Positions 1-64,000 are shown, counted from the first letter of the stretch. The stretch: 64,000 bases of DNA from Candidatus Multivoradales bacterium (GCA_965223325.1 CBDCWI010000002.1:1728001-1792000); one strand, 5' to 3'. Notes: a model not told the origin generated them from the letters alone. A program made the numbers and translations.

Positions 1-130
1 AGGCCTCGACCTCGACAATGCGCCCAGCCAGAACCCCAGCCGGCGTGCGCCGCCAGAGCACCTTGCCGAGCATCTCGGGCGCCACCTCGAGGACCGGTCG
101 GCGATAGAACGAGCGTGGCAGCACCTTCAT
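1..130 (-). CDS. DNA-3-methyladenine glycosylase (MPG/AAG family), N-terminal part; gene runs off the window start
   Basis: Own translation from ATG 130 (alternative ATG 142): MKVLPRSFYRRPVLEVAPEMLGKVLWRRTPAGVLAGRIVEVEA, the typical MPG N-terminus (F..R....VA..LLGK, GRIVEVEAY). Not in the ORF track. Confidence 0.85.
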   Translation of the reverse strand, partial: MKVLPRSFYRRPVLEVAPEMLGKVLWRRTPAGVLAGRIVEVEA

Positions 131-191
131 CGCGCGCCCCATCAGCCGCCCCTCGGAGCGCGACACCGAAGCCTCCGGTAGTCTCGGCTCA

Positions 192-1091
192 ATGTCAGAG
201 AAAACGCCTGAACGTGTCGCATTCCTTGGACTCGGTGTGATGGGTTATCCAATGGCCGGTCACCTGCTCGCAGCCGGCCACCAGGTGGTCGTCTACAACC
301 GTACACAAGAGCGCGCCGATGCGTGGCTCGCGCAATACGCACCCGGCGGCGAAGCGCGGAGCGCCAGCACTCCCGCTGAAGCCGCGCAAGGCGCCAGTAT
401 CGTTTTCACTTGCGTTGGTAACGACAACGACGTGCGCGCGGTGACCCTGGGCGGAAACGGTGCGCTCTCCCAACTCGCCCCCGGTTCGCTACTCGTCGAT
501 CACACCACCGCTTCGGCAATCGTCGCCCGCGAGCTCGACGCGGCATGCCAGGCGCGCGGCTGTGGTTTTCTCGACGCGCCGATCTCGGGCGGCCAATCCG
601 GTGCCGAGAATGGAGCTTTGACCGTCATGTGCGGGGGAAGCGAAGGCGACTTCGAGCGCGCCGTACCGGTCATCGATGCCTACGCACGACAGGTCCGCCT
701 GCTCGGCCCGGCAGGCTGTGGGCAACTGACCAAGATGGTCAACCAGATCTGTATTGCAGGGCTCCTGGAGGGGCTTGCCGAAGGCATCCACTTCGCCAGG
801 CGAGCCGGGCTCGACCCGCTGGCGGTGGTAGACGCCATCTCCAAGGGGGCGGCGCAGTCCTGGCAGATGGACAATCGCACCGCCACGATGAATGCCGGTG
901 AGTACGACCACGGCTTCGCCGTCGAGTGGATGCGCAAAGACCTGGGCATCGCACTCGACGAGGCTCGTCGCAACGGCGCCCAACTGCCGGTCACCGCAAT
1001 GGTGGACACGTTCTACGCCGAGGTCGAGAAGCGCGGCGGCAAACGCTTCGACACCTCGAGCCTGCTGTTGCTTCTCGAGGACGACTCCTAG
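192..1091 (+). CDS. NAD(P)-dependent beta-hydroxyacid dehydrogenase (3-hydroxyisobutyrate dehydrogenase / tartronate semialdehyde reductase family)
   Basis: FLGLGVMGYPMA Rossmann motif, FLDAPISGG, GQLTKMVNQ, KDL motifs. Confidence 0.92.
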   Translation: MSEKTPERVAFLGLGVMGYPMAGHLLAAGHQVVVYNRTQERADAWLAQYAPGGEARSASTPAEAAQGASIVFTCVGNDNDVRAVTLGGNGALSQLAPGSLLVDHTTASAIVARELDAACQARGCGFLDAPISGGQSGAENGALTVMCGGSEGDFERAVPVIDAYARQVRLLGPAGCGQLTKMVNQICIAGLLEGLAEGIHFARRAGLDPLAVVDAISKGAAQSWQMDNRTATMNAGEYDHGFAVEWMRKDLGIALDEARRNGAQLPVTAMVDTFYAEVEKRGGKRFDTSSLLLLLEDDS

Positions 1092-1167
1092 CTCCTGGCG
1101 CCTGGCTCCCCTGGGCCTGGCATACTTTGACCACCCCAGATCCGAAACCACGAAGCAGGTGCCCACG

Positions 1168-2544
1168 ATGACTCGAGAACACGTTCTAGCGGTCGCCGCT
1201 CTCCTCGGCATGAGCGGTCTTGTCGCCGCCGCGGGGCCCGCGGTCAGCGTCCCCGCCGAAACCGATGGGCCAACCTGGTACCGCGACGCCCTTCCCATCA
1301 TCCAAGAAAACTGTCAGGAGTGTCACCGCGAAGAGGGAGCCAACTACGGTGGCATGCGCGCGCCAATGGCATTCGGTAGCTACGAGGAAGCACGCCCGTG
1401 GGCACGCTCGATCGCCAAACAGGTCAAGAGCCGTGAGATGCCTCCGTGGGACGCCCACCCGCAGCACAATGGCGTCTTTGCCAACGAGCGCGTTCTAACG
1501 GATGACGAGGTTGACACGCTGGTGCGCTGGGCCCAGGCGGGCGCACCCGCGGGCGATCGGGCGGACGCTCCGCCAGCGCGCGAGTTCAAGAGCACTGGCG
1601 GCTGGTTGATTGGTAAACCCGATCTGGTCGTCACCATGCCCGAGCCCTACACCGTCGCCGACGAGGTCGAAGACATCTACACCGCGTTCTCGGTCGACCT
1701 TACCGAGGAGATGCTGCCGGAGGACCGTTGGGTCATTGCCTTCCAGTGCCAACCCAGTACCTCGATCGTCCACCACTTCAACCTGCATCTACTCGAACCT
1801 GACGAAAACGGAGAGCTCCCCGCGGAGCTGCCCGAGTTCCCAGTCGACGGGCAGATCGCTCCTCAACAGGCCGGTCAATACATGGGTGGAACGGCTTCGG
1901 GCAGCGAGGCCAACCGCTACCCCGAAGGCTACGGGTTTCTCCTCAAGAAAGGCTCGCGCGTGACCTTCGACATCCACTACCACAAGGAACCTGGCGCGGG
2001 CACCGCTGTTACCGACCAGAGCTCGATCGGCTTCGTGTTCTCGGAGAAGCCGCTCGACCGCATGATTGGCTCCGGGATTCGGCCGGCTATGAAGTTTGAC
2101 TTCGCCATTCCGCCCAACGACGCCAACTACAAGGTCGGTCCACTCGCGACCAAAGCATGGAAAGACACCGACCTGATCGGCCTCATGCCGCACATGCACA
2201 TGCGCGGCAAAGCTGCCAGGTACGTTGCCCGCTACCCCGACGGCACAAGCGAAGTGCTGCTCGATGTGCCGAACTACGACTTCAGCTGGCAGACGGTCTA
2301 CTACTACAAGGAAATGAAGCGCATCCCCAAGGGCACCACCATCGAGTACACCGCCTGGTACGACAACTCGCCCGAGGCGGCGGCACGCTATGGCTTCGAC
2401 TCGAACCGCGAGGTGCGCTTTGGCCAGCCGTCGACCGACGAAATGGTGATGGGGTTCATCATGGGGGCTGCGGTTCCTGAAGGCGGCGACGCGAAGGAAG
2501 ACGCCAACGTGAACACCCCCACGGAGAGTGGGGGCGGTGAGTAG
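1168..2544 (+). CDS. Exported cytochrome c + copper type II (PHM/DBH-like) monooxygenase-domain protein
   Basis: Signal peptide from ATG 1168; CQECH heme-c motif; MPPW; IVHH, IHYH, PHMHMRG, YDFSWQ and DEM motifs. Confidence 0.75.
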   Translation: MTREHVLAVAALLGMSGLVAAAGPAVSVPAETDGPTWYRDALPIIQENCQECHREEGANYGGMRAPMAFGSYEEARPWARSIAKQVKSREMPPWDAHPQHNGVFANERVLTDDEVDTLVRWAQAGAPAGDRADAPPAREFKSTGGWLIGKPDLVVTMPEPYTVADEVEDIYTAFSVDLTEEMLPEDRWVIAFQCQPSTSIVHHFNLHLLEPDENGELPAELPEFPVDGQIAPQQAGQYMGGTASGSEANRYPEGYGFLLKKGSRVTFDIHYHKEPGAGTAVTDQSSIGFVFSEKPLDRMIGSGIRPAMKFDFAIPPNDANYKVGPLATKAWKDTDLIGLMPHMHMRGKAARYVARYPDGTSEVLLDVPNYDFSWQTVYYYKEMKRIPKGTTIEYTAWYDNSPEAAARYGFDSNREVRFGQPSTDEMVMGFIMGAAVPEGGDAKEDANVNTPTESGGGE

Positions 2545-3445
2545 CTCCCCGGAGTTCGGCAGAGATTTCGAAGCCATTCGCTACGAGGTCGAAGACGGCC
2601 GCGCACGCGTGATCTTCAACCGGCCCGGGAAGCGCAACGCCCTGTCCCTGCAGCTGCTCGAGGAGATGTCGGCGGCGCTCTGGGAAGCAGACGCCGACAC
2701 CCGGGTGCACGCGGTGGTGATCAAGGGCGCCGGACCCTGTTTCAGCGCTGGCTACGACCTTTCAGGTTTCGTCGCCGGGAAGGAACCCCCGCCGCATCAC
2801 CGACGAGGTGACAGCTTCGACGACGACGCCTGGCGGCTCGAGAAGTCGCAGCGCCTGCGCATGACGATCTTCGACATGCACAAGCCGGTCATCGCGCAGG
2901 TCCATGGCCACTGTCTCGCCGGCGGCACCGACGTCGCCCTGCTCTGTGACATGGTGATCGCCGCCGACGACGCGACCATTGGCTTTCCACCGGCGCGCGA
3001 TCTCGGCTGCCTGCCCAACAACATGTGGCTCTACAACGTTGGACCGCAGTGGGCGAAACGGCTGACGTTGACCGGCGATACCGTCACCGGCAGCGAGGCG
3101 GCAGAGATCGGCCTGGTGATGAAGGCCGTTCCGGCCGAGCTCCTCGAGGCCGAGGTCGAGGGTCTGCTCGACCGCATGGCCAGGATCGACGCCGACCTGC
3201 TCTCGGCCAACAAGCGCATTCTCAACATCGGCCTCGAGCTGATGGGAGCGCGCACGCTGCAACGACTCGCCGCCGAAAACGACGCCCGTGGTCACCTGGC
3301 AAGAAGCGCCGGTGCTTTCGTTTCCAAAGTCAAAGAGCGCGGCCTCAAGACCGCCCTCAGCGAGCGCGACGCGCAGTTCGGCGACGGCCGAGCACGCGTT
3401 GGAGGCCCCGAGATTCGCGACCAGAAAGGCCACCTGGTCGATTAG
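2537..3445 (+). CDS. Crotonase / enoyl-CoA hydratase family protein
   Basis: NRPGKRNAL, FSAGYDL, KPVIAQVHGHCLAGG; GTG start overlaps the upstream stop region. Confidence 0.9.
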   Translation: MSSSPEFGRDFEAIRYEVEDGRARVIFNRPGKRNALSLQLLEEMSAALWEADADTRVHAVVIKGAGPCFSAGYDLSGFVAGKEPPPHHRRGDSFDDDAWRLEKSQRLRMTIFDMHKPVIAQVHGHCLAGGTDVALLCDMVIAADDATIGFPPARDLGCLPNNMWLYNVGPQWAKRLTLTGDTVTGSEAAEIGLVMKAVPAELLEAEVEGLLDRMARIDADLLSANKRILNIGLELMGARTLQRLAAENDARGHLARSAGAFVSKVKERGLKTALSERDAQFGDGRARVGGPEIRDQKGHLVD

Positions 3446-3449
3446 TCCT

Positions 3450-3860
3450 TCAGCGCGCCGCTTCGGCCGCCCGACCGTTGGCGACTTCGAGCCGCCAGCC
3501 CCAGAGGCTGAGCGCGGCACCTGTGAATTCTGCCGCCATGAGGACCAGCAGAATCGGCGCGCCCCCACCCTCGAGCAGGTAACTGCTCGCCCGCACCAGG
3601 CCGTAGCCCGCCAACATCATCGCCGAAGCAAGCAACCCGGTCGCGACGCGCGCGGGTGAGGTGGCGCACCAGATCAGGAAGGCGGTAATACCGAACAGCA
3701 GGCCACCGTACTGGGCACGAATCTCGGTGCGAGCGGTGGCGGTGGGAACGCCCACGTCGACCATCGCGCCGAGCTCGACCGGAACTGCCGTAAAGGCGAT
3801 CGCAAAGCCCCCGAAGACGATGACCGAGGACCAAAGGATAAGTTTCGGTAGCTGTTTCAG
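3450..3860 (-). CDS. DUF4345-like small membrane protein, probable CTG start
   Basis: TEIRAQYGG motif and four hydrophobic helices; the first helix lies upstream of ATG 3764; AAAGGAG sits 8 nt before in-frame CTG at 3860. Confidence 0.7.
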   Translation of the reverse strand: MKQLPKLILWSSVIVFGGFAIAFTAVPVELGAMVDVGVPTATARTEIRAQYGGLLFGITAFLIWCATSPARVATGLLASAMMLAGYGLVRASSYLLEGGGAPILLVLMAAEFTGAALSLWGWRLEVANGRAAEAAR

Positions 3861-3887
3861 GACCGAGTCTCCTTTCGTGGGGAATCT

Positions 3888-4532
3888 CTAAAAGCCAGCA
3901 CCTGGCTGACTGAGGTACAGGAGCTCCTCGCGCGTCGACTCACGACCGAGAATCTCGTTGCGGTGCGGAAAGCGGCCGAACTGCGCAATCACGTCACGGT
4001 GGCTTTCTGCGTAGGTAACGAACCCCAAGAAAGGTTCCTGCTGCGCGCCAGGCAGGCTGGCGGCGAGTTGGCGGCAGAGGGCGACGCTGTGCTCCTGGTC
4101 GGCGAGGTTCTCCGAATGTTCGAGCGGCAAGTAGAGAAACAGCCTCTCGATCGGTGTCAGCTGCTGGTCGACGCCCTCGGTGATCGCGCCCAATGCCATG
4201 TCACGCGCCAACGGGTCCTGGGCAAAAGCATCCGGCGTACCTCGGCAGACATTGCGCGAGAATTGATCGAGCACCACGACCACGGCCAGAAGACCGAGCG
4301 GGGTCGTCGACCAGATCGAACCGGGGGCACCGCTTCTGGTAGCCGCAAGTAGCGCGCCGAACCTCTCTTCGATCAACCGATCGACCTCGGGGTCGTGACT
4401 CCACCAGATCGCAGCCTGCGTCTGGGCAACTTCGGCGTCGTCGCCGCCCTCGGTGGGTCGGTGTCCGAACCAGTAGCGCAGCACCTCGAGCAGTCGCGGC
4501 GGAGCTCCTTTGTCGTAGCGACCCTGGTTCAT
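3888..4532 (-). CDS. DUF924 family protein
   Basis: YWFG, LDQFSRN, FLYLPLEHSE, FGRFPHRNEILGRESTREE; ATGA overlap with the upstream gene. Confidence 0.9.
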   Translation of the reverse strand: MNQGRYDKGAPPRLLEVLRYWFGHRPTEGGDDAEVAQTQAAIWWSHDPEVDRLIEERFGALLAATRSGAPGSIWSTTPLGLLAVVVVLDQFSRNVCRGTPDAFAQDPLARDMALGAITEGVDQQLTPIERLFLYLPLEHSENLADQEHSVALCRQLAASLPGAQQEPFLGFVTYAESHRDVIAQFGRFPHRNEILGRESTREELLYLSQPGAGF

Positions 4533-5599
4533 CCCGTGCCGCCTTCGAACACCGCCTCGAGGAGGCCCTCGCCGGGCCACCGAATCGGATCTTCGGCCAC
4601 CAATCCGGTCACCGCATGCGCCTCCTCGAGCGCTCTTAGTGCCGCCTGGTCATCGAGCCGCCAGGTCGAAAGCGCCAGCGCCACGACCGGCGACGGCTTG
4701 ACCCAGGCCGCGGCCTGCTGATGAATGTCGACCAGCTCGGGCAGCGACGGCAGCTCACGACCCGGGCAGTGGCGCACCTCGAGGCGACCGGCTTCGTGAC
4801 AGAGCACCATGGCGTCCGGGCGCGTGCCATGCAGAAGACCGAGACTGACGCCACTGAAGAACGGGTGGACCAGACTCCCTTGCCCTTCGACCAGCACGAC
4901 CCCCTTCTGGCCGGGCAGGCGCTCAACCGCTTCGTCGACGAGGCGCTCGGCGGCGCCGGCGACAAAGTCCGAAATCACCCGATCGATCGCCATGCCGTGG
5001 CCTTCGAGCAGCACCCCAGTCTGGCCGGTGGCCACAAACTCGACCGCGTGGCCGGCTGACCGAGCTCGCCGGGTGAGGGCTCGCATGGCGGTCATCTTGC
5101 CGACGTTGCAGTCCGAGCCGACCGCCAGAACCACATGAACAGCCGCGGGCCGCGGCGCCAGAGTGGGCACCGAAAGATCACTCGGCACCGAGCGCAAGTC
5201 GACGATTGAAGCGCCGCTTGCCTCGGCTGCCGCAGCCAGCTGCGGGTCCTGGGCGAGTTCGGTGTGCAAGCCGTTCCAGACCGAAAGACCCCGGCCCAAC
5301 GCCTCTTGCAGCTCACTTCGCCAGCGTTCGGGCATCCGGCCGCCGGGGAGGGCGGCGCCGACCAGCAGGCGCTCGGCTCCCTTCTCGATGGCCTCATCGA
5401 GGGTGCGCACGATGGGGACACCGCGACCGACGCCGAGAACTTCGCCCACCGTTCGTTCCGGACCCTGGTGGTCGCCATCGATCACCGCGACGACGGTCTC
5501 GGGACGCTCCATGAGGAGCGCCATCCCGGTCTTGGCCTGGCTGCGATCGAGCGAACCGTGCATCAGGATCGCCCAACGGGGATGCTCGGAGGAACCCAT
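4529..5599 (-). CDS. DUF1611 family protein (DgcN-like N-acetyltransferase, P-loop-like)
   Basis: AKTG, NGLH, GSDCNVGKMT, ATGQTG, DFVAGA, VEGQGSL, GLLHG motifs. Confidence 0.88.
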   Translation of the reverse strand: MGSSEHPRWAILMHGSLDRSQAKTGMALLMERPETVVAVIDGDHQGPERTVGEVLGVGRGVPIVRTLDEAIEKGAERLLVGAALPGGRMPERWRSELQEALGRGLSVWNGLHTELAQDPQLAAAAEASGASIVDLRSVPSDLSVPTLAPRPAAVHVVLAVGSDCNVGKMTAMRALTRRARSAGHAVEFVATGQTGVLLEGHGMAIDRVISDFVAGAAERLVDEAVERLPGQKGVVLVEGQGSLVHPFFSGVSLGLLHGTRPDAMVLCHEAGRLEVRHCPGRELPSLPELVDIHQQAAAWVKPSPVVALALSTWRLDDQAALRALEEAHAVTGLVAEDPIRWPGEGLLEAVFEGGTG

Positions 5600-5764
5600 G
5601 GGGCGCACTTTAGAACACTAGGGGTGGTGTGATCCGGCCAATGGAGGCTCACCTCAAACGACTCGAGGGCCGCGCCCTCCTTCGAGAACGCGACCCTCTC
5701 GCCCTGGTGTCGCCAGCCAGCGACCAGTCATGCCGACGGCTTACCGAGGATCAACCGATGAGCT

Positions 5765-6298
5765 TCAGCCCTGGCCCGGACCGCCGGGTCCGCCGCGGCG
5801 CCCCCGCGGACCACCACGCCGACCGTGCTTGCCGCGGCGCCCTCCTCTACCCTCACGCAGGGTTTCGAACTTGATCCGCTGCTCGTCGTCGAGGAGAGCC
5901 GTCAGGTCAGTCTGAAGCGCCTCGTGCGCCGACTTCATTTCCTCACGCAGGGCGCGTCCCTGGAGCTGGAGTTCGCCGATCGCGGTTGCATCGTTGCTCG
6001 ACTCGAGCGCTTCGCGAGTCGCCTCACGGTTGGCCTGCATCCGTTCGCGAAGCGGCTCAGTGACAGCGCGGTGCGCCTCGTGGATTTCGTTCCAGGCTTC
6101 CTGCTGGTCTTCGCTCAGGTCGAGGATCTCGAACAGCCGCGCCTGATGCTTCAGAGCGCGTGCTTCGTGGTTGCCACGCTCACCGCGACGACCTTCTGGC
6201 GGTTGCGCGGTGGCAGCGGTTGCAACGGTGGAAAGAAACAGAAGGGCGGCGCAGGCGAAGGCGCCGCTACGAGGCGTTCTGAAGCGATGGATGTTCAT
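5765..6298 (-). CDS. Spy/CpxP-family periplasmic protein
   Basis: Signal peptide; LDLSEDQ and LLDDEQ (LTxxQ-like) motifs; Gly/Arg-rich tail; AGGAG SD. Confidence 0.8.
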   Translation of the reverse strand: MNIHRFRTPRSGAFACAALLFLSTVATAATAQPPEGRRGERGNHEARALKHQARLFEILDLSEDQQEAWNEIHEAHRAVTEPLRERMQANREATREALESSNDATAIGELQLQGRALREEMKSAHEALQTDLTALLDDEQRIKFETLREGRGGRRGKHGRRGGPRGRRGGPGGPGQG

Positions 6299-6400
6299 GT
6301 CGGGTCTCCTTGGGTTGTCTTCGAAAGGGGCGTTTCCCCATCGTCTGAATGAGAATACGGAGACTGGCGAGAACGTTGGTTCAGAAACAGAAAGCGATTG

Positions 6401-6417
6401 GTAAGCGGTCTGTAAGG
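6401..6417. promoter_or_regulatory. GTAAG-N6-GTAAGG direct repeat, candidate OmpR/CpxR-family box upstream of the spy/cpxP-like gene
   Basis: gtaag cggtct gtaagg, 11-bp period; the same pattern recurs at 7634-7650. Confidence 0.6.
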
Positions 6418-6428
6418 CTGTCGGGACC

Positions 6429-7598
6429 TCATGGGTTGCCAGGCGAAGCCGGGTCTTCGACTTCTACCGCGGCTGTCGCGAAGCCGCCGCCTGGCCGCCT
6501 CACGTAGCGGGCATCGAAGAACCTGACCAGGGCTCCATCGTCATCGGCCGCAGCTTCAACTGTTGCCCACGGGAACCGGGCCCAGCCTACGAAGCCCGCC
6601 ACACAAGGATCGCGCCAGGCGCGGGCGACGATGGTGTGTGAGTCTCGAAGCGCGACCGGTTCGATGACGTCCGATTCGAGCACAAGACTCGGCTCGGGAA
6701 GCCAGGAGAACCGAGCGAAGCGGTAGCCGTCGACGGTTCGGGCAACAACTTCGCGTTCGAACGGGGTCACCGGAACCGGCGCCACCATCAACCGGCTGGC
6801 CTCCGGATAGGTGGCCGAGTCGACCAGCTGCACGCCACGACGGTCGAGTTCATTGAGGGTGAGAAGGCGCGCCGTCCGACCGGCAAAGAGCATCGAAGCG
6901 ATGTAGACCACGAAGAACGACAGCGCGAGGGCTGCCAGTCGACCGCGGCGATCGGTCCCAATGTCTGGGGAGTCCGCCTGCTTCATAGCGCCTCGTCGCA
7001 GGTTCCGGTCCAGCCACACCACCACTAGAAGCGCCACGAGCCACAGGAGCCTTGCCCAGCCGGGCGCCGCGACCATCACTGGAACCGTTGCGAGCGCGGC
7101 GGCCACTGCAGCCGTGCGTCGCAAGCGCGGCGAAAGGTCACTGCCAAGAAAGACCGCCGCACCTAGGGCCCACCACATCCAGGGGTCAACGATGAACACC
7201 GCATCGGCCTGGAACCAACTGCGATCGAACGGCATGAGGAGACGCACCCCGTAGGTGTTGAGCCAATCAAGGGCCGGGTGGCTAAGGACGCCTAGAGTCG
7301 TCAGACCGGTCCAGGCAAGGAGCGGCGCTTTGGTGGCACCACCAAAGCGCTTCTTTCGCCGGTGCCAGAGAACGAGCGCCAGCAGCTGCAGGCCGATCAA
7401 GAGCAGCCAGCCCAGCGGGCCGTGAGTGAAACCGCGCCGGAGCAGGAGTGCTGCATCCGAGCCCAGGAGGTAGGTCAGAGCATCGATGTCGGGCAGGTTC
7501 GCCGCACTGACCAGGACGACGGTCGCGGCTGGAACCTTGCGGGCCCATGGGGTCCGCGACACCGCCGCCCCGAACAGAGAGTGAGCGATCGGATCCAT
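6429..7598 (-). CDS. Inner-membrane metal-dependent hydrolase (YdjM / LexA-binding family)
   Basis: MDPIAHSL, ANLPDID, RGFTH, SHPALDWLNTYG, FIVDP. Confidence 0.85.
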   Translation of the reverse strand: MDPIAHSLFGAAVSRTPWARKVPAATVVLVSAANLPDIDALTYLLGSDAALLLRRGFTHGPLGWLLLIGLQLLALVLWHRRKKRFGGATKAPLLAWTGLTTLGVLSHPALDWLNTYGVRLLMPFDRSWFQADAVFIVDPWMWWALGAAVFLGSDLSPRLRRTAAVAAALATVPVMVAAPGWARLLWLVALLVVVWLDRNLRRGAMKQADSPDIGTDRRGRLAALALSFFVVYIASMLFAGRTARLLTLNELDRRGVQLVDSATYPEASRLMVAPVPVTPFEREVVARTVDGYRFARFSWLPEPSLVLESDVIEPVALRDSHTIVARAWRDPCVAGFVGWARFPWATVEAAADDDGALVRFFDARYVRRPGGGFATAAVEVEDPASPGNP

Positions 7599-7633
7599 GG
7601 CCGGAGACTAGCCCGCCCTCTCAGCGGACCAAA

Positions 7634-7650
7634 GTAAGTTCGTCGTAAGG
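7634..7650. promoter_or_regulatory. Second GTAAG-N6-GTAAGG direct repeat in the divergent hydrolase / histidine kinase promoter region
   Basis: gtaag ttcgtc gtaagg, 11-bp period. Confidence 0.6.
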
Positions 7651-7691
7651 CAGGGCATCGAACCCACCCTAGATTGCTAATGTTCAGCGTG

Positions 7692-9434
7692 ATGTCGAAC
7701 TTCGGACAGCTGCGTTTTCTCGGCCTGCCCCTTGCTCTAGCTGCACTCCTGCTCGCAGCTGCCTTTCTGCAGTACCGCTGGCTCGGGGAGATCAGTCGCG
7801 CTGACCGCGAGCGCCTCCACGCCGATCTCTCCCATTCCACTCGCTCGCTAGCGACCGAACTCGAACGCGAGGTGGGTCGTCTCCGGCTGGCCATGGCGGC
7901 CGGATCGCTGCATCGTCCGCCACGCGGTTCAGAGGACGCGAGGCGCCGCAGGCCGGGGCCGCTCACGGTCGCAAAAGGTATCTCCAGCTGGCAACAACGA
8001 TCACGCTGGCCCGAGATGCTCAAGGGGGTCTACCTCCTCGAGACCGGTCGCGACGGCTCACGTCTTGCGAAGTTCACCGACGATGAAACTCCACGACTCG
8101 AACCGATTGAGCCGGCGAACGCACCGCCGGCGATCAAGAAAGCACTGGCGAAGCTACGCGAAAGCGGCCGCGGCAGGCAGGCACACGAGATATTCAATCG
8201 CCAACCGGTGCTCGAAGGCCCGATCGTCATCGGGCCACCAGTCCCCGTCGGGCGTACGGGCCGGCGACGCGGTTTCCCCATCGCGCTCCTCGACCGCAAC
8301 GTCATGGCGAGCGAGGTCATCCCCCAGCTGGTCGCCCAGCACTTCGGCGACGGAGAAACGCGTCGCTACGACCTTGTGGTTGCGACCGCTACCGGCGAGG
8401 AGCTCTTCGCGCTCGGTCAGGTCGACGACCCGGACGCCAGCGTCGACCTGCTCACGGTGCGGCGCGGAGCAGGCCTCGGGGCGGGCGAGCGCCCCGGAGG
8501 TAGGCACGGTCGCCTCGCAGACCGTGATGCCGAAATCCCACTGCGCGGTGAGCACGGTATCTGGACCCTCGTGGCCCAGCACCGCGCCGGGTCGCTCGAC
8601 GCGGTGGTCGATCGCGCGCGGCAAAGGAACGCGGCGATTGGGCTTCTGATCCTCGGGCTGATGGGGGCGACTTCGCTTCTCCTGGTGCGCTCCGAGCGCC
8701 GCGCTCGCCACATGGCGCAGCAGCAGGCCGAGCTGGTGGCAGGAATCACGCACGAGCTGCACACTCCGCTCGCCGCCATCCGCGCCGCCGGTCAGAACCT
8801 TGCTGACGGTGTCGTTCAGGAACCGGAACGCGTTTCAAGCTACGGTGAGCTCATCATGCGCGAGGGGCAGAGGCTATCGACCCTCGTCTCGCAGTCGCTC
8901 GACTTTGCCGGGATCGTCGGAGAAAGGCGAACCCTCAACCTCGAAGAACTCGAGCTCGAGCCACTCCTCACAGCGGCGGCTGAAAGCGTCACCTGGCTGG
9001 CCGAAGAGCGAGGCAGCCGCGTCAGAGTTGAAGCCAGTGACGACCTGCCTCCGCTTCGAGCCGACCACGACGCATTGCGGCGTGCTCTGACCAACTTGTT
9101 GGTCAACGCCCTCAAGTACGGTCCCGATAGCCAGCGGGTAACTCTGAGAGCGCGAAGCGACGGTGCCCACCGGGTCTACCTCGAGGTCGAGGATCAGGGT
9201 CCGGGAATCCCTGCCGGCGAACGCGGGGCTGCCTTCGAACCCTTTGCCCGTGGAAAGGGCGCCCAGCACAACACGGTTCCCGGGAGCGGCCTTGGCCTGG
9301 CAATCGTCGAGCGCACGGTCCTCGACCACGGGGGGACCGTCGCCATTCACGATGGACGGACCGGCGACTCCGAGAACCCGGGTTGTGTGGTGTCGATTCG
9401 CCTACCTGCTGAGCTGCCCATGGAAGACGGGTGA
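7692..9434 (+). CDS. Membrane sensor histidine kinase (start uncertain, 7674-7692)
   Basis: Two TM segments; H-box ITHELHTPL, N-box NLLVNALKY, G boxes DQGPGI and GSGLGLAIV. Confidence 0.93.
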   Translation: MSNFGQLRFLGLPLALAALLLAAAFLQYRWLGEISRADRERLHADLSHSTRSLATELEREVGRLRLAMAAGSLHRPPRGSEDARRRRPGPLTVAKGISSWQQRSRWPEMLKGVYLLETGRDGSRLAKFTDDETPRLEPIEPANAPPAIKKALAKLRESGRGRQAHEIFNRQPVLEGPIVIGPPVPVGRTGRRRGFPIALLDRNVMASEVIPQLVAQHFGDGETRRYDLVVATATGEELFALGQVDDPDASVDLLTVRRGAGLGAGERPGGRHGRLADRDAEIPLRGEHGIWTLVAQHRAGSLDAVVDRARQRNAAIGLLILGLMGATSLLLVRSERRARHMAQQQAELVAGITHELHTPLAAIRAAGQNLADGVVQEPERVSSYGELIMREGQRLSTLVSQSLDFAGIVGERRTLNLEELELEPLLTAAAESVTWLAEERGSRVRVEASDDLPPLRADHDALRRALTNLLVNALKYGPDSQRVTLRARSDGAHRVYLEVEDQGPGIPAGERGAAFEPFARGKGAQHNTVPGSGLGLAIVERTVLDHGGTVAIHDGRTGDSENPGCVVSIRLPAELPMEDG

Positions 9435-9487
9435 TGCGGTCATCACACACCCTCCCCTCTCTAGACTCGCTACCCGCTGCTCAGAGT

Positions 9488-9949
9488 TCACTCGATGACG
9501 CTGGGCCAGTTGCGATCCGCAGCTTCAATGAGTGTCAGCATGTCAGCCTGCCACTTCTCCTGGATCTTGGCGTTGTAGTTGAGGTAGAGCTTGCCGTCAT
9601 GAAGCGTGAAGGCCTCGGGGTCGATGCCTGCCGTTTTCCCTTGGCTCACCGCCCAGGCACAGTATCCGCCGTACTGCGGCGCAAAGCGCTCAGGCTCCTT
9701 CTCGAAGCGAGCGCGTCGGTCCGCGGTCGAGAAACGCCAGACAGCCCCCATCCACTCATAGGTGATCTTCTTCGACCCTTTGATCGCGCGTTCCTCGTCG
9801 AAGTAGGCGACCGGGTCGAAACCCTCAATCGCCACGCTGCCGAACAAGGTCTGGTTGATTGGGTCTTCGGCTGCTGCGGGTCCCGCCGCAAGCACAGCGA
9901 CGAAGGCAAGAAGCAGCACGTACTTGGTCATCATCGCGCGGTTCATCAT
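9488..9949 (-). CDS. Exported YHS-domain protein (Cys form)
   Basis: Signal peptide; AIEGFDPVAYF, PQYGGYCAWAV, DGKLYLNYN, ADRNWP. Confidence 0.9.
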   Translation of the reverse strand: MMNRAMMTKYVLLLAFVAVLAAGPAAAEDPINQTLFGSVAIEGFDPVAYFDEERAIKGSKKITYEWMGAVWRFSTADRRARFEKEPERFAPQYGGYCAWAVSQGKTAGIDPEAFTLHDGKLYLNYNAKIQEKWQADMLTLIEAADRNWPSVIE

Positions 9950-9993
9950 TCTGTTTCCTCTTCTCCTGCCGTCGGCAGGAAGGTTGTTGGATC

Positions 9994-10683
9994 TTGAAGA
10001 AACCTCATCTTCTACTGGTCGAAGACGAGCCGAGTCTGGTTATCACCCTCAGCGACCGACTCAAGTCTGAGGGCTACCGGGTGAAGTCGGTCCGCGACGG
10101 CGCCCTAGCCCTCGAGCTGGCGACCGAAAAAGACTTTGATCTCATCCTGCTCGACGTCCAGCTTCCTAGCTTAGACGGCTTCGACGTCTGCCGCGATCTG
10201 CGTCAACGCGGTCGGCAGATGCCCATATTGATGCTTACGGCGCGCAGCCAGGTTCCGGATCGGGTCGTCGGCCTGAAACTCGGGGCCGATGACTACGTCA
10301 CCAAGCCCTTCGAGATGCTCGAGCTGATGGCGCGCATCGAAGCTCTCTTGCGCCGCAGTCGGCTCGAGCCGGAAGAGGAGCTCGAGAGCTTCGCCTTCGG
10401 CGAGGTCGAAGTCGACTTTCGCGCCGCAGAAGTCAAACGAGGAGGCGAAAAGATCGAACTCTCCGCCCGCGAATTCGACCTCTTGCGCTTTTTCGTCGAG
10501 AACCGGGGCGCCGCGGTCACCCGCGACCGCCTGCTCGACGAGGTCTGGGGCTGGGACACCAGCACCCAGACTCGCACCGTCGACGTGCACGTTTCCCAGC
10601 TTCGTCACAAGATCGAACCCGACCCAGCAAACCCGAAGTTCCTGGTGACCGTCCGCGGAAGGGGCTACCGCTTCTCCGCGTGA
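9994..10683 (+). CDS. OmpR/PhoB-family response regulator
   Basis: LLVEDE, LLDVQLP, GADDYVTKPF, winged helix TRTVDVHVSQLRHKIE...TVRGRGY; TTG start inferred. Confidence 0.93.
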   Translation: MKKPHLLLVEDEPSLVITLSDRLKSEGYRVKSVRDGALALELATEKDFDLILLDVQLPSLDGFDVCRDLRQRGRQMPILMLTARSQVPDRVVGLKLGADDYVTKPFEMLELMARIEALLRRSRLEPEEELESFAFGEVEVDFRAAEVKRGGEKIELSAREFDLLRFFVENRGAAVTRDRLLDEVWGWDTSTQTRTVDVHVSQLRHKIEPDPANPKFLVTVRGRGYRFSA

Positions 10684-10806
10684 CCGCGCACCAGCCAGCA
10701 GGCACATCTTCCCCGCCGCGATCGCAGAACCACCGTGACTTGTGGCGGGAAAGTCGCTCCGACTGCGGAGGACACGGCCGGCGTACCTGGGCGGTTGGCC
10801 GCCTGT

Positions 10807-12540
10807 CTAGCCGCCGGCGCCCGTTGCGGCTGCGCTAGCCGACAGGTGAGGCAGAGCCTCGAAAGGCCGGCCCTTGCCACGCATCTCGTCGAGGGTTTCC
10901 GCTGTCACGTCGCGACCGAAAAATGCTTCGCCAACGAAGCCGCCGCTCTCACTCGGATGGGCGACGAAGCCGATTGGCATACGGGTGCCGCCACCGGAAG
11001 TGATCAACGAACCGTTGAAGACGATCTCCTCACCAACCTTCTCGAAATGAGGGATCGAGGTCGAGAACATCAGGCTGCCGAGGGTGAGGTAGAAGTCGCC
11101 TTCGCCCTGTTCGGGAATGGTCAGCCCCATCGGACCGCCGAAACCCATGCCGTCGATTGTCAAGAGCATCGGACGATCACTCGGTGGGTGACGGTCGAGT
11201 AGCTTCTTGATCGTGACCTCGGAGCGCACCGGCTTCGGCTTCTTGCCCTCGTCGACGATGAAGTTGATGAACGCCACCAACATCTCGTTGTTGGTGCCAT
11301 CGCCCCAGGGCACGTCGAGCGTTGGGTCAGGGTTGCCAGGGTTCTTGGCCGAGTTGTCCCACACGGCCTCGACACGCATGACGGAGCCGGCCGGTGCCTT
11401 CACCGGCTCTTCGAACTCGTAGATGTTCTGCCAGTCATAGTCGTACTCGGGAACCGACAGCACGACCTCTTCGCTCCCGTCAGGACGTTCGAGGGTGTAC
11501 GCCATGGCCTTGCCACGGTTGTGCATATGTGGCAGAAGCGAGAGGATCGATGAATCCTGCGTGAACATGTACAACGCCTCTTCGTGATGCTCGCCTGCAC
11601 CGGCTGGAATGAACATCCCGGGGTCGGCAGCGAAGGCGGTGGTGATCTCCTTTTCCATTTCGCCTTCGCCGAAGTAGATGCCGAGCTTCGACGCGTCGGT
11701 GCCGGCGGTACCACTCGGGTGGTAGTGCATGTTGAACGAAATCAGCTCGTTGGCCTTCAGCGGATGACCCGAGCCTGGCGCAAACTCGGAGGGCGGGCTG
11801 CCTGCCACCCACACGCCGCCGATACGCGGTGCCTCGGCCATGCCGACCTGACGCTTGGCGCGCTCGTTGAGATAGATCAGCGAATTCACGCCGGCGTTCG
11901 ACGACTCCTCGCTGTCTTCGTCAATGCCGAATGGTCCGAGGTAGGTGACCACGTGGTGCAACACGTCGGTATTGCCCGGCAGAAGCTCAATCGCCTGCAC
12001 CCACTTCGAGGACGGTACCTCCATGCCGTAGACCTGGGTGACAAAGAGATCGGGACCGCCGGCTGGCACATCCACCGGCGCCAGCTCGACGACATAGTCA
12101 GGCTCACGACCCAGGCGCCAGCTACCCGCCTCCGGCAGCGCCGGTGGTGTCGGCAGGGCTGCTGGATCTCCCTCGAGCGCTCCCTGTTCGACCCAGCGCG
12201 CCACCACCTCGACCTCCTCATCGCTCAGGCTGATGTCGTTCGAGAAACGACCATGACGAGGGTCGGCATCCCAGGGGGGCATGTCCCGCGACATGACGGC
12301 CTTGCGAATCGACTTCGCCCACGGTCGCGCTTCTTCGAAGGTCAGAAGCGACATCGGTGCAACGTCGTTGGGGCGATGGCAGCTGACACAGTGGCCGTAG
12401 AAGATCGGCGCGACGTGCTCGGTGAAGGTAATGTCTTCTTCGGCGGTGAGAAGAGCCGGCAGCGCGAACGCGAAAAGGATCGCAAGGCGAACCAGGAAGC
12501 GGGTGGAACTGGTCGATCGAGCGAACGGATTCGGCAACAT
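10807..12540 (-). CDS. Second exported cytochrome c + copper type II monooxygenase-like protein, with a C-terminal extension
   Basis: Signal peptide; CVSCH, MPPW, VLHH, MHYH, PHMHNRG, YDYDWQ, NEM; paralogous to 1168-2544. Confidence 0.75.
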   Translation of the reverse strand: MLPNPFARSTSSTRFLVRLAILFAFALPALLTAEEDITFTEHVAPIFYGHCVSCHRPNDVAPMSLLTFEEARPWAKSIRKAVMSRDMPPWDADPRHGRFSNDISLSDEEVEVVARWVEQGALEGDPAALPTPPALPEAGSWRLGREPDYVVELAPVDVPAGGPDLFVTQVYGMEVPSSKWVQAIELLPGNTDVLHHVVTYLGPFGIDEDSEESSNAGVNSLIYLNERAKRQVGMAEAPRIGGVWVAGSPPSEFAPGSGHPLKANELISFNMHYHPSGTAGTDASKLGIYFGEGEMEKEITTAFAADPGMFIPAGAGEHHEEALYMFTQDSSILSLLPHMHNRGKAMAYTLERPDGSEEVVLSVPEYDYDWQNIYEFEEPVKAPAGSVMRVEAVWDNSAKNPGNPDPTLDVPWGDGTNNEMLVAFINFIVDEGKKPKPVRSEVTIKKLLDRHPPSDRPMLLTIDGMGFGGPMGLTIPEQGEGDFYLTLGSLMFSTSIPHFEKVGEEIVFNGSLITSGGGTRMPIGFVAHPSESGGFVGEAFFGRDVTAETLDEMRGKGRPFEALPHLSASAAATGAGG

Positions 12541-12872
12541 ACTGGGCACCTTGGTGGGTAGGGAGCTGAACGGAGGAGGGGCGACGAGCGAAGGCGCGAG
12601 GCCTTCGGCGGTATACATCTGGACGCCGGCGAGGGGCCGACCATCGGCCTGCCTCCGGTCGTGTTTGACGGCGGTCCTAAAGGCGATGGGGTGTCCCGGG
12701 ATCGTACGCAGCAACGCGACGCCGGGCGATCAAACAGGACACCCTATTCTAGCAGGCGGCGGTGCTATCCTTCGCCGTCTTCTGACGATCCCTTCTGACG
12801 ATCCGAGCCGCCAGGGCCAAAGACCCCTCGCCACCGGGCCGCCAAGAACCCTTCTCCCCTCAGGACCCTCCG

Positions 12873-14627
12873 ATGACCGAATCAGCAGCCGATGCCAAAG
12901 ACTCCGCCGGAGGAGAGAACCGCGACTTCATTCGCGAGATCGTGCACGAGTGGAAGGAGAACGCTGGCGGCAACGTCGCCACGCGTTTTCCTCCCGAGCC
13001 CAACGGCTACCTTCATATCGGCCACGCCAAGTCGATCTGCTTGAACTTCGGCATCGCCGAGGAGTTCGGTGGCCACTGCAACTTGCGCTTCGACGACACA
13101 AACCCGGCTGTCGAGGAAGTCGAATACGTCGACGCCATCCGCGATGACGTGCGTTGGCTGGGTTTCGAGTGGGCCGAGGAACGCTACGCCTCCGACTACT
13201 TCGACGAGCTCTATGAATGGGCGGTGCATCTGGTCGAAAACGGCGACGCCTACGTCGACAGCCTGAGCGCCGAGGAGATCCGCGACTACCGCGGTTCCTG
13301 GAACGAGCCCGGCCGCGAGAGTCCGTACCGTGATCGCCCAGTCGCCCTGAACCTCGAGCTGCTTGAGAAGATGAAGAACGGCGAGCTGGCCGAAGGGGAT
13401 GGCGTCTTGCGCGCCAGGATCGACATGGCCTCGGGCAATATGAACTTGCGCGATCCGATTCTCTACCGCATCCGGCACGAGTCGCACCACCGCACCGGCG
13501 ACACCTGGTGCATCTACCCGAGCTATGACTACGCCCACGGTCAGTCGGATGCGATCGAGGGCATCACGCACTCGTTGTGTACCCTCGAGTTCGAAGATCA
13601 TCGCCCGCTCTACGACTGGCTGCTCGAGCGGCTCCCGGTGCCGCACACTCCGCGCCAGATCGAGTTCGCGCGCCTCAAAATCACCTACACCGTGCTCTCG
13701 AAGCGCAAGTTGCTGCAGCTGGTGCGCGACGGCCACGTCGACGGCTGGGATGACCCGCGCATGCCGACGCTCTCGGGCATCCGCCGACGCGGCTACACAC
13801 CCGAGTCGTTGCGTGACTTCTGTGACCGCATCGGCATTACCAAGAACGACTCGGTGACCGACGTCGCCCTGCTCGAATACTCGCTGCGCGACCACTTGAA
13901 CCGGGTCGCGCCCCGACGCATGGGTGTCTTGCGCCCGCTCGAAGTGGTCATCGACAACTGGCCCGAAGGTCAGGTCGACTGGCTCGAGTGTGTCAACAAT
14001 CCTGAAGACGAAGGCGCCGGAACCCGCAAAGTACCCTTCACCGGCCGCTTGTTCATCGAACAGGACGACTTTCGGGAGGATCCTCCCAGGAAGTTCTTCC
14101 GCCTCGCACCCGGGCGCGAAGTGCGCTTGCGCTATGCCTACTTCATTACCTGTACCGAAGTCATCAAGAACGACGCTGGCGAAGTGACTCAGCTGCGTTG
14201 CACCTACGACCCCGAAACCCGCGGCGGTGACGCCCCCGACGGGCGTCGCGTCAAGGCGACTCTGCACTGGGTCTCGAAGGAGCATGCCATCGAGGCCGAA
14301 GTCCGGGTCTACGACCGCTTGTTCAAACACAGAACGCCCGGCTCCGGCGGCCGCGACTTCCTCGACGATCTGAACCCCGACTCGCTCGAGGTCATCCACG
14401 GCGCGCGTCTCGAACCGGCGGCTGCCGAGCTGGAGGAGATGGACCGCATTCAGCTCGAGCGCCTCGGCTACTTCTGTGTCGACCGCGACAGCACCGCCGA
14501 GCGCCCGGTGCTCAACCGCACCTCGACCCTCAAAGACACCTGGGCGAAGATCGAGAAAGCGGCGATCGAAGAAGAAAACCGCGCCCGCAAGGCGAAAGGT
14601 AAAGCGAGGGGTAAAGCGAAGAGCTAG
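12873..14627 (+). CDS. glnS: Glutamine--tRNA ligase
   Basis: [53 protein letters not shown]. Confidence 0.97.
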
Positions 14628-14941
14628 ACGTCGTCACGGACCGGGTGGTCGACGACGATCGCACGGCCGCCAGAGAGCACGCGCACCGAATGCGGTGCGT
14701 CGAACGGCACGATGGCAACACCGCCGGGCCCGACCCGCTCAGTGACACCGTCGACGGTGATCTCGAGCTCACCCTCGATCACGTTCCAGACCTCCTCGAC
14801 CGGGTGGTGATGCTCGTGAATCGACGAGCCTTCCTCGAACGTCCAGTAGCCGAAGGTCATCGTTTCGGAATGGAAGGTTCTGCCCCTCCACCCCGGGAGG
14901 CGTTCCCGGGTCTCGATGTCCGAAACCTCGAAGAACGTCAT
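14624..14941 (-). CDS. Cupin-domain protein
   Basis: HEHHHPVEE...GELE and PFDAPHS cupin motifs; ATGA-coupled to gltX. Confidence 0.85.
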
Positions 14942-16422
14942 CGCCGATGCTTCTTTTCGAGCTTCTTGAGCGCCTTGCCCGATATACCGCCAAGCGCATC
15001 GATCGCGGCGCGCAAGCGCGTACGGGTGACGTCGGAACCCAGAATCACCATGGACTCGAACAGGGGCGTCGACGACGAGCGCCCCGAAAGCGCGACGTAG
15101 AAAGGTCGCGTGAAGACCCGCATCTTGACGTCGGACTGTTCGGCGAGCTCGCGCAACGTCGCCTCGATCGAGTCACGATCCCAGTTCTTGATCGCCTCGA
15201 GCCGCCAGATCGCCAGCTGCAGAATCTCTTTGAGCGCCGCGGGCTCGAGACCACTCTGCTCGAGCTCCTCGGCGGCGACCGGCACGGTGTCGGCAAAGAA
15301 GGGGGCCGTCAGGAAACCCCAGTCACCCAGTGTTTCGAGCCGCGGCTGCGAAATCTGGGCGATTTCTTCGAGACGTTCTCGGTCATAGCCCCAGGCCAGC
15401 AGCTTCTCGACCAGCTGGGCAGGCGTGTTCTCCTCCCGGATGTAACGCGCGTTGAGCCAGCGCAGCTTGTCCGTGTCGAACACCGGTCCGCCGAGGGTTA
15501 CATTCTCGAGCTCGAAGTTCTCTGTGAACTCCGAAAGTGAAAACTTCTCCTCACCCTCCTCGCGTGAAGTGCCCAAGAGCGCCAGGAAGTTGACCAACGC
15601 CTCCGGTAGATAGCCCGCACGACGGTAGTAGTCGATCGACGTTGGGTTGCGACGCTTCGACAGCTTCGACTTGTTGGCGTCGTTGTTGCGCAGGAGCGGC
15701 AGGTGGCACATCACGGGCGCCTGCCAACCAAAAGCCTCGTACAGCAGAAGATGCTTGGGAATCGAGTTGATCCACTCCTCACCGCGGATCACGTGACTGA
15801 TCGCCATCAGGTGATCGTCGACGACGTTGGCCAGGTGATACGTGGGGAAGCCATCCGACTTGAGCAGAATCTGGTCGTCGACCAGCCGCCACTCACGGCG
15901 GATCTCGCCGCGCAGGAGATCCCGCATCACACACTCACCGTCGAGCGGCACGCGCAAGCGCACAGTGTGCGCCTCACCGTCAGCCGCACGACGGGCGCTC
16001 TCCTCCGGGTCGAGATCTCGATCGCGGCGACCGATGTGATCGAAGTCGCCCTCCTGACGTGCCGCCGCGCGCAGAGTGTCGAGTTCCTGGCGGGTCATGA
16101 AGTCGCGATAGGCGGCCCCCGATTCGAGCAACTCATCGACGTGAGCCTGATAGATCTCGAGGCGCTCGCTCTGCCGATAGGGCCCAAAGTCGCCTCCGAC
16201 ATCTGGCCCCTCGTCCCAGTCAAGCCCCAGCCAGCGCAAAGCCTCGAGAATTCGCGCCTCCGAGCGCACCGTCGAGCGCTCCTGATCCGTATCTTCAATG
16301 CGCAATACGAACGACCCACCGGACCGGCGGGCAAACGCGCGATTGAAGAGCGCCTGATAGGCCGTGCCGACATGGGGGTCGCCAGTAGGTGACGGAGCAA
16401 CGCGAACGCGAACCTCATTCAT
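14938..16422 (-). CDS. gltX: Glutamate--tRNA ligase
   Basis: RVAPSPTGDPHVG, LRIEDTD, PTYHLANVVDDH, IRGEEW, KLSKR. Confidence 0.97.
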   Translation of the reverse strand: MNEVRVRVAPSPTGDPHVGTAYQALFNRAFARRSGGSFVLRIEDTDQERSTVRSEARILEALRWLGLDWDEGPDVGGDFGPYRQSERLEIYQAHVDELLESGAAYRDFMTRQELDTLRAAARQEGDFDHIGRRDRDLDPEESARRAADGEAHTVRLRVPLDGECVMRDLLRGEIRREWRLVDDQILLKSDGFPTYHLANVVDDHLMAISHVIRGEEWINSIPKHLLLYEAFGWQAPVMCHLPLLRNNDANKSKLSKRRNPTSIDYYRRAGYLPEALVNFLALLGTSREEGEEKFSLSEFTENFELENVTLGGPVFDTDKLRWLNARYIREENTPAQLVEKLLAWGYDRERLEEIAQISQPRLETLGDWGFLTAPFFADTVPVAAEELEQSGLEPAALKEILQLAIWRLEAIKNWDRDSIEATLRELAEQSDVKMRVFTRPFYVALSGRSSSTPLFESMVILGSDVTRTRLRAAIDALGGISGKALKKLEKKHRR

Positions 16423-16475
16423 CGCGCGAGAGTATAGGCTGACCAACCCATTCGCACAGACCGGAGAGAACCCGC

Positions 16476-17171
16476 ATGGCCAAGGCCGACGCTTCGCCCT
16501 TCAAGAAAGCCCTGTTCCAGTACCTCAAAGACCTGGAAAAGAACAACGACCGCGACTGGTTCAAGGAGAACCGGTCACGCTACGACGACTCCGTCCTCGA
16601 CCCAGCCTTCGAGTTCATCAGCGCCTTCGGCCCCCGCCTGCGCAAGATCTCGCCTCACTTTCTGGCCATCCCCAAAGCCTCCGGCGGCTCCCTGTTCCGC
16701 ATCCACCGCGACGTACGCTTCTCCAAGGACAAGCGCCCCTACAAGACCAACGTCGGCATCCACTTTCGCCACGAAGCCCACAAGAACGCCTACGCCCCCG
16801 GCTTCTATCTCCACCTGGACACGGAAGGCTCCTTCGCCGCGCTCGGCATCTGGCACCCCGAGAAGGATGCCCTACGCGCCATCCGTGAACGAATCGCCGT
16901 CGACCCCAAGAGCTGGCACAGAGCAGCCAACAGCAAGAAGCTCAAAGAGCGCTTCGAACTCTCCGGCGACTCGCTAAAGCGCCCACCCAAAGGCTTCGAT
17001 CCCGACCACCCCGCGATCGAAGACCTCAAGAGAAAAGACTTCATCGCCGTCCACCAACTCACTCAGAAAACCGTCACCAGTGCCGGCTTCCTCGATGAGT
17101 ACGAGTCGCTGTGCAAGCGCGGCGCCCCCCTCATGAAGTGGCTCTGCGGAGCCCTCGACGTCGCGTTCTAA
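16476..17171 (+). CDS. DUF2461 family protein
   Basis: NNDRDWF, FRIHRDVRFSKDKRPYK, LKRPPKGF. Confidence 0.9.
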   Translation: MAKADASPFKKALFQYLKDLEKNNDRDWFKENRSRYDDSVLDPAFEFISAFGPRLRKISPHFLAIPKASGGSLFRIHRDVRFSKDKRPYKTNVGIHFRHEAHKNAYAPGFYLHLDTEGSFAALGIWHPEKDALRAIRERIAVDPKSWHRAANSKKLKERFELSGDSLKRPPKGFDPDHPAIEDLKRKDFIAVHQLTQKTVTSAGFLDEYESLCKRGAPLMKWLCGALDVAF

Positions 17172-17183
17172 CAAACCGCGAAA

Positions 17184-17590
17184 GCGGCACGAAATCTGCG
17201 ATATGTAGAGTCATCGATTGTGGCCGGGAAATTCCCCCCGACTGTGAAAAGGCGCGGCTGCGCCGGCCCGCCACCCCCAAACGGGCTCGGAAAGTCCCCC
17301 CGACCGGGTCTCTCGGTGGCGTGCAGGCGGCGCGAAATCCACGATATGCGGACTCATCGATTGTGGCCGGAAACTCCCCCCGACTGTGAAGAGGCGCGGC
17401 TGCGCCGGCCCGCCGCCCCCAAACGGGCTCGGAAAGTCCCCCCGACCGTGTCTCGGTGGCGTGCAGGCGACGCGAAATCCACGATATGCGGACTCATCGA
17501 TTGTGGCCGGGAACTCCCCCCGACTGTGAAGAGGCGCGGCTGCGCTGGTCCGCCGCCCCCAATCGAGCTCGGAAAGTCCCCCCGACCGTA
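17184..17590. repeat. Intergenic tandem repeat, ~140-143 bp x ~2.9 copies
   Basis: CGATATG...TCATCGATTGTGGCCGG anchors at ~17199, 17342 and 17482; each unit carries two GGAAANTCCCCCCGAC-like subrepeats. Confidence 0.92.
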
Positions 17591-17616
17591 TCGGTGCAGC
17601 GAGGCTGCGCCGCCGC

Positions 17617-18486
17617 CTACCGCCCGAACCGCCGGTGCCGATCGTGGTAACTCCGCATCGCGCGCAGGAAGTCGATCTTGCGAAACGCCGGCCAGTGGGT
17701 GTCACAAAAGTAGTACTCCGAATACGCACTCTGCCAGAGCAGGAAGCCCGACAACCTCACTTCACCTGAAGTCCGAACAATCAGGTCAGGCTCAGGCTGT
17801 CCGTAGGTATAGAGAAATGGCTCGATCGACCCGGGCTCGAAGCTCTCGGCAAGCTCGGAGACACTCCGTCCGTCGGAGGCCCCGGCCTCCAGGTATCGAC
17901 GAAAAGCCTCGGAGACTTCCTCACGGCCGCCGTAGGCCATCGCAATGTTGAGCTCACAACCGGTGTATTCGCGCGTCGCCTCCTCGGCGCTCTTGATCGC
18001 GTCACGCAGACTGTCTGGCAATCGATCGAGCTCACCGATGTAGCGCAGCCGAACCTGACGACGGTGGACTTCGGGATGCGCTTTGAGCTCGTTGGTCTTG
18101 TCTTCGAATAGGTCGAGCAGGGCGCTGACCTCGCTGGTGTCGCGGTTGAAGTTGTCGAGCGAGAAACACCACACCGTCACTACCTCGACGCCAGCGTCGT
18201 AGCACCAGTCGAGCACCTGCCAGAGTTTCTCCGCCCCGTGCCGGTGACCTTCGCTGACGTTGCCGAGACCGTACTCACGCGCAAAGCGACGGTTGCCGTC
18301 CATGATCACGCCGACGTGGCGGGGCAGCTCCCAGGTTGCCAGCTTGCCCTCCAGGCGTCGTTCATAGAGCTGGTAGAAGGGCGCCTTGATGAACGACTTG
18401 CCGAGACCCTTGGCGACCTGCCAGACGTCGCGCAGCCATCCTGACCGCTCGTCCGGTTGGGCAGTGGTGAGATCAGTAGAAACCAT
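17617..18486 (-). CDS. uppS: cis-prenyltransferase (UppS family; N-terminus resembles the short-chain Rv1086-like group)
   Basis: HVGVIMDGNRR, FSLDNFNR, YGGREE, PDLIVRTSGEVRLSGFLLWQSAYSE. Confidence 0.88.
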   Translation of the reverse strand: MVSTDLTTAQPDERSGWLRDVWQVAKGLGKSFIKAPFYQLYERRLEGKLATWELPRHVGVIMDGNRRFAREYGLGNVSEGHRHGAEKLWQVLDWCYDAGVEVVTVWCFSLDNFNRDTSEVSALLDLFEDKTNELKAHPEVHRRQVRLRYIGELDRLPDSLRDAIKSAEEATREYTGCELNIAMAYGGREEVSEAFRRYLEAGASDGRSVSELAESFEPGSIEPFLYTYGQPEPDLIVRTSGEVRLSGFLLWQSAYSEYYFCDTHWPAFRKIDFLRAMRSYHDRHRRFGR

Positions 18487-18730
18487 GTTCACTCCGAGCT
18501 GGAAATTCTAGGATGATGGGCACGAAGCGACGCGAGGACAGCCCTGGGCCTGCCCCGAGCATGACGCCCTGATGTGGCGAAAAGGAGGCACTCCCCGAGC
18601 AACGTCCGGTACAGCTTCCGTAGCACGTGAATGCTACGCTGCCGCTCCGCCGCGCCACAAGCAACCGAGGCGCAATCGGCCACTTTTCACCCGATCGACT
18701 CCTACGCCCTTCAGGGTAACCAGGCACGTT

Positions 18731-19435
18731 TTGGACGACAAGCCAACCATCGATCTGCTCGAAGGCATCGCAACGGCGCGCAGCATCCGGCGCTACCGGC
18801 TCGACGAGCCAGTCTCCGACGAAGACCTGTCGAAGATCATGTGGTCTGCCACGCGCGCTCCATCGGGCACCAACCGCCAGCCCTTTCGTTTCATCGTGCT
18901 GCGCGACGGCGACAACGCTCGCCGCGCCAGGGCGGTTCTCGCCCAGGCTTTTCGGGCCAGCTGGAAAGAGAAGTGCGACGCTGAAGGCTGGACGTCCGGT
19001 GGCTTCGACATGGACTCCAAACGCGGGCGCACCCTCGCCGCGATGCAGACCTTCATCGACAACTTCGAACGCATTCCGGTCATCATCCTTGCCTGCTTCG
19101 TCCGCTTCCGTGAGCCCAATCACTTCGAAGGCGCCTCGGTCTTCCCTGCTTGCCAGAACCTGCTGTTGGCGGCGCGCGCGCTCGGCTACGGCTGCTGCTT
19201 CAGCGGTTGGCACGTCCCGGTCGCCGACCAGCTGAAGGAGATTCTCGGTGTCCCCGCCGAGGTCGAGCTCTCGCTATGCATCACGCTCGGGAAACCGGCT
19301 GGCAATCACGGCCCCGTTCGTCGACGCCCGGTGCAGGAGCTCATCTTCGACGACGGTTGGGAACAGCCCGCGACCTGGTGCGTCGACCCGCCAGGTAGTC
19401 GGTTCGCCAGGGGCGGACCGCCGAAGAAGTCCTGA
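18731..19435 (+). CDS. Nitroreductase family protein
   Basis: RSIRRY, APSGTNRQPFRF, QNLLLAARALGYG; TTG start inferred. Confidence 0.88.
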   Translation: MDDKPTIDLLEGIATARSIRRYRLDEPVSDEDLSKIMWSATRAPSGTNRQPFRFIVLRDGDNARRARAVLAQAFRASWKEKCDAEGWTSGGFDMDSKRGRTLAAMQTFIDNFERIPVIILACFVRFREPNHFEGASVFPACQNLLLAARALGYGCCFSGWHVPVADQLKEILGVPAEVELSLCITLGKPAGNHGPVRRRPVQELIFDDGWEQPATWCVDPPGSRFARGGPPKKS

Positions 19436-19445
19436 GTCGTCGCCG

Positions 19446-21680
19446 TCACTCACATCCGTCGAGCGCGCGCGTGTCTTGGACCGGGGCGAACGGCTGGTTC
19501 TCTCGGTTGCGGTAGCTCCACTCTTCGTCGCTCAAGCGGTCCTCGACGCGAATCCCGGCCTCGACGTTGGTCAGGCCTGCGCCAAACACCCAGATCGAAT
19601 CGTTGACCTGGCAGCCGTCGAGCACTTTGAGCACGACCTCGACGTTCTCTGGCCTGAAGAACCAGAAGAACGCCGACTCATCCGAGAGCTCACCCGGTGT
19701 GCCATCACCCACAGTGCCGTCGCGCCCGCGCCACTGCACCGCTGCTCGGTAGCGTCCCCCGAGGAGATCGATCGACGGACGGTCACCAATGCGGACCTCG
19801 AGCGGACCTCGATCGGGATTCGCTCTGCGCCGCGGTCGACGGGTGAGGTCGAGGTTGACCTGGCCGAGCGAGTCGAGGCTCTGACCACGCGCCTGCGCAC
19901 ACCCGTCGTTGAGCCGCAACCGCAGGTCGCCGGCTAGAGGGTTCTCGAACTGCGGCGCACACGCATCTGAGGAGCTATCGGCCCCCGAGGCCGCGCGATA
20001 ACGCTCGATCGGCACCTCGGAATCGACACCCGGCCACAAGAAGCGCCCGCCAGCACCCCAGGTATTACCATCAGACTGCCAGTCGCTCGGGATGTAACGG
20101 GCTCCGATCTGACGACGCCCCGTCCGGGTGCCAGCGAAGATGTTGTTCCACACCCGGAAACTCTGGTGGCCAAAGGTTCGGAACGAATCAAGCGCCACGA
20201 TGCCACTTCTGGTCTCGCCAAAGCAGGTGTTGTGGGCGAATGTGATCGTGCCGGGGTTGGGCCCCTCGTCATTGCCGGCGTTGTACCAGAGGCAATGTTG
20301 GTAGAAGCCGGGACTCTCCTCCCTTTGATCGGTCCAGAACAGGTTGTTGGTAATCGTCACATCGCGCACCGAGCGCGTGACCGTCGCATCCTCGCCAGTT
20401 TGCACTTTGGTGAACACGAGGGGTGCGAACGCGTCGTGCGTCGTGAGAGTGCGGTTGGCGTTGTAGACGATGCCATCGACCGGGCGCGACTGCTCGGCCT
20501 TGCAGAATCCTTCGGAGAAGCCAACGTCCAGGCTGAGCGCGAAGTCGATCAGCTCGTTGTTCTGAATCAAGGCATCCTGGAGGCAAGACAGCGTCGAGAA
20601 GCCGCCGCAACCAACGAAGCTCGCCGAAGGATTCCAGGCCCCGACGTTGCAGTCGAAGCGCGAGTCGAGGACCTCGAGGCCGGTGACGTATCCCCAGAGC
20701 TTGAGCGCGATGAAGGCGCTGCTGGCGCAATCTTCGGCGTTGCAACCATGCGCCGTGCCCTCGATGTTCTTGAGCCGGAATGGACCGGCCTCGTGCCCAC
20801 CATCGGAACCCGAGCCGCGCATGAAGTAGCCGCCGGTATCGAGCGCCAGGATGTTCTCGAGTGCAAACCACCGGAGCTGTTGCGCCCCGAACATGTTGAA
20901 GGCAATCGTGCCACTCGAGAGCGGCTTGTCCTGATTGACGCCGCGTAGCTCGAGATCGTGCACATAGAGGTGACTGGTGGCACGACTGCGATTGGCCTGC
21001 ATGAAGCCGCCTTCGTCGGTCGCGCTCCAACGGTTGTAGTCGCGGACTTCGAAATGGGCCACCTCGAAGTGGTCGTTGTCGCGTTCGCGATTGAACGAGA
21101 ACGCCATCGAGAGTCGACCAGGACGACCGTCGAGCACCGCCGTGTCGTCGCGGTCGTAGGGCGGGTACTCGCCGTCGTTGTCCGTGTCCCAACCCACCAG
21201 CATTGCTGGATCGCTCGGGTACTCGAAGGCGCGGGCTTCGGTCGCCTTTCTGGCAACCAGGTGATGACCGGGAACCCCCGAGGTCGCCGGGGTCAAGTCG
21301 TCGGGCGAACACGTACCGCGGAAGCAGACGATGTCTTCGGCCCCGTCATCGGGACCGTCGACCCGCAGAAGAAGGGCGTGCCTCAAAGACCGACATGGGT
21401 TACCCGGCGAACCGCAGACAGGGCTATCGCGCCCCGCCTGACAGTCGACGAAGATCTGGTCTTCCGGGACCCCGTCGTCGTCTGGATCGAGAATGCCCGC
21501 CCGGCAGACCCGGCAGTCCTCCGGCTCACCGAGAATGCCATCGTCATCGAGATCGAACCCGCAGGGTCGCGACTGGTAGCCGCGCTCCGGGTACTGGGCC
21601 AGCGCCTCTCCAGTGGACATGGTCCCAGAAACCGCAAGGGTCACCAACAGTCCCCAGAGGGCGATGAGAAGTCGACGCAT
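19446..21680 (-). CDS. Secreted Cys-rich protein with a probable parallel beta-helix core and a conserved acidobacterial C-terminal domain
   Basis: Signal peptide MRRLLIALWGLL; Asn-ladder motifs (ITNNLF, FAHNT, VWNNIF); C-terminal FFWFFRPENVEVVLKVLDGC...GLTNVE...QDT. Confidence 0.7.
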   Translation of the reverse strand: MRRLLIALWGLLVTLAVSGTMSTGEALAQYPERGYQSRPCGFDLDDDGILGEPEDCRVCRAGILDPDDDGVPEDQIFVDCQAGRDSPVCGSPGNPCRSLRHALLLRVDGPDDGAEDIVCFRGTCSPDDLTPATSGVPGHHLVARKATEARAFEYPSDPAMLVGWDTDNDGEYPPYDRDDTAVLDGRPGRLSMAFSFNRERDNDHFEVAHFEVRDYNRWSATDEGGFMQANRSRATSHLYVHDLELRGVNQDKPLSSGTIAFNMFGAQQLRWFALENILALDTGGYFMRGSGSDGGHEAGPFRLKNIEGTAHGCNAEDCASSAFIALKLWGYVTGLEVLDSRFDCNVGAWNPSASFVGCGGFSTLSCLQDALIQNNELIDFALSLDVGFSEGFCKAEQSRPVDGIVYNANRTLTTHDAFAPLVFTKVQTGEDATVTRSVRDVTITNNLFWTDQREESPGFYQHCLWYNAGNDEGPNPGTITFAHNTCFGETRSGIVALDSFRTFGHQSFRVWNNIFAGTRTGRRQIGARYIPSDWQSDGNTWGAGGRFLWPGVDSEVPIERYRAASGADSSSDACAPQFENPLAGDLRLRLNDGCAQARGQSLDSLGQVNLDLTRRPRRRANPDRGPLEVRIGDRPSIDLLGGRYRAAVQWRGRDGTVGDGTPGELSDESAFFWFFRPENVEVVLKVLDGCQVNDSIWVFGAGLTNVEAGIRVEDRLSDEEWSYRNRENQPFAPVQDTRALDGCE

Positions 21681-21812
21681 GGTCGGATCGGAAAGCATGA
21701 GAGGGCTCCTGAGAGAGGCGACCTCGATTCTATTGCCGAAGCCTCCTATGCAGGCGGTCCCAGGACCGGCAGGCACAGACGGCCGGCATTGGGGCATAGT
21801 TGCCGCAGTCCC

Positions 21813-22925
21813 ATGTCGGAACCAACCAACATCAAGATCGGCCACACGATCCACGGGCTCGGACCTGGCGGCGCCCAGAAGGTGATCGCGGCGATCGCAC
21901 GCCACGCGCCCGAGGGCTCCCTGCACTACGTCTATTCGAGCTCCGGTGGAGCCTTCGAGCCCGAAGTGGCCGAGGCGGCGGCTGCGGTTCGCATCGTGCC
22001 ACGCAGACTGCCGCGCTTCGATCCGCTGTGGGTTGGCGACCTCGGCCGCGCCTTCGGGCGCGATGGCGTCGACCTGGTTCATGGACACCTCTTCGGTGAC
22101 ACCCTGCACGGTGCACTCGCCGCCAGCCGCAACCGCCTCCCGCGCATTGCCACTCTCCACAGCGAGTATGCCTTCTTCACTCGCATGCAGCGGGTCGCCT
22201 ACCGCTGGCTGATTCCCAGGCTCGACGCGACGGTTGCCTGTTCCGAGGCGACCCTGGCCTCCTGGCGCACTGCTTTCCCCAAGGCAACAGAGATGCTGGC
22301 CATTGCCAACGGCATCACGCCACCCGAGTTTCAGGGCTCCTTTTCAGCCCCGAACTCCGATCCCTCGACGACCCAGCGCCTCACCCTGGCGACCGTTGGC
22401 CGCCTCGAACCCGCCAAGGGCCTCGACGTTCTCCTCCGCGCCCTGGCACTACCTTCTAGCGGTACCGCCCCGAGACTTCTGGTGATCGGCGAAGGAAGCC
22501 AACGTAACGCCCTCGAGGCTATGACGAGAGATCTCGGACTCAGCGAACGGGTGCGTTTTCTCGGCCTCTCTGACACGGTCGGCCAGCTGCTGATGACGGT
22601 GGACTGCGTGGTTTTCCCCTCGGTTTCCGAGGGGCTTCCGATGGCGCTCCTCGAAGCGATGGCGGCCAGCCGCTGCCTGGTGATCAGCGATCTCCCCGGC
22701 ATGACCGAAGCCGCACGCCCCGAGAACGAGGCGCTGGTCGTGCCGCCACAAAATCCCGAGGCTCTCGCCGGCGCCCTCGAACGCATCGCGCACGAACCAG
22801 GGCTGCGCCAGCGGCTGGGCGCTTCTGCTCGCTCGCGTTTCGAAGAACGCTACAGCGCGGTGCGGATGGCATCCGACTACGACGCGCTCTACCGCCGGCT
22901 GCTCTCCGAAAGAGGGCCAACCTGA
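21813..22925 (+). CDS. Glycosyltransferase family 4
   Basis: GLGPGGAQ, VGRLEPAKG, SVSEGLPMALLEAMA (EX7E). Confidence 0.9.
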   Translation: MSEPTNIKIGHTIHGLGPGGAQKVIAAIARHAPEGSLHYVYSSSGGAFEPEVAEAAAAVRIVPRRLPRFDPLWVGDLGRAFGRDGVDLVHGHLFGDTLHGALAASRNRLPRIATLHSEYAFFTRMQRVAYRWLIPRLDATVACSEATLASWRTAFPKATEMLAIANGITPPEFQGSFSAPNSDPSTTQRLTLATVGRLEPAKGLDVLLRALALPSSGTAPRLLVIGEGSQRNALEAMTRDLGLSERVRFLGLSDTVGQLLMTVDCVVFPSVSEGLPMALLEAMAASRCLVISDLPGMTEAARPENEALVVPPQNPEALAGALERIAHEPGLRQRLGASARSRFEERYSAVRMASDYDALYRRLLSERGPT

Positions 22926-22932
22926 TGGTTCG

Positions 22933-22961
22933 ACCAATTGGCACCATCGAAACCAATTGGC
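22933..22961. promoter_or_regulatory. Tandem palindromic boxes ACCAATTGGC-N9-ACCAATTGGC upstream of the MocR-family regulator
   Basis: Exact 10-bp direct repeat, each copy containing the palindrome CCAATTGG. Confidence 0.6.
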
Positions 22962-23099
22962 CCTGACAACGTATAGAGAGCAATCCCCCCAGAGCGCCCC
23001 ACCGGCGCCCGCGCGCCGGAAGCTGGGCTCAGTCCTGGAGGAACGCTGAGATCCAGGCCCTCAGCAACGCCGAGATAGAGGCCGTCAGGAAACACCGCG

Positions 23100-24584
23100 A
23101 TGCAGGAACTCGTCTTTCACCCCGACCGCAACGCCCCACAACCGGTCTATCGCCAGCTCGCCAGCTACCTCGAGAAGCTGATCGAGAACGGCCGCCTCTT
23201 GCCTGGCGAGAAGCTTCCTGCAAGTCGTGAGCTCGCCGGAGCCCTCCGCCTATCGCGCAACACCATCAATCAGGCCTACCAGACCCTGCTCGATCGCCAG
23301 CTGGTGCACGCGCACGTCGGGCAGGGCACCTTCGTCGCGCGCTCGCCCATTACGGTCGAGTCCAGGCAGGAGCGGCCCGCGGGCCATCGCGAGTTCGTCT
23401 GGGACGCCCTCTACTCCACCCGTGCAAGACACCTTCCCAGCAACCTCAGGCGCCTGTCGCAGGGCCCGGTTCCGATCGAGTTCGACTTCGAGGCCGGGCG
23501 CGTCGACACGCCGTCGCTCCCCACCCAGGAGCTGACCCGCGCCTATCGCCAGGCAATCGATCGCGACCTCGCCGCACTGGCCAACAAGCTCACCGCCGCT
23601 GGCTGGTTTCCGCTGCGACGTGCCATCGCCCACAACCTCATCTCGCGCGGTATCGAGTGCGACGCCGAGCACGTCATGATCACCACCGGTGCCCAACAGG
23701 CCCTCGACCTCCTGGCCCGTGTCCTCCTCGACCCCGGCGACCTGTTCGCGATCGAACAACCCGGCTACTTCGGCGCCACCCTCGCCTTCACCTCCGCCGA
23801 AGCCGAGCCAGTCGGCATCCACGTTGACTCTGAAGGCCTCGACACCTGCCAACTCGAACGCACCCTGAGGCGGCGGCGCCTCAAGATGATCTACACCACG
23901 CCCGCGGTGCAGTCGCCAACCGGCGTTGTGATGAGCGCGCGCCGGCGCGAAGAACTGCTGGCGCTCGCCGAGGAACACCAGACGCCGATCATCGAGGACG
24001 ACTACGATGGAGAGCTGCGCCTCGATTCTCCAGCCGTGGGCGCGATCAAGGTGCTCGACCGGGCTGGCAAGGTGGTCTACGTGGGCACCTTCTCGAAGGC
24101 CGTCTTTCCAGGAATGCGACTGGGCTACGTGGTCGCATCGCCGGTTCTGCTGCAGAAGCTGACCGCCGCCAAGGCCACCAGCGACCTTGGCTCGGCGGTG
24201 CTCGACCAGGCCGCGCTCACCGAGCTCTTCGAATCCGGTGGGCTCGAACGTCACGTTCGCCGGGTTCGCAAGCTCTACATCGAACGCACCCGGACTGCCC
24301 TCGACACCCTCGAAGACTCGCTGCCAGAAGACGCCCACTGGCGAGCGCCGGCGGGTGGCAACAGTCTATGGATCACCATGCCGCGCGGTGTGACGCGAAA
24401 GAGTCTCGAAGGCAAGCTTCGTCGGGCCGGCATTCGGGCACCGTTCGGCGACGCCTTCTGGCTCCAACCGCCCGAGCAGGTCTCGGTCTACCTGAGCGTC
24501 GCCAACATGGAAGGTGACGACCTCAGGCAAGGCCTCACCCGCTTCGCTGAATGTGTCTGGCAGGCCCTTCGCGAAGACGACTGA
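23100..24584 (+). CDS. MocR/GabR-family regulator (GntR HTH + PLP aminotransferase-like domain)
   Basis: LPASRELA...SRNTINQAY, GQGTFV; IIEDDYD; GTFSKAVFPGMRLG with the PLP lysine. Confidence 0.93.
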   Translation: MQELVFHPDRNAPQPVYRQLASYLEKLIENGRLLPGEKLPASRELAGALRLSRNTINQAYQTLLDRQLVHAHVGQGTFVARSPITVESRQERPAGHREFVWDALYSTRARHLPSNLRRLSQGPVPIEFDFEAGRVDTPSLPTQELTRAYRQAIDRDLAALANKLTAAGWFPLRRAIAHNLISRGIECDAEHVMITTGAQQALDLLARVLLDPGDLFAIEQPGYFGATLAFTSAEAEPVGIHVDSEGLDTCQLERTLRRRRLKMIYTTPAVQSPTGVVMSARRREELLALAEEHQTPIIEDDYDGELRLDSPAVGAIKVLDRAGKVVYVGTFSKAVFPGMRLGYVVASPVLLQKLTAAKATSDLGSAVLDQAALTELFESGGLERHVRRVRKLYIERTRTALDTLEDSLPEDAHWRAPAGGNSLWITMPRGVTRKSLEGKLRRAGIRAPFGDAFWLQPPEQVSVYLSVANMEGDDLRQGLTRFAECVWQALREDD

Positions 24585-24601
24585 AAGGGGGCTTCCAGAG
24601 C

Positions 24602-25342
24602 TCAGACGAGCGCCTGGTAGGCACCACCATCGATGAGCAGGCTGGTGCCGGTGATGAAACGCGCCGGCTCGCTGCACAGAAACGCCACCGCTTTGCCGAA
24701 GTCATCGGCGGAGCCGATCTCGGGCGCCGGTACGCGCTTGGCCAGGTCTTCCACGCTGCCGAGACCCTTGATGCGGTCGGTGGCGTGCAGCCCGGGCTGA
24801 ACGGCGTTTACGGTGACGCCATCTGGCGCGACCTCGGTGGCCAACATCTTGAGAAAACTCGACACCCCCGCGCGGGCAACTGAACTGGCCGCCAGGAAAC
24901 CAATCGGTTGGCGAGCGCCCGAGGAGGTCACTGCCGCGATTCGCCCCCACCTCCGCTCACGCATGCCCGGTAGGGCCGCCTGGCACATGGCAATCGTCGA
25001 CAGGAGGTTGAGATCGAGCGCCGCCTGGTAGGCCGACCTGTCGGTCTCACTGGGCGACCCCGGCGGCGGACCGCCAGCATTGGCAACCAGGATGTCGAGC
25101 GACCCGAGTTCCGAGATCGCCGCCTCGACGAATCCCCGGGCGCCATCCTCGGTGGAGACGTCGGCCACCAGCGGCACGATGTTCTCACCGAGGGACTCTC
25201 GAGCAGCGCGAATGCGCTCGCCGTCGCGACCACAGATCGCAACGCGGGCGCCTTCTTCCAGCAACGCCTTGGCACAACCGAAACCGAGCCCCGTCGACGA
25301 GGCCGCTACCGCCGCCGTCTTACCCTTGATTCCAAGATCCAT
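24602..25342 (-). CDS. SDR family oxidoreductase
   Basis: AASSTGLG, DILVANAGGP, ITGTSLLIDGG. Confidence 0.9.
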   Translation of the reverse strand: MDLGIKGKTAAVAASSTGLGFGCAKALLEEGARVAICGRDGERIRAARESLGENIVPLVADVSTEDGARGFVEAAISELGSLDILVANAGGPPPGSPSETDRSAYQAALDLNLLSTIAMCQAALPGMRERRWGRIAAVTSSGARQPIGFLAASSVARAGVSSFLKMLATEVAPDGVTVNAVQPGLHATDRIKGLGSVEDLAKRVPAPEIGSADDFGKAVAFLCSEPARFITGTSLLIDGGAYQALV

Positions 25343-25459
25343 GTCGAGCTCCTCGGTTGTGCCTGCTGCAGTGAGTGGGCGCCATCATGCCAGACAGCGA
25401 GACCTCACGTACCATGACCGCCAGCACCCGCGCCGCAGCAACACGAGGAGAAGAGTGAA

Positions 25460-26509
25460 ATGAAAGCCGTGGTTTTCGAAGGCCATCAGAAGATGCAGTA
25501 CAGCAACGTGCCAGACGCCGAGCTCGAGCAGCCAACAGACGTTCTCCTGCGCGTTCAGCGGACAGCGATCTGTGGCTCGGACCTGCATCTCTGGCACCAG
25601 AGAGAGCCGCAGGCGGTTGGTTTCACGGTCGGGCACGAGTTCCTGGGTGTCATCGAAGACACCGGCCCCGAGGTGCAACGCTTCAAGAAGGGCGATCGAG
25701 TGTTCGTCGCCTGCACCATCGGCTGCGGCGGCTGCCCCTCCTGCCGACGCGGTGTGATGAGTGGCTGCCCGGTCACCACCGCCGGTGGCACGCAAACCAA
25801 CGTCTTTGGCTTCGGAGGCTTCGGTGGCGGACAGGCCGAGGCGGTGCGGGTGCCCTTCGCCGACACCAACTGCTTCCCACTGCCGTCACACCTCTCCGAC
25901 GACCAATGCCTGTTCCTCACCGACATCCTGCCAACGGGTTTTCTCGGTACTGAAATCGCCGAGATCGGCCCTGGCGATCGTGTCGTGGTTTTCGGTTGCG
26001 GACCCGTCGGGACGTTCGCGCAACGCTGTGCGCAGCTTCGCGGTGCTGCCTGCGTCATCGCCGTCGACCTCGACGCGCACCGCCTCGAGCTCGCGGCAAA
26101 GCGCGGCTCTCTAACCATCAACGCGGCCACCGAGAACGTCGAGGAACGGGTACTCGAGCTCACCGACGGCCTGGGTGCCGACTCCTCCATCGAGGCAGTG
26201 GGAGTGCCCGAGCTCATCAACCAGGCAGCGCGGGTCACGCGTCCGGGCGGCCGGGTGGCGGTGATCGGCGTTGTGATGGCTCCCTGGCAGATCGAATGGC
26301 CCTCGTTCTTTGGCAAGAACCTGCATCTCGGAACCGGGCTGGTCAGCCCGCAGACCAGCATTCATCAGCTCTTGCCGCTGATCGAGCAGGGGCGCCTGGA
26401 TCCCAGCGAGATCATTTCGCATCGCTACCCGCTAGCAGAAGCCAGCGAGGCCTACGACCTGTTTGCCAGCCGCCGCGACCAGGTCCTCAAGGTCGTCCTC
26501 GAGCCGTAG
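25460..26509 (+). CDS. Zinc-dependent alcohol dehydrogenase (MDR family)
   Basis: ICGSDLH, GHEFLG, CGGCPSC...C zinc site, GCGPVG. Confidence 0.92.
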   Translation: MKAVVFEGHQKMQYSNVPDAELEQPTDVLLRVQRTAICGSDLHLWHQREPQAVGFTVGHEFLGVIEDTGPEVQRFKKGDRVFVACTIGCGGCPSCRRGVMSGCPVTTAGGTQTNVFGFGGFGGGQAEAVRVPFADTNCFPLPSHLSDDQCLFLTDILPTGFLGTEIAEIGPGDRVVVFGCGPVGTFAQRCAQLRGAACVIAVDLDAHRLELAAKRGSLTINAATENVEERVLELTDGLGADSSIEAVGVPELINQAARVTRPGGRVAVIGVVMAPWQIEWPSFFGKNLHLGTGLVSPQTSIHQLLPLIEQGRLDPSEIISHRYPLAEASEAYDLFASRRDQVLKVVLEP

Positions 26510-26591
26510 ATCTTCCGGTTCGCAGACTCCTGACGTAGGACCCCTGAGAGGACCCTCTCAACATCGCTGGGGAGCCGGGAAGGGGCTTTGG

Positions 26592-26906
26592 GTGAACGAA
26601 ATCTTCGATCGCTTTGACGAGGTCGACGAGGTCCTGGCCCGGATCGTGCGCCTACCGCGCGGCGAGCGCGCCGCCGCCGTCGACTCCGCCTGTGGAGGCG
26701 ATCCGGAACTCCACGAGCTCGTCATGCGAGTCGTCGGCGAAGCCAAGAACCTTGACCATCCAAGCACCGACGACTTGCGCTACCAGACCTACGAAGCGTT
26801 TGGGGGCCGCGTGCTCCGCGCCTTGCTCCAGGCTTCGTTGGTCACCATCGTCGAACTGCGCCAGGAACTCGACGACCTGATGAACCGGCGAGCAGACCCA
26901 CCCTGA
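26592..26906 (+). CDS. Small protein resembling the N-terminal helical domain of ECF-associated Ser/Thr kinases, with no kinase domain
   Basis: LPRGERAAAVDSACGGDPELHELV matches the 'ERAAFL..ACG.D.EL..EV' leader of such kinases; GGGAAGGGG SD before GTG 26592. Confidence 0.6.
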   Translation: MNEIFDRFDEVDEVLARIVRLPRGERAAAVDSACGGDPELHELVMRVVGEAKNLDHPSTDDLRYQTYEAFGGRVLRALLQASLVTIVELRQELDDLMNRRADPP

Positions 26907-26993
26907 AGCGGGAATCTCGCAAAGCTCGTGTATTACCAGTGCTAAAGTCGTCCAACGGAAGCCAGCCAGCGCCGAACAGCCAGAGGAGTCAAC

Positions 26994-27581
26994 GTGGAAC
27001 AACCCGCGCTCGAGGCCGCACAGCCTCGCGACCCCGGTACCGCGAAGATCGGCAGAGAACGCCAGGCGCTCGACGAGCTCTTCGATGACCTCTACGTCGA
27101 CCTGAAGAAGGTGGCACGCGCCCAGCTCCGGCGCTGGCGACCGGGGCAGTCGATGAACACGACCGCGCTGGTCCATGAGGCGTGGTTCAAGTTCGAGCGC
27201 CAGAAGAGCCTCCAGGCCAGCGACCTCGAGCACTTCTACGCCATCGCGGCACGCGCCATGCGGCAAGTGCTGGTCGATTTCGCGCGCAAGCGAACGCGAC
27301 TCAAACGAGGAGCCAACGAGGAGCCGGTGGCCATCGAGTCGGGCCACCTTGAAGATCCACTCGACTTCGAGCAGGTCATCGTTATTGATCAGGCGCTACA
27401 TAAGCTCGAACAGCATTCGGAGCGTCTGGCGCGGGTGGTCGAGCTGCGCTTCCTGGTTGGCCTGACGGAGAAGGAAATCGCCCAGCTGTCCGGAGTCACC
27501 ACCCGCACGGTGCGCAACGAATGGGCCCGCGCCCGCGTCTGGCTGCGCGAGGCGATGAAGGCGGCTCCGCAGGCGCCCTAG
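26994..27581 (+). CDS. ECF sigma factor, TIGR02999-like (kinase-associated) family
   Basis: SMNTTALVHEAW, AMRQVLVDFAR, VVELRFLVGL, RTVRNEWARARVWL. Confidence 0.88.
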   Translation: MEQPALEAAQPRDPGTAKIGRERQALDELFDDLYVDLKKVARAQLRRWRPGQSMNTTALVHEAWFKFERQKSLQASDLEHFYAIAARAMRQVLVDFARKRTRLKRGANEEPVAIESGHLEDPLDFEQVIVIDQALHKLEQHSERLARVVELRFLVGLTEKEIAQLSGVTTRTVRNEWARARVWLREAMKAAPQAP

Positions 27582-28735
27582 CGCAGGCCGGTGAGCTGGC
27601 GCGAGATGACCATGCGCTGGATCTCGCTGGTGCCTTCGTAGATCTCAGTGATCTTGGCGTCTCGGTAGTAGCGCTCGAGCGGCAGCTCTTTGCTGTAGCC
27701 GACGCCGCCGTGAATCTGTACCGCCTGGTTGGCGACCCAGGTGGCGTTTTCGCTGGCGAAGAGTTTGGCCATCGAAGCCTGCAGAGTGAAGTTCTCGCCG
27801 CTCTCGTAGGACCGATCCTTGGCGAGAGCCGCATGGTAGGTGAGCAAACGCGCGGCCTCGGTGCGCGTTTGCATATCGGCGAGCTTTTGCTGAATCATCT
27901 GAAACTCGCCGATCTTCTGGCCAAAGGCCTCGCGCTCACGCGCATAGGAGATCGAGGCATCGAGAGCAGCTTGCGCAATGCCGACAGCTTGAGCGGCGAT
28001 GCCGACGCGCCCAGCGTCGAGCGTTACCATGGCGATCTTGAAGCCTTCTCCTTCTTCACCGAGGCGGTTCTCCACCGGGCAGCGATAGTCGTCGAAGTGG
28101 ATCTCGGATGTCGCACTGGCGCGGATCCCGAGCTTGGGTTCCTTCTTGCCAAGGGAGAAACCGGGCTCCTTGGTATCGATCAGGAACGCGGTGACACCGC
28201 GGTGCTTTTTCTCGGGCTGCGTCAACGTGTAGAGCACCACGAAATCGGCATAGGGAGCGTTCGATACCCACGACTTCTGCCCGTTGATCACGTAGACGTC
28301 GCCGTCGCGCACGGCACGACTCTTCATGGTGCCCGCATCGCTGCCGCTCATCGGCTCGGTGAGCGAGAACGCCCCGATCTTCTCGCCAGCAGCGACTGGC
28401 TTGAGGAACTTCGCTTTCTGTTCGTCGTTCCCGAACTTGTAGACCGGGATGTTGTAGAGCGAATTGTTGACGGCCATGATCGTGCCGTGCGCCGCGTCGG
28501 CGCGCGAGATCTCCTCGAGCACCAGCGCATAGGCCAGTGAGTCCATACCCGAACCCCCCAGCTCGGGCGGCATGTCGATACCCATGAAACCCTGTTCGCC
28601 CATCTGGCGAACGGTGTCGATCGGGAAGTCGCCGCTCTCGTCGAACGCGGCGGCAATCGGCACGATGTGCTGCTGGGCAAAGTCGCGTGCCGTGTTGCGG
28701 ATCATCTCGTGCTGCTTGGTAACGAAGGGGTACAC
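27578..28735 (-). CDS. Acyl-CoA dehydrogenase
   Basis: FSLTEPMSGSDA, KLGIRAS, REAFG, QIHGGVGY, EIYEGTSEIQR. Confidence 0.95.
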   Translation of the reverse strand: MYPFVTKQHEMIRNTARDFAQQHIVPIAAAFDESGDFPIDTVRQMGEQGFMGIDMPPELGGSGMDSLAYALVLEEISRADAAHGTIMAVNNSLYNIPVYKFGNDEQKAKFLKPVAAGEKIGAFSLTEPMSGSDAGTMKSRAVRDGDVYVINGQKSWVSNAPYADFVVLYTLTQPEKKHRGVTAFLIDTKEPGFSLGKKEPKLGIRASATSEIHFDDYRCPVENRLGEEGEGFKIAMVTLDAGRVGIAAQAVGIAQAALDASISYAREREAFGQKIGEFQMIQQKLADMQTRTEAARLLTYHAALAKDRSYESGENFTLQASMAKLFASENATWVANQAVQIHGGVGYSKELPLERYYRDAKITEIYEGTSEIQRMVISRQLTGLR

Positions 28736-28863
28736 AAAAACTCCTCACGGCGGGCGATCTGCCATGCCAACGTTGCTTCTCTCTCGAGGGAGCGGGCAGT
28801 ATATCGACCGATCGGCCGACTCCCCTCCTCTAGGAAACTCTTTGGACGAAACCGCTTCGGCCG

Positions 28864-29751
28864 TCAAAGCTCGATACAGGTCGCGCAGCAGTCGGCGGCG
28901 GCCGCCAACTCCCGGTCCTCGGCACACTGGTACTGCGGCTGGTCGGTGCGCTCGACCCGGTCGTCGGACTGCATGACAGAGTCTTTCCAGCTGTCATCGG
29001 CTGCCCAGACGTGCGGTAGATAAACCACCTCGCCAGGCCGCTCCAGGGTAGCGAGAGCCTCGAGCGCCCGCCGCGTGATGTCGAGCTGCTCGCCGGGCGC
29101 GTCTCGCCGGCCGGCCGTGTGACCGAGCGGATAGTCGAGGAATACGGCGCGCGGTGTACCGACGCTCTCGGTGATCGAAAGCGCCGACGAAAGGGCGACC
29201 GTCGGAATCCCAGATGCTTCGAGCTCACGTGCAATCAGCCCCACGGACTGATGACAAACCGGTCACACGGGGACCAGAAGAGCAACGTCGACTTCGTCGT
29301 CGTGCAGCCTCCTGGTGATCTCCGGGGCAAGCCTTTCCCGCACGCGGCGGGCCGAGTAGATCCCACCCATGAAGGTGTAGGCGCGAGCTGCGAGTTCGCC
29401 AATGAATCCCCCGTCGACGAGGCGACGTAAGGGGTCGAGCGGGAACACGACGTTGGGATCGGCCATCGCATCTTCGGTGTCGTAGGCGAAGTGTGCGATG
29501 CGCAGATCAGCGACTGGCGTCGCCGTGTCGACGATGCGGGCGCTTGCGTCGTCCCGGTAGTGAAAGGCGCGCTGGCCAGCAACATAGATCCCACCCGATG
29601 CGACCAGGCCCACTCTGCATTCGGACAGCGGCTTGGCAGGTACTTCGAACGGTGGCGCGCCCGGGTTGTAAACCCAACGGTACTCGGGAAACCCTTCGGC
29701 TGAATAGAGGGCCCGGGTGCGAGCGATGTAGTCGACGGGCGGGCGAGACAT
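28864..29751 (-). CDS. GrdB/PrdB-related selenoprotein (reductase selenoprotein B family), UGA at 29263-29265 read as Sec
   Basis: Two ORF-track ORFs join in frame as LLVPV-U-PVCHQSVGLIARELEASGIPT; a stem-loop starts 10 nt after UGA. Confidence 0.85.
29234..29252 (-). promoter_or_regulatory. Candidate bacterial SECIS hairpin
   Basis: mRNA after UGA: CCGGUUUGUC AUCAGUCC GUG GGGCUGAU; 8-bp stem (one GU pair) with a G-led apical loop ~18 nt from UGA. Confidence 0.65.
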
Positions 29752-29894
29752 AATAATCTCATTCTAGCCCTCTGTCCCGACCAAAGAAGGCCTCACCCGA
29801 AGGAGCACGTGTCTCGGTGCGATTCTCGGTGGTGTAGACCCCTGGGTCGATAGAATCTCCAGCAGACCTGTCTTGGGTTCTTCTGCCCGCCTGG

Positions 29895-31832
29895 TTGCCG
29901 CTGCCCTCCAGCTCTTCACTGCACAGCTCTTCACTGCCCGACCCAGCGCACCCTCTCCGACGAAAGCACGCCTTGTTCGAAGACGTTCCAGAAATCACGA
30001 GTCGCTATGACTCGTTCGAGAAGATGGCCGAAGGTGGCATGGGCACCATCTACCGTGCCCGTCACACGCATCTCGACGAACTGAGAGTCATCAAGACGGT
30101 CAAGCGCGACCTGCGACGCGGTGACTCGATGATGCGCTTCAAGCGCGAAGCGCAGATTGCCGCCAAGCTGCGCCACCCGAACATCGCGTCAGTGTACGAC
30201 TTCGTCGTCGACGACGAGGGGCGGGCGTTCCTGATCATGGAGTACATCGATGGCATGAACCTCTTCGAGTACTACGAAGAGGGCTTTCGACTTTCACCCA
30301 AACAGCTCGGCGTAGCCGCAGATCAGATCCTCGACGCGCTCGACTACCTGCACTCGCAGAACTTCATTCATCGCGACCTGTCGCTCGACAACGTGATGCT
30401 CACCCGAGGGCCGCGCGGCGAGAGTGTCTACAAGATCATCGACCTCGGTCTGGCGAAGTCGCTAGACCACGTCGACTTCAGCACCCAGACCGGAATCGCC
30501 CTCGGCAAGGTGAGCTACATCTCACCCGAGGAGCTCACCCACGGATCAGGGTCGGACCACATCGACCACCGCTCCGACCTCTACTCGTTCGGCGTCGTGC
30601 TCTACCACCTGATCACCGGCGAACTGCCAATCACTGGCACCGACCAGGCGTCGCTGATTGCCGGCCATCTCTACCGTCCCCCCAAGAGCTTCGAGCTCAC
30701 CGACCCGGGCGGCAAGATCTCACGTGGCTTGCGAGGCGTCCTGCTCAAGGTGCTCGAGAAGGATCCGCGCGACCGCTGGAAGAGCGCTCGCGAACTGCGC
30801 GATGCCCTGGCCCAGCACCTCGAAATGAGTGGCGCCGCCCCCGCCTCGGAGATTCTCAACGAGACCACCGCCCTTCCCAGCCGTCGCAAGACCGAGCCAG
30901 GCGGCACCGTGGCAACCCTACGCACCTGGCTCGACTCGACTCCCAGAAGGATCGCCCTGGTGGTCGCCACCATCGGCCTGGCGGCCGCACTGACGTTCGC
31001 TGCAGCCAAACTGAGGACCCCCACGGACGAAAGCGCGGCCGTTGCCGACAACCCAACCAACGTACAAAAGCCCGAAGGCCCCGGCGTCTTCTTCGGCAAC
31101 TACCACGCACTGGTCATCGGCAACAACCAGTACGAGAAGCTCCGCGATCTCGAAACCGCTGTGCGTGACGCGCAGGAAGTCGAGCTGTTGCTGCGACAGA
31201 AGTACGGCTTCAAGGTCACCCTGCTCGAGAACGCCACCCGCCAAGACATTACCGACGCCTTCTTCGAGCTCGAACAAACGCTGACGCCGCGCGACAACCT
31301 CCTGGTCTACTACGCCGGGCACGGTCACCTCACCCAGCGAGAACAGCAGTGGTGGCAGCCAGTCGACGCCGAACCCAACGACAACACACAGTGGATATCA
31401 ACCCGCCACGAGGTGACTGGCTTCGTCGATCACGTGCCCGCCCGCCACGTCCTGGTGGTAGCGGACTCGTGTTACGCCGGTTCTGACAACCAGCTCCCGC
31501 CGGTCGACGAGCCGATCGATGTTCTAGCGAGTCGCAAGTCACGCCTCCTGATGACCTCCGGGTCGCTCGAGCCGGTTCCCGACAGCGGCGGCGGCGGCCA
31601 TTCGGTGTTTGCCAGGGTTCTTCTCGACCTGCTGCGAGACACCCAGAAGCCGACCGCCGCAACCGAGTTCTTCGCAACCATCGAAAAGGAATTGCCACGG
31701 CTGGCAAAGCGAACCGGCGTCGACCAGACACCGACTTTCTCGCCGATCTCAGGAACCTCAGATCAGGGCGGCATGTTCTTCTTCGTTCCCCAACCGGTCG
31801 ACGACCCGCCCGCCATCAGCTCGGGACCCTGA
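29895..31832 (+). CDS. Ser/Thr protein kinase - TM - caspase-like (peptidase C14) domain; start uncertain
   Basis: EGGMGTIY, VIK, HRDLSLDN, DLG, SPE; TM IALVVATIGLAAALTFAAA; ALVIGNNQY, YYAGHG, ADSCYAG. Confidence 0.88.
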   Translation: MPLPSSSSLHSSSLPDPAHPLRRKHALFEDVPEITSRYDSFEKMAEGGMGTIYRARHTHLDELRVIKTVKRDLRRGDSMMRFKREAQIAAKLRHPNIASVYDFVVDDEGRAFLIMEYIDGMNLFEYYEEGFRLSPKQLGVAADQILDALDYLHSQNFIHRDLSLDNVMLTRGPRGESVYKIIDLGLAKSLDHVDFSTQTGIALGKVSYISPEELTHGSGSDHIDHRSDLYSFGVVLYHLITGELPITGTDQASLIAGHLYRPPKSFELTDPGGKISRGLRGVLLKVLEKDPRDRWKSARELRDALAQHLEMSGAAPASEILNETTALPSRRKTEPGGTVATLRTWLDSTPRRIALVVATIGLAAALTFAAAKLRTPTDESAAVADNPTNVQKPEGPGVFFGNYHALVIGNNQYEKLRDLETAVRDAQEVELLLRQKYGFKVTLLENATRQDITDAFFELEQTLTPRDNLLVYYAGHGHLTQREQQWWQPVDAEPNDNTQWISTRHEVTGFVDHVPARHVLVVADSCYAGSDNQLPPVDEPIDVLASRKSRLLMTSGSLEPVPDSGGGGHSVFARVLLDLLRDTQKPTAATEFFATIEKELPRLAKRTGVDQTPTFSPISGTSDQGGMFFFVPQPVDDPPAISSGP

Positions 31833-31835
31833 GGG

Positions 31836-32690
31836 TTGCTCCTGTCCTCGCGCCAACGGCGAGGGATGGTCCTCTTCGCGACTGCTCTAGCGGTCTACGG
31901 TTGCGCTTCACCCGGTGCGCGACTCGACCGCCAGGCGGCCCAGAAGGGCCTCGCCGTGCTCACTCTTGACGGTGGCACCCATCGACTTCGGGCCTACGCC
32001 CAACCAGGCTGGCAAGAAGCAACCGCCCTGCGCATCTACCTCGAAGGCGACGGGCTACCTTTCATCACGCCGGTTCAGCCGGCAAGAGATCCACACCCAC
32101 ACCGCGCCCTCGCTCTCGAGCTCGCGATCGCCGACCCTCAGCCGGCAGTGTGGATCGGTCGACCCTGCTACCACCGCGACCTCAAGAAGGGTGAGGCCTG
32201 CCCTCAGGGCTTGTGGACTGAAGGCCGCTACTCGGACGATGTCGTTTCTGCGCTGGTTCTGGCGATCGAGGACTTGCTGGGGCGGGCCCAGGAGTCGACA
32301 GGCGAAAGGCCGGTGGAGCTCTTTGGCTACTCGGGCGGCGGAGTGCTCGCCGTCCTCCTGGCACACCGCCTGCCTGAGGTCGAGCGCATCGTCACCGTCG
32401 CTGCCAACATCGATCTGGTCGCCTGGACCGACCTGCACGCCTACAGCCCGCTCACCAGTTCACTCGATCCGGCGACTCTCGGTGCGCCGCCCCACGAGCC
32501 CCGTCAGGAGCACATCGCCGGGGCCCTGGACCGCAACGTTCCCGGCGCCCTCATCGAAGCGGTGGTCGGGGAATGGCCAAACACCCGCTTCCTCGAAATC
32601 GAGGCAGCCGACCACGCCTGCTGCTGGCTAGAAGGATGGCCCCAACTGCTCAGCCGTCTCGACGAAGAATTCGACTCGGGCTCTGGTTAG
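31836..32690 (+). CDS. Lipoprotein alpha/beta-hydrolase (start 31836 or 31866)
   Basis: Lipobox-like LAVYGC; IYLEGDG, RPC, GYSGGG nucleophile elbow, DHACCW. Confidence 0.8.
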   Translation: MLLSSRQRRGMVLFATALAVYGCASPGARLDRQAAQKGLAVLTLDGGTHRLRAYAQPGWQEATALRIYLEGDGLPFITPVQPARDPHPHRALALELAIADPQPAVWIGRPCYHRDLKKGEACPQGLWTEGRYSDDVVSALVLAIEDLLGRAQESTGERPVELFGYSGGGVLAVLLAHRLPEVERIVTVAANIDLVAWTDLHAYSPLTSSLDPATLGAPPHEPRQEHIAGALDRNVPGALIEAVVGEWPNTRFLEIEAADHACCWLEGWPQLLSRLDEEFDSGSG

Positions 32691-32861
32691 GAGAGGGCCC
32701 TAGTACCCCGTACCATTGAAACGGATAGTGGCTGAGCGGATGATCGTGCTCGAGATCAAGGCGTCACGACGCAGGCATATTGGTGATCTGTCGAGGAGTG
32801 ACAACACAGAGATCGAGCGCGAGAACCGCGCTGACGCTGTGCGTTTCAATGGCACGGGGTA

Positions 32862-34424
32862 CTAGCGCCGGACGAAGAAGAACTCGGAGACTCCGCCGCG
32901 TGCCCAACGCATGCTGGCGAACTCCGGCACGGAATTGCTGGTCGCCTCGAGACTCTCGCTCATCTGACGGTGGAGCCGCGAAGCTTCGAGCACTCCCTCA
33001 TTGTTCTCGAGCACCTCGAGAAAGGCCTCGGTGAACGAAGCGCCACCGTTCTCGCCCGACGGCGCGAGCACCAGGCGGGCTCGACGATCGAGGAGCTGCC
33101 GAATCCAGAAGGCGCGCTTTTCTTCACTCTGGCCAACCGGCAGACGGGCCACCGAAGAACGACTGCGAAGACCAGTGAACTCTGAGTCGGCCACCACCAT
33201 GACGTGACGGGCCGGCATCAGATCGAGATGGTCGGCCAACAGTCCGTTGGGAATCCAGTTCGCCTTGTTCTCGGCATCGGCGTCGACCGGTTGCCAATAC
33301 GCCATGCTGCGATCCACGTCGCGAGTGCCGTGGCCGGCGTAGTAGATCAGCAGGTTGTCCTTCTCGGTCAGCGACTCCCGGAGGCGATTGAGAGCCCGCA
33401 ACACATCAGCTCGGGTCGCGTCCGTGAGCAGCTCGACGTCGAAGTCGTAGCGCTCCTCGAGCGTCTTGGCGACCTTCCTGGCATCGCTCGCTGCATTGGC
33501 AACCGTTGGCAGGTGCTGGTAGGCCGAGTTGCCGATCACCAGTGCGTGATAGCTGCCGAAGCGCAGCGCAGACGGGTCGAACACCGAGCCGGCCTCGACC
33601 TGCTCGACCGAAACCGTGGCGCGCTTCTCGAGTTCGGCAACCTCGCGGGCCTTCTTCTGGAGCTCTTTCTGGTTGCTGTCGAGCTCCGAGCGAAGGCGGC
33701 TCACCAGACCCTCCAGGGTCTCTGCCCGCGAGCTCTCGGAATCGGCCGCGGCCCGGATCTGGCCGAGCTGGTTCTCGAGCTCGGCCACTTCGCGCTCGAG
33801 GGTCTGTACGGTTTGCTCGCGCTTGGCGATCTCACCGCGTAGACCTTCCAGGGCGCGCAACTCGCTAGCTTCGAGAACGACGAGGTTCTCAGCCGAACCG
33901 GCGGCGCTGCGGTAGAGGTTGAAGGCCTGTTCGACATCTCGCGCGACACCGAGACCCTCTTCGTGGAGCCAGGCCAGGGCGATCTTGGCCGGGGCATAGC
34001 CCTGTTCGGCGGCCATGCCGTACCAACGGGCGGCGGCCGCATAGTCCGGCACCACACCGAGGCCCTTCTCTTCGATCTGGCCGACGTAGTACTGAGCTTC
34101 CGGATCGCCCGCCTCGGCCGCCGGCTTCCAGGCGTCCAACGAGGTGGCGTAGTTGGCCTGATCGGGCTCGGTGTACTCGCCCCCACGAATGCGGCAATCG
34201 GCAGCGGTGGTGCGAATTGGTTGACGGGCCGTCAGGTAGAGGTTGCGCGACCCGAGGCGGCGCACGCGCGACGGCAGCAGACAGTCGACGATCACCAGAT
34301 CGTCGGGGTCAACGGTCTTCTGGCGAGACTTCTTTCCAACTGCATGAGAAGCAGGTGGGACAAGCGACGAAAGCAGGAAGAGAAACGAACTACCGAGAAC
34401 GAGGAGGGATCGTCTGGGGTTCAT
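32862..34424 (-). CDS. Exported Sel1-repeat + coiled-coil + catalytically altered caspase-like domain protein
   Basis: Signal peptide; DCLLP...DCRIRGGEY; Sel1 repeats (GDPEAQYYVG...GLGV); coiled coil; YYAGHG retained but ADSEF where ADSC is expected. Confidence 0.85.
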   Translation of the reverse strand: MNPRRSLLVLGSSFLFLLSSLVPPASHAVGKKSRQKTVDPDDLVIVDCLLPSRVRRLGSRNLYLTARQPIRTTAADCRIRGGEYTEPDQANYATSLDAWKPAAEAGDPEAQYYVGQIEEKGLGVVPDYAAAARWYGMAAEQGYAPAKIALAWLHEEGLGVARDVEQAFNLYRSAAGSAENLVVLEASELRALEGLRGEIAKREQTVQTLEREVAELENQLGQIRAAADSESSRAETLEGLVSRLRSELDSNQKELQKKAREVAELEKRATVSVEQVEAGSVFDPSALRFGSYHALVIGNSAYQHLPTVANAASDARKVAKTLEERYDFDVELLTDATRADVLRALNRLRESLTEKDNLLIYYAGHGTRDVDRSMAYWQPVDADAENKANWIPNGLLADHLDLMPARHVMVVADSEFTGLRSRSSVARLPVGQSEEKRAFWIRQLLDRRARLVLAPSGENGGASFTEAFLEVLENNEGVLEASRLHRQMSESLEATSNSVPEFASMRWARGGVSEFFFVRR

Positions 34425-34509
34425 GATGTGGGCTCCTTTGGGGGGACGGGCGATAGGCGAAAAGCAGAATCGAATGCAGGAAAACGGAAACGAGAAAAGT
34501 TGAAGGGTC

Positions 34510-37500
34510 TTAGAAGGTCTTGCGGTAGCCGACGGTCAACGTGGTGGTATCGAGATCGTCGCGCTCGAGATCGGTGTCGCCAAGGAAGAAGAAGGAATGA
34601 CCCCGCGGCAGGGTCAGATTCAGTCCCACACCAACGTTCAGGTAGTCGCGGTCTGGGTCCTCGGTGAGAATGAAGAACTGCTCACCCGTCGGATCGAGCG
34701 CCAGGCGGCCGGCAACCGAACGCACATCGTCCTCGAACTCATGCAGCCAGGTGGCACGCATGATCGGCTGGATAACACCCCAGTCGCGAGAGTAAGAAAA
34801 GGTCATATCGAAGCCGGCTTCGGTGACCAGCGACTCTGCCGACTGGTCAGAGATCGTCAGGCCGAGCGCACCGCCACCGGTTTCGGTGTAGCCGTCGACA
34901 TTGACGTCAGTCCAGTTAACTCGGGCAATCCCGCCCAGAATTCCACGGTTTCCGAGCCGGAAATCGTGGCCCAGGCCGAGGTGGAAGGCCAGCGCGTCGG
35001 TCGAGGTCGAACCAAGCGCAGTCAGGGTTCCGAGGTTGCCCGGCTGGCGGATCTGGCGCTCGAGGTCGAAATCGATCTGCGCGAAGGTCGCCGCTACGTC
35101 GACGTGGAAGGCTCGCTTCTGCCAACCGGTGTAGAGCGTCAGGCTGTAGCCCTCGGCATCGGCAGTGCCATTGTCGTGCGAGAACTCGGTGTCACCCTGC
35201 GTGTAGCCGATCGCGCCACCCATCCACATGTTGTTGGTGACCTGGTAGTCGACACCAGTGGTCAGGCCCTGGGTTTCGAAGTCGTAGCCGCCTTCGCGAC
35301 CGCTGTCCGGGCGATCACCAAAGGCGAGGCGCCCAGTCACGAACCAGCCGAGGCGATGCTGATCGATTGACGAGTCGGTGCGGCCCGGCCCGTCCGGCTC
35401 ATCGGCGCTTGCACCACCACCGCGTAGCCGGTCGAGTGCCCGATCGACCCCTCGGTCGAGGGCTTCCGGGTCGACGGACTGATCGTAGGGCGAACGCCCG
35501 GCCTGGGCCAGCGCTGCGACCGGAACGTTCTCGCCGCGCACGCTCATGCCGAGGCCCGCGATACCGTTGGTGGCCGCTCCCGAGCGCAGCGCGCGCAGGC
35601 GAGCCGCGACGTTGCCGGTCTGAATCAAAGCGCCACCCATTCCGATGCGAGCCGGCACGGTGATCTCTTCGGGCGTGGCCTCTTCGATCAAAGCGCGCTG
35701 CTCTTCAGGGGGCAAGCTGAAAATCTGCTGACAGCTGACGGCAAGATCTCCCTCGGCCGTCGCACAGGCCGAGTCGATCGCACCCGCAAACGAAGACTCG
35801 TTGGGGGACTCGTCTTCGTCAAAAAGATCGGCCGTGTTGCCGGAGACGGTGATCACGAAGGTGATGCGTTGGCCGGTAGCCGCCGAGGTCGCAACAACGG
35901 TGTAATCGCCGGGAATCGGCCCGAGCGCAACCCGCTGGCTGGCGGTGCCGGAAGCATCGGCTGCAGTGGTGGCTCCGTCCTGGAGAGTCACGCCCGTCGC
36001 CGACCAGGTCACCGCGGTGCCCACCAGGAGGTTGCCGTTTCCGTCTCTGATCTCGGTGCTCAGGACGATCGTCGTGTCGACCTTGCCAGCCACTTCGATG
36101 GTCACGTCGGGCGGCGCTGGAATGGTGGGAGTGCCACCGCCACCGCCACCATTACCGCCACCGCCGCCGTTGCCACCGCCGCCGTTGCCGCCACCACCGC
36201 CGCCGTTGCCACCACCACCACCGCCGTTGCCACCACCGCCACCGCCACCGGTGGAGTCGTCGTCGTTGACGATCGTCACGGTGCCGCTGGTCATCTCCTG
36301 GTCGAGACCGGTGAGGCCTTCGACAATGACTTCGAACGTCTCGTTTGCTTCGGGCTCGAGGTCGCCACGGATGCTGACCTCGAAAGAGGCGCTGTTCGAA
36401 CCCGCTGGAATCGTGACCTGGCCGCTTCCGGCAACGTAGTCGGTGTCGTCGGTCGCCGTGCCGTTCTGGGTCCGCCAGTTGCCAGTGAGGTCTACGGCCA
36501 GCGGCTCGCTGACGGCAAACGTCATGGTCACGGCGCTCAGGCCCGAGTCGCCTTCGGGTACCGAGACATCCTGGAGCGACGGAGTAGGCAAACCGCCGCC
36601 ACCACCACCGGCCGCGTCGTCGTTCTGGATAGTGACCGTACCGGCTGCCTTGATCACGCTGACGGTGGCGTTGGCCGAGATTTCGACGGTGAAGGCCTCA
36701 TCCTCTTCGACCGCCGTGTCGCCGAGCACGAAGACCTCAATGTCGCCACGCGTCTCACCGGCAGCGAGCTGCAAGGTGCCTGAAGCCATGACGAAATCCT
36801 CCCCAGCGGTGGCTGTTCCCGCAACCGCCTGCCACGCGACATCGAGAACCGCGGGCAGGGCTTCGCTCACAGTCACCGGTAGGAGAACCGAGAACTGACC
36901 GCCGTTGCCCTCTGCAAGACTGACGTCGCCGATCTCGAGAGTGGGCAGCGCGGGACCATCATCGTCGGCGATTTCGATCGTCACCCGGGTGCGGTCCAGG
37001 GTTGCGTTCTCAACACCCGAAAGGTCGACGAAGAAGCGCTCCAACACCTCCTGCACATCATCGTCGATGATCTGCAGAGGAATCGTCGCCTGTGACTGGC
37101 CAACGCCGATGGTGACCGTCCCGGTTGCCGCGACAAAGTCACTCCCAGCTGCAGCCGAGTCATCGCTGGTCGCATAGGTGAAACGAATCGGGCCCTGGCG
37201 GTCGCCATTGACGTTGACAGCAAGCTCGAGGCTACCGCCGTTGGCACTCTCGGTCACGCGCACGTCGCCAACCGACACCACCGGCGGCGCCGTGCCCCCG
37301 CCCTGACCATCGTCATCATCATCGGTGATCTCAACAACGACGCGCGGACTCGCAAGCGTCGCGTTGACGACATCGGTGAGATCGACGAAGAACTGCTCGG
37401 GGTCTTCCACCTCGAGGTCGTCGAGGATCGTAAGGCGAATCGTGGCACCCTGTTGACCGACGCCGATGGTGACCTGCCCGGTTTCCTGGACGTAGTCCGA

Positions 37501-39177
37501 GCCGGCAATCGCCGTGTCGTCGGCGGTGGCGTAGGTAAAGGTGATCGGCCCCTGCCGGGCTCCCGAAACGCTCACCGCCAAGTCGTAGATCCCACCGGCA
37601 TTGGCGCCCTCGACGACCGGCTGCGCATCGACAGAAACCACCGGCAGACCCGCACCACCGGGCTGGTCGTTGTCGTTGTCGTTGATGGTGACGGCAACTC
37701 GCGTGTTGGCAAGCGTCGCGTTACTCACCGCACTCAGATCGACGAAGAACTGCTCCGCGTCTTCTTGCTCAGCATCGTCGAGGATGCGGAGTCGAATGGT
37801 CGCGCTCTGCTGGATAGCACCGATCGTGACCTGGCCCGTCTCGGCCTCGTAGTCACTTCCGGCGATAGCAGTGCCGTCGGCGGTCGCGTAGGAGAAGGAA
37901 ATCGGGCCCTGACGGGTACCAACCACACTCACCGTCAGGTCGTAGTTACCGCCCGGATCGGCGCCCTCAGTGACCGGCTCTGCCTCGACTGTCACCACGG
38001 GAAGCGCACCGCCACCCCCACCACCATCGTCATCATTGATGGTGACCGCGACGCGGGTACTGGCGAGAGTCGCGTTGTTCACGCCACTCAGGTCGACGAA
38101 GAACTGCTCCTGGCCCTCGGCCTCGTCATCGTCGAGAATCCGCACTCGAATCGTCGCACTCTGTTGGCCGACGCCCAGAAAGACACCGCCATTTCCGGAC
38201 ACGTAGTCGGAACCCGCAACCGCGGTTCCATCTGCGGTTTCGAAGTTGAACGAAATCGGCCCCTGCCGGTCCCCGGCTACGGTGACGTCGAGATCGTAGT
38301 TGCCGCCCTGGTTGGCTCCCTCGGTCACCGGCGCAGCAGACACGGTGACCACCGGAAGCGCGGTGATGTCATCGTTGAGTACCAGGACAGTGGCCGATGA
38401 AGTCACGCCCATTTGCCCACCGTCAACCGACACGATCTGAATCGAGAAGTCCTCGTCGTTCTCGACTTCGACGTCACCAAGCACCGGGACCGAGATCGAC
38501 TTGGTGTCTTCGCCGGCCGAAAACGTCGTTTGGCCGAAGACCGCCCGATAGTCGCTGCCCGCTATCGCCGACCCATCGACCGTCTGGTAGGTCACGGTCA
38601 CCGGGTTGGCGGCGGCTGCGCTGAGCGTCAGCTTGGCGGACGCATCGGACTCACCGGCATTGCCTTCTAGAACCGAACTCGCTTCGATCGAAACCACTGG
38701 CAAGGCGACCCCGACGGCCGTATCGTCGTCGAGAACCGTCGCCGTGGCGATGCCCGCCGAAGCCGGCTGGATCGCTGCGCCCTCGGGATCGGAAAGCACG
38801 ACCTGGAAGGTCTCGACGTTCTCGGACAGGTCGTCACCAACGAGGGTGACGCGAATCGATCCAGAAAGCAGTGGTCCCTCGAGCTCCAGGCGACCGCTGG
38901 CCTCGACAAAGTCGGAACCCGGCTGCGCCGTGCCCGGCACCGTTTCCCAATTGACCGACACCCGATCGACGACGCGCTGCTGGCGCAGGAGCTGGACGGT
39001 AACCGGAAAGACGGCCTGCGAAAGGCCATCGGTCTCGGTGACCGTAATGTCGCCCACCGAAACCAGAGCCTCGGGGTCCTGCGCCGCAACGGCTGTCGAC
39101 AGGAACGCACCGACGAGCAGCGCACAGAGCAGAGCCGTGGCGTTGCGGGGCAGCGCGCAGAAGGTTGAAGCCAGCAT
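34510..39177 (-). CDS. Autotransporter-type outer-membrane protein with 8 Calx-beta repeats, a Gly/Asn linker and an Ig-like domain
   Basis: Signal peptide from ATG 39177; eight repeats V.V....V.EG...TA.AGSDY...DD..E..E.F.V.L...I.DDD; C-terminal beta-barrel (TTGVDY, W.HEF) ending in YRKTF. Confidence 0.88.
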   Translation of the reverse strand: MLASTFCALPRNATALLCALLVGAFLSTAVAAQDPEALVSVGDITVTETDGLSQAVFPVTVQLLRQQRVVDRVSVNWETVPGTAQPGSDFVEASGRLELEGPLLSGSIRVTLVGDDLSENVETFQVVLSDPEGAAIQPASAGIATATVLDDDTAVGVALPVVSIEASSVLEGNAGESDASAKLTLSAAAANPVTVTYQTVDGSAIAGSDYRAVFGQTTFSAGEDTKSISVPVLGDVEVENDEDFSIQIVSVDGGQMGVTSSATVLVLNDDITALPVVTVSAAPVTEGANQGGNYDLDVTVAGDRQGPISFNFETADGTAVAGSDYVSGNGGVFLGVGQQSATIRVRILDDDEAEGQEQFFVDLSGVNNATLASTRVAVTINDDDGGGGGGALPVVTVEAEPVTEGADPGGNYDLTVSVVGTRQGPISFSYATADGTAIAGSDYEAETGQVTIGAIQQSATIRLRILDDAEQEDAEQFFVDLSAVSNATLANTRVAVTINDNDNDQPGGAGLPVVSVDAQPVVEGANAGGIYDLAVSVSGARQGPITFTYATADDTAIAGSDYVQETGQVTIGVGQQGATIRLTILDDLEVEDPEQFFVDLTDVVNATLASPRVVVEITDDDDDGQGGGTAPPVVSVGDVRVTESANGGSLELAVNVNGDRQGPIRFTYATSDDSAAAGSDFVAATGTVTIGVGQSQATIPLQIIDDDVQEVLERFFVDLSGVENATLDRTRVTIEIADDDGPALPTLEIGDVSLAEGNGGQFSVLLPVTVSEALPAVLDVAWQAVAGTATAGEDFVMASGTLQLAAGETRGDIEVFVLGDTAVEEDEAFTVEISANATVSVIKAAGTVTIQNDDAAGGGGGGLPTPSLQDVSVPEGDSGLSAVTMTFAVSEPLAVDLTGNWRTQNGTATDDTDYVAGSGQVTIPAGSNSASFEVSIRGDLEPEANETFEVIVEGLTGLDQEMTSGTVTIVNDDDSTGGGGGGGNGGGGGGNGGGGGGNGGGGNGGGGGNGGGGGGTPTIPAPPDVTIEVAGKVDTTIVLSTEIRDGNGNLLVGTAVTWSATGVTLQDGATTAADASGTASQRVALGPIPGDYTVVATSAATGQRITFVITVSGNTADLFDEDESPNESSFAGAIDSACATAEGDLAVSCQQIFSLPPEEQRALIEEATPEEITVPARIGMGGALIQTGNVAARLRALRSGAATNGIAGLGMSVRGENVPVAALAQAGRSPYDQSVDPEALDRGVDRALDRLRGGGASADEPDGPGRTDSSIDQHRLGWFVTGRLAFGDRPDSGREGGYDFETQGLTTGVDYQVTNNMWMGGAIGYTQGDTEFSHDNGTADAEGYSLTLYTGWQKRAFHVDVAATFAQIDFDLERQIRQPGNLGTLTALGSTSTDALAFHLGLGHDFRLGNRGILGGIARVNWTDVNVDGYTETGGGALGLTISDQSAESLVTEAGFDMTFSYSRDWGVIQPIMRATWLHEFEDDVRSVAGRLALDPTGEQFFILTEDPDRDYLNVGVGLNLTLPRGHSFFFLGDTDLERDDLDTTTLTVGYRKTF
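36131..36250 (-). repeat. Low-complexity GGN-codon tract encoding a (G4-6N)n linker
   Basis: ccaccgccg/ccgttg repeats; translation GGGGGGGNGGGGGGNGGGGGGNGGGGNGGGGGNGGGGGG. Confidence 0.9.
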
Positions 39178-39501
39178 GGTATTCCAGAGTCCCGGCCAGA
39201 GCCCTACCGATGGCAGCGCACAGCCTCCAGGAGAGAGTCGGTTGGGCACGTCGATTTCTCGATGGGGCCTTAGAAAAAGCGACACATAGACGTCCCGGCC
39301 ACGCCAATGGGCGTACCCGAACAGGTCAAGAAGAACACCCCTTATTTTGTCATAGGCAGCTATGTATGAATAGAGCGGCCCCTCTCCGAAGCCACGACTT
39401 CTGGTATATCTTGCTGAACGTCGCACACCGAAACTCGGAAACCTATTGGCACATCCGGCTGTCACCTCCCAGCCGTACTCACCAGCGGAGACAAGCGAGC
39501 G

Positions 39502-40638
39502 ATGAGGGAATGGCGCCTTCAGGGTGCGCTCGAGCCAGAGGGGCCGATCTGGCAAACGCGCATCCGCCCACTGCCCTTTCAGATCGGGCGGCTTCCCCGT
39601 GCCGGTCTGACGCTGGTGTCGTCGAACGTTTCCCTCGAGCATGCCGAGCTCTTCGAGCGCGACGGTGAGCTCTGGCTGCGCGATCTCGGCAGCACCAACG
39701 GAACCTTCGTCAATGGCGAACCGGTGCGCTCGGAACGCTGCCTACGCGAGGGCGACCTCCTCCACTTCGCCGATCTCGATTTCAAACTCATCGAACACGT
39801 CGAGAACGAGCGCACCACTGCCTCGGAGGGCACGCTGCAAATGCAGCGCACGGTGCCGGGCATGCCCCCGCGGATGATCCGCGGCGTCAAGGAGCTTCTC
39901 GACTCGGTTGAGGGCGCCGTCACCGTCGCCTATCAGGAGATCGTCACCCCGACGACCGGCAGGGTCGTCGGCTATGAGGCTCTCGGCCGCGCGACCGCCG
40001 ATGACCTGCCCCAGAACCCCAACGAGCTGCTCGACCTGGCGGACCGCCTCGACCTCTTGCCGGAGACCATCGGAGCGCTCCGCCGTAAGGCGCTCCTGGA
40101 TGCCCCGCGTTTCCCACTCACTCCTGACGGTGGCCAGCCGGCGCTCTTCCTGAATTCGCATCCGCGCGAGGTCGAGTCACCCGTCGCCCTGTATGAAGAC
40201 CTACGGAAGTTTCGAGAAGACCAGCCGACCATTCCACTGGTGGTCGAAATCCACGAGACGGCGATCGGGCGGGGTGCGGCGTTCGACCACTTCCGCCAGC
40301 AGCTCGACGATCTCGGTGCTCAACAGGCTTTCGACGACTTCGGAAGCGGGGTCGACCGGCTGCGCGAGCTGTGCGAACGATCCCCGCACATCGTCAAGTT
40401 CGATCAGCACTTTGCACGCGACCTCGCGCACGGTTCGAAGCAACGCTCGCTGCTCACCGCGCTTCTCGACACCATGGCCGCCTTCGGGATCAAGACCCTC
40501 TTGGAGGGCATTGAAACCCAGGACGAGGCACTCGAGTGCGGCAGCCTCGGCTTCGACTTTGCACAGGGCTACTTCTGGGGTCGGCCACGAAGCCTCGAAG
40601 ACATGATTCGAGAGGCGAGGGCACCTCGGACGGATTGA
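39502..40638 (+). CDS. FHA-EAL domain protein (putative c-di-GMP phosphodiesterase)
   Basis: FHA: IGR, VSLEHA, DLGSTNGTFVNG; EAL: YEALGR, FLN, EIHE, DDFGSG, VKFD, EGIET, QGY. Confidence 0.9.
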   Translation: MREWRLQGALEPEGPIWQTRIRPLPFQIGRLPRAGLTLVSSNVSLEHAELFERDGELWLRDLGSTNGTFVNGEPVRSERCLREGDLLHFADLDFKLIEHVENERTTASEGTLQMQRTVPGMPPRMIRGVKELLDSVEGAVTVAYQEIVTPTTGRVVGYEALGRATADDLPQNPNELLDLADRLDLLPETIGALRRKALLDAPRFPLTPDGGQPALFLNSHPREVESPVALYEDLRKFREDQPTIPLVVEIHETAIGRGAAFDHFRQQLDDLGAQQAFDDFGSGVDRLRELCERSPHIVKFDQHFARDLAHGSKQRSLLTALLDTMAAFGIKTLLEGIETQDEALECGSLGFDFAQGYFWGRPRSLEDMIREARAPRTD

Positions 40639-40657
40639 GGTTCCGGTCGCTTTCGGC

Positions 40658-41563
40658 CTACGGCACGACGCTCTGTTCGATCTCGCGGGGGCGAATCAGG
40701 CACTCCTGGGCGGCTGAGCACACCAGGTTGCCGTCGCGATCGAAGAAGCGACCGCGCACGAAACCGCGGGCACCACAGGCAGTCGGGCTTTCCTTCGAAA
40801 ACAGCAACCAATCGTCGGCTCGAAACGGCCTGTGAAACCACATGGCGTGGTCGAGGCTGGCGCCCTGAATGGTGAAGCCGCCGAGCGATTCGCGATGCGG
40901 CAGCATCGAGGTACTCATGAAGTCCATATCGGACATGTAGGCCAACAACGAAAGATGTACCGAGCGATCGTCTGGCAGCTCCCCCTTGATGCGCATCCAG
41001 GTGTTCTTCGAAGGCTGCTCGGCTTTGCCGTGGCGAGGAATCATGTAGATGCCTTCGCACTGACGGCTGTCGATGGCCGCAAAGCGAAAGGCAAAGCGCT
41101 CGATCGTCGGGTCTTTCTTGGCCAGCCGCTGGTAGTAGTCCCAGTCGCTCTCGAGGTCTTCTGGCGCGGGGACGTCAGGCATTGGATCCTGGTGCTCGAG
41201 GCCACCTTCGTCGATCTGAAAAGAGCCCGCCATATTGAAAATGGCGCGACCGTGCTGAACGCCAACCACGCGCCGCGTGGTGAAGCTTCGCCCGTCGCGA
41301 ATGCGGTCGACCTCGAAGAGAATCGGGCGCGCGTGGTCCCCCCGGCGTAGGAAATAGCCGTGAATCGAATGCAGCGAGCGGTCAGGCGGGGTGGTCCGGC
41401 TGGCGGCAACGATCGCCTGCCCCAGAACCTGGCCACCGAAGACGTGAGTACCAGGACCGTTCTGAGCCCGAAAGAGGTTCTCTTCGATGGACTCCATCTG
41501 CAACAAGTCGACCATCGACTTGACGGTCTGGTCTGCCGCCGCCGACTGCGGAGAATCGCTCAA
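40658..41563 (-). CDS. tesB: Acyl-CoA thioesterase II
   Basis: VFGGQVLGQA, HSIHGYFLR, RDGRSFTTRRV, YMSD, SLDHAMWFH, QECLIR; TTG 41563 overlaps the upstream TGA and has a GAGGAGG SD (alternative ATG 41515). Confidence 0.9.
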   Translation of the reverse strand: MSDSPQSAAADQTVKSMVDLLQMESIEENLFRAQNGPGTHVFGGQVLGQAIVAASRTTPPDRSLHSIHGYFLRRGDHARPILFEVDRIRDGRSFTTRRVVGVQHGRAIFNMAGSFQIDEGGLEHQDPMPDVPAPEDLESDWDYYQRLAKKDPTIERFAFRFAAIDSRQCEGIYMIPRHGKAEQPSKNTWMRIKGELPDDRSVHLSLLAYMSDMDFMSTSMLPHRESLGGFTIQGASLDHAMWFHRPFRADDWLLFSKESPTACGARGFVRGRFFDRDGNLVCSAAQECLIRPREIEQSVVP

Positions 41564-42012
41564 GCCAAACCCTCCTCGCCCGCGCCCTCTTCGGGAACAA
41601 GCGGAGCGAGCGACCCGATGTTGGCTTCCCAGTTGCGACCGTCGAAGGGCTCGATCGACATCTGCTCGACCGTTTCCGGATCGAGACATCGGGCGTTGAC
41701 GCTGATGCGATCGGGGTGCGAGCGCGGTACGTAGTAGGACTTGACGCCGCAGGTGCTGCAGAAGAGGTGCTTCGCCGCCCTGGTATTGAAGCGGTACTCC
41801 GTCAGGTCTCGCTCTCCCGAAAGCAGACGGAAACGGGAACGCTCGACGATCAGATGCAGGTACCCAACGCGACAACAAACCGAGCAGTTGCACTCTTTGA
41901 TGTCGAGAACTGCCGGCGCATCGACCTCGAACCGTACGCGACCACAGTGACAGCCGCCGCTGTGGGTGACGTGCTGCGGTTTGCTCTCCACCGCTGTCGC
42001 TTTTCCGACCAT
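41560..42012 (-). CDS. GFA/CENP-V family zinc protein
   Basis: GGCHCGRVRF, CNCSVC, HLFCSTCGV, VNARCLD. Confidence 0.92.
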   Translation of the reverse strand: MVGKATAVESKPQHVTHSGGCHCGRVRFEVDAPAVLDIKECNCSVCCRVGYLHLIVERSRFRLLSGERDLTEYRFNTRAAKHLFCSTCGVKSYYVPRSHPDRISVNARCLDPETVEQMSIEPFDGRNWEANIGSLAPLVPEEGAGEEGLA

Positions 42013-42033
42013 GGCTCTACCCTACTGCCATCC

Positions 42034-43206
42034 TCACTGGCCCTGACCGAAAGCGATTTCGAGCCCCACCACCAGAATCGGCACGACGTCGCGTGGGTCA
42101 TGGAGCTCGCGTCGACGCCAGACCACCCCCGGCTCGATGTCCAGGAACAACCAGTCGCGCAGGAAACGTTCGCGATAGATCACCTGTAACGCCAGGTCGC
42201 GCACGCCGACGTTCAAGTCGGTTTCACCGCGGGCGCTGGCTCGATACCCGAACGCACGTTCGTCGCCGAAGCCCTGGTAGAAGGTGAGCTCCGAATACCA
42301 ATCGACGCCGCGCGTCGCCTCGGAGAGAACACCGACGTTGCGAAATCGCACCAACAGGTTGGGCCTGAGCAGGTGCTCGAAATCAAGCCGGGTGGTGGTG
42401 CCGACTCCGTCCTCGTTCTCCCAGAAGACCGTCTGGCGAAATCGCCACAGGGTGTACTCACCGCGCGGGAAGACGTGCCGGTAGCGAAGCTTCAGGTAGG
42501 GGTTCATCGGGAACTGGAAGTCCATCCCGAGGTCGACGTCGAAGCGACTGCGTGCCGATCGCAACGGGCTGTAGCCAAGACCCACCAGCCACTCCTCGTC
42601 CTCGTCGAAAGAAAGAAAGTCCGACACCCGGGTCGTGCGCTGTTCACGATCGGTCACCACGTCCTTACGGTCTTCGCGGCCGATGAAAGCCCGAAGCCGC
42701 CGCTCGGCCTGCGGCAACTCGTATTCGGCATGGAAACGGATCTCGTCGCTCAGACCCTCGTGGTCGTCCCAGTTGACGCCAACCATCAACCGCCCGTGGG
42801 TGCGGTTGTACTCCTCGTCGAAGCGGGTATCGCCAAACAGTCCGTCGAACCAGCGCGAGCTCGCACAGACCGCGCGGTAGAGACCGCGCTGAACCCGATC
42901 GACCCAGGCACGAGAATCGCCGGGACGCGGCGTACAGGGTTTCTCCTCCGCTTCTAGCGCTGCCTCCTCCGGCGCGTTTTCCGGCACGTGGTCTTCGGCG
43001 TTCTTCGGAGTCTCATCCCCATCGAGCCGCGGCTGCTCCCTGATCGGAGCCTGGGGCGATGGAGACGGTGCCGGCGGTACCTGCGCGCGGGCGGTCGCCG
43101 CCGTCACGATGAAAACCAGACCGACCCAGACACCGAAGGAAGTGCCGGTTCCGAACGGCGTACGTCTCGAGGCCGAAGGGATGGGGAGTTTGGATCTGAA
43201 CAGCAT
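42034..43206 (-). CDS. Putative outer-membrane beta-barrel protein
   Basis: Signal-like segment, WFDGLFGD motif, alternating amphipathic strands, terminal LEIAFG; start uncertain. Confidence 0.6.
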   Translation of the reverse strand: MLFRSKLPIPSASRRTPFGTGTSFGVWVGLVFIVTAATARAQVPPAPSPSPQAPIREQPRLDGDETPKNAEDHVPENAPEEAALEAEEKPCTPRPGDSRAWVDRVQRGLYRAVCASSRWFDGLFGDTRFDEEYNRTHGRLMVGVNWDDHEGLSDEIRFHAEYELPQAERRLRAFIGREDRKDVVTDREQRTTRVSDFLSFDEDEEWLVGLGYSPLRSARSRFDVDLGMDFQFPMNPYLKLRYRHVFPRGEYTLWRFRQTVFWENEDGVGTTTRLDFEHLLRPNLLVRFRNVGVLSEATRGVDWYSELTFYQGFGDERAFGYRASARGETDLNVGVRDLALQVIYRERFLRDWLFLDIEPGVVWRRRELHDPRDVVPILVVGLEIAFGQGQ

Positions 43207-43466
43207 TCTCGAGAACTGGTGCGACGGAGACCTCATTCTACGACGCAACCCATGACGCCTCGAGCATCTTGCCGCTGCCCGATCTCTTGACCCGAACCTC
43301 CGAAAGCATGGCACTGGTCTCCAGGCGCAGCCCCGGGACGACTGAACCGGGCTCGCGGGGCACCCAAGCGGCCTGGCGGGAAAAATCCGTCCCAGAGTGC
43401 TAACGCATGCCGGCAGAGTTCGTCCTCTTCTCTAGCACTGCCAATCGAGACCTCGAGGACCTTCGC

Positions 43467-45923
43467 ATGGAAAACGTACTCAGGGAGCTGCGACTCACCG
43501 CCAGGTCGCTCGCCCGTCGCCCCGTCTTTCTGATCGTCGCCGTTTTGTCCCTGGCGCTCGGCATTGGCGCCAACAGCGCCATCTTCAGCCTCGTCAACGG
43601 CATTCTTTTGCAGCCTCTGCCGGGAATCGACAACCCTTCTGATCTCGTGCGCATTGTTGCCTACCGCGAGGGATTCGACTGGCCGCTGGGTACGTCCGCG
43701 CCGGCCATGGGCGATATCGCCGCCGCGACAGAAGAAGACATCGCGGGCCTGGCGGGCTTCACCAACACGACCTTCGGCTTGTCTCTCGACGGTGAACCGC
43801 CGGAGATTCGCTGGGGCCTCTTGACCCTCGGCGACTATTGGAGCGTCCTCGGCGTGACACCCGAACTCGGCCGCTTCTTCGGACCAAACGAAGAAGCGAG
43901 CCGAGAACCGGTGGCCGTCATCTCCCACAGCCTCTGGCAGGAACGTTTCGCGGGCGGAAGCGACGTCATCGGGCGCGAGATCTCGCTCGATGGCCAGAGC
44001 CACACCATCATCGGCGTTGCGCCTGAGGGTTTCATTGGCACCGAAACCCTCTTCGCCAACGAGGTCTTCGTGCCGATGGTTGCCTGGAGCGGCGACATCG
44101 ACAGCCTGCTCGAGGATCGTTCGAACTTCTACCTCAAGCTCACGGGTCGCCTGCGGCCGGAATCGAGTCTGGCTGACATCGATGGGCCTTTGGCAGTCTT
44201 GAGCGAGACCCTGGCGAGAGATTTCCCCGAGGATCACCGCCAAACCACCTTTGGCGCGATGCCTGAACATGAAGCGCGCGTCGAGGCAGGCCTCGGTCCC
44301 GCGATGAGACAAATCACGGTCCTGCTGCTCGGCCTGGTGGGACTCGTGCTCCTGATTGCGTGCGGCAACGTCGCCAACCTGATGTTGGCACGTGGCATGG
44401 GCCGGGCACGCGAAATGAGCGTGCGCATGGCGATCGGTGCTGAGCGTCGCAGTCTGATTTCTCAGATGCTGGCCGAGAGCCTGATGCTCTCCCTTCTCGG
44501 CGGCGTATGCGGCCTCGGCATCGCCGTCGTCTTCGCACGACTGGCTGAAACCTCGCTGGCACCTTCGGGAATACCGTTGCGAATCGAGGCAACGCCAGAC
44601 CTGCGCGTGCTGCTGTTTACCCTCGGTGTCTCGGTGCTAGCGGGCCTGATCTTCGGCATCATTCCGGCGCTGCGCGCTTCGAGACAAGATCCGGCGCGCG
44701 GCTTGCGCGCTGCACCGGTCGGTGGCAACGCACGCACTCTGCGCCTCGGCAACGCATTCGTCGTCGTTCAGATCTCCCTCTCGCTGCTTCTCCTGGTCGC
44801 CGCCGGCCTCTTCCTGCGCAGCCTTTCGAAAACGCAACTCATCGACCTCGGCATCGACCCCTCCGGCGTTGCCGCCATCAGTTTCGATCTCGACATGCTG
44901 AGCAAGTCCCCGGAGGAAGGCCTGGTTTTTCATCGGCAGCTCGCTGAGCGGCTGCGTGAGATCCCTGGCGTCGAGCGTGTGACCCCGGCATCCTGGGTAC
45001 CCCTCGACTGGTCTTCCGGCGGCTTCACGGTCAACATGGATCGTGACATCGGAGGCCCGAGCGCAGACGCATCGGGCAACGAACTGACCCTGCTCGGAAG
45101 TCGCGTCGGCGCGGGTTACTTTGACATCGTCAACACACCCCTTATTGCTGGACGCGGATTTCGCGAGTCAGACGATGCCGACAGCGAGCCCGTCGTGGTC
45201 GTTAATGAACACTTAGCCGAGATCGCCTGGCCCAGCGAGAGTGCGCTCGGAAAGTCGATGCGCATCAACGGACGGGATCAACGCTTTACTGTCGTAGGCG
45301 TCGCCAAAGACGGCAAGTACCGCCTCGCCGGCGAGGCGCAGCGACCGTACATCTACGTGCCGTTCGAGCAGATGTATCGCGGTGCGGTCACCGTCCTGCT
45401 CGAGACCCGTGGCGACCCGGCGAAGCTGCTCCTGCCGGCACAGCAGGCAGTGGCCACGCTCGAGCCCGACCTGGCGATCTGGAAGGCCGAGGCGCTCTCC
45501 CAGACCGTCACCGAACGTGTCATGAGCCCGGTGCGCATCATGGCGGCTCTCGCCAGCTCGTTCGGCTTCCTCGGCCTGGTACTCGCCGCCGTCGGGCTCT
45601 ACGGCATCATGGCGCATGTGGTCGGGCAGCGCACGCGGGAAATCGGCGTGCGCATCGCGCTCGGTGCGAGCACTGGCGAGATCCTCACCCGTATCCTTCG
45701 CCAGGGTCTGCGACTCGCGATCCTCGGCTCGGTATTCGGCGGCCTGGTCGCCTTCGCGGGAACGCGCCTCATCCAGACGTTCCTGGTTGGTGTTGACGCC
45801 ACCGATCCACTGGTGTTCGGCACCGTGACTGCCTGCCTGATTGCCGTCGCCCTCCTCGCCAGTCTCGCACCGGCGCTGCGCGCCGCTCGCATCGACCCGG
45901 TGCGTACGCTGCGCGCCGAGTGA
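43467..45923 (+). CDS. ADOP-type duplicated MacB/FtsX ABC permease (orphan, no adjacent ATPase)
   Basis: SLALGIGANSAIFS, LIACGNVANL, REMSVRMAIGA, GLYG...RTREIGVRIALGA, IDPVRTLRAE. Confidence 0.9.
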   Translation: MENVLRELRLTARSLARRPVFLIVAVLSLALGIGANSAIFSLVNGILLQPLPGIDNPSDLVRIVAYREGFDWPLGTSAPAMGDIAAATEEDIAGLAGFTNTTFGLSLDGEPPEIRWGLLTLGDYWSVLGVTPELGRFFGPNEEASREPVAVISHSLWQERFAGGSDVIGREISLDGQSHTIIGVAPEGFIGTETLFANEVFVPMVAWSGDIDSLLEDRSNFYLKLTGRLRPESSLADIDGPLAVLSETLARDFPEDHRQTTFGAMPEHEARVEAGLGPAMRQITVLLLGLVGLVLLIACGNVANLMLARGMGRAREMSVRMAIGAERRSLISQMLAESLMLSLLGGVCGLGIAVVFARLAETSLAPSGIPLRIEATPDLRVLLFTLGVSVLAGLIFGIIPALRASRQDPARGLRAAPVGGNARTLRLGNAFVVVQISLSLLLLVAAGLFLRSLSKTQLIDLGIDPSGVAAISFDLDMLSKSPEEGLVFHRQLAERLREIPGVERVTPASWVPLDWSSGGFTVNMDRDIGGPSADASGNELTLLGSRVGAGYFDIVNTPLIAGRGFRESDDADSEPVVVVNEHLAEIAWPSESALGKSMRINGRDQRFTVVGVAKDGKYRLAGEAQRPYIYVPFEQMYRGAVTVLLETRGDPAKLLLPAQQAVATLEPDLAIWKAEALSQTVTERVMSPVRIMAALASSFGFLGLVLAAVGLYGIMAHVVGQRTREIGVRIALGASTGEILTRILRQGLRLAILGSVFGGLVAFAGTRLIQTFLVGVDATDPLVFGTVTACLIAVALLASLAPALRAARIDPVRTLRAE

Positions 45924-46037
45924 TAGGAGTTGCGGCCGCGGCAGGCACCTCGCTCTACTGCAGTGGGCTGCTGTAGGGTGCAGGAACTCCCTCTGATGTG
46001 GTGATCAGCTTCGAGGCCCCTGCCCGGGGACGACGCC

Positions 46038-47573
46038 ATGACCAGACCACACTGCCGGTTCCAACGCCTGATCTTCGGCGTCGCGATGGCATGCACTCTG
46101 TGGCTATCCCCTCTGGCCACCGTCCTGGCGCAGGGTCGCGGCCCGGCTGTGCTCGTGCGCGGCACGATCATCGACCGAACGGGCACTGTCGAAGGCGCGC
46201 ATGTCGAGTTCGCCCCTAACGGTGACAACAATCCGACCTTCGGAAGAAGCGATGAAGACGGCCGGTTTCGCCTGCGCCTGGCGAGCGGTTCCTACCAGGT
46301 GATCGTGACGGCCGACGGCTATCTGCCCTCGGAGGGGCGGATCGACGTCACCAACCTCACCGCCGCGCTCGAAATCGAACTCCGCCGCGTCGACGAGCAG
46401 ACCCCGGCCTTCCCCGAGGGCAACGTCGAACGCACGGTCAGAAAGTGGCTCGAACGCGGCAACCAGCTTCTCGAAGCTGGAGCGGCCGAAGCCGCACAAG
46501 CGGAGTTCGAAAAGGCCCTGCCGCTCGTACAGGGTGCGACGGCGGCCGAGATCTACCGCGGCGTCGCGCGGGCCGCGTGGCTTCTCGAACGACCGGAAGA
46601 GACCAGGGCGGCCCTCGAGAACGCTCTGCGTGCCGACCCCGGCGACCAACGAACCCGCGCTCTCTACAACGAGACGATGAAGCTCCTCGAGCGCGAGGCC
46701 GATGCCGAGCGCTTTCTCGAGCACGGCATCCACGAAGTCCTCCCGGAAGCGGCAACCAACGACCCACCGGAAACCGCCAGGCGACCCAAGCGCCGACCAC
46801 CCACAAGAGCGCTCGCCCATCGGACCGGAGATGCCACCGTCGTCTTCGAGACCCCTCATTCGCTCTCGCTGGCCGAGATCGCTGAGAAAACCGGTCACTC
46901 CTTCGAGGCCCAGAAACGCGCCGCATCCCTCGATCCGGCTGCGGAAAGCTGGGAGATCGTCGTTCCCGAAAGCTACGACCCGGCAACTCCGCATGGGCTC
47001 CTGGTATGGATCAGCCCGACTCCTCGCGGCGTTCTTCCCAACCCGGGGCTTTTGCCCGTGCTCGAAGAACGTCGCCTGATCTGGGTGGGGGCCAATTCCT
47101 CCGGTAACCGGCGCGCCGTCGTCGATCGCATCGCGCTGGCCTTTACTGGCCTCGAGAACACGAGGAGCCTCTATTCGATTGATTCCGAACGTCTCTTCAT
47201 CGCTGGCTACTCGGGCGGCGGGCGAGTGGCTTCCGTCGTGGGTGCGCACTGGCCCGAGTCCTGGGCCGGGGTGATCTCCTGGATGGGCATCGACTTCTTC
47301 GCTTCGGTGCCAGTGCCCTACCGACCCGGTGCCTCCTGGCCGGGGTCCTACAAGCGGCCTTCCCGGGCGACCCTCAAACGCGCGCGCCGGATCCGCTGGG
47401 CGGTCGTCACAGGGGATCTCGACTTCAATCGCAGCCAGAGTCGCGCCATCGCCAAGACGATGCGCGGTGCCGGCTTCGAGCACGTCGCGTTTCTTCAGAT
47501 CCCCGATGCCGACCACTACCGGGGCTTCCCAGCCGAATGGGTAGAACGTGCGCTGGAAGCCGTAGACCGATAG
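46038..47573 (+). CDS. Exported carboxypeptidase-regulatory-like + TPR + alpha/beta-hydrolase protein
   Basis: Signal peptide; SDEDGRFRL...GSYQVIVTADGY; TPR-like helices; IAGYSGGG, GDLDFN, DADH. Confidence 0.72.
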   Translation: MTRPHCRFQRLIFGVAMACTLWLSPLATVLAQGRGPAVLVRGTIIDRTGTVEGAHVEFAPNGDNNPTFGRSDEDGRFRLRLASGSYQVIVTADGYLPSEGRIDVTNLTAALEIELRRVDEQTPAFPEGNVERTVRKWLERGNQLLEAGAAEAAQAEFEKALPLVQGATAAEIYRGVARAAWLLERPEETRAALENALRADPGDQRTRALYNETMKLLEREADAERFLEHGIHEVLPEAATNDPPETARRPKRRPPTRALAHRTGDATVVFETPHSLSLAEIAEKTGHSFEAQKRAASLDPAAESWEIVVPESYDPATPHGLLVWISPTPRGVLPNPGLLPVLEERRLIWVGANSSGNRRAVVDRIALAFTGLENTRSLYSIDSERLFIAGYSGGGRVASVVGAHWPESWAGVISWMGIDFFASVPVPYRPGASWPGSYKRPSRATLKRARRIRWAVVTGDLDFNRSQSRAIAKTMRGAGFEHVAFLQIPDADHYRGFPAEWVERALEAVDR

Positions 47574-47709
47574 AGAGGTCGGGGACACCAGGAGCTTGAC
47601 AAGAGGGCCCCAAACGGCGGACGCTTGGGGTTCCGATTCCCCACGACGTCGGCCGGGGCCCCATTGCCCGGCATTCCTACGACTCTCCCTTCTTCGAGAG
47701 GCCTTGGTC

Positions 47710-48930
47710 ATGCGCTACGCCACCGCGATTCTTCTCTGTCTCATCACCCTCCTGGCCGCCTCGGCCTGTACTCCGGCCGAGCCGGTCGACATGACGAAAC
47801 AGATCCAGACCTGGTTGATCGAAGCGACACCCGGATCGGTCGTCGAGATCCCTGCCGGGGTGTTCGAGTTCGAACGCAGCCTCTCTTTGACGGTCGACGG
47901 CGTCACCATTCGCGGCGCCGGCATGGACGAGACCGTGCTCTCGTTCAAGAACCAGATCCAGGGCGCCGAGGGTCTCCTGGTGACCGCCAGTGACTTCACC
48001 ATCGAAGACCTGGCAATCGAAGACAGTAAGGGCGACGCGCTCAAGGTCAACGAAGGCGAAAACATCGTCATCCGTCGTGTACGCACCGAGTGGACCGGCG
48101 GCCCGGCCACCGACAACGGCGCCTATGGCATCTACCCCGTCCAAACGAAGAACGTGCTGATCGAGGAGAGCGTCGCGATCGCTGCCTCCGATGCCGGCAT
48201 CTATGTCGGCCAGTCCGACAACGTCGTCGTGCGCAACAATCGCGCCGAGTACAACGTCGCGGGCATCGAGATCGAGAACACCATCGGTGCCGACGTCTAC
48301 GACAACGTGGCGGTCAACAACACCGGCGGCATTCTGGTCTTCAACATGCCCGACCTACCCCGCCCCGGGCATTCGACTCGGGTCTACAACAACCTGATCG
48401 AGAACAACAACACCGCCAACTTCGCGCGCGAAGGAACGGCAGTGGCCAGCGTCCCCAAGGGTTCTGGGGTGGTGATCAACTCCAACGACAAGGTCGAGAT
48501 CTTCGAGAACAAGATTCTCAACAACGAGACCGCTAACATCGTCATCGCCAGCTACTTCTCGACTGGCTACTACGGTGAGCGCGAACCTGCCGCCGCCTAC
48601 GACCCGTACCCCGAGGAAATCTACATCTACGACAACGAGTTCGCCGGCGGTGGCCAGGCCCCCGGCCTGGAAGATCTCGAGACGCTCCGGGTCGCCATGT
48701 TCGGCGAAGACGGCGCCTTCCCCGATGTCATCTGGGACGGCTTCATCAATCCCGAGAAGGCCGAAAACGGCCGACTGCCGGCCGAGTACGCCATATGCAT
48801 CGAGAACGGCGACATCCAGGTCCTCAACGTCGACACCGAGAACGGCTTCAGCAACCCGCGCATCGGAACCGACGGCCACAACTGCTCGCACGAAAAGCTG
48901 GCGCCGATCTCGCTCGCGCTCACCAGCTGA
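47710..48930 (+). CDS. Parallel beta-helix repeat lipoprotein (TIGR03805-like)
   Basis: Lipobox AASAC; NGAYGIYPV, ASDAGIYVGQS, NVAGIEIEN, NTGGILVF.MP. Confidence 0.85.
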   Translation: MRYATAILLCLITLLAASACTPAEPVDMTKQIQTWLIEATPGSVVEIPAGVFEFERSLSLTVDGVTIRGAGMDETVLSFKNQIQGAEGLLVTASDFTIEDLAIEDSKGDALKVNEGENIVIRRVRTEWTGGPATDNGAYGIYPVQTKNVLIEESVAIAASDAGIYVGQSDNVVVRNNRAEYNVAGIEIENTIGADVYDNVAVNNTGGILVFNMPDLPRPGHSTRVYNNLIENNNTANFAREGTAVASVPKGSGVVINSNDKVEIFENKILNNETANIVIASYFSTGYYGEREPAAAYDPYPEEIYIYDNEFAGGGQAPGLEDLETLRVAMFGEDGAFPDVIWDGFINPEKAENGRLPAEYAICIENGDIQVLNVDTENGFSNPRIGTDGHNCSHEKLAPISLALTS

Positions 48931-48941
48931 GGCCGCCCGAC

Positions 48942-50111
48942 ATGCTTCGGCAGGAGAGGCGAACTGGGCGACGGGCAGCCTCGCTGCCCTGGGTCTACGT
49001 TCTGCTGGCCTTCGGCATCGCCACAACAGGCGCCTGCGGCGGCGCGCCGGAGCACATCGTCTTTCATGCGACCGAGAACCCGGAGTTGCTTTCGGCCTGG
49101 GGAGTTCTGGCCGTCGACGATGGCCAGTTGCTTCTCAACGATGGCGTTCTCCCTTTCGACCTCAACACGGCCCTGTTCACCGACTACGCACATAAGCTGC
49201 GCACGGTGTGGATGCCCGAAGGCACCAGCGCGCGCTGGGACGGCTCGGAGCATCTCGAATACCCGGTCGGCACAATCCTTACCAAGACCTTCTACTACCC
49301 GGTCGAGGGTGGCGCGAGTTCCTCCATTCGGGTCTTGCGCACCGGAACCGACACGCAGCCAGAGTTCGCCAACGGCCTCGACCTCGAGAAGGTCAAGGTG
49401 CTCGAAACGCGACTCCTGGCGCATCGAGTCGACGGCTGGGTTGCACTACCCTACGTGTGGAACGAAGAAGAGACCGACGCACGGCTCGAGATCGCGGGAG
49501 ACGCCCTTCGCCTCGAGTTCGCCTCGGAAGACGGCGGGAGCGAACCGTTCCCCTACATCGTCCCGGACATGAACCAGTGCGCCGGCTGTCACGCCAGTGA
49601 CCACACAGCCGGCGCTGTTCTGCCGCTCGGTCCCAAGCTGCGCCACCTCAACAAGTCGTACCAGTACGTCGACCATGAAGCCAACCAGCTCGAGCGTTGG
49701 ACCGACGTCGGGTATCTGAGCGATGCCCCCTCGCCAGCACCAAGAGCTGCCGCCTGGGATGACCCCGCGACCGGAACGCTCGAGGAGAGAGCACGCGCGT
49801 ACCTCGATATCAACTGCGGCCACTGCCACAACCCAGAGGGCCCGGCCGACACCTCAGGGCTGTTCCTCGACTACGCAACCACCGAGCTCCGCCGCCTCGG
49901 CATGTGCAAGCCCCCGGTCGCCGCCGGCCGCGGAAGTGGTGACTTGAACCACTCCATCGAACCAGGCCTGCCCGAGGAGTCGATCATGATCTACCGCCTC
50001 GCCTCCACTGATCCTGGCGAAGCCATGCCCGAGCTCGGCCGCAGCACCACACACCTCGAAGGCATCGAACTGCTCTCGGAGTGGATTCGCGAGTTCGCGC
50101 CCGGCTGCTGA
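48942..50111 (+). CDS. SO2930-family diheme c-type cytochrome (TIGR03806-like)
   Basis: LNTALFTDYAHKLR, KTFYY, ETRLL, CAGCH, CGHCH, CKPPVAAGRGSG, MPELGR. Confidence 0.85.
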   Translation: MLRQERRTGRRAASLPWVYVLLAFGIATTGACGGAPEHIVFHATENPELLSAWGVLAVDDGQLLLNDGVLPFDLNTALFTDYAHKLRTVWMPEGTSARWDGSEHLEYPVGTILTKTFYYPVEGGASSSIRVLRTGTDTQPEFANGLDLEKVKVLETRLLAHRVDGWVALPYVWNEEETDARLEIAGDALRLEFASEDGGSEPFPYIVPDMNQCAGCHASDHTAGAVLPLGPKLRHLNKSYQYVDHEANQLERWTDVGYLSDAPSPAPRAAAWDDPATGTLEERARAYLDINCGHCHNPEGPADTSGLFLDYATTELRRLGMCKPPVAAGRGSGDLNHSIEPGLPEESIMIYRLASTDPGEAMPELGRSTTHLEGIELLSEWIREFAPGC

Positions 50112-50118
50112 CGCGCAG

Positions 50119-50523
50119 CTATACGAAGACGTCCGCTGCAATCACCAAGAGGGAAACGAAGGCCGCCTGCCAGCACGCCGGGCGGAGCCACGGAATGTCA
50201 CTGATGTAGGCAGGGATGTAGGCAACGCGAGCGAAGAAAAACGCCCACGCTCCCCATACGGTGAGTGACGAGACAGACTCGGCCATGTGGACCGCAAGCA
50301 ACACCGCGACGAACTGTGGCAAGACCTCGAGCAGGTTGCGGTGCGCTCGCACCAGGCGGCCACCCACCCCGGGCACCTCGTGCGGTTTGTCGCGAGCACT
50401 CAGCACCCACTCCGGCCCTGCACTGCGCAGCATCGAAACACTCGCCAGGCCGACCTGGACGGCCGAGAGAACCACCACCGCCAAGAGTGCAACGACCTCC
50501 GAGGGAACGCCGGCCAACGTCAC
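50119..50523 (-). CDS. MAPEG family membrane protein
   Basis: RLVRAHRNLLE, FFFARVAY; overlaps the upstream stop. Confidence 0.85.
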   Translation of the reverse strand: MTLAGVPSEVVALLAVVVLSAVQVGLASVSMLRSAGPEWVLSARDKPHEVPGVGGRLVRAHRNLLEVLPQFVAVLLAVHMAESVSSLTVWGAWAFFFARVAYIPAYISDIPWLRPACWQAAFVSLLVIAADVFV

Positions 50524-51062
50524 TGCTCGCCCCCGGCGGCATTCCCGAGAACCTGCTGGCGCAGCAGCGTGTAGTCGACGAAGTCGGTCTGGCGCGTAAT
50601 CAAGCCTTTTTCGACCTCGAGCCAGGTGACGAAGGGGACGTCGTACTCCTTCCCCAGCGCAGCTCCGCGCAGGCGCCCCCGCACGACGTGACGGACGGTC
50701 GCGGCACCGTCACCGCCGGAGCCGCCGTCTGTTACATGCTCCTCGATGTCGAAGCGGACCGATTCGTAGGTCCCCTTCGACTGCTCGTAGATCTCGCGTA
50801 GCGCCTCGCGGCCGGCGAGCCCGCGGGCGGCGGTTACGTCAACGAAGTCGACCGCGGGGTGGTAGTACGCCAGGTGACTGCCGTCAAAGGTGTTGTAGGC
50901 GGTGAAGAACTGCTGCAACCAGCTGTCTCTGGTCGAGACGCTCTCCTCTGCCGGGGCAGCCGCGCTCCACACCAGCGCCAGGGCTGCAACCGCAATCAAG
51001 ACTCCCAGGCCGCGCCGGGCGTCGTATCGCCGGTTGGAGTTGGCCGAGATGATTCCTGCCAC
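50520..51062 (-). CDS. Exported SnoaL/NTF2-like protein
   Basis: Signal/TM segment; YHPAVDFVD, GREALRE, GLITRQTDFVD; AGGAG SD. Confidence 0.75.
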   Translation of the reverse strand: MAGIISANSNRRYDARRGLGVLIAVAALALVWSAAAPAEESVSTRDSWLQQFFTAYNTFDGSHLAYYHPAVDFVDVTAARGLAGREALREIYEQSKGTYESVRFDIEEHVTDGGSGGDGAATVRHVVRGRLRGAALGKEYDVPFVTWLEVEKGLITRQTDFVDYTLLRQQVLGNAAGGEQ

Positions 51063-51074
51063 AAGGATCTCCTC

Positions 51075-51117
51075 TTGAAACTGAATGTCTGCTCAGTATA
51101 ATGAATCCATGTTCAGT
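51075..51117 (+). promoter_or_regulatory. Sigma70-like promoter (TTGAAA-N16-TATAAT) overlapped by two imperfect palindromes, candidate TetR operators
   Basis: ACTGAATGTCTGCTCAGT (51080-51097) and AATGAATCCATGTTCAGT (51100-51117), 20-bp period, between divergent tetR and snoaL-MAPEG. Confidence 0.7.
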
Positions 51118-51136
51118 TTGGAAGCCAGAGTTCACG

Positions 51137-51733
51137 ATGCCTAGGCTCTCGACCGCCCAGCTCGCGGCGCGCCGCGAGGAGATTCTGCTAGCCGGCTTCC
51201 AGTGCCTCGCCGCAGTGGGATTCGAGGCGACCACGCTCCAGAAGGTGGCAGCCCGCGCTGGCCTGGCGGTCGGCACGATCTATCTCTACTTCGACGACAA
51301 GGACGCGCTCTTCGAGGCCATTGCCGAGCTCAACCAACAGCGCACCGAGGAAAGGCTCGACCAGCTGGCGAGCGCTTCAGATCCGCTAGCCGCAATCGAA
51401 GAACTCATCGGTGAGGCCTTCGCCGGACGGAACGGTCGCCTCGAGCTCGAGCTCTTTGCGCGCGCAACCAAGGACGAGGAGATCGGCAAGTGGGTCAAGG
51501 CTCTCGTCTCCCAGTGGGAAGAGGCTCTAGCGACGGTCATCAGGCGGGCGCGACGCGCGGGTCAAATCGACAAGGGACCACACGCTAAGGCCCTGGCGCG
51601 TGACGTCTTCGCACTCCTCAACGGCGCCATCATGCTCGAGATGCTCAACCCTTCAAGCGATCACTCGCGGACCACTCCCGCCCGAAGGGCACGTGCCGCC
51701 GCTCACCGACTCCTCGGCGCGCAAAGACCCTGA
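51137..51733 (+). CDS. TetR/AcrR family regulator
   Basis: GFEATTLQKVAARAGLAVGTIYLYFDDKDAL. Confidence 0.93.
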   Translation: MPRLSTAQLAARREEILLAGFQCLAAVGFEATTLQKVAARAGLAVGTIYLYFDDKDALFEAIAELNQQRTEERLDQLASASDPLAAIEELIGEAFAGRNGRLELELFARATKDEEIGKWVKALVSQWEEALATVIRRARRAGQIDKGPHAKALARDVFALLNGAIMLEMLNPSSDHSRTTPARRARAAAHRLLGAQRP

Positions 51734-51748
51734 CTTGACCAAAGGAGA

Positions 51749-54336
51749 TCACACCAGGCGCCGCCAGGCGATGACACCGAGGAGCAGGAAGAGCGCCAGA
51801 GCCCCGGCATCTCCAAGCGCCGGGATTCCTGCGGCACCACCGCCACCGATGCCCTCATTGGGGTCGAAGCCTGTCGGCGGTGGCGGTGGCGGTGCTGACG
51901 GTGGCGGAACACCCGAGGGGCCGCCGACATAGGGCGCGCGTTCGAAGATCCTCACAACGTCGGGCCGCTGCGCCAGCTCGCGGAGGACGCCAGGCCAGTT
52001 GGCCTCATCCACGGTGCCACTAGCCACGCGAACCGTCGTCGACGAGTTGCGATCGCTGATCGCCAATGAGCTGGGGACGAACAGACGCTCGAGCACCCGC
52101 TGCGTTTCGGCATTGAACTCCTCGTCGTCGACAAACTGAACCAGCAGCGCACGCTCAGGCAACGCCACCTCGGCTTCAGTCCAGGCCACCGGAAGCTTCA
52201 GGTAAGGAGGCAGTACGAAGGCGTTGAGCAGAACTGACCCATGAGGCGAACTCGGCTCCTCCCAAAGCGGCGGCGGCAACGCCATCTGGAGGGCTGAAAA
52301 GGCATCGGGCGACACACGGGCAGCGACAGCGCTCCCGCCGTAGCCGGCGAACAGCACTTCGAGGTCGAATTCACGCTCGAGGTCTTCCCAGGAATAGTCG
52401 AGGTTCATCCACTGTAGAACGACCACGCGATGGCCACCGACGTCGGGCGGCGTTTCCCATCCCGGCGGCGGGGCCAACGCCTCATTGACGGGGTCCCACC
52501 GATAGCTTCCGAAGTGAATGTGGATCGGGAGCGACGAGATCGCGTCGCTGAGCGCGCTGAGCTCGTCGAGCCGCCGATCTGGCACCCGCGCAAAGTCATG
52601 CGTCTCGCCACCGGTCGTCGCCGACAACAGAACCTGGACCTCGGGATCTGCCGGATCGAGGATACCCGGCGCCGCTTTGACGATGACGTGATCGGTGAGG
52701 ATCGTTGCCGCCTGGCTCTCGCCCAGGGTCGCCATCAGCGCGTAGACGTCGGGCCGTCTCGCCAACTTCAGGATTGCGTCCCGTTCGAGCCAGGCTGTCA
52801 GGTGCCGGTCGCCTCCGGCGGATGAGGTGTGGACGGGCCCGCTGGCCAGGTTCGCGAGAAGCGCCTCGGTGACCGGACCCTCCACAGCACCGCGAGCGCG
52901 GGAGATGCGTACCTTGCGGTAGCGCTCGTTCCCTGCCAGCAGAAGCGGATCGATCTTGAGCGGCGCGGCGAGCGGCCGGGCATAGCCGAGGAATCGCGGT
53001 GGATCGCTCGCATTGGCTTGGCGGAACAAGCCAGCCGTCGTTCGAGATCCGAGGGCGTCGTCCGAACACGCCACTGCCCATAGGCGATTCGCTGGGCTCG
53101 CGCACCTTCCTGGACGACCGTATTGAACCACTCTTCCCGGCCGTTCGGCGTGAGGGTCGAAACGACGGCGAAGTCCAACCCATCGCGCGAGATGTCGGAC
53201 AGGGGTCGCGGGGTGGCGCTTGCGGGGTGGGCCAAGGGCGGGCTACAGAGTCGCGTGAGCGGTAGCCGCACCGACTCGTCGAGGAACCCGACCCGCGCCA
53301 GATCACGTGGCGGGATCTCTCGCAGCCGGTCGGCCAGGACTCGGTGCCAGATCTCGTTCTCTCCTCCATACAGCACCTCGACCGCTGGATCGTCGACGTC
53401 GATGACGCTCGCCAACCGGCGCACCCGCAGTACCTCCCGCAGCCGCGGCCAGTGACAGGTTCGGCCTGCGTCGTGCCGCCGAATCGAGATGACGTCGGGG
53501 CGCCGGGCGAGCGTCGCCAGGTCGATTCCCGCAAGCACCACCTGGTGCGCGAGGAGAGCCCCTCTCTGATGGGTCTGCGGCGGACTGGCCGAGTGCTCCT
53601 CGAGCCAGGCAATCGTGGTGGGCGTGTCGCGCCCCCAAACGCTCACCACCGAGAGACTCTCGGAGCTCGCATCGTTCAGGTCCAGTTCCGCATCGAGCTT
53701 GAAGAAGGGATGGAACGGTTCAGCCCACTGCAGCGCCCGAGGCGGAGCACTCGCTCGCGGACGGGCAAACAAGTCCTCGCGAAACTGCCGCGAAGTGAAG
53801 TCTTCGCGTTCTTCCGGGGTCGGCCAGAACACGCGTAGGCCCGGATCGACGTAAGGCTCGTCCGACGATGTCAAGACATGCTTGGAAGCATCGGAAAACG
53901 CGTTTCGATCCGGGTCGTTGTAGAACCAATCAAAAGGCTGTACCAACCACAAACCGTCGTCTGTTGGATCAGCACGAAGAGCTGGCGGGATCTCTGGCAT
54001 CCCGGCATAGGTATCGAAGTCGCCCGCGGGGAGTCTGATCAGGTCGCTGATCTGATGCGGCCTGTCCGACGGATCGAGAGCCTCGTAGCTTCGGCGGGGA
54101 ATCCGGAAGATTGTCCGTCGCGACCAGGACTCGTGCACAGCCAGCTCGTGAAGGGGACCCTCCTGGAGCAGCGGCGTAAACGACTCGTACGGTCGATCTC
54201 CCGCCACCAACACCTTGACGGTTGCGCTCGTTCCGTCGTCGGTGGGCTGACCAACAACCGGAGCAGCGACTACCGCGACCAGGTAGAGCACCGCGAGCCA
54301 ACGGCCGGATCTCCACCGGGTCATCGAGACTTCCAT
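51749..54336 (-). pseudogene. Secreted IPTL-CTERM protein (~860 aa) split by a frameshift near 53030-53045
   Basis: ORF 54336 has a signal peptide; ORF 53131 ends in a Pro-rich linker + IPALGDAGALALFLLLGVIAWRRL; internal repeat (PPR..W/YA.P....K.D...LA[RQ]RPDV) continues across the two frames. Confidence 0.7.
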
Positions 54337-54502
54337 GATCTTCTATGCTTTTTTAACATTTTTCTTATGCTACTCAAGCGTCACTTGGTTGGCAAGTCGC
54401 TGCCCGCCGTGAGAAAGCGCGGCCGGGGTGTAACAAGAGAACCGAGCTCCGGAAGGAAGGTCACAGCAAACGATTCACTGACCCATTCCCTGGAGATCCA
54501 CC

Positions 54503-55027
54503 ATGAAAAACCTGACCGCCCTGCTTCTCGCAGCAGCCTTTGTCATCGCCCATCCCGCCGAAGCCAAGAAGCCGAAGTTCGAGTTCGAGTCGACTCCCGG
54601 CGTCAACGTCCTCAAGACCATGGGCTACGAAGTGTTCCTCTTTCTCCAGCGCAGCCCCGAAGGCGAGCACTGGGTGCGCGCCGTCGTCTCCGACCCGCTG
54701 CGCTTCGGCAAGAAAGCCAAGGTAATCGAAGACTTCCTGCTCGAAATCGACGGCGAGGAGCAGCATCTCGTCTGCTACAACTCGGACAACCGTCGCACGG
54801 TAGCGGGACCGCCGGGTCTTCTGTCTCTGGCCCACAAGATCGAGGGCAACGCCTGCCCCATCTCTGCCGAAGACTTCGAGCGCCTGATGAGCGCCACCTC
54901 GATCAGCACACAGCTGACGATCAACGGCAAGGTTCGCAAGCGCAACGAATGGAGCAAGCGGATGAAGCGGCGCTGGAGCCGACTCGAAACGCTCCGCAGT
55001 CGCGAGCGGCCAGGCCTCGGTTCCTGA
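54503..55027 (+). CDS. Secreted hypothetical protein
   Basis: GGAG SD; signal peptide MKNLTALLLAAAFVIAHPAEA; GC3-rich codons. Confidence 0.7.
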   Translation: MKNLTALLLAAAFVIAHPAEAKKPKFEFESTPGVNVLKTMGYEVFLFLQRSPEGEHWVRAVVSDPLRFGKKAKVIEDFLLEIDGEEQHLVCYNSDNRRTVAGPPGLLSLAHKIEGNACPISAEDFERLMSATSISTQLTINGKVRKRNEWSKRMKRRWSRLETLRSRERPGLGS

Positions 55028-55199
55028 AGCTCGAGCGATCGACAGGCCCCAACGACCCGGGGTGCTCTCCATCAGGAGGCGCCGGTGCCGACCGGGGCCA
55101 CCGTTAGCCAGTCACCGCGGCCGACAACGGTCGCGGTGACCGCTTCTGGTGTTCCAGCCCTCTGCGACGGGGCCCCCAAGCGGGCGCATCGTTCGTGTA

Positions 55200-55478
55200 T
55201 CAGGCCGTCGCATCATGATCGCCTACGCGGCGCTGCCGCCACTGCTCGATCTCGCCGGCCCCAGCCTGCCGCGCAATGAGGTCATCGCTCTCGATGGTCG
55301 CGTCGTCGGAGTGAGCGTCGCCGTCACCCTGGCCGCCGTTCTAGCCGCCAGCCTCGGCCCACTCCTGATCGTCGCGGGCCCGTCCAGGAGCGGCCGTGCC
55401 TTGACCAGGGCTCTTGCCGTGATTCCCACACTTTCTTCGACCCACATCGACCCAGCCGAAGTGCAGCGAAGCGTGTAG
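55200..55478 (+). pseudogene. Internally deleted relic of an ADOP-type permease
   Basis: LPRNEVIALDGRVVGVSVAVTL resembles the ADOP mid-region and is followed directly by IP..S.HIDPAEVQRS, resembling the ADOP C-terminus (compare APALRAARIDPVRTLRAE at 45923). Confidence 0.5.
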
Positions 55479-55532
55479 TTGCCGGGCGGCAGGTCGCAGA
55501 GGGTGTTGACCACAGGACGGTAGGCTGCTGGC

Positions 55533-57902
55533 ATGCAGACGCCTGAAGCGACCAGCATCAAAGGCGAGAACCCGCCCGCCACCGAGCGCGGCTTCATCCT
55601 GCAACCGACCTATCGGGTGCGCGCTGGGCACCCTGTGGTCGTCATGTTCGGCGTCCTCGAAAGTGGTGCGAGCTTCGCGCTTCGCGACGACCGTCAAACT
55701 CCACACTTCTGGATCGAAGCAGAGGACGCCGAGGCGGCGCGCGCGCTGAGTGCTCCGACACCCCAGCCGAGCGAGCACAAGACGATGACCGGCAAGGCTG
55801 TCAACCGCATCGACGTGCGCACTCCCCGCGACGCGCCCCTGCTGCGCGACCGCCTGCACGAAAGCGGCATCTCGACCTACGAAGCCGACGTACGCTTTGC
55901 GATGCGCTACCTGATCGACCGTGGCATTCGCGGTTCGATCAACATCACCGGCCGGTGGACCCCCGGCGAGCGCACCAGCCAGGTGTTTCGCGATCCCGAA
56001 GTCTCCCCCGGCGATTTCGTGCCTCGCCTGCGAGTGCTGTCGATTGACATCGAAACCGACCCGAAGATTCGCAACGTACTCTCGATCGGGCTCTACGGCA
56101 GCGGGGCGCACGAGGTGTTGCTCGTCGATCGCCCGGGCTCACCCAGTCCCGCCGACGCGACCGTCGCCACCGGCGAGGCCGATCTACTCACCACGTTTGC
56201 CGAGCGGGTTCGCACCTACGATCCCGACGTGATCGTCGGCTGGAACGTCGCCGATTTCGACTTCGACGTGTTGCTGCGCCGCGCTGCTGAGCTGGGTGTG
56301 CGACTCGACCTCGGGCGCGCGCCGGGCAACACGACGCTTCGACGGGGCGACGGCTGGCGGCAGGCGACTCAGGTTTCGATTCCCGGGCGCGTGGTCCTCG
56401 ACGGTCCGCTTTCGCTGCGCAGCTCGTTCATCAGCATGGAGCGCATGAGTCTCGATTTCGTCGCTCGCGAGGTGCTGGGTGAAGGCAAGAGTCATTCCGG
56501 CGACGATCGCGCCGAAGCAATTCTCGACTGGTTCGAGAACGACCGCCAACGCCTGGTCGAGTACAACCTTCGCGACGCGCGCCTCGCGCTCGAGATCTTC
56601 GAGCAGCTCGAGCTGGTCGAACTAGCAGTCGAGCGCAGCAGGATTACCGGTATGCCGATCGATCGGGTCTCGGCGTCGGTTGCTTCTTTTGACTCGCTTT
56701 ATCTCTCCGAGCTCCACCGTCGCAAGACGGTCGCCCCGAGCGTTGGCGACCCGGCCGGGCCGAACCGCGAACATTTCACGCCGATGACCGGTGGCCATCT
56801 GTTGGTACCGGTGCCAGGGCTGCACGAGAACGTGCTGGTACTCGACTTCAAGAGCCTCTACCCGAGCCTCATGCGCACCTTCCAGATCGACCCGCTCGGC
56901 TACGCCCGTGGCCGCACCGCAACCGACGCGCTCGAAGCGCCCAACGGGGCGCGCTTCGAGCGCCGTCCGGGAATCCTGACCGACATTCTCAACGACCTCT
57001 TCCCGCGGCGCGAACAGGCAAAGAAAACCGGCAACGAGAGCGCCAGCCAGGCGATCAAAATCTTGATGAACTCGTTCTACGGCATCTTCGGCACTCCCGC
57101 CTGTCGCTTCTTCGAACCGGGCATCGCCAACGCGATCACCGGCTTCGGCAAGGAGATACTGCTCTACACACGCGACCTGTTCGAGAAGCGCGGCTACCCC
57201 GTCCTCTACGGCGACACCGACAGCCTGTTCGTGCTTTCGGGCGAAGACCGTCTCGCCGCCCTCGCTCTCGCACCCCGCCTGGCCGCGGAGCTCAACCGCG
57301 AGATCGCCGCGCACTTGCGCCGGACCTATCGGGTCGAAAGTCGCTTGGAGCTCGAGTTCGAACACCTCTTCGTGCGTCTCTTCCTGCCAACGACTCGCGG
57401 AGGCAGCGAGGGCGCACTCAAACGCTACGCCGGCCTGATCGCCACCGACGACGGCGACCGTGTTTCCTTCACAGGCCTCGAAGCGGTACGCCGCGACTGG
57501 ACCGACTTCGCGCGCCGCGCCCAGCGCTTGCTCTACGAGCGGCTCTTCCGTGACCAGCCGATCGAAGAAGAACTGCAGCAGCTGGTCGAAAGGCTACGCG
57601 CCGGCGAACTCAACGACCTCCTGGTCTACCGCAAGGCGATGCGCAAGGACGAGAGCGAGTACACCCGCACGACCCCCCCGCACGTCGCCGCCGCCCGCAA
57701 GATGAAAGCACCCCCGGGCCGCCTCATCGAGTACGTCATGACCCGCGGCGGCCCCGAACCAGCCGAGGAAAGAACGAACGCCTTCGACTACGCCCACTAC
57801 GTCACCAAACAACTCCGCCCAATCGCCGAACCGGTCCTCGAGGTCTTGGGGCTCGACTTCGAAAAGGTGATCGGCGACGACGTGCAACTGGACCTCTTCT
57901 GA
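55533..57902 (+). CDS. polB: DNA polymerase II (family B)
   Basis: YEADV, SIDIET, GWNV..FD, YNLRD, DFKSLYPS, AIKILMNSFYG, YGDTDS, KRYAG. Confidence 0.95.
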   Translation: MQTPEATSIKGENPPATERGFILQPTYRVRAGHPVVVMFGVLESGASFALRDDRQTPHFWIEAEDAEAARALSAPTPQPSEHKTMTGKAVNRIDVRTPRDAPLLRDRLHESGISTYEADVRFAMRYLIDRGIRGSINITGRWTPGERTSQVFRDPEVSPGDFVPRLRVLSIDIETDPKIRNVLSIGLYGSGAHEVLLVDRPGSPSPADATVATGEADLLTTFAERVRTYDPDVIVGWNVADFDFDVLLRRAAELGVRLDLGRAPGNTTLRRGDGWRQATQVSIPGRVVLDGPLSLRSSFISMERMSLDFVAREVLGEGKSHSGDDRAEAILDWFENDRQRLVEYNLRDARLALEIFEQLELVELAVERSRITGMPIDRVSASVASFDSLYLSELHRRKTVAPSVGDPAGPNREHFTPMTGGHLLVPVPGLHENVLVLDFKSLYPSLMRTFQIDPLGYARGRTATDALEAPNGARFERRPGILTDILNDLFPRREQAKKTGNESASQAIKILMNSFYGIFGTPACRFFEPGIANAITGFGKEILLYTRDLFEKRGYPVLYGDTDSLFVLSGEDRLAALALAPRLAAELNREIAAHLRRTYRVESRLELEFEHLFVRLFLPTTRGGSEGALKRYAGLIATDDGDRVSFTGLEAVRRDWTDFARRAQRLLYERLFRDQPIEEELQQLVERLRAGELNDLLVYRKAMRKDESEYTRTTPPHVAAARKMKAPPGRLIEYVMTRGGPEPAEERTNAFDYAHYVTKQLRPIAEPVLEVLGLDFEKVIGDDVQLDLF

Positions 57903-57942
57903 GCCCCGGCGGATCACCAGCTCAACATCGAAACCCAGTACT

Positions 57943-58334
57943 CGCCAGACTAGAACGGCTCGATTTCTGTCCTTGCCGCTTCCTTTTGTGGTTGTTGTTT
58001 CGTTTGTTGTTGTTGTTGGTTCGTGGTTGTCGGAGGGTTTGGGGTGGAAATCGGCCGTGGTGGCAGGCGATGGGCGACGCTCCTGGGCACGGCGACGCTT
58101 CTTCGCACTGCGGTGGGCAGCGCCGCCTGCGCTCGACGGCCGCGAATCGTCTATCGCCTGCGGTGGCGGTACAAGCTCGGCCGCCGAGAGCACCCTGGAC
58201 CGTCGCCCATGCGCCCGCCCCCACTCTCGCGCTACAGACAAGGTAGGGACGAACGTTTGAACGGGAGTCGACGCGGCATCTAGGGGGGCAGGGATCTCGC
58301 TTAGGGCGGGGGGGCGGTGGTGGTTGAGAGGACC
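57943..58334 (+). repeat. Left arm of a ~400-bp inverted repeat
   Basis: Reverse complement of 58588-58985 over long identical blocks; contains a (GTT)n-like tract. Confidence 0.92.
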
Positions 58335-58587
58335 GGGCGTTGGTGCCGGGCTCGTGGTAGCAGGACCGCTGGAGGGAAGTCTGAAAGGAGCACAGCAGGC
58401 GAGGAACGAGCTCGGCCGAGCTCTTCCGAGCTGGCTGGTGCCAGCATCCACGATCTTTTTCAGTCTGGGGGAGTGAGTCGGTCCACGCGAAGCGCAAACA
58501 AGGCTTGCCGACGGGACCGAAGGCGCCGACAAGCCAGCTCTTTCTCATTGGCGTCACCGGCTCAACGAAGGGCTCCGCAATGGTGTA

Positions 58588-58985
58588 GGTCCTCCCAACC
58601 ACCACCGCCCCCCCGCCCTAAGCGAGATCCCTGCCCGCCTAGATGCCGCGTCGACTCCGGAACGCGTTGCCTGGCCGTTGGTAGCAGCGCGAGAGTGGGG
58701 GCGGGCGCATGGGCGACGGTCCAGGGTGCTCTCGGCGGCCGAGCTTGTACCGCCACCGCAGGCGATAGACGATTCGCGGCCGTCGAGCGCAGGCGGCGCT
58801 GCCCACCGCAGTGCGAAGAAGCGTCGCCGTGCCCAGGAGCGTCGCCCATGTGTTCGCCCCCACGGCCGATCCATCCCAAACCCTCCGACAACCACGAACC
58901 AACAACAACAAACGAAACAACAAACGAAACAACAACCACAAAAGAAAGCGGCAAGGACAGAAATCGAGCCGTCCTACTTCTGGCG
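58588..58985 (-). repeat. Right arm of a ~400-bp inverted repeat
   Basis: Example: gacagaaatcgagccgt here vs acggctcgatttctgtc in the left arm; (AAC)n-like tract. Confidence 0.92.
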
Positions 58986-59026
58986 TGTAGTGCGCTGCGA
59001 CCCGGCAGGATCGATCCGCCGGCTTC

Positions 59027-60451
59027 CTAGCCCGTTTCGGCTAGCTCCTTTTGAACCACCCCGTCGTCCTCGAAACCCTCGATGCCCCAGCCCAGGGTGC
59101 GCGGTTCGCCGTCGACCGTTGTTTCGAGCAGGACCTTGCGGCCCCACAGAGTATGGAGGTGCTCGAGGGCGTGGCGGGCGTACTCGATTTCGAGGTCGCG
59201 ACCGTCGTGGGCATGGCGCAGGAAAAGCGTGCGGGTGCCGCCCGCATCTGCGTCTTCGATGCGAATCACTGGGAACGAACCGAGCCCCACTTGAGAGAGC
59301 AAGGCCGTCTTGACGCTCTGCCAGCCGCCATCGTCGGCGACATTCTCAATCACCAGGTCGTCGCCCTTGGCGCCGTACTCGAACATGTCGAGGTCACGCA
59401 TCAGCTCCGGGCCCAGGAAGCGGCGCAGGAACGAGACGTCGCGGTCGACCTCGCGTACCTTGAAGATCTCGGCCATGGCATCCGGCGAATCGAGACCGCC
59501 GTTCTTCTCGACAATGTCGTGCCACACCTTGAACCCGAGGTAGTACGGGTTGATCTGACCCGGGATCGGCCGCAGCACCTGCGCGTGGTGCACCGAGAAC
59601 TCCAGGTGGAGATCGGCCGAGAGCTCGAGGCGGTTCATGATCCAGTGGTGCCAGAAACTCGCCCAGCCCTCGTTCATGATCTTGGTTTCGATCTGAGGCA
59701 GGAAGTACTCCGTGCGCTCGTGAACGATCGTCAGGATGTCGCGCTGCCAGTCCTCGAGGAAACGGTTGTTGTCGCGAATGAACAGCAGCACGTCCTCCTC
59801 CGGCTCGAGCGGTAGTCGCGTGTGGTCGTTCCCGGTCGGTTCGGGCTTCGGATGAATGCTGGCCCACTCGTCGTGCGGCACGTCGGCCTCTTCGGCGCGC
59901 GCAATCTGCTCCTCGGGATCGAGCTTGCGGAGTGCGAAGTTTCGCCGGCACTGGTAGGCGAGTGCCTGTGCCGCGTCGAGAATCTCCTCCACCCGATGGA
60001 TACCGATCGATGGATCTTCGATGTAGGAGCGCACCCGGTCGGCAGCGCTCTTGAAACGCGTCAACGTCAGCTCTGGCCGGGTGTGGTGGAAGGTGAAGTT
60101 GTTCTTGAAGAAGTCGTTGTGACCGTAGACGTGCGCGATGATGAGAACCTGTAGACACAGGGTGTTGTCCTTCATCAGGTAGGCGAGCGACGGGTTCGAG
60201 TTGATCACCAGCTCATACGGCAGCCCGCTGACGCCGAGCTCATAAAGCGTCTTCTGACGCTCGTAAGACTTGCCGTACGACCAGTGCGGGTAATGTGCCG
60301 GCATTCCCGAGTAGGCCATGTAGGCCAGCATCTGGTTGTGATCGCAGACCTCGAACTCCTGCGGAAAGCAGTCGAGCCCCGCTTCATCAACCAGCTGCAG
60401 AATGCGCTCGTCCCAACTCTCGAGATCGTCGAGGGTCCAGGCGGTGGTCAT
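59027..60451 (-). CDS. spoVR: SpoVR/YcgB family protein
   Basis: GMPAHYPHWSYGK, YELVINSNP, AHVYGHNDFFKNN, TKIMNEGWASFWH, NPYYLG; ATGA overlap with the upstream gene. Confidence 0.93.
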   Translation of the reverse strand: MTTAWTLDDLESWDERILQLVDEAGLDCFPQEFEVCDHNQMLAYMAYSGMPAHYPHWSYGKSYERQKTLYELGVSGLPYELVINSNPSLAYLMKDNTLCLQVLIIAHVYGHNDFFKNNFTFHHTRPELTLTRFKSAADRVRSYIEDPSIGIHRVEEILDAAQALAYQCRRNFALRKLDPEEQIARAEEADVPHDEWASIHPKPEPTGNDHTRLPLEPEEDVLLFIRDNNRFLEDWQRDILTIVHERTEYFLPQIETKIMNEGWASFWHHWIMNRLELSADLHLEFSVHHAQVLRPIPGQINPYYLGFKVWHDIVEKNGGLDSPDAMAEIFKVREVDRDVSFLRRFLGPELMRDLDMFEYGAKGDDLVIENVADDGGWQSVKTALLSQVGLGSFPVIRIEDADAGGTRTLFLRHAHDGRDLEIEYARHALEHLHTLWGRKVLLETTVDGEPRTLGWGIEGFEDDGVVQKELAETG

Positions 60452-61683
60452 GCGGCCTCCTTCTCTGCCCCCAACAGGCGCTTGAGCGCCGGCCAGATGT
60501 CGTCTTTGCCGTTGATCTCGAGGGCGCGGAAGTTCGATGCGTCGAGCTTCTCCCACACCGAGAGCATCGAGCTAGCGTAGAACGAGGTAAAGGGGTGAGC
60601 GATCTTGCCTTTGATCTCGCCGTAGCCGAACAGGTTGCAGACCTCGCAGAGTTCCTTGGCCGCCGCTAGAGCTTTGTCGTTGTCGTGCCCGAAGTTGTCG
60701 CCGTCAGAGCAATGAAAGGCGTAGACGTTCCACATCGCCGGGTGGTAGCGATCGCGAATGATCTCGAGCGCCTTCTCGTAGCCCGACGAAATGCAGGTGC
60801 CACCCGACTCGCCCTTCGAGAAGAACTCCTCTTCGGTGACTTCGCGAGCGGTCGAATGGTGGGCAACGAACACCACCTCGACGTTCTGATAGCGCGAACG
60901 CACGAACTGGTAGAGCAGAAAGAAGAAGCTGCGCGCCAGGTACTTCTTCATCGTGTCCATCGACCCCGAGGTGTCCATAACGCAGATCACCACCGCGTTC
61001 GAGTGCGGGCGCTCCTCGGGTTGCAGGCGCTTGTAAGTCATGTCGTCCTTGTGGAACGGAAAGCGCTCTTCTTCTTCGGGCTCCGTGTCGGCGGGGGCCG
61101 GCAGCACACCTTCTTCGGCCATGCGGAACTTCCTGCGCTCTGCTGCCATCTTGCGGCGCAGCCGGTTCTTGACCGTGCGGCGCTTGTCGAGATGCACCCG
61201 GATGCCGGCACGTCGGAAGCCTTTGCGCTTGCGCTTTGCCTCGACGACGACATTGCGCAGGTTCTTGCGCTCGAGCTCGGGCAGTTCCAGGTCCTCGAAC
61301 ATCATCTCGATGAGCTCGGCGAGCGAGACCTCGGTCTCATAGTAGTCCTGGCCCGGATCGTTTCCAGCCGGTCCGATCCCCGGCTGAGGCTGTTGACCGT
61401 CACCCGCCTTACCGACCACCTGACCCTTCTGAGAATCACCGTTGCCGGTCGCGACCTTGTTGCCCTGGTTATTGCCGTAGACGAAGCGATACTCGCGGAT
61501 TCCGCGAATCGGCACCTTGACCATGCGATCAGCGCTCTTGCCGATGATCGACTCCTCAGAGAGAACATCGACCAGGTTGTCGCGAATCGCCTCGCGCACC
61601 TTCTCGCGATGACGCAGCCGATCCGAGGCGCTGCGATCAGAACGCAGGCCTTCGGATGAGCGGAAGGGCCGGAAGGTCGTCAC
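60448..61683 (-). CDS. yeaH: YeaH/YhbH (DUF444, vWA-like) family protein
   Basis: DLELPEL, MDTSGSM, KYLARSFFF, GESGGT, HCSDGDN, GYGEI; GTG 61683 start inferred. Confidence 0.9.
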   Translation of the reverse strand: MTTFRPFRSSEGLRSDRSASDRLRHREKVREAIRDNLVDVLSEESIIGKSADRMVKVPIRGIREYRFVYGNNQGNKVATGNGDSQKGQVVGKAGDGQQPQPGIGPAGNDPGQDYYETEVSLAELIEMMFEDLELPELERKNLRNVVVEAKRKRKGFRRAGIRVHLDKRRTVKNRLRRKMAAERRKFRMAEEGVLPAPADTEPEEEERFPFHKDDMTYKRLQPEERPHSNAVVICVMDTSGSMDTMKKYLARSFFFLLYQFVRSRYQNVEVVFVAHHSTAREVTEEEFFSKGESGGTCISSGYEKALEIIRDRYHPAMWNVYAFHCSDGDNFGHDNDKALAAAKELCEVCNLFGYGEIKGKIAHPFTSFYASSMLSVWEKLDASNFRALEINGKDDIWPALKRLLGAEKEAA

Positions 61684-61699
61684 GAGAGCCCCCCAGGAA

Positions 61700-62755
61700 G
61701 GAGCCAGGGGTGAAGCCCCACGGGACGACCTTCCCTCTTCGAGAAAGCGAGAGGGCGACCGTAGGCCCAAACCTGACCAACGCCCCTCTCCGAAAACGCA
61801 CCTGCCGAACAACGAGAGCGAAACGCCACGAGGTGCTGTCGTGGTGACGGCGAAACAAGGACGCTTTGCCGAAGCACTCGCTGAACAGCATCGATCAACG
61901 CCGAAAGCCTCCCAGGAACCGCACACCACGACGGCAAGTCAAACCGTCCCCCTTGGGGGACCGAGGGGGGAGAAGACGAGGACTGAAGTCGTGGTAACGA
62001 CCTCACCCAACCGCTAGACCGAATCTCCATGGGACAACCTTCCCCCATCGAGAAAGCACCTGCCGAACAACGAGAGCGAAACGCCACGAGGTGCTGTCGT
62101 GGTGACGGCGAAACAAGGACGCTTTGCCGAAGCACTCGCTGAACAGCATCGATCAACGCCGAAAGCCTCCCAGGAGCCGCACACCACGACGGCAAGTCAA
62201 ACCGTCCCCCTTGGGGGACCGAGGGGGGAGAATACGGGGCTTGGAGTCGTGGTAACAACAAGCCGAGCAAGCGAGAAGGAAGCTTCACGGCAAAACCCTT
62301 CCCTGCCCTGAGCGCGAAGCGGCCGCCGAACAACCACGGCTGCAAGCCCCCCGTCCCCCTTGGGGGACCGAGGGGGGAGAAGACGAGGACTGAAGTCGTG
62401 GTAACGACCTCACCCAACCGCTAGACCGAATCTCCATGGGACAACCTTCCCCCATCGAGAAAGCACCTGCCGAACAACGAGAGCGAAACGCCACGAGGTG
62501 CTGTCGTGGTGACGGCGAAACAAGGACGCATTGCCGAAGCACTCGCTGAACAGCATCGATCAACGCCGAAAGCCTCCCAGGAGCCGCACACCACGACGGC
62601 AAGTCAAACCGTCCCCCTTGGGGGACCGAGGGGGGAGAAGACGAGGACTGAAGTCGTGGTAACGACCTCACCCAACCGCTAGACCGAATCTCCATGGGAC
62701 AACCTTCCCCCATCGAGAAAGCGAAACGGTGGCCGCAAACCACGACTTCAGTCCT
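61700..62755. repeat. Modular non-coding repeat array (258-bp A-B-C units) between prkA and yeaH
   Basis: Block A starts at 61798, 62056, 62463; 31-bp block B (CCGTCCCCCTTGGGGGACCGAGGGGGGAGAA) at 61944, 62202, 62351, 62609. Confidence 0.92.
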
Positions 62756-64000
62756 TCCAGAGGTTGTTCGCCGCGTAGCGTAGAACCGTCTCCGCCGCGT
62801 CTTCGGCGTAGCCACGCTCCATCATCGCGGCGATCAGGTCGTCGTAGCGCTGACGCTGCTCGGCGTCGCGAGTGCGCGACTTGGTAACGATCCGGCTCAT
62901 GTCACGCACAGAGCTCATCAGTCGCTTCTCGATCGCGTCGCGCAAGGGCTCGTAAGACCTGAACGACACCGACTCGCCGCGACGCGCCGAGGCCCACAGG
63001 AAGGCCATGACCTCCTGGCGGAAGCCGTCGCACGCCGAACCGACGATCGCCAGCTGCTCTTCGATCGACTTGAGGAACTTCTCGTCGGGCTCGAGCTCTT
63101 CGCCGGTCGAGCCGTCCTTGACCAAGGTCTTGTTGACGTAGGCCTCGGTGTGGTCGAGGTAGCTCTGGAACAGGGCTTCTGCCTGTTCCTCGAACGAGTA
63201 GACGAAGGCGCGAGTGATCTCTTTCTCGAGGACCTCGAGGTAGACCTTGTGGATCGTGTCCTGGAGAAGCTCGAGGTAGTGCTTGCGGGTGTCGTCGGGC
63301 AGGTCGACTCGTTTCACCATGTTGATCAGCGCCTCGCGCACATTGATCGGGTGAATGCCGTTGGGCGAGTCTGAAAGGGCGTTGTCGACCGCCTTCATGA
63401 TGAAGCGCGTCGAAATCCCGTCCATGCCTTCGCGACGTGCATCTTCGCGCAGCTCGAGGGCCGAGAGCTTCGAGGTCTTGCCCTTCTCGATCACCTCTTC
63501 GCCGTTGTAGAGGCGCAGCTTGGTGAGCGGATCGCACTTGTTGGTGGGCTCGAGGCGAGTGAGAATCGCAAACATCGCCGCCAATTCGAGGGTGTGCGGC
63601 GCGATCGGCGCTCGGAAGTCGGACTTCTTGAGCAGCTTCTCGTAGATCTTCACCTCTTCGGTGAGGCGCAGGTTGTAGGGAACCTTCACCACTACGATGC
63701 GATCGAGAATCGCTTCGTTGGTGTGGTCACCCTTGAACTTCTGCCACTCCGACTCGTTCGAGTGCGCGATGATCACCGAATCAACGTACACCGTGCCGTG
63801 ACGTCCAGGAGCGGGAATGAACTTTTCCTGCGTCGCGGTGATCATGGTGTGGAGGTACTCGACCTCGTTCTTGAACACCTCGATGAACTCGACCATGCCG
63901 CGGTTGCCGACGTTGAAGGCACCGTTCAAGTCGAGCACTCGGGGGTCGTTCTCGGAGTAGGTGTCGAGCTTGGCGATGTCCTCTGAACCGATGAGCACCG
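62748..64000 (-). CDS. prkA: PrkA/YeaG family AAA+ serine protein kinase, C-terminal part; gene runs off the window end
   Basis: NRGMVEFIEVFK, LHTMITATQE, AHSNESEW, NEAILDRI, APHTLE, EGMDGISTRF. Confidence 0.93.
   Translation of the reverse strand, partial: VLIGSEDIAKLDTYSENDPRVLDLNGAFNVGNRGMVEFIEVFKNEVEYLHTMITATQEKFIPAPGRHGTVYVDSVIIAHSNESEWQKFKGDHTNEAILDRIVVVKVPYNLRLTEEVKIYEKLLKKSDFRAPIAPHTLELAAMFAILTRLEPTNKCDPLTKLRLYNGEEVIEKGKTSKLSALELREDARREGMDGISTRFIMKAVDNALSDSPNGIHPINVREALINMVKRVDLPDDTRKHYLELLQDTIHKVYLEVLEKEITRAFVYSFEEQAEALFQSYLDHTEAYVNKTLVKDGSTGEELEPDEKFLKSIEEQLAIVGSACDGFRQEVMAFLWASARRGESVSFRSYEPLRDAIEKRLMSSVRDMSRIVTKSRTRDAEQRQRYDDLIAAMMERGYAEDAAETVLRYAANNLWKD

Follow-up and report, generated by a model that had tools for sequence, protein, structure and literature searches.

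The window analysed here is a 64,000-nucleotide stretch of DNA from Candidatus Multivoradales bacterium (GCA_965223325.1 CBDCWI010000002.1:1728001-1792000). Between positions 29,895 and 40,638 it carries five contiguous open reading frames, all present at the coordinates given by an initial annotation made from the sequence, and Pfam searches recover the domains assigned there. The features are as follows.

29895-31832, + strand: receptor kinase-caspase (Pfam)
about 30009-30785, + strand: Hanks-type Ser/Thr kinase domain (Pfam)
30951-31007, + strand: transmembrane helix of the kinase-caspase, residues 353-371, a single hydrophobic helix between kinase and C14 domains
31104-31742, + strand: C14 domain of the kinase-caspase, predicted periplasmic (Pfam, topology heuristics)
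31320-31322, + strand: catalytic His476 of the kinase-caspase, intact
31470-31472, + strand: catalytic Cys526 of the kinase-caspase, intact
31836-32690, + strand: small, lipoprotein-like alpha/beta serine hydrolase (structure model, invariant triad)
32862-34424, - strand: exported Sel1 pseudo-caspase (Pfam, signal-like leader)
32913-33548, - strand: C14 domain of the Sel1 protein (Pfam)
33180-33182, - strand: Glu415, replacing the catalytic Cys of the Sel1 protein
33603-33869, - strand: helical hairpin of the Sel1 protein (structure model)
33900-34151, - strand: Sel1 helices
34155-34307, - strand: N-terminal two-Cys beta domain of the Sel1 protein
34510-39177 (longest open reading frame to 39642), - strand: type Va autotransporter (Pfam, signal-like leader)
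34585-35343, - strand: autotransporter beta-barrel
35578-35607, - strand: conserved linker helix with RL.ALR motif (alignment)
about 36256-39084, - strand: eight Calx-beta repeats
39178-39501, no strand: divergent spacer between the autotransporter and FHA-EAL genes, 324 bp
39502-40638, + strand: FHA-EAL protein (Pfam)
39580-39768, + strand: FHA domain, predicted cytoplasmic (Pfam)
39910-40587, + strand: EAL domain (Pfam)

The kinase-caspase joins a Pkinase domain (PF00069, E 2.8e-44, 151.9 bits against a cut-off of 31.7), which places it among Hanks-type kinases, to a Peptidase_C14 domain (PF00656, E 1.7e-20, 74.2 bits against 21.4). The Gly loop, the Lys of a VIK motif, HRD...N, DLG and SPE, which we take to be the relevant catalytic motifs, are all readable in the translation. 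Where translation starts is uncertain (TTG at 29895 or some later codon), and a database record of 602 aa begins at Met44, a start that would cut into the kinase N-lobe. The hydrolase gene begins 4 bp past the kinase-caspase stop. Its Pfam matches to alpha/beta-hydrolases fall under the curated cut-offs (20 bits against 27); the assignment as a serine hydrolase follows from a confident structure model (pLDDT 94.3) and from Ser166, Asp232 and His260, which are invariant among 48 homologues, as are Cys111 and Cys122. A Cys at residue 23 sits in a lipobox-like context, and the gene is single-copy in its genome.

On the opposite strand, the Sel1 protein has a signal-like leader, Sel1 repeats (E 8.5e-14) and a Peptidase_C14 domain (E 3.5e-18, 66.6 bits against a cut-off of 21.4), as first annotated, while the coiled coil proposed between them is modelled instead as a helical hairpin (residues 186-225 and 231-274). 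His365 of the catalytic dyad is kept and the Cys is replaced by Glu415, so the protein is a pseudo-protease rather than an active C14 member. The nearest solved folds to its model are MALT1 and metacaspases (Foldseek E about 1e-10 to 1e-8; 16-20% identity). Topology heuristics place both caspase-like domains beyond the inner membrane, in agreement with the periplasmic location claimed for them.

Directly upstream of the Sel1 gene and co-oriented with it, across an 85 bp gap, lies the autotransporter gene. Its product shows the type Va architecture, with a signal-like leader, a passenger of eight Calx-beta stretches (E 1.5e-105) and a C-terminal beta-domain (PF03797, E 6.9e-53, 180.4 bits against a cut-off of 26, residues 1434-1686 of 1710), together with a Gly/Asn-rich linker and the Arg-containing RL.ALR motif, which is conserved in 49 aligned module autotransporters. 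Translation probably begins at Met156 (39177), which opens the leader; with this start the apparent overlap with the divergent FHA-EAL gene disappears and the 324-bp spacer is left, where a search for promoter-like sequences gave no convincing match. The FHA-EAL protein carries an FHA domain (E 4.9e-15) and an EAL domain (PF00563, E 7.1e-36, 124.2 bits against a cut-off of 31.3). All EAL motifs (EAL, N, ExxE, DDFG, K, EGxE, QG) are kept in alignment with chain 3s83_A, and the domain thus has the sequence features of a c-di-GMP phosphodiesterase, its predicted activity. Eight genes flanking the locus in the window were scanned and are unrelated metabolic genes, none of them a mobile-element or defence gene.

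A gene-neighbourhood survey, the test that the initial annotation had proposed for itself, favours its claim that these genes belong together. We defined the gene set by a Sel1-caspase whose N-terminal domain shows IVDCL...DC.IRGGE and by members of the other four families nearby. With the Sel1-caspase as anchor, the survey confirmed 303 loci, from which the best 80 were kept; 41 of these have at least 6 kb on both sides. Within 6 kb, these 41 well-flanked loci (from the best 80 of 303) contain a Ser/Thr kinase in 37 cases, a hydrolase homologue in 28, an autotransporter in 26 (19 of the 41 having one within 300 bp of the Sel1-caspase) and an FHA protein in 14. All four partners occur together in 10/41, and the window has all five families. 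Loci with partners are found in Gammaproteobacteria, Acidobacteriota and Methylomirabilota, and a PP2C phosphatase adjoins the FHA gene in 13 loci. The grouping goes beyond chance: Sel1-caspase genes of other phyla have neighbours from these same families, and the window flanks are unrelated metabolic genes.

The reverse test started from the hydrolase, which is present in 43 of 301 sampled Gammaproteobacteria (a count that includes one unpublished genome, G331); of 28 hydrolase loci examined, 20 have a Sel1-caspase, autotransporter, FHA, PP2C or kinase gene within 1.5 kb. In one genome (that of locus L079) the sole C14 gene, sole autotransporter, sole FHA gene and one of two kinases all lie within about 6 kb, and in another (that of locus L050) the sole C14 gene adjoins the sole autotransporter. 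The window's own genome has four Sel1-caspase loci, three paired with kinase-caspase genes and three beside autotransporters; its locus B has no autotransporter. At one further locus (L014) there is no kinase within 10 kb, and the hydrolase was not found in four of five further Acidobacteriota genomes. These data support a conserved gene set made up of Sel1-caspase, kinase, autotransporter and hydrolase, with an FHA reader as a recurrent fifth member; the accessory genes are facultative.

The distribution of catalytic residues separates two forms of the module. At the majority of loci the Sel1-caspase has an intact His-Cys dyad and the kinase comes without a caspase domain. The window's lineage has kinase-caspase fusions, in which both His and Cys are intact in 11/11, with exactly one transmembrane helix between the domains in every case according to topology heuristics. 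Their Sel1 neighbours lack the Cys in 10/10 assessable cases, with Val, Ala or Glu in its place and the His mostly retained, and no active Sel1-caspase with a kinase-caspase neighbour occurs among the surveyed loci. The kin in this count are not mutually independent, and the complementarity probably reflects a single evolutionary event. An active C14 site is kept somewhere in nearly every module; two Halieaceae loci (L072 and L075), with a Cys-less Sel1-caspase beside kinases that carry no C14 domain, show that one active caspase per module is not universal. In quick trees, the C14 domains carried by kinases group as a single clade within the Sel1-caspase family, and the trees of the two partners mirror one another.

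A complex model of the two C14 domains scored 0.68, compared with 0.36 for the best of three controls, and passed a mark attained by 58/80 solved complexes and 2/110 mismatched pairs. Contacts agree between runs by at least 95%, with partner pLDDT of at least 82. Given the 0.36 control and the caspase-family dimers in the PDB, resemblance to known structures may account for the pass. The predicted interface is formed by the helix after strand 2 and a Trp-bearing segment after the catalytic His, and presumably differs from the classical caspase dimer face. Catalytic complementarity, mirrored trees and complex model all back the caspase/pseudo-caspase pairing that had been proposed.

Taken together, we read the region, with a probability of about 0.5, as one representative of a widespread, conserved module for signalling across the envelope that has not yet been described; our literature search found no paper describing it. 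The core would be an exported Sel1-repeat protein ending in a C14 domain and a single-pass Hanks-type Ser/Thr kinase; the usual accessories would be a type Va autotransporter, a small serine hydrolase that is a lipoprotein, an FHA protein that reads phospho-threonine in the cytoplasm and, often, a PP2C phosphatase. In most bacteria the active protease is the Sel1 protein, and the periplasmic part of the kinase is a short helical tail. In the lineage of the window it is the kinase that bears the active C14 domain, at its periplasmic end; the Sel1 partner has lost catalysis, and pairing between the two C14 domains is predicted. The stimulus would be the state of the outer membrane or of the autotransporter, reported inward by the Sel1 protein to the kinase ectodomain, and C14-C14 pairing may gather kinase molecules or gate proteolysis, with the autotransporter as a candidate substrate. 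The kinase would then autophosphorylate and the FHA domain would dock on phospho-Thr, which in this genome could put the EAL phosphodiesterase under module control.

More tentatively, we speculate that the caspase/pseudo-caspase heterodimer is the extracytoplasmic switch of the receptor kinase, the autotransporter acting as sensor or substrate, the Sel1 dead caspase as adaptor and the active caspase as ectodomain, so that pairing or proteolysis would set Thr phosphorylation, FHA docking and c-di-GMP turnover. If true, this would be a principle of proteolysis-coupled trans-envelope signalling without a described bacterial counterpart, and its evolutionary starting point would be a module whose active protease was the Sel1-caspase itself. 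The original interpretation is partly supported: the gene set, topology and pairing find support, the c-di-GMP output does not extend beyond this genome, and the analogy to the Lap system breaks down over its components.

The weak link is FHA-EAL, whose membership is likely but not secure. An EAL domain lies within 6 kb of the Sel1-caspase in just 1 of the 41 well-flanked loci (from the best 80 of 303), and FHA-EAL homologues in relatives never lie near an autotransporter, Sel1-caspase or hydrolase (0/18 loci), which would make a c-di-GMP output specific to this genome. Such homologues are often near kinases (8/18 loci within 10 kb, three of those directly adjacent), and in a same-genus genome (G001), where the window's arrangement is absent, the FHA-EAL gene stands alone (L106). 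With 51 Pkinase and 17 FHA matches in its genome, FHA-EAL could serve another kinase. It is therefore conceivable, if somewhat doubtful, that only four genes belong together, or two operons (one of kinase-caspase and hydrolase, the other of autotransporter and Sel1 pseudo-caspase), with FHA-EAL as an unrelated neighbour, and one genome (G024) does carry the two operons on separate contigs (L126 and L130). Against this reading, FHA proteins are recurrent module members in other phyla (the 14/41 loci above), and in one genome the sole FHA gene is the module's; another module (L128) also has an FHA-domain protein, and with ~15 FHA genes in ~5,500 we estimate the chance of one flanking a given cluster at ~0.5%.

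Control could also run from the inside out, as in the Lap system, in which the periplasmic Cys protease LapG releases the large adhesin LapA and LapD is a c-di-GMP receptor. Here the cytoplasmic kinase and FHA protein, with c-di-GMP through the EAL domain, would set the periplasmic C14 protease, assisted by the hydrolase, and cleavage in the autotransporter linker or passenger would release or remodel the surface protein. The close autotransporter/Sel1-caspase linkage, the near-constant active C14 site and the EAL domain in the window fit this idea, and the two systems share a genetic tie between a periplasmic cysteine protease and a large surface protein, with a further tie to c-di-GMP as far as this genome goes. 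The Arg of the conserved linker motif fits too, as orthocaspases cleave after basic residues according to PMC6426788. Membership nevertheless differs: the protease is C14 rather than LapG-type, the surface protein belongs to the type Va autotransporters where Lap has an RTX adhesin secreted by the type I route, the LapD model NF045673 gives 29.3 bits against a cut-off of 1020, hence no LapD-type GGDEF-EAL receptor, and the cytoplasmic link is a kinase/FHA pair. Moreover, c-di-GMP domains are almost absent from modules elsewhere, the passengers of many module autotransporters are just some 100-150 residues long and unlikely to be adhesins, and receptor kinases with ectodomains usually signal inward; we regard Lap-like control as unlikely. 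Improbable, in our view, is a role in autotransporter biogenesis or quality control, with Sel1-caspase and hydrolase as a periplasmic chaperone/protease pair assembling autotransporters or clearing stalled ones and kinase/FHA only tuning expression or activity. Tight adjacency, the two genomes whose sole autotransporter is the module's and the Pfam description of Sel1 repeats as protein-binding scaffolds speak for it, but 15/41 well-flanked loci (from the best 80 of 303) have no autotransporter within 6 kb and locus B has none, yet the kinase is present in 37, and type Va autotransporters normally require no dedicated factor. A caspase-based cell-death or anti-phage system is more improbable still. 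Caspase-like proteases and Ser/Thr kinases do occur in defence systems, and PADLOC kinase models, PD-T4-6 among them, match the kinase domain; for the C14 domain there are weak matches to a PADLOC 'caspase' model and to NCBIfam's model of the EACC1-associated caspase (72 bits, where the cut-off is 140). These are nevertheless generic domain matches, the hydrolase and FHA-EAL match no PADLOC model, both C14 domains are predicted outside the cytoplasm with envelope proteins as partners, and the scanned neighbours are metabolic.

The trans-envelope signalling module that we favour resembles the threonine phosphorylation pathway of the H1-T6SS, which is reset by a PP2C phosphatase, in combining lipoprotein and periplasmic proteins, a kinase and FHA, with PP2C in 13 module loci. 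In Pseudomonas aeruginosa (TagQRST-PpkA-PppA-Fha1), PMC13713981 describes an outer-membrane lipoprotein and a periplasmic protein acting on the ectodomain of a single-pass Hanks kinase, which is probably dimerised and phosphorylates the FHA protein. None of TagQ, TagR, TagS or TagT came up when the five window proteins were scanned with Pfam and NCBIfam, the T6SS FHA model TIGR03354 gives 23.9 bits against a cut-off of 120, so that the window's FHA protein is not of TagH/Fha1 type, and no type VI gene appears among the recurrent neighbour families whose representatives were scanned. Instead, the module has a C14 protease, an autotransporter and a serine hydrolase as its periplasmic parts, with either an EAL domain or a bare tandem-FHA protein as output.

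In animals, caspase-8/cFLIP and MALT1 are activated by pairing two caspase-fold domains, one of them possibly dead, as predicted in the module; the relation is distant (the 16-20% identity above), the module setting is periplasmic, the predicted interface elements differ from the classical face, and one partner is a kinase ectodomain. Bacterial pseudo-orthocaspases (Klemencic et al. 2019) have a p20/C14 domain that has lost a catalytic residue and are conserved with the fold kept; the Tyr-Ser variants described there go with photosynthetic lineages of Alphaproteobacteria and with Cyanobacteria, and searching the text of PMC6426788 by term returned no mention of Sel1, Acidobacteria or heterodimers. 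Sel1 pseudo-caspases share the conserved C14 domain with a lost catalytic residue and differ in that most retain the His, Val, Ala or Glu takes the place of the Cys, and an active kinase-borne copy stands alongside at fusion loci.

The block that the initial annotation had read as a candidate envelope signalling system was confirmed by ORF listing, translation and Pfam searches, with all five genes in place and every domain claim upheld (C14 denotes the caspase-like Peptidase_C14 domain):

Genes of the block and their Pfam matches
29895-31832 (+), gene 1, kinase-caspase: Pkinase and Peptidase_C14
31836-32690 (+), gene 2, small alpha/beta serine hydrolase: weak alpha/beta-hydrolase matches
32862-34424 (-), gene 3, Sel1 pseudo-caspase: two Sel1 repeats and Peptidase_C14
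34510-39177 (-), gene 4, autotransporter: eight Calx-beta stretches and Autotransporter beta-domain
39502-40638 (+), gene 5, FHA-EAL: FHA and EAL

His476 and Cys526 are intact in the kinase-linked C14 domain of gene 1; the Sel1 protein encoded by gene 3 retains the His and carries Glu415 at the Cys position. Alignment with a solved EAL domain shows that gene 5 retains all EAL catalytic motifs. For the autotransporter the most likely start is Met156 (position 39177), the first residue of a signal-like leader, and with this start a spacer of 324 bp separates it from the divergent FHA-EAL gene. Neighbours on both sides (acyl-CoA dehydrogenase, a GRDB-like ORF, acyl-CoA thioesterase, GFA and a MacB/FtsX permease) are unrelated, so that the five genes form a bounded block. 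A promoter and terminator scan of 29500-40900 returned two promoter-like and five terminator-like sites, not above shuffles.

Scanning 185,579 species genomes with two N-terminal motifs from the four paralogues of the Sel1-caspase (exported Sel1-repeat protein ending in C14) in the window's own genome gave 365 pattern matches, 303 of them encoding a relative. The best 80 of these 303 were kept and come mostly from Gammaproteobacteria (Zhongshania, Spongiibacter, Cellvibrio, Pseudoteredinibacter, Steroidobacteraceae, Salinisphaera, Spectribacter, Kangiellaceae and Halieaceae), with others from Thermoanaerobaculia, other Acidobacteriota and Methylomirabilota. Six-frame ORFs of these loci were searched with the window domains (phmmer), counting partners at a distance of up to 6 kb from the Sel1-caspase; 41 of the 80 loci are well-flanked, with at least 6 kb on both sides.

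Partners within 6 kb of the Sel1-caspase (all loci; well-flanked loci)
Kinase: 59/80; 37/41
Hydrolase: 47/80; 28/41
Autotransporter: 43/80; 26/41
FHA: 17/80; 14/41
EAL: 1/80; 1/41
Kinase, hydrolase, autotransporter and FHA together: 11/80; 10/41

Unbiased all-against-all clustering recovered the same families and added a PP2C phosphatase in 13 loci, an FHA gene adjoining it every time. A typical Zhongshania locus runs on a single strand from a tandem-FHA gene through a Sel1-caspase lipoprotein, a 420-aa autotransporter and a hydrolase lipoprotein to the kinase, which has one TM helix and then a helical tail of ~110 aa. Gene-neighbourhood co-occurrence bears out the proposed system for four of its genes and probably for the fifth.

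Some loci hold further genes. Several in Pseudomonadales and Salinisphaeraceae encode, after the tandem-FHA and PP2C genes, a multihaem cytochrome c of about 420-466 aa and an LVIVD-repeat/cytochrome protein of roughly 1250 aa (L050 7432-14502, L073 11586-18479, L078 13195-20065 and L083 14458-21309), and these two proteins may be an output of the module there, or a partner. In 10 loci of the Cellvibrio type a PKD/Big/cadherin-like surface protein of roughly 1150-1200 aa lies between autotransporter and kinase (for example, L054 13014-16502, L066 13188-16616 and L038 11229-14843). Another FHA fusion of the module is found in a related genome (L128 3029-5830, +), where a 933-aa protein with FHA, CsgG-like and SH3 domains is encoded between the autotransporter and the Sel1/kinase-caspase pair.

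Chance proximity was weighed against gene content. The Sel1-caspase is the sole C14 gene in four gammaproteobacterial genomes. One genome (L079) has its only autotransporter, its only FHA gene (two domains), one of its two kinases and its only C14 gene within ~6 kb, and in another (L050) the only autotransporter adjoins the only C14 gene. In the reverse test, the hydrolase family was present in 43 of 301 sampled Gammaproteobacteria, one unpublished genome (G331) among the 43, and 20 of 28 hydrolase loci had a Sel1-caspase, autotransporter, FHA, PP2C or kinase gene next door within a flank of only 1.5 kb. Closer to the window, the Sel1-caspase occurs in seven of 31 related genomes, the window's own (G000) counted, and the hydrolase in one of five further Acidobacteriota genomes searched. 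One relative (G024) carries the two convergent operons of the window on separate contigs, autotransporter and Sel1 gene (L126) on one and kinase-caspase and hydrolase (L130) on the other. This split and the distribution among relatives indicate that the module is patchy and modular, and its firmest part is the link between kinase and Sel1-caspase.

Seven C14 matches fall in four loci of the window's own genome, and the three loci outside the window have different accessories:

Further copies of the module core in the window's own genome (contigs C1 and C2)
C1:256000-260000, locus B (L008): Cys-less Sel1-caspase directly upstream of a kinase-TM-caspase; without autotransporter
C2:2626000-2634000, locus C (L009): short autotransporter, then a 1427-aa kinase-coiled-coil-TM-caspase, then a Sel1 protein without His and Cys
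C2:1584000-1590200, locus D (L010): dyad-intact Sel1-caspase divergent from a Calx-beta autotransporter; without kinase

The locus C kinase has a helical spacer of roughly 800 residues ahead of its TM helix. Taking the window together with loci B and C, the pair of kinase-caspase and dead Sel1 protein occurs three times in this genome. The autotransporter is not a constant neighbour of the pair, being missing from locus B; three of the ten autotransporters of the genome adjoin Sel1-caspase genes, and the hydrolase is single-copy. The Ser/Thr phospho-signalling repertoire is unusually rich, with 51 Pkinase and 17 FHA-domain matches.

Exactly one hydrophobic helix separates kinase and C14 in all 11 fusions (Kyte-Doolittle scan) and, the kinase being cytoplasmic, the predicted topology places the kinase-linked C14 domain outside the inner membrane, in agreement with the periplasmic location that had been proposed for it. 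Kinase partners that lack C14 have one helix in 59 of 65 cases, followed by a tail of median 115 residues. Hydrophobic leaders are found on all Sel1-caspases, and a loose pattern for lipobox-like motifs matches about half of them and 39 of 48 hydrolases. The model of the Sel1 pseudo-caspase is confident (pLDDT 86.4, pTM 0.78). Its four-stranded N-terminal domain bears Cys48 and Cys77, both invariant, and is followed by Sel1 helices, a helical hairpin and a C14 fold whose nearest matches are MALT1 and metacaspases. In the hydrolase (model pLDDT 94.3) a Ser-Asp-His triad and a Cys pair are invariant; its fold matches are generic only (esterase, lipase, phospholipase A and prolyl-oligopeptidase, TM about 0.5-0.6) and point to no particular substrate. 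A sequence search of the hydrolase against solved structures gave no match (best E 0.89), and the ESM Atlas returned unnamed alpha/beta-hydrolase clusters only. Precomputed Pfam accessions PF27734, PF27881 and PF28256, on some Sel1-caspase homologues (P0131, P0142, P0146, P0147, P0168 and P0187), may belong to families that Pfam has curated only recently and that describe portions of the Sel1-caspase; PF24161, on the same homologues, is a coiled-coil family (CCDC39).

The active site is not always on the Sel1 protein. His and Cys are kept in 70 of the 83 Sel1-caspases of the first set, and the 13 without Cys are Acidobacteriota sequences plus two from Halieaceae. Kinase-caspase fusions were seen only next to Cys-less Sel1 proteins: all 11 full fusions retain His and Cys, and all 10 assessable Sel1 neighbours have Val, Ala or Glu in place of the Cys (left out were L130, which lacks a Sel1 gene over its 20 kb, and L132, whose neighbour is cut by the contig end). 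The converse arrangement is found in G030 (L129), with an active Sel1-caspase and a kinase without C14 domain. Two exceptions, L072 and L075, have a Cys-less Sel1-caspase next to kinases without C14 domain.

A quick maximum-likelihood tree of the C14 domains groups the kinase-borne ones in one clade (11 rows, SH-aLRT 95), nested in a 36-row group (SH-aLRT 99) together with a clade of dead Sel1 proteins (17 rows, 99) and with active Sel1-caspases resembling that of locus D. Subtrees of the partners are mirrored: the window goes with L008 and L124, L009 with L125 and L132/L131, and L011 with L016 and L018. To judge from these sequences, the tree is what one would expect if the catalytic domain had passed to the kinase once and the pairs had then been duplicated as units; the rows of the tree are kin, so that there was probably one event rather than many. 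Among 8,000 candidates scored, 5,140 C14 relatives reached E 1e-20 or better. Acidobacteriota metagenome bins commonly encode kinase-caspase fusions, and Pkinase is combined with Peptidase_C14 in 38 of the 120 best C14 relatives listed.

That the two C14 domains pair with each other had been proposed in the initial annotation. A complex model of kinase-caspase residues 392-645 with Sel1 protein residues 282-520, each chain with its own alignment, supports binding, although it does not show it: the score was 0.68 against 0.36 for the best of three controls, and the mark applied is one that 58 of 80 solved complexes attained, as did 2 of 110 mismatched pairs. The pass may partly reflect likeness to caspase-family dimers already solved. 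At least 95% of contacts agree between runs, and partner pLDDT is at least 82. Equivalent elements of both chains form the interface, namely the helix after the second strand and a Trp-bearing segment after the catalytic His:

Interface residues in the complex model
Kinase-caspase: 449-461, 480-484, 496-513
Sel1 protein: 338-346, 369, 374, 385-402

The interface Trp positions are invariant throughout the Sel1-caspase family, and we infer that species with just one Sel1-caspase, an active one, could use the same face for a homodimer.

Pairing of the C14 domains would convey the state of the envelope or autotransporter to the kinase, for read-out by an FHA protein. With this putative mechanism, we rate the module as receptor-kinase/FHA envelope signalling, which is of a known kind, with a sensory apparatus that has no described counterpart. 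A literature search found no paper on the gene set, in agreement with the initial annotation, and nothing relevant linking orthocaspase, metacaspase or peptidase C14 with autotransporter, Sel1, FHA or kinase. The accessible parts of two caspase surveys (PMC3501461 and PMC6426788) do not mention the set; the former, from 2012, gives Sel1 as a common metacaspase partner domain, and the words autotransporter and FHA are absent from its accessible text, while its supplements could list such operons. Closest in working principle is TagQR-PpkA-Fha1, in which, according to the accessible part of PMC13713981, a lipoprotein/periplasmic complex probably dimerises a receptor kinase that phosphorylates an FHA protein. 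However, its parts are not homologous to those of the module, and the type VI FHA model scores far below cut-off for gene 5. The analogy once drawn with the Lap system, where a periplasmic Cys protease releases an adhesin, fails on every defining part in Pfam and other profile scans. A defence system was also considered and rejected, PADLOC giving generic kinase and caspase domain matches only.

Bacterial caspase homologues are abundant and, to our knowledge, almost none has a known job; they are discussed mostly for cytoplasmic cell death. Here a large family of them is placed, by prediction, outside the inner membrane, with a receptor kinase, an FHA reader, a phosphatase, a serine hydrolase and an autotransporter as genetic partners. 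For four groups of proteins that are poorly understood, this one partnership yields testable hypotheses, and it suggests a new route by which Gram-negative cells may sense or remodel their surface. The move of the active site from scaffold protein to kinase amounts to a natural experiment, and genetics are feasible since several carriers are cultured marine or soil Gammaproteobacteria (Zhongshania, Spongiibacter, Cellvibrio and Salinisphaera).

Whether the FHA-EAL gene is a member of the module or a mere neighbour we put at about even odds. FHA readers recur in the module, the divergent spacer is common to the FHA-EAL and autotransporter genes, and homologues of the gene, found in 16 of 31 related genomes (G000 counted), often lie by kinases (8 of 18 within 10 kb, three of them directly adjacent). 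However, a survey of about 10 kb around these 18 homologues revealed no autotransporter, Sel1-caspase or hydrolase gene, the gene stands alone in a genome of the same genus (L106), and with 17 FHA and 51 Pkinase matches in the window's own genome the FHA-EAL protein could act with a different kinase. A c-di-GMP output of the module, if real, is a local invention.

Three observations concern the window itself. An ECF sigma factor of the PF07638 type (E 8.7e-35) is encoded at 26994-27581 (+), 2.3 kb upstream of the kinase-caspase gene, with two opposite-strand genes in between; this sigma family often partners Ser/Thr kinases. At 42034-43314 (-) lies a 426-aa ORF without Pfam match at E 0.001 or better, in whose longest form a hydrophobic stretch lies some way in from the N-terminus, so that the product may be exported and the true start may be later. 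Finally, Gly6-7/Asn units follow one another over autotransporter residues 1130-1170 (about 36133-36255, -), after the last Calx-beta repeat and ahead of an Ig-like segment; the length of this low-complexity spacer could vary.
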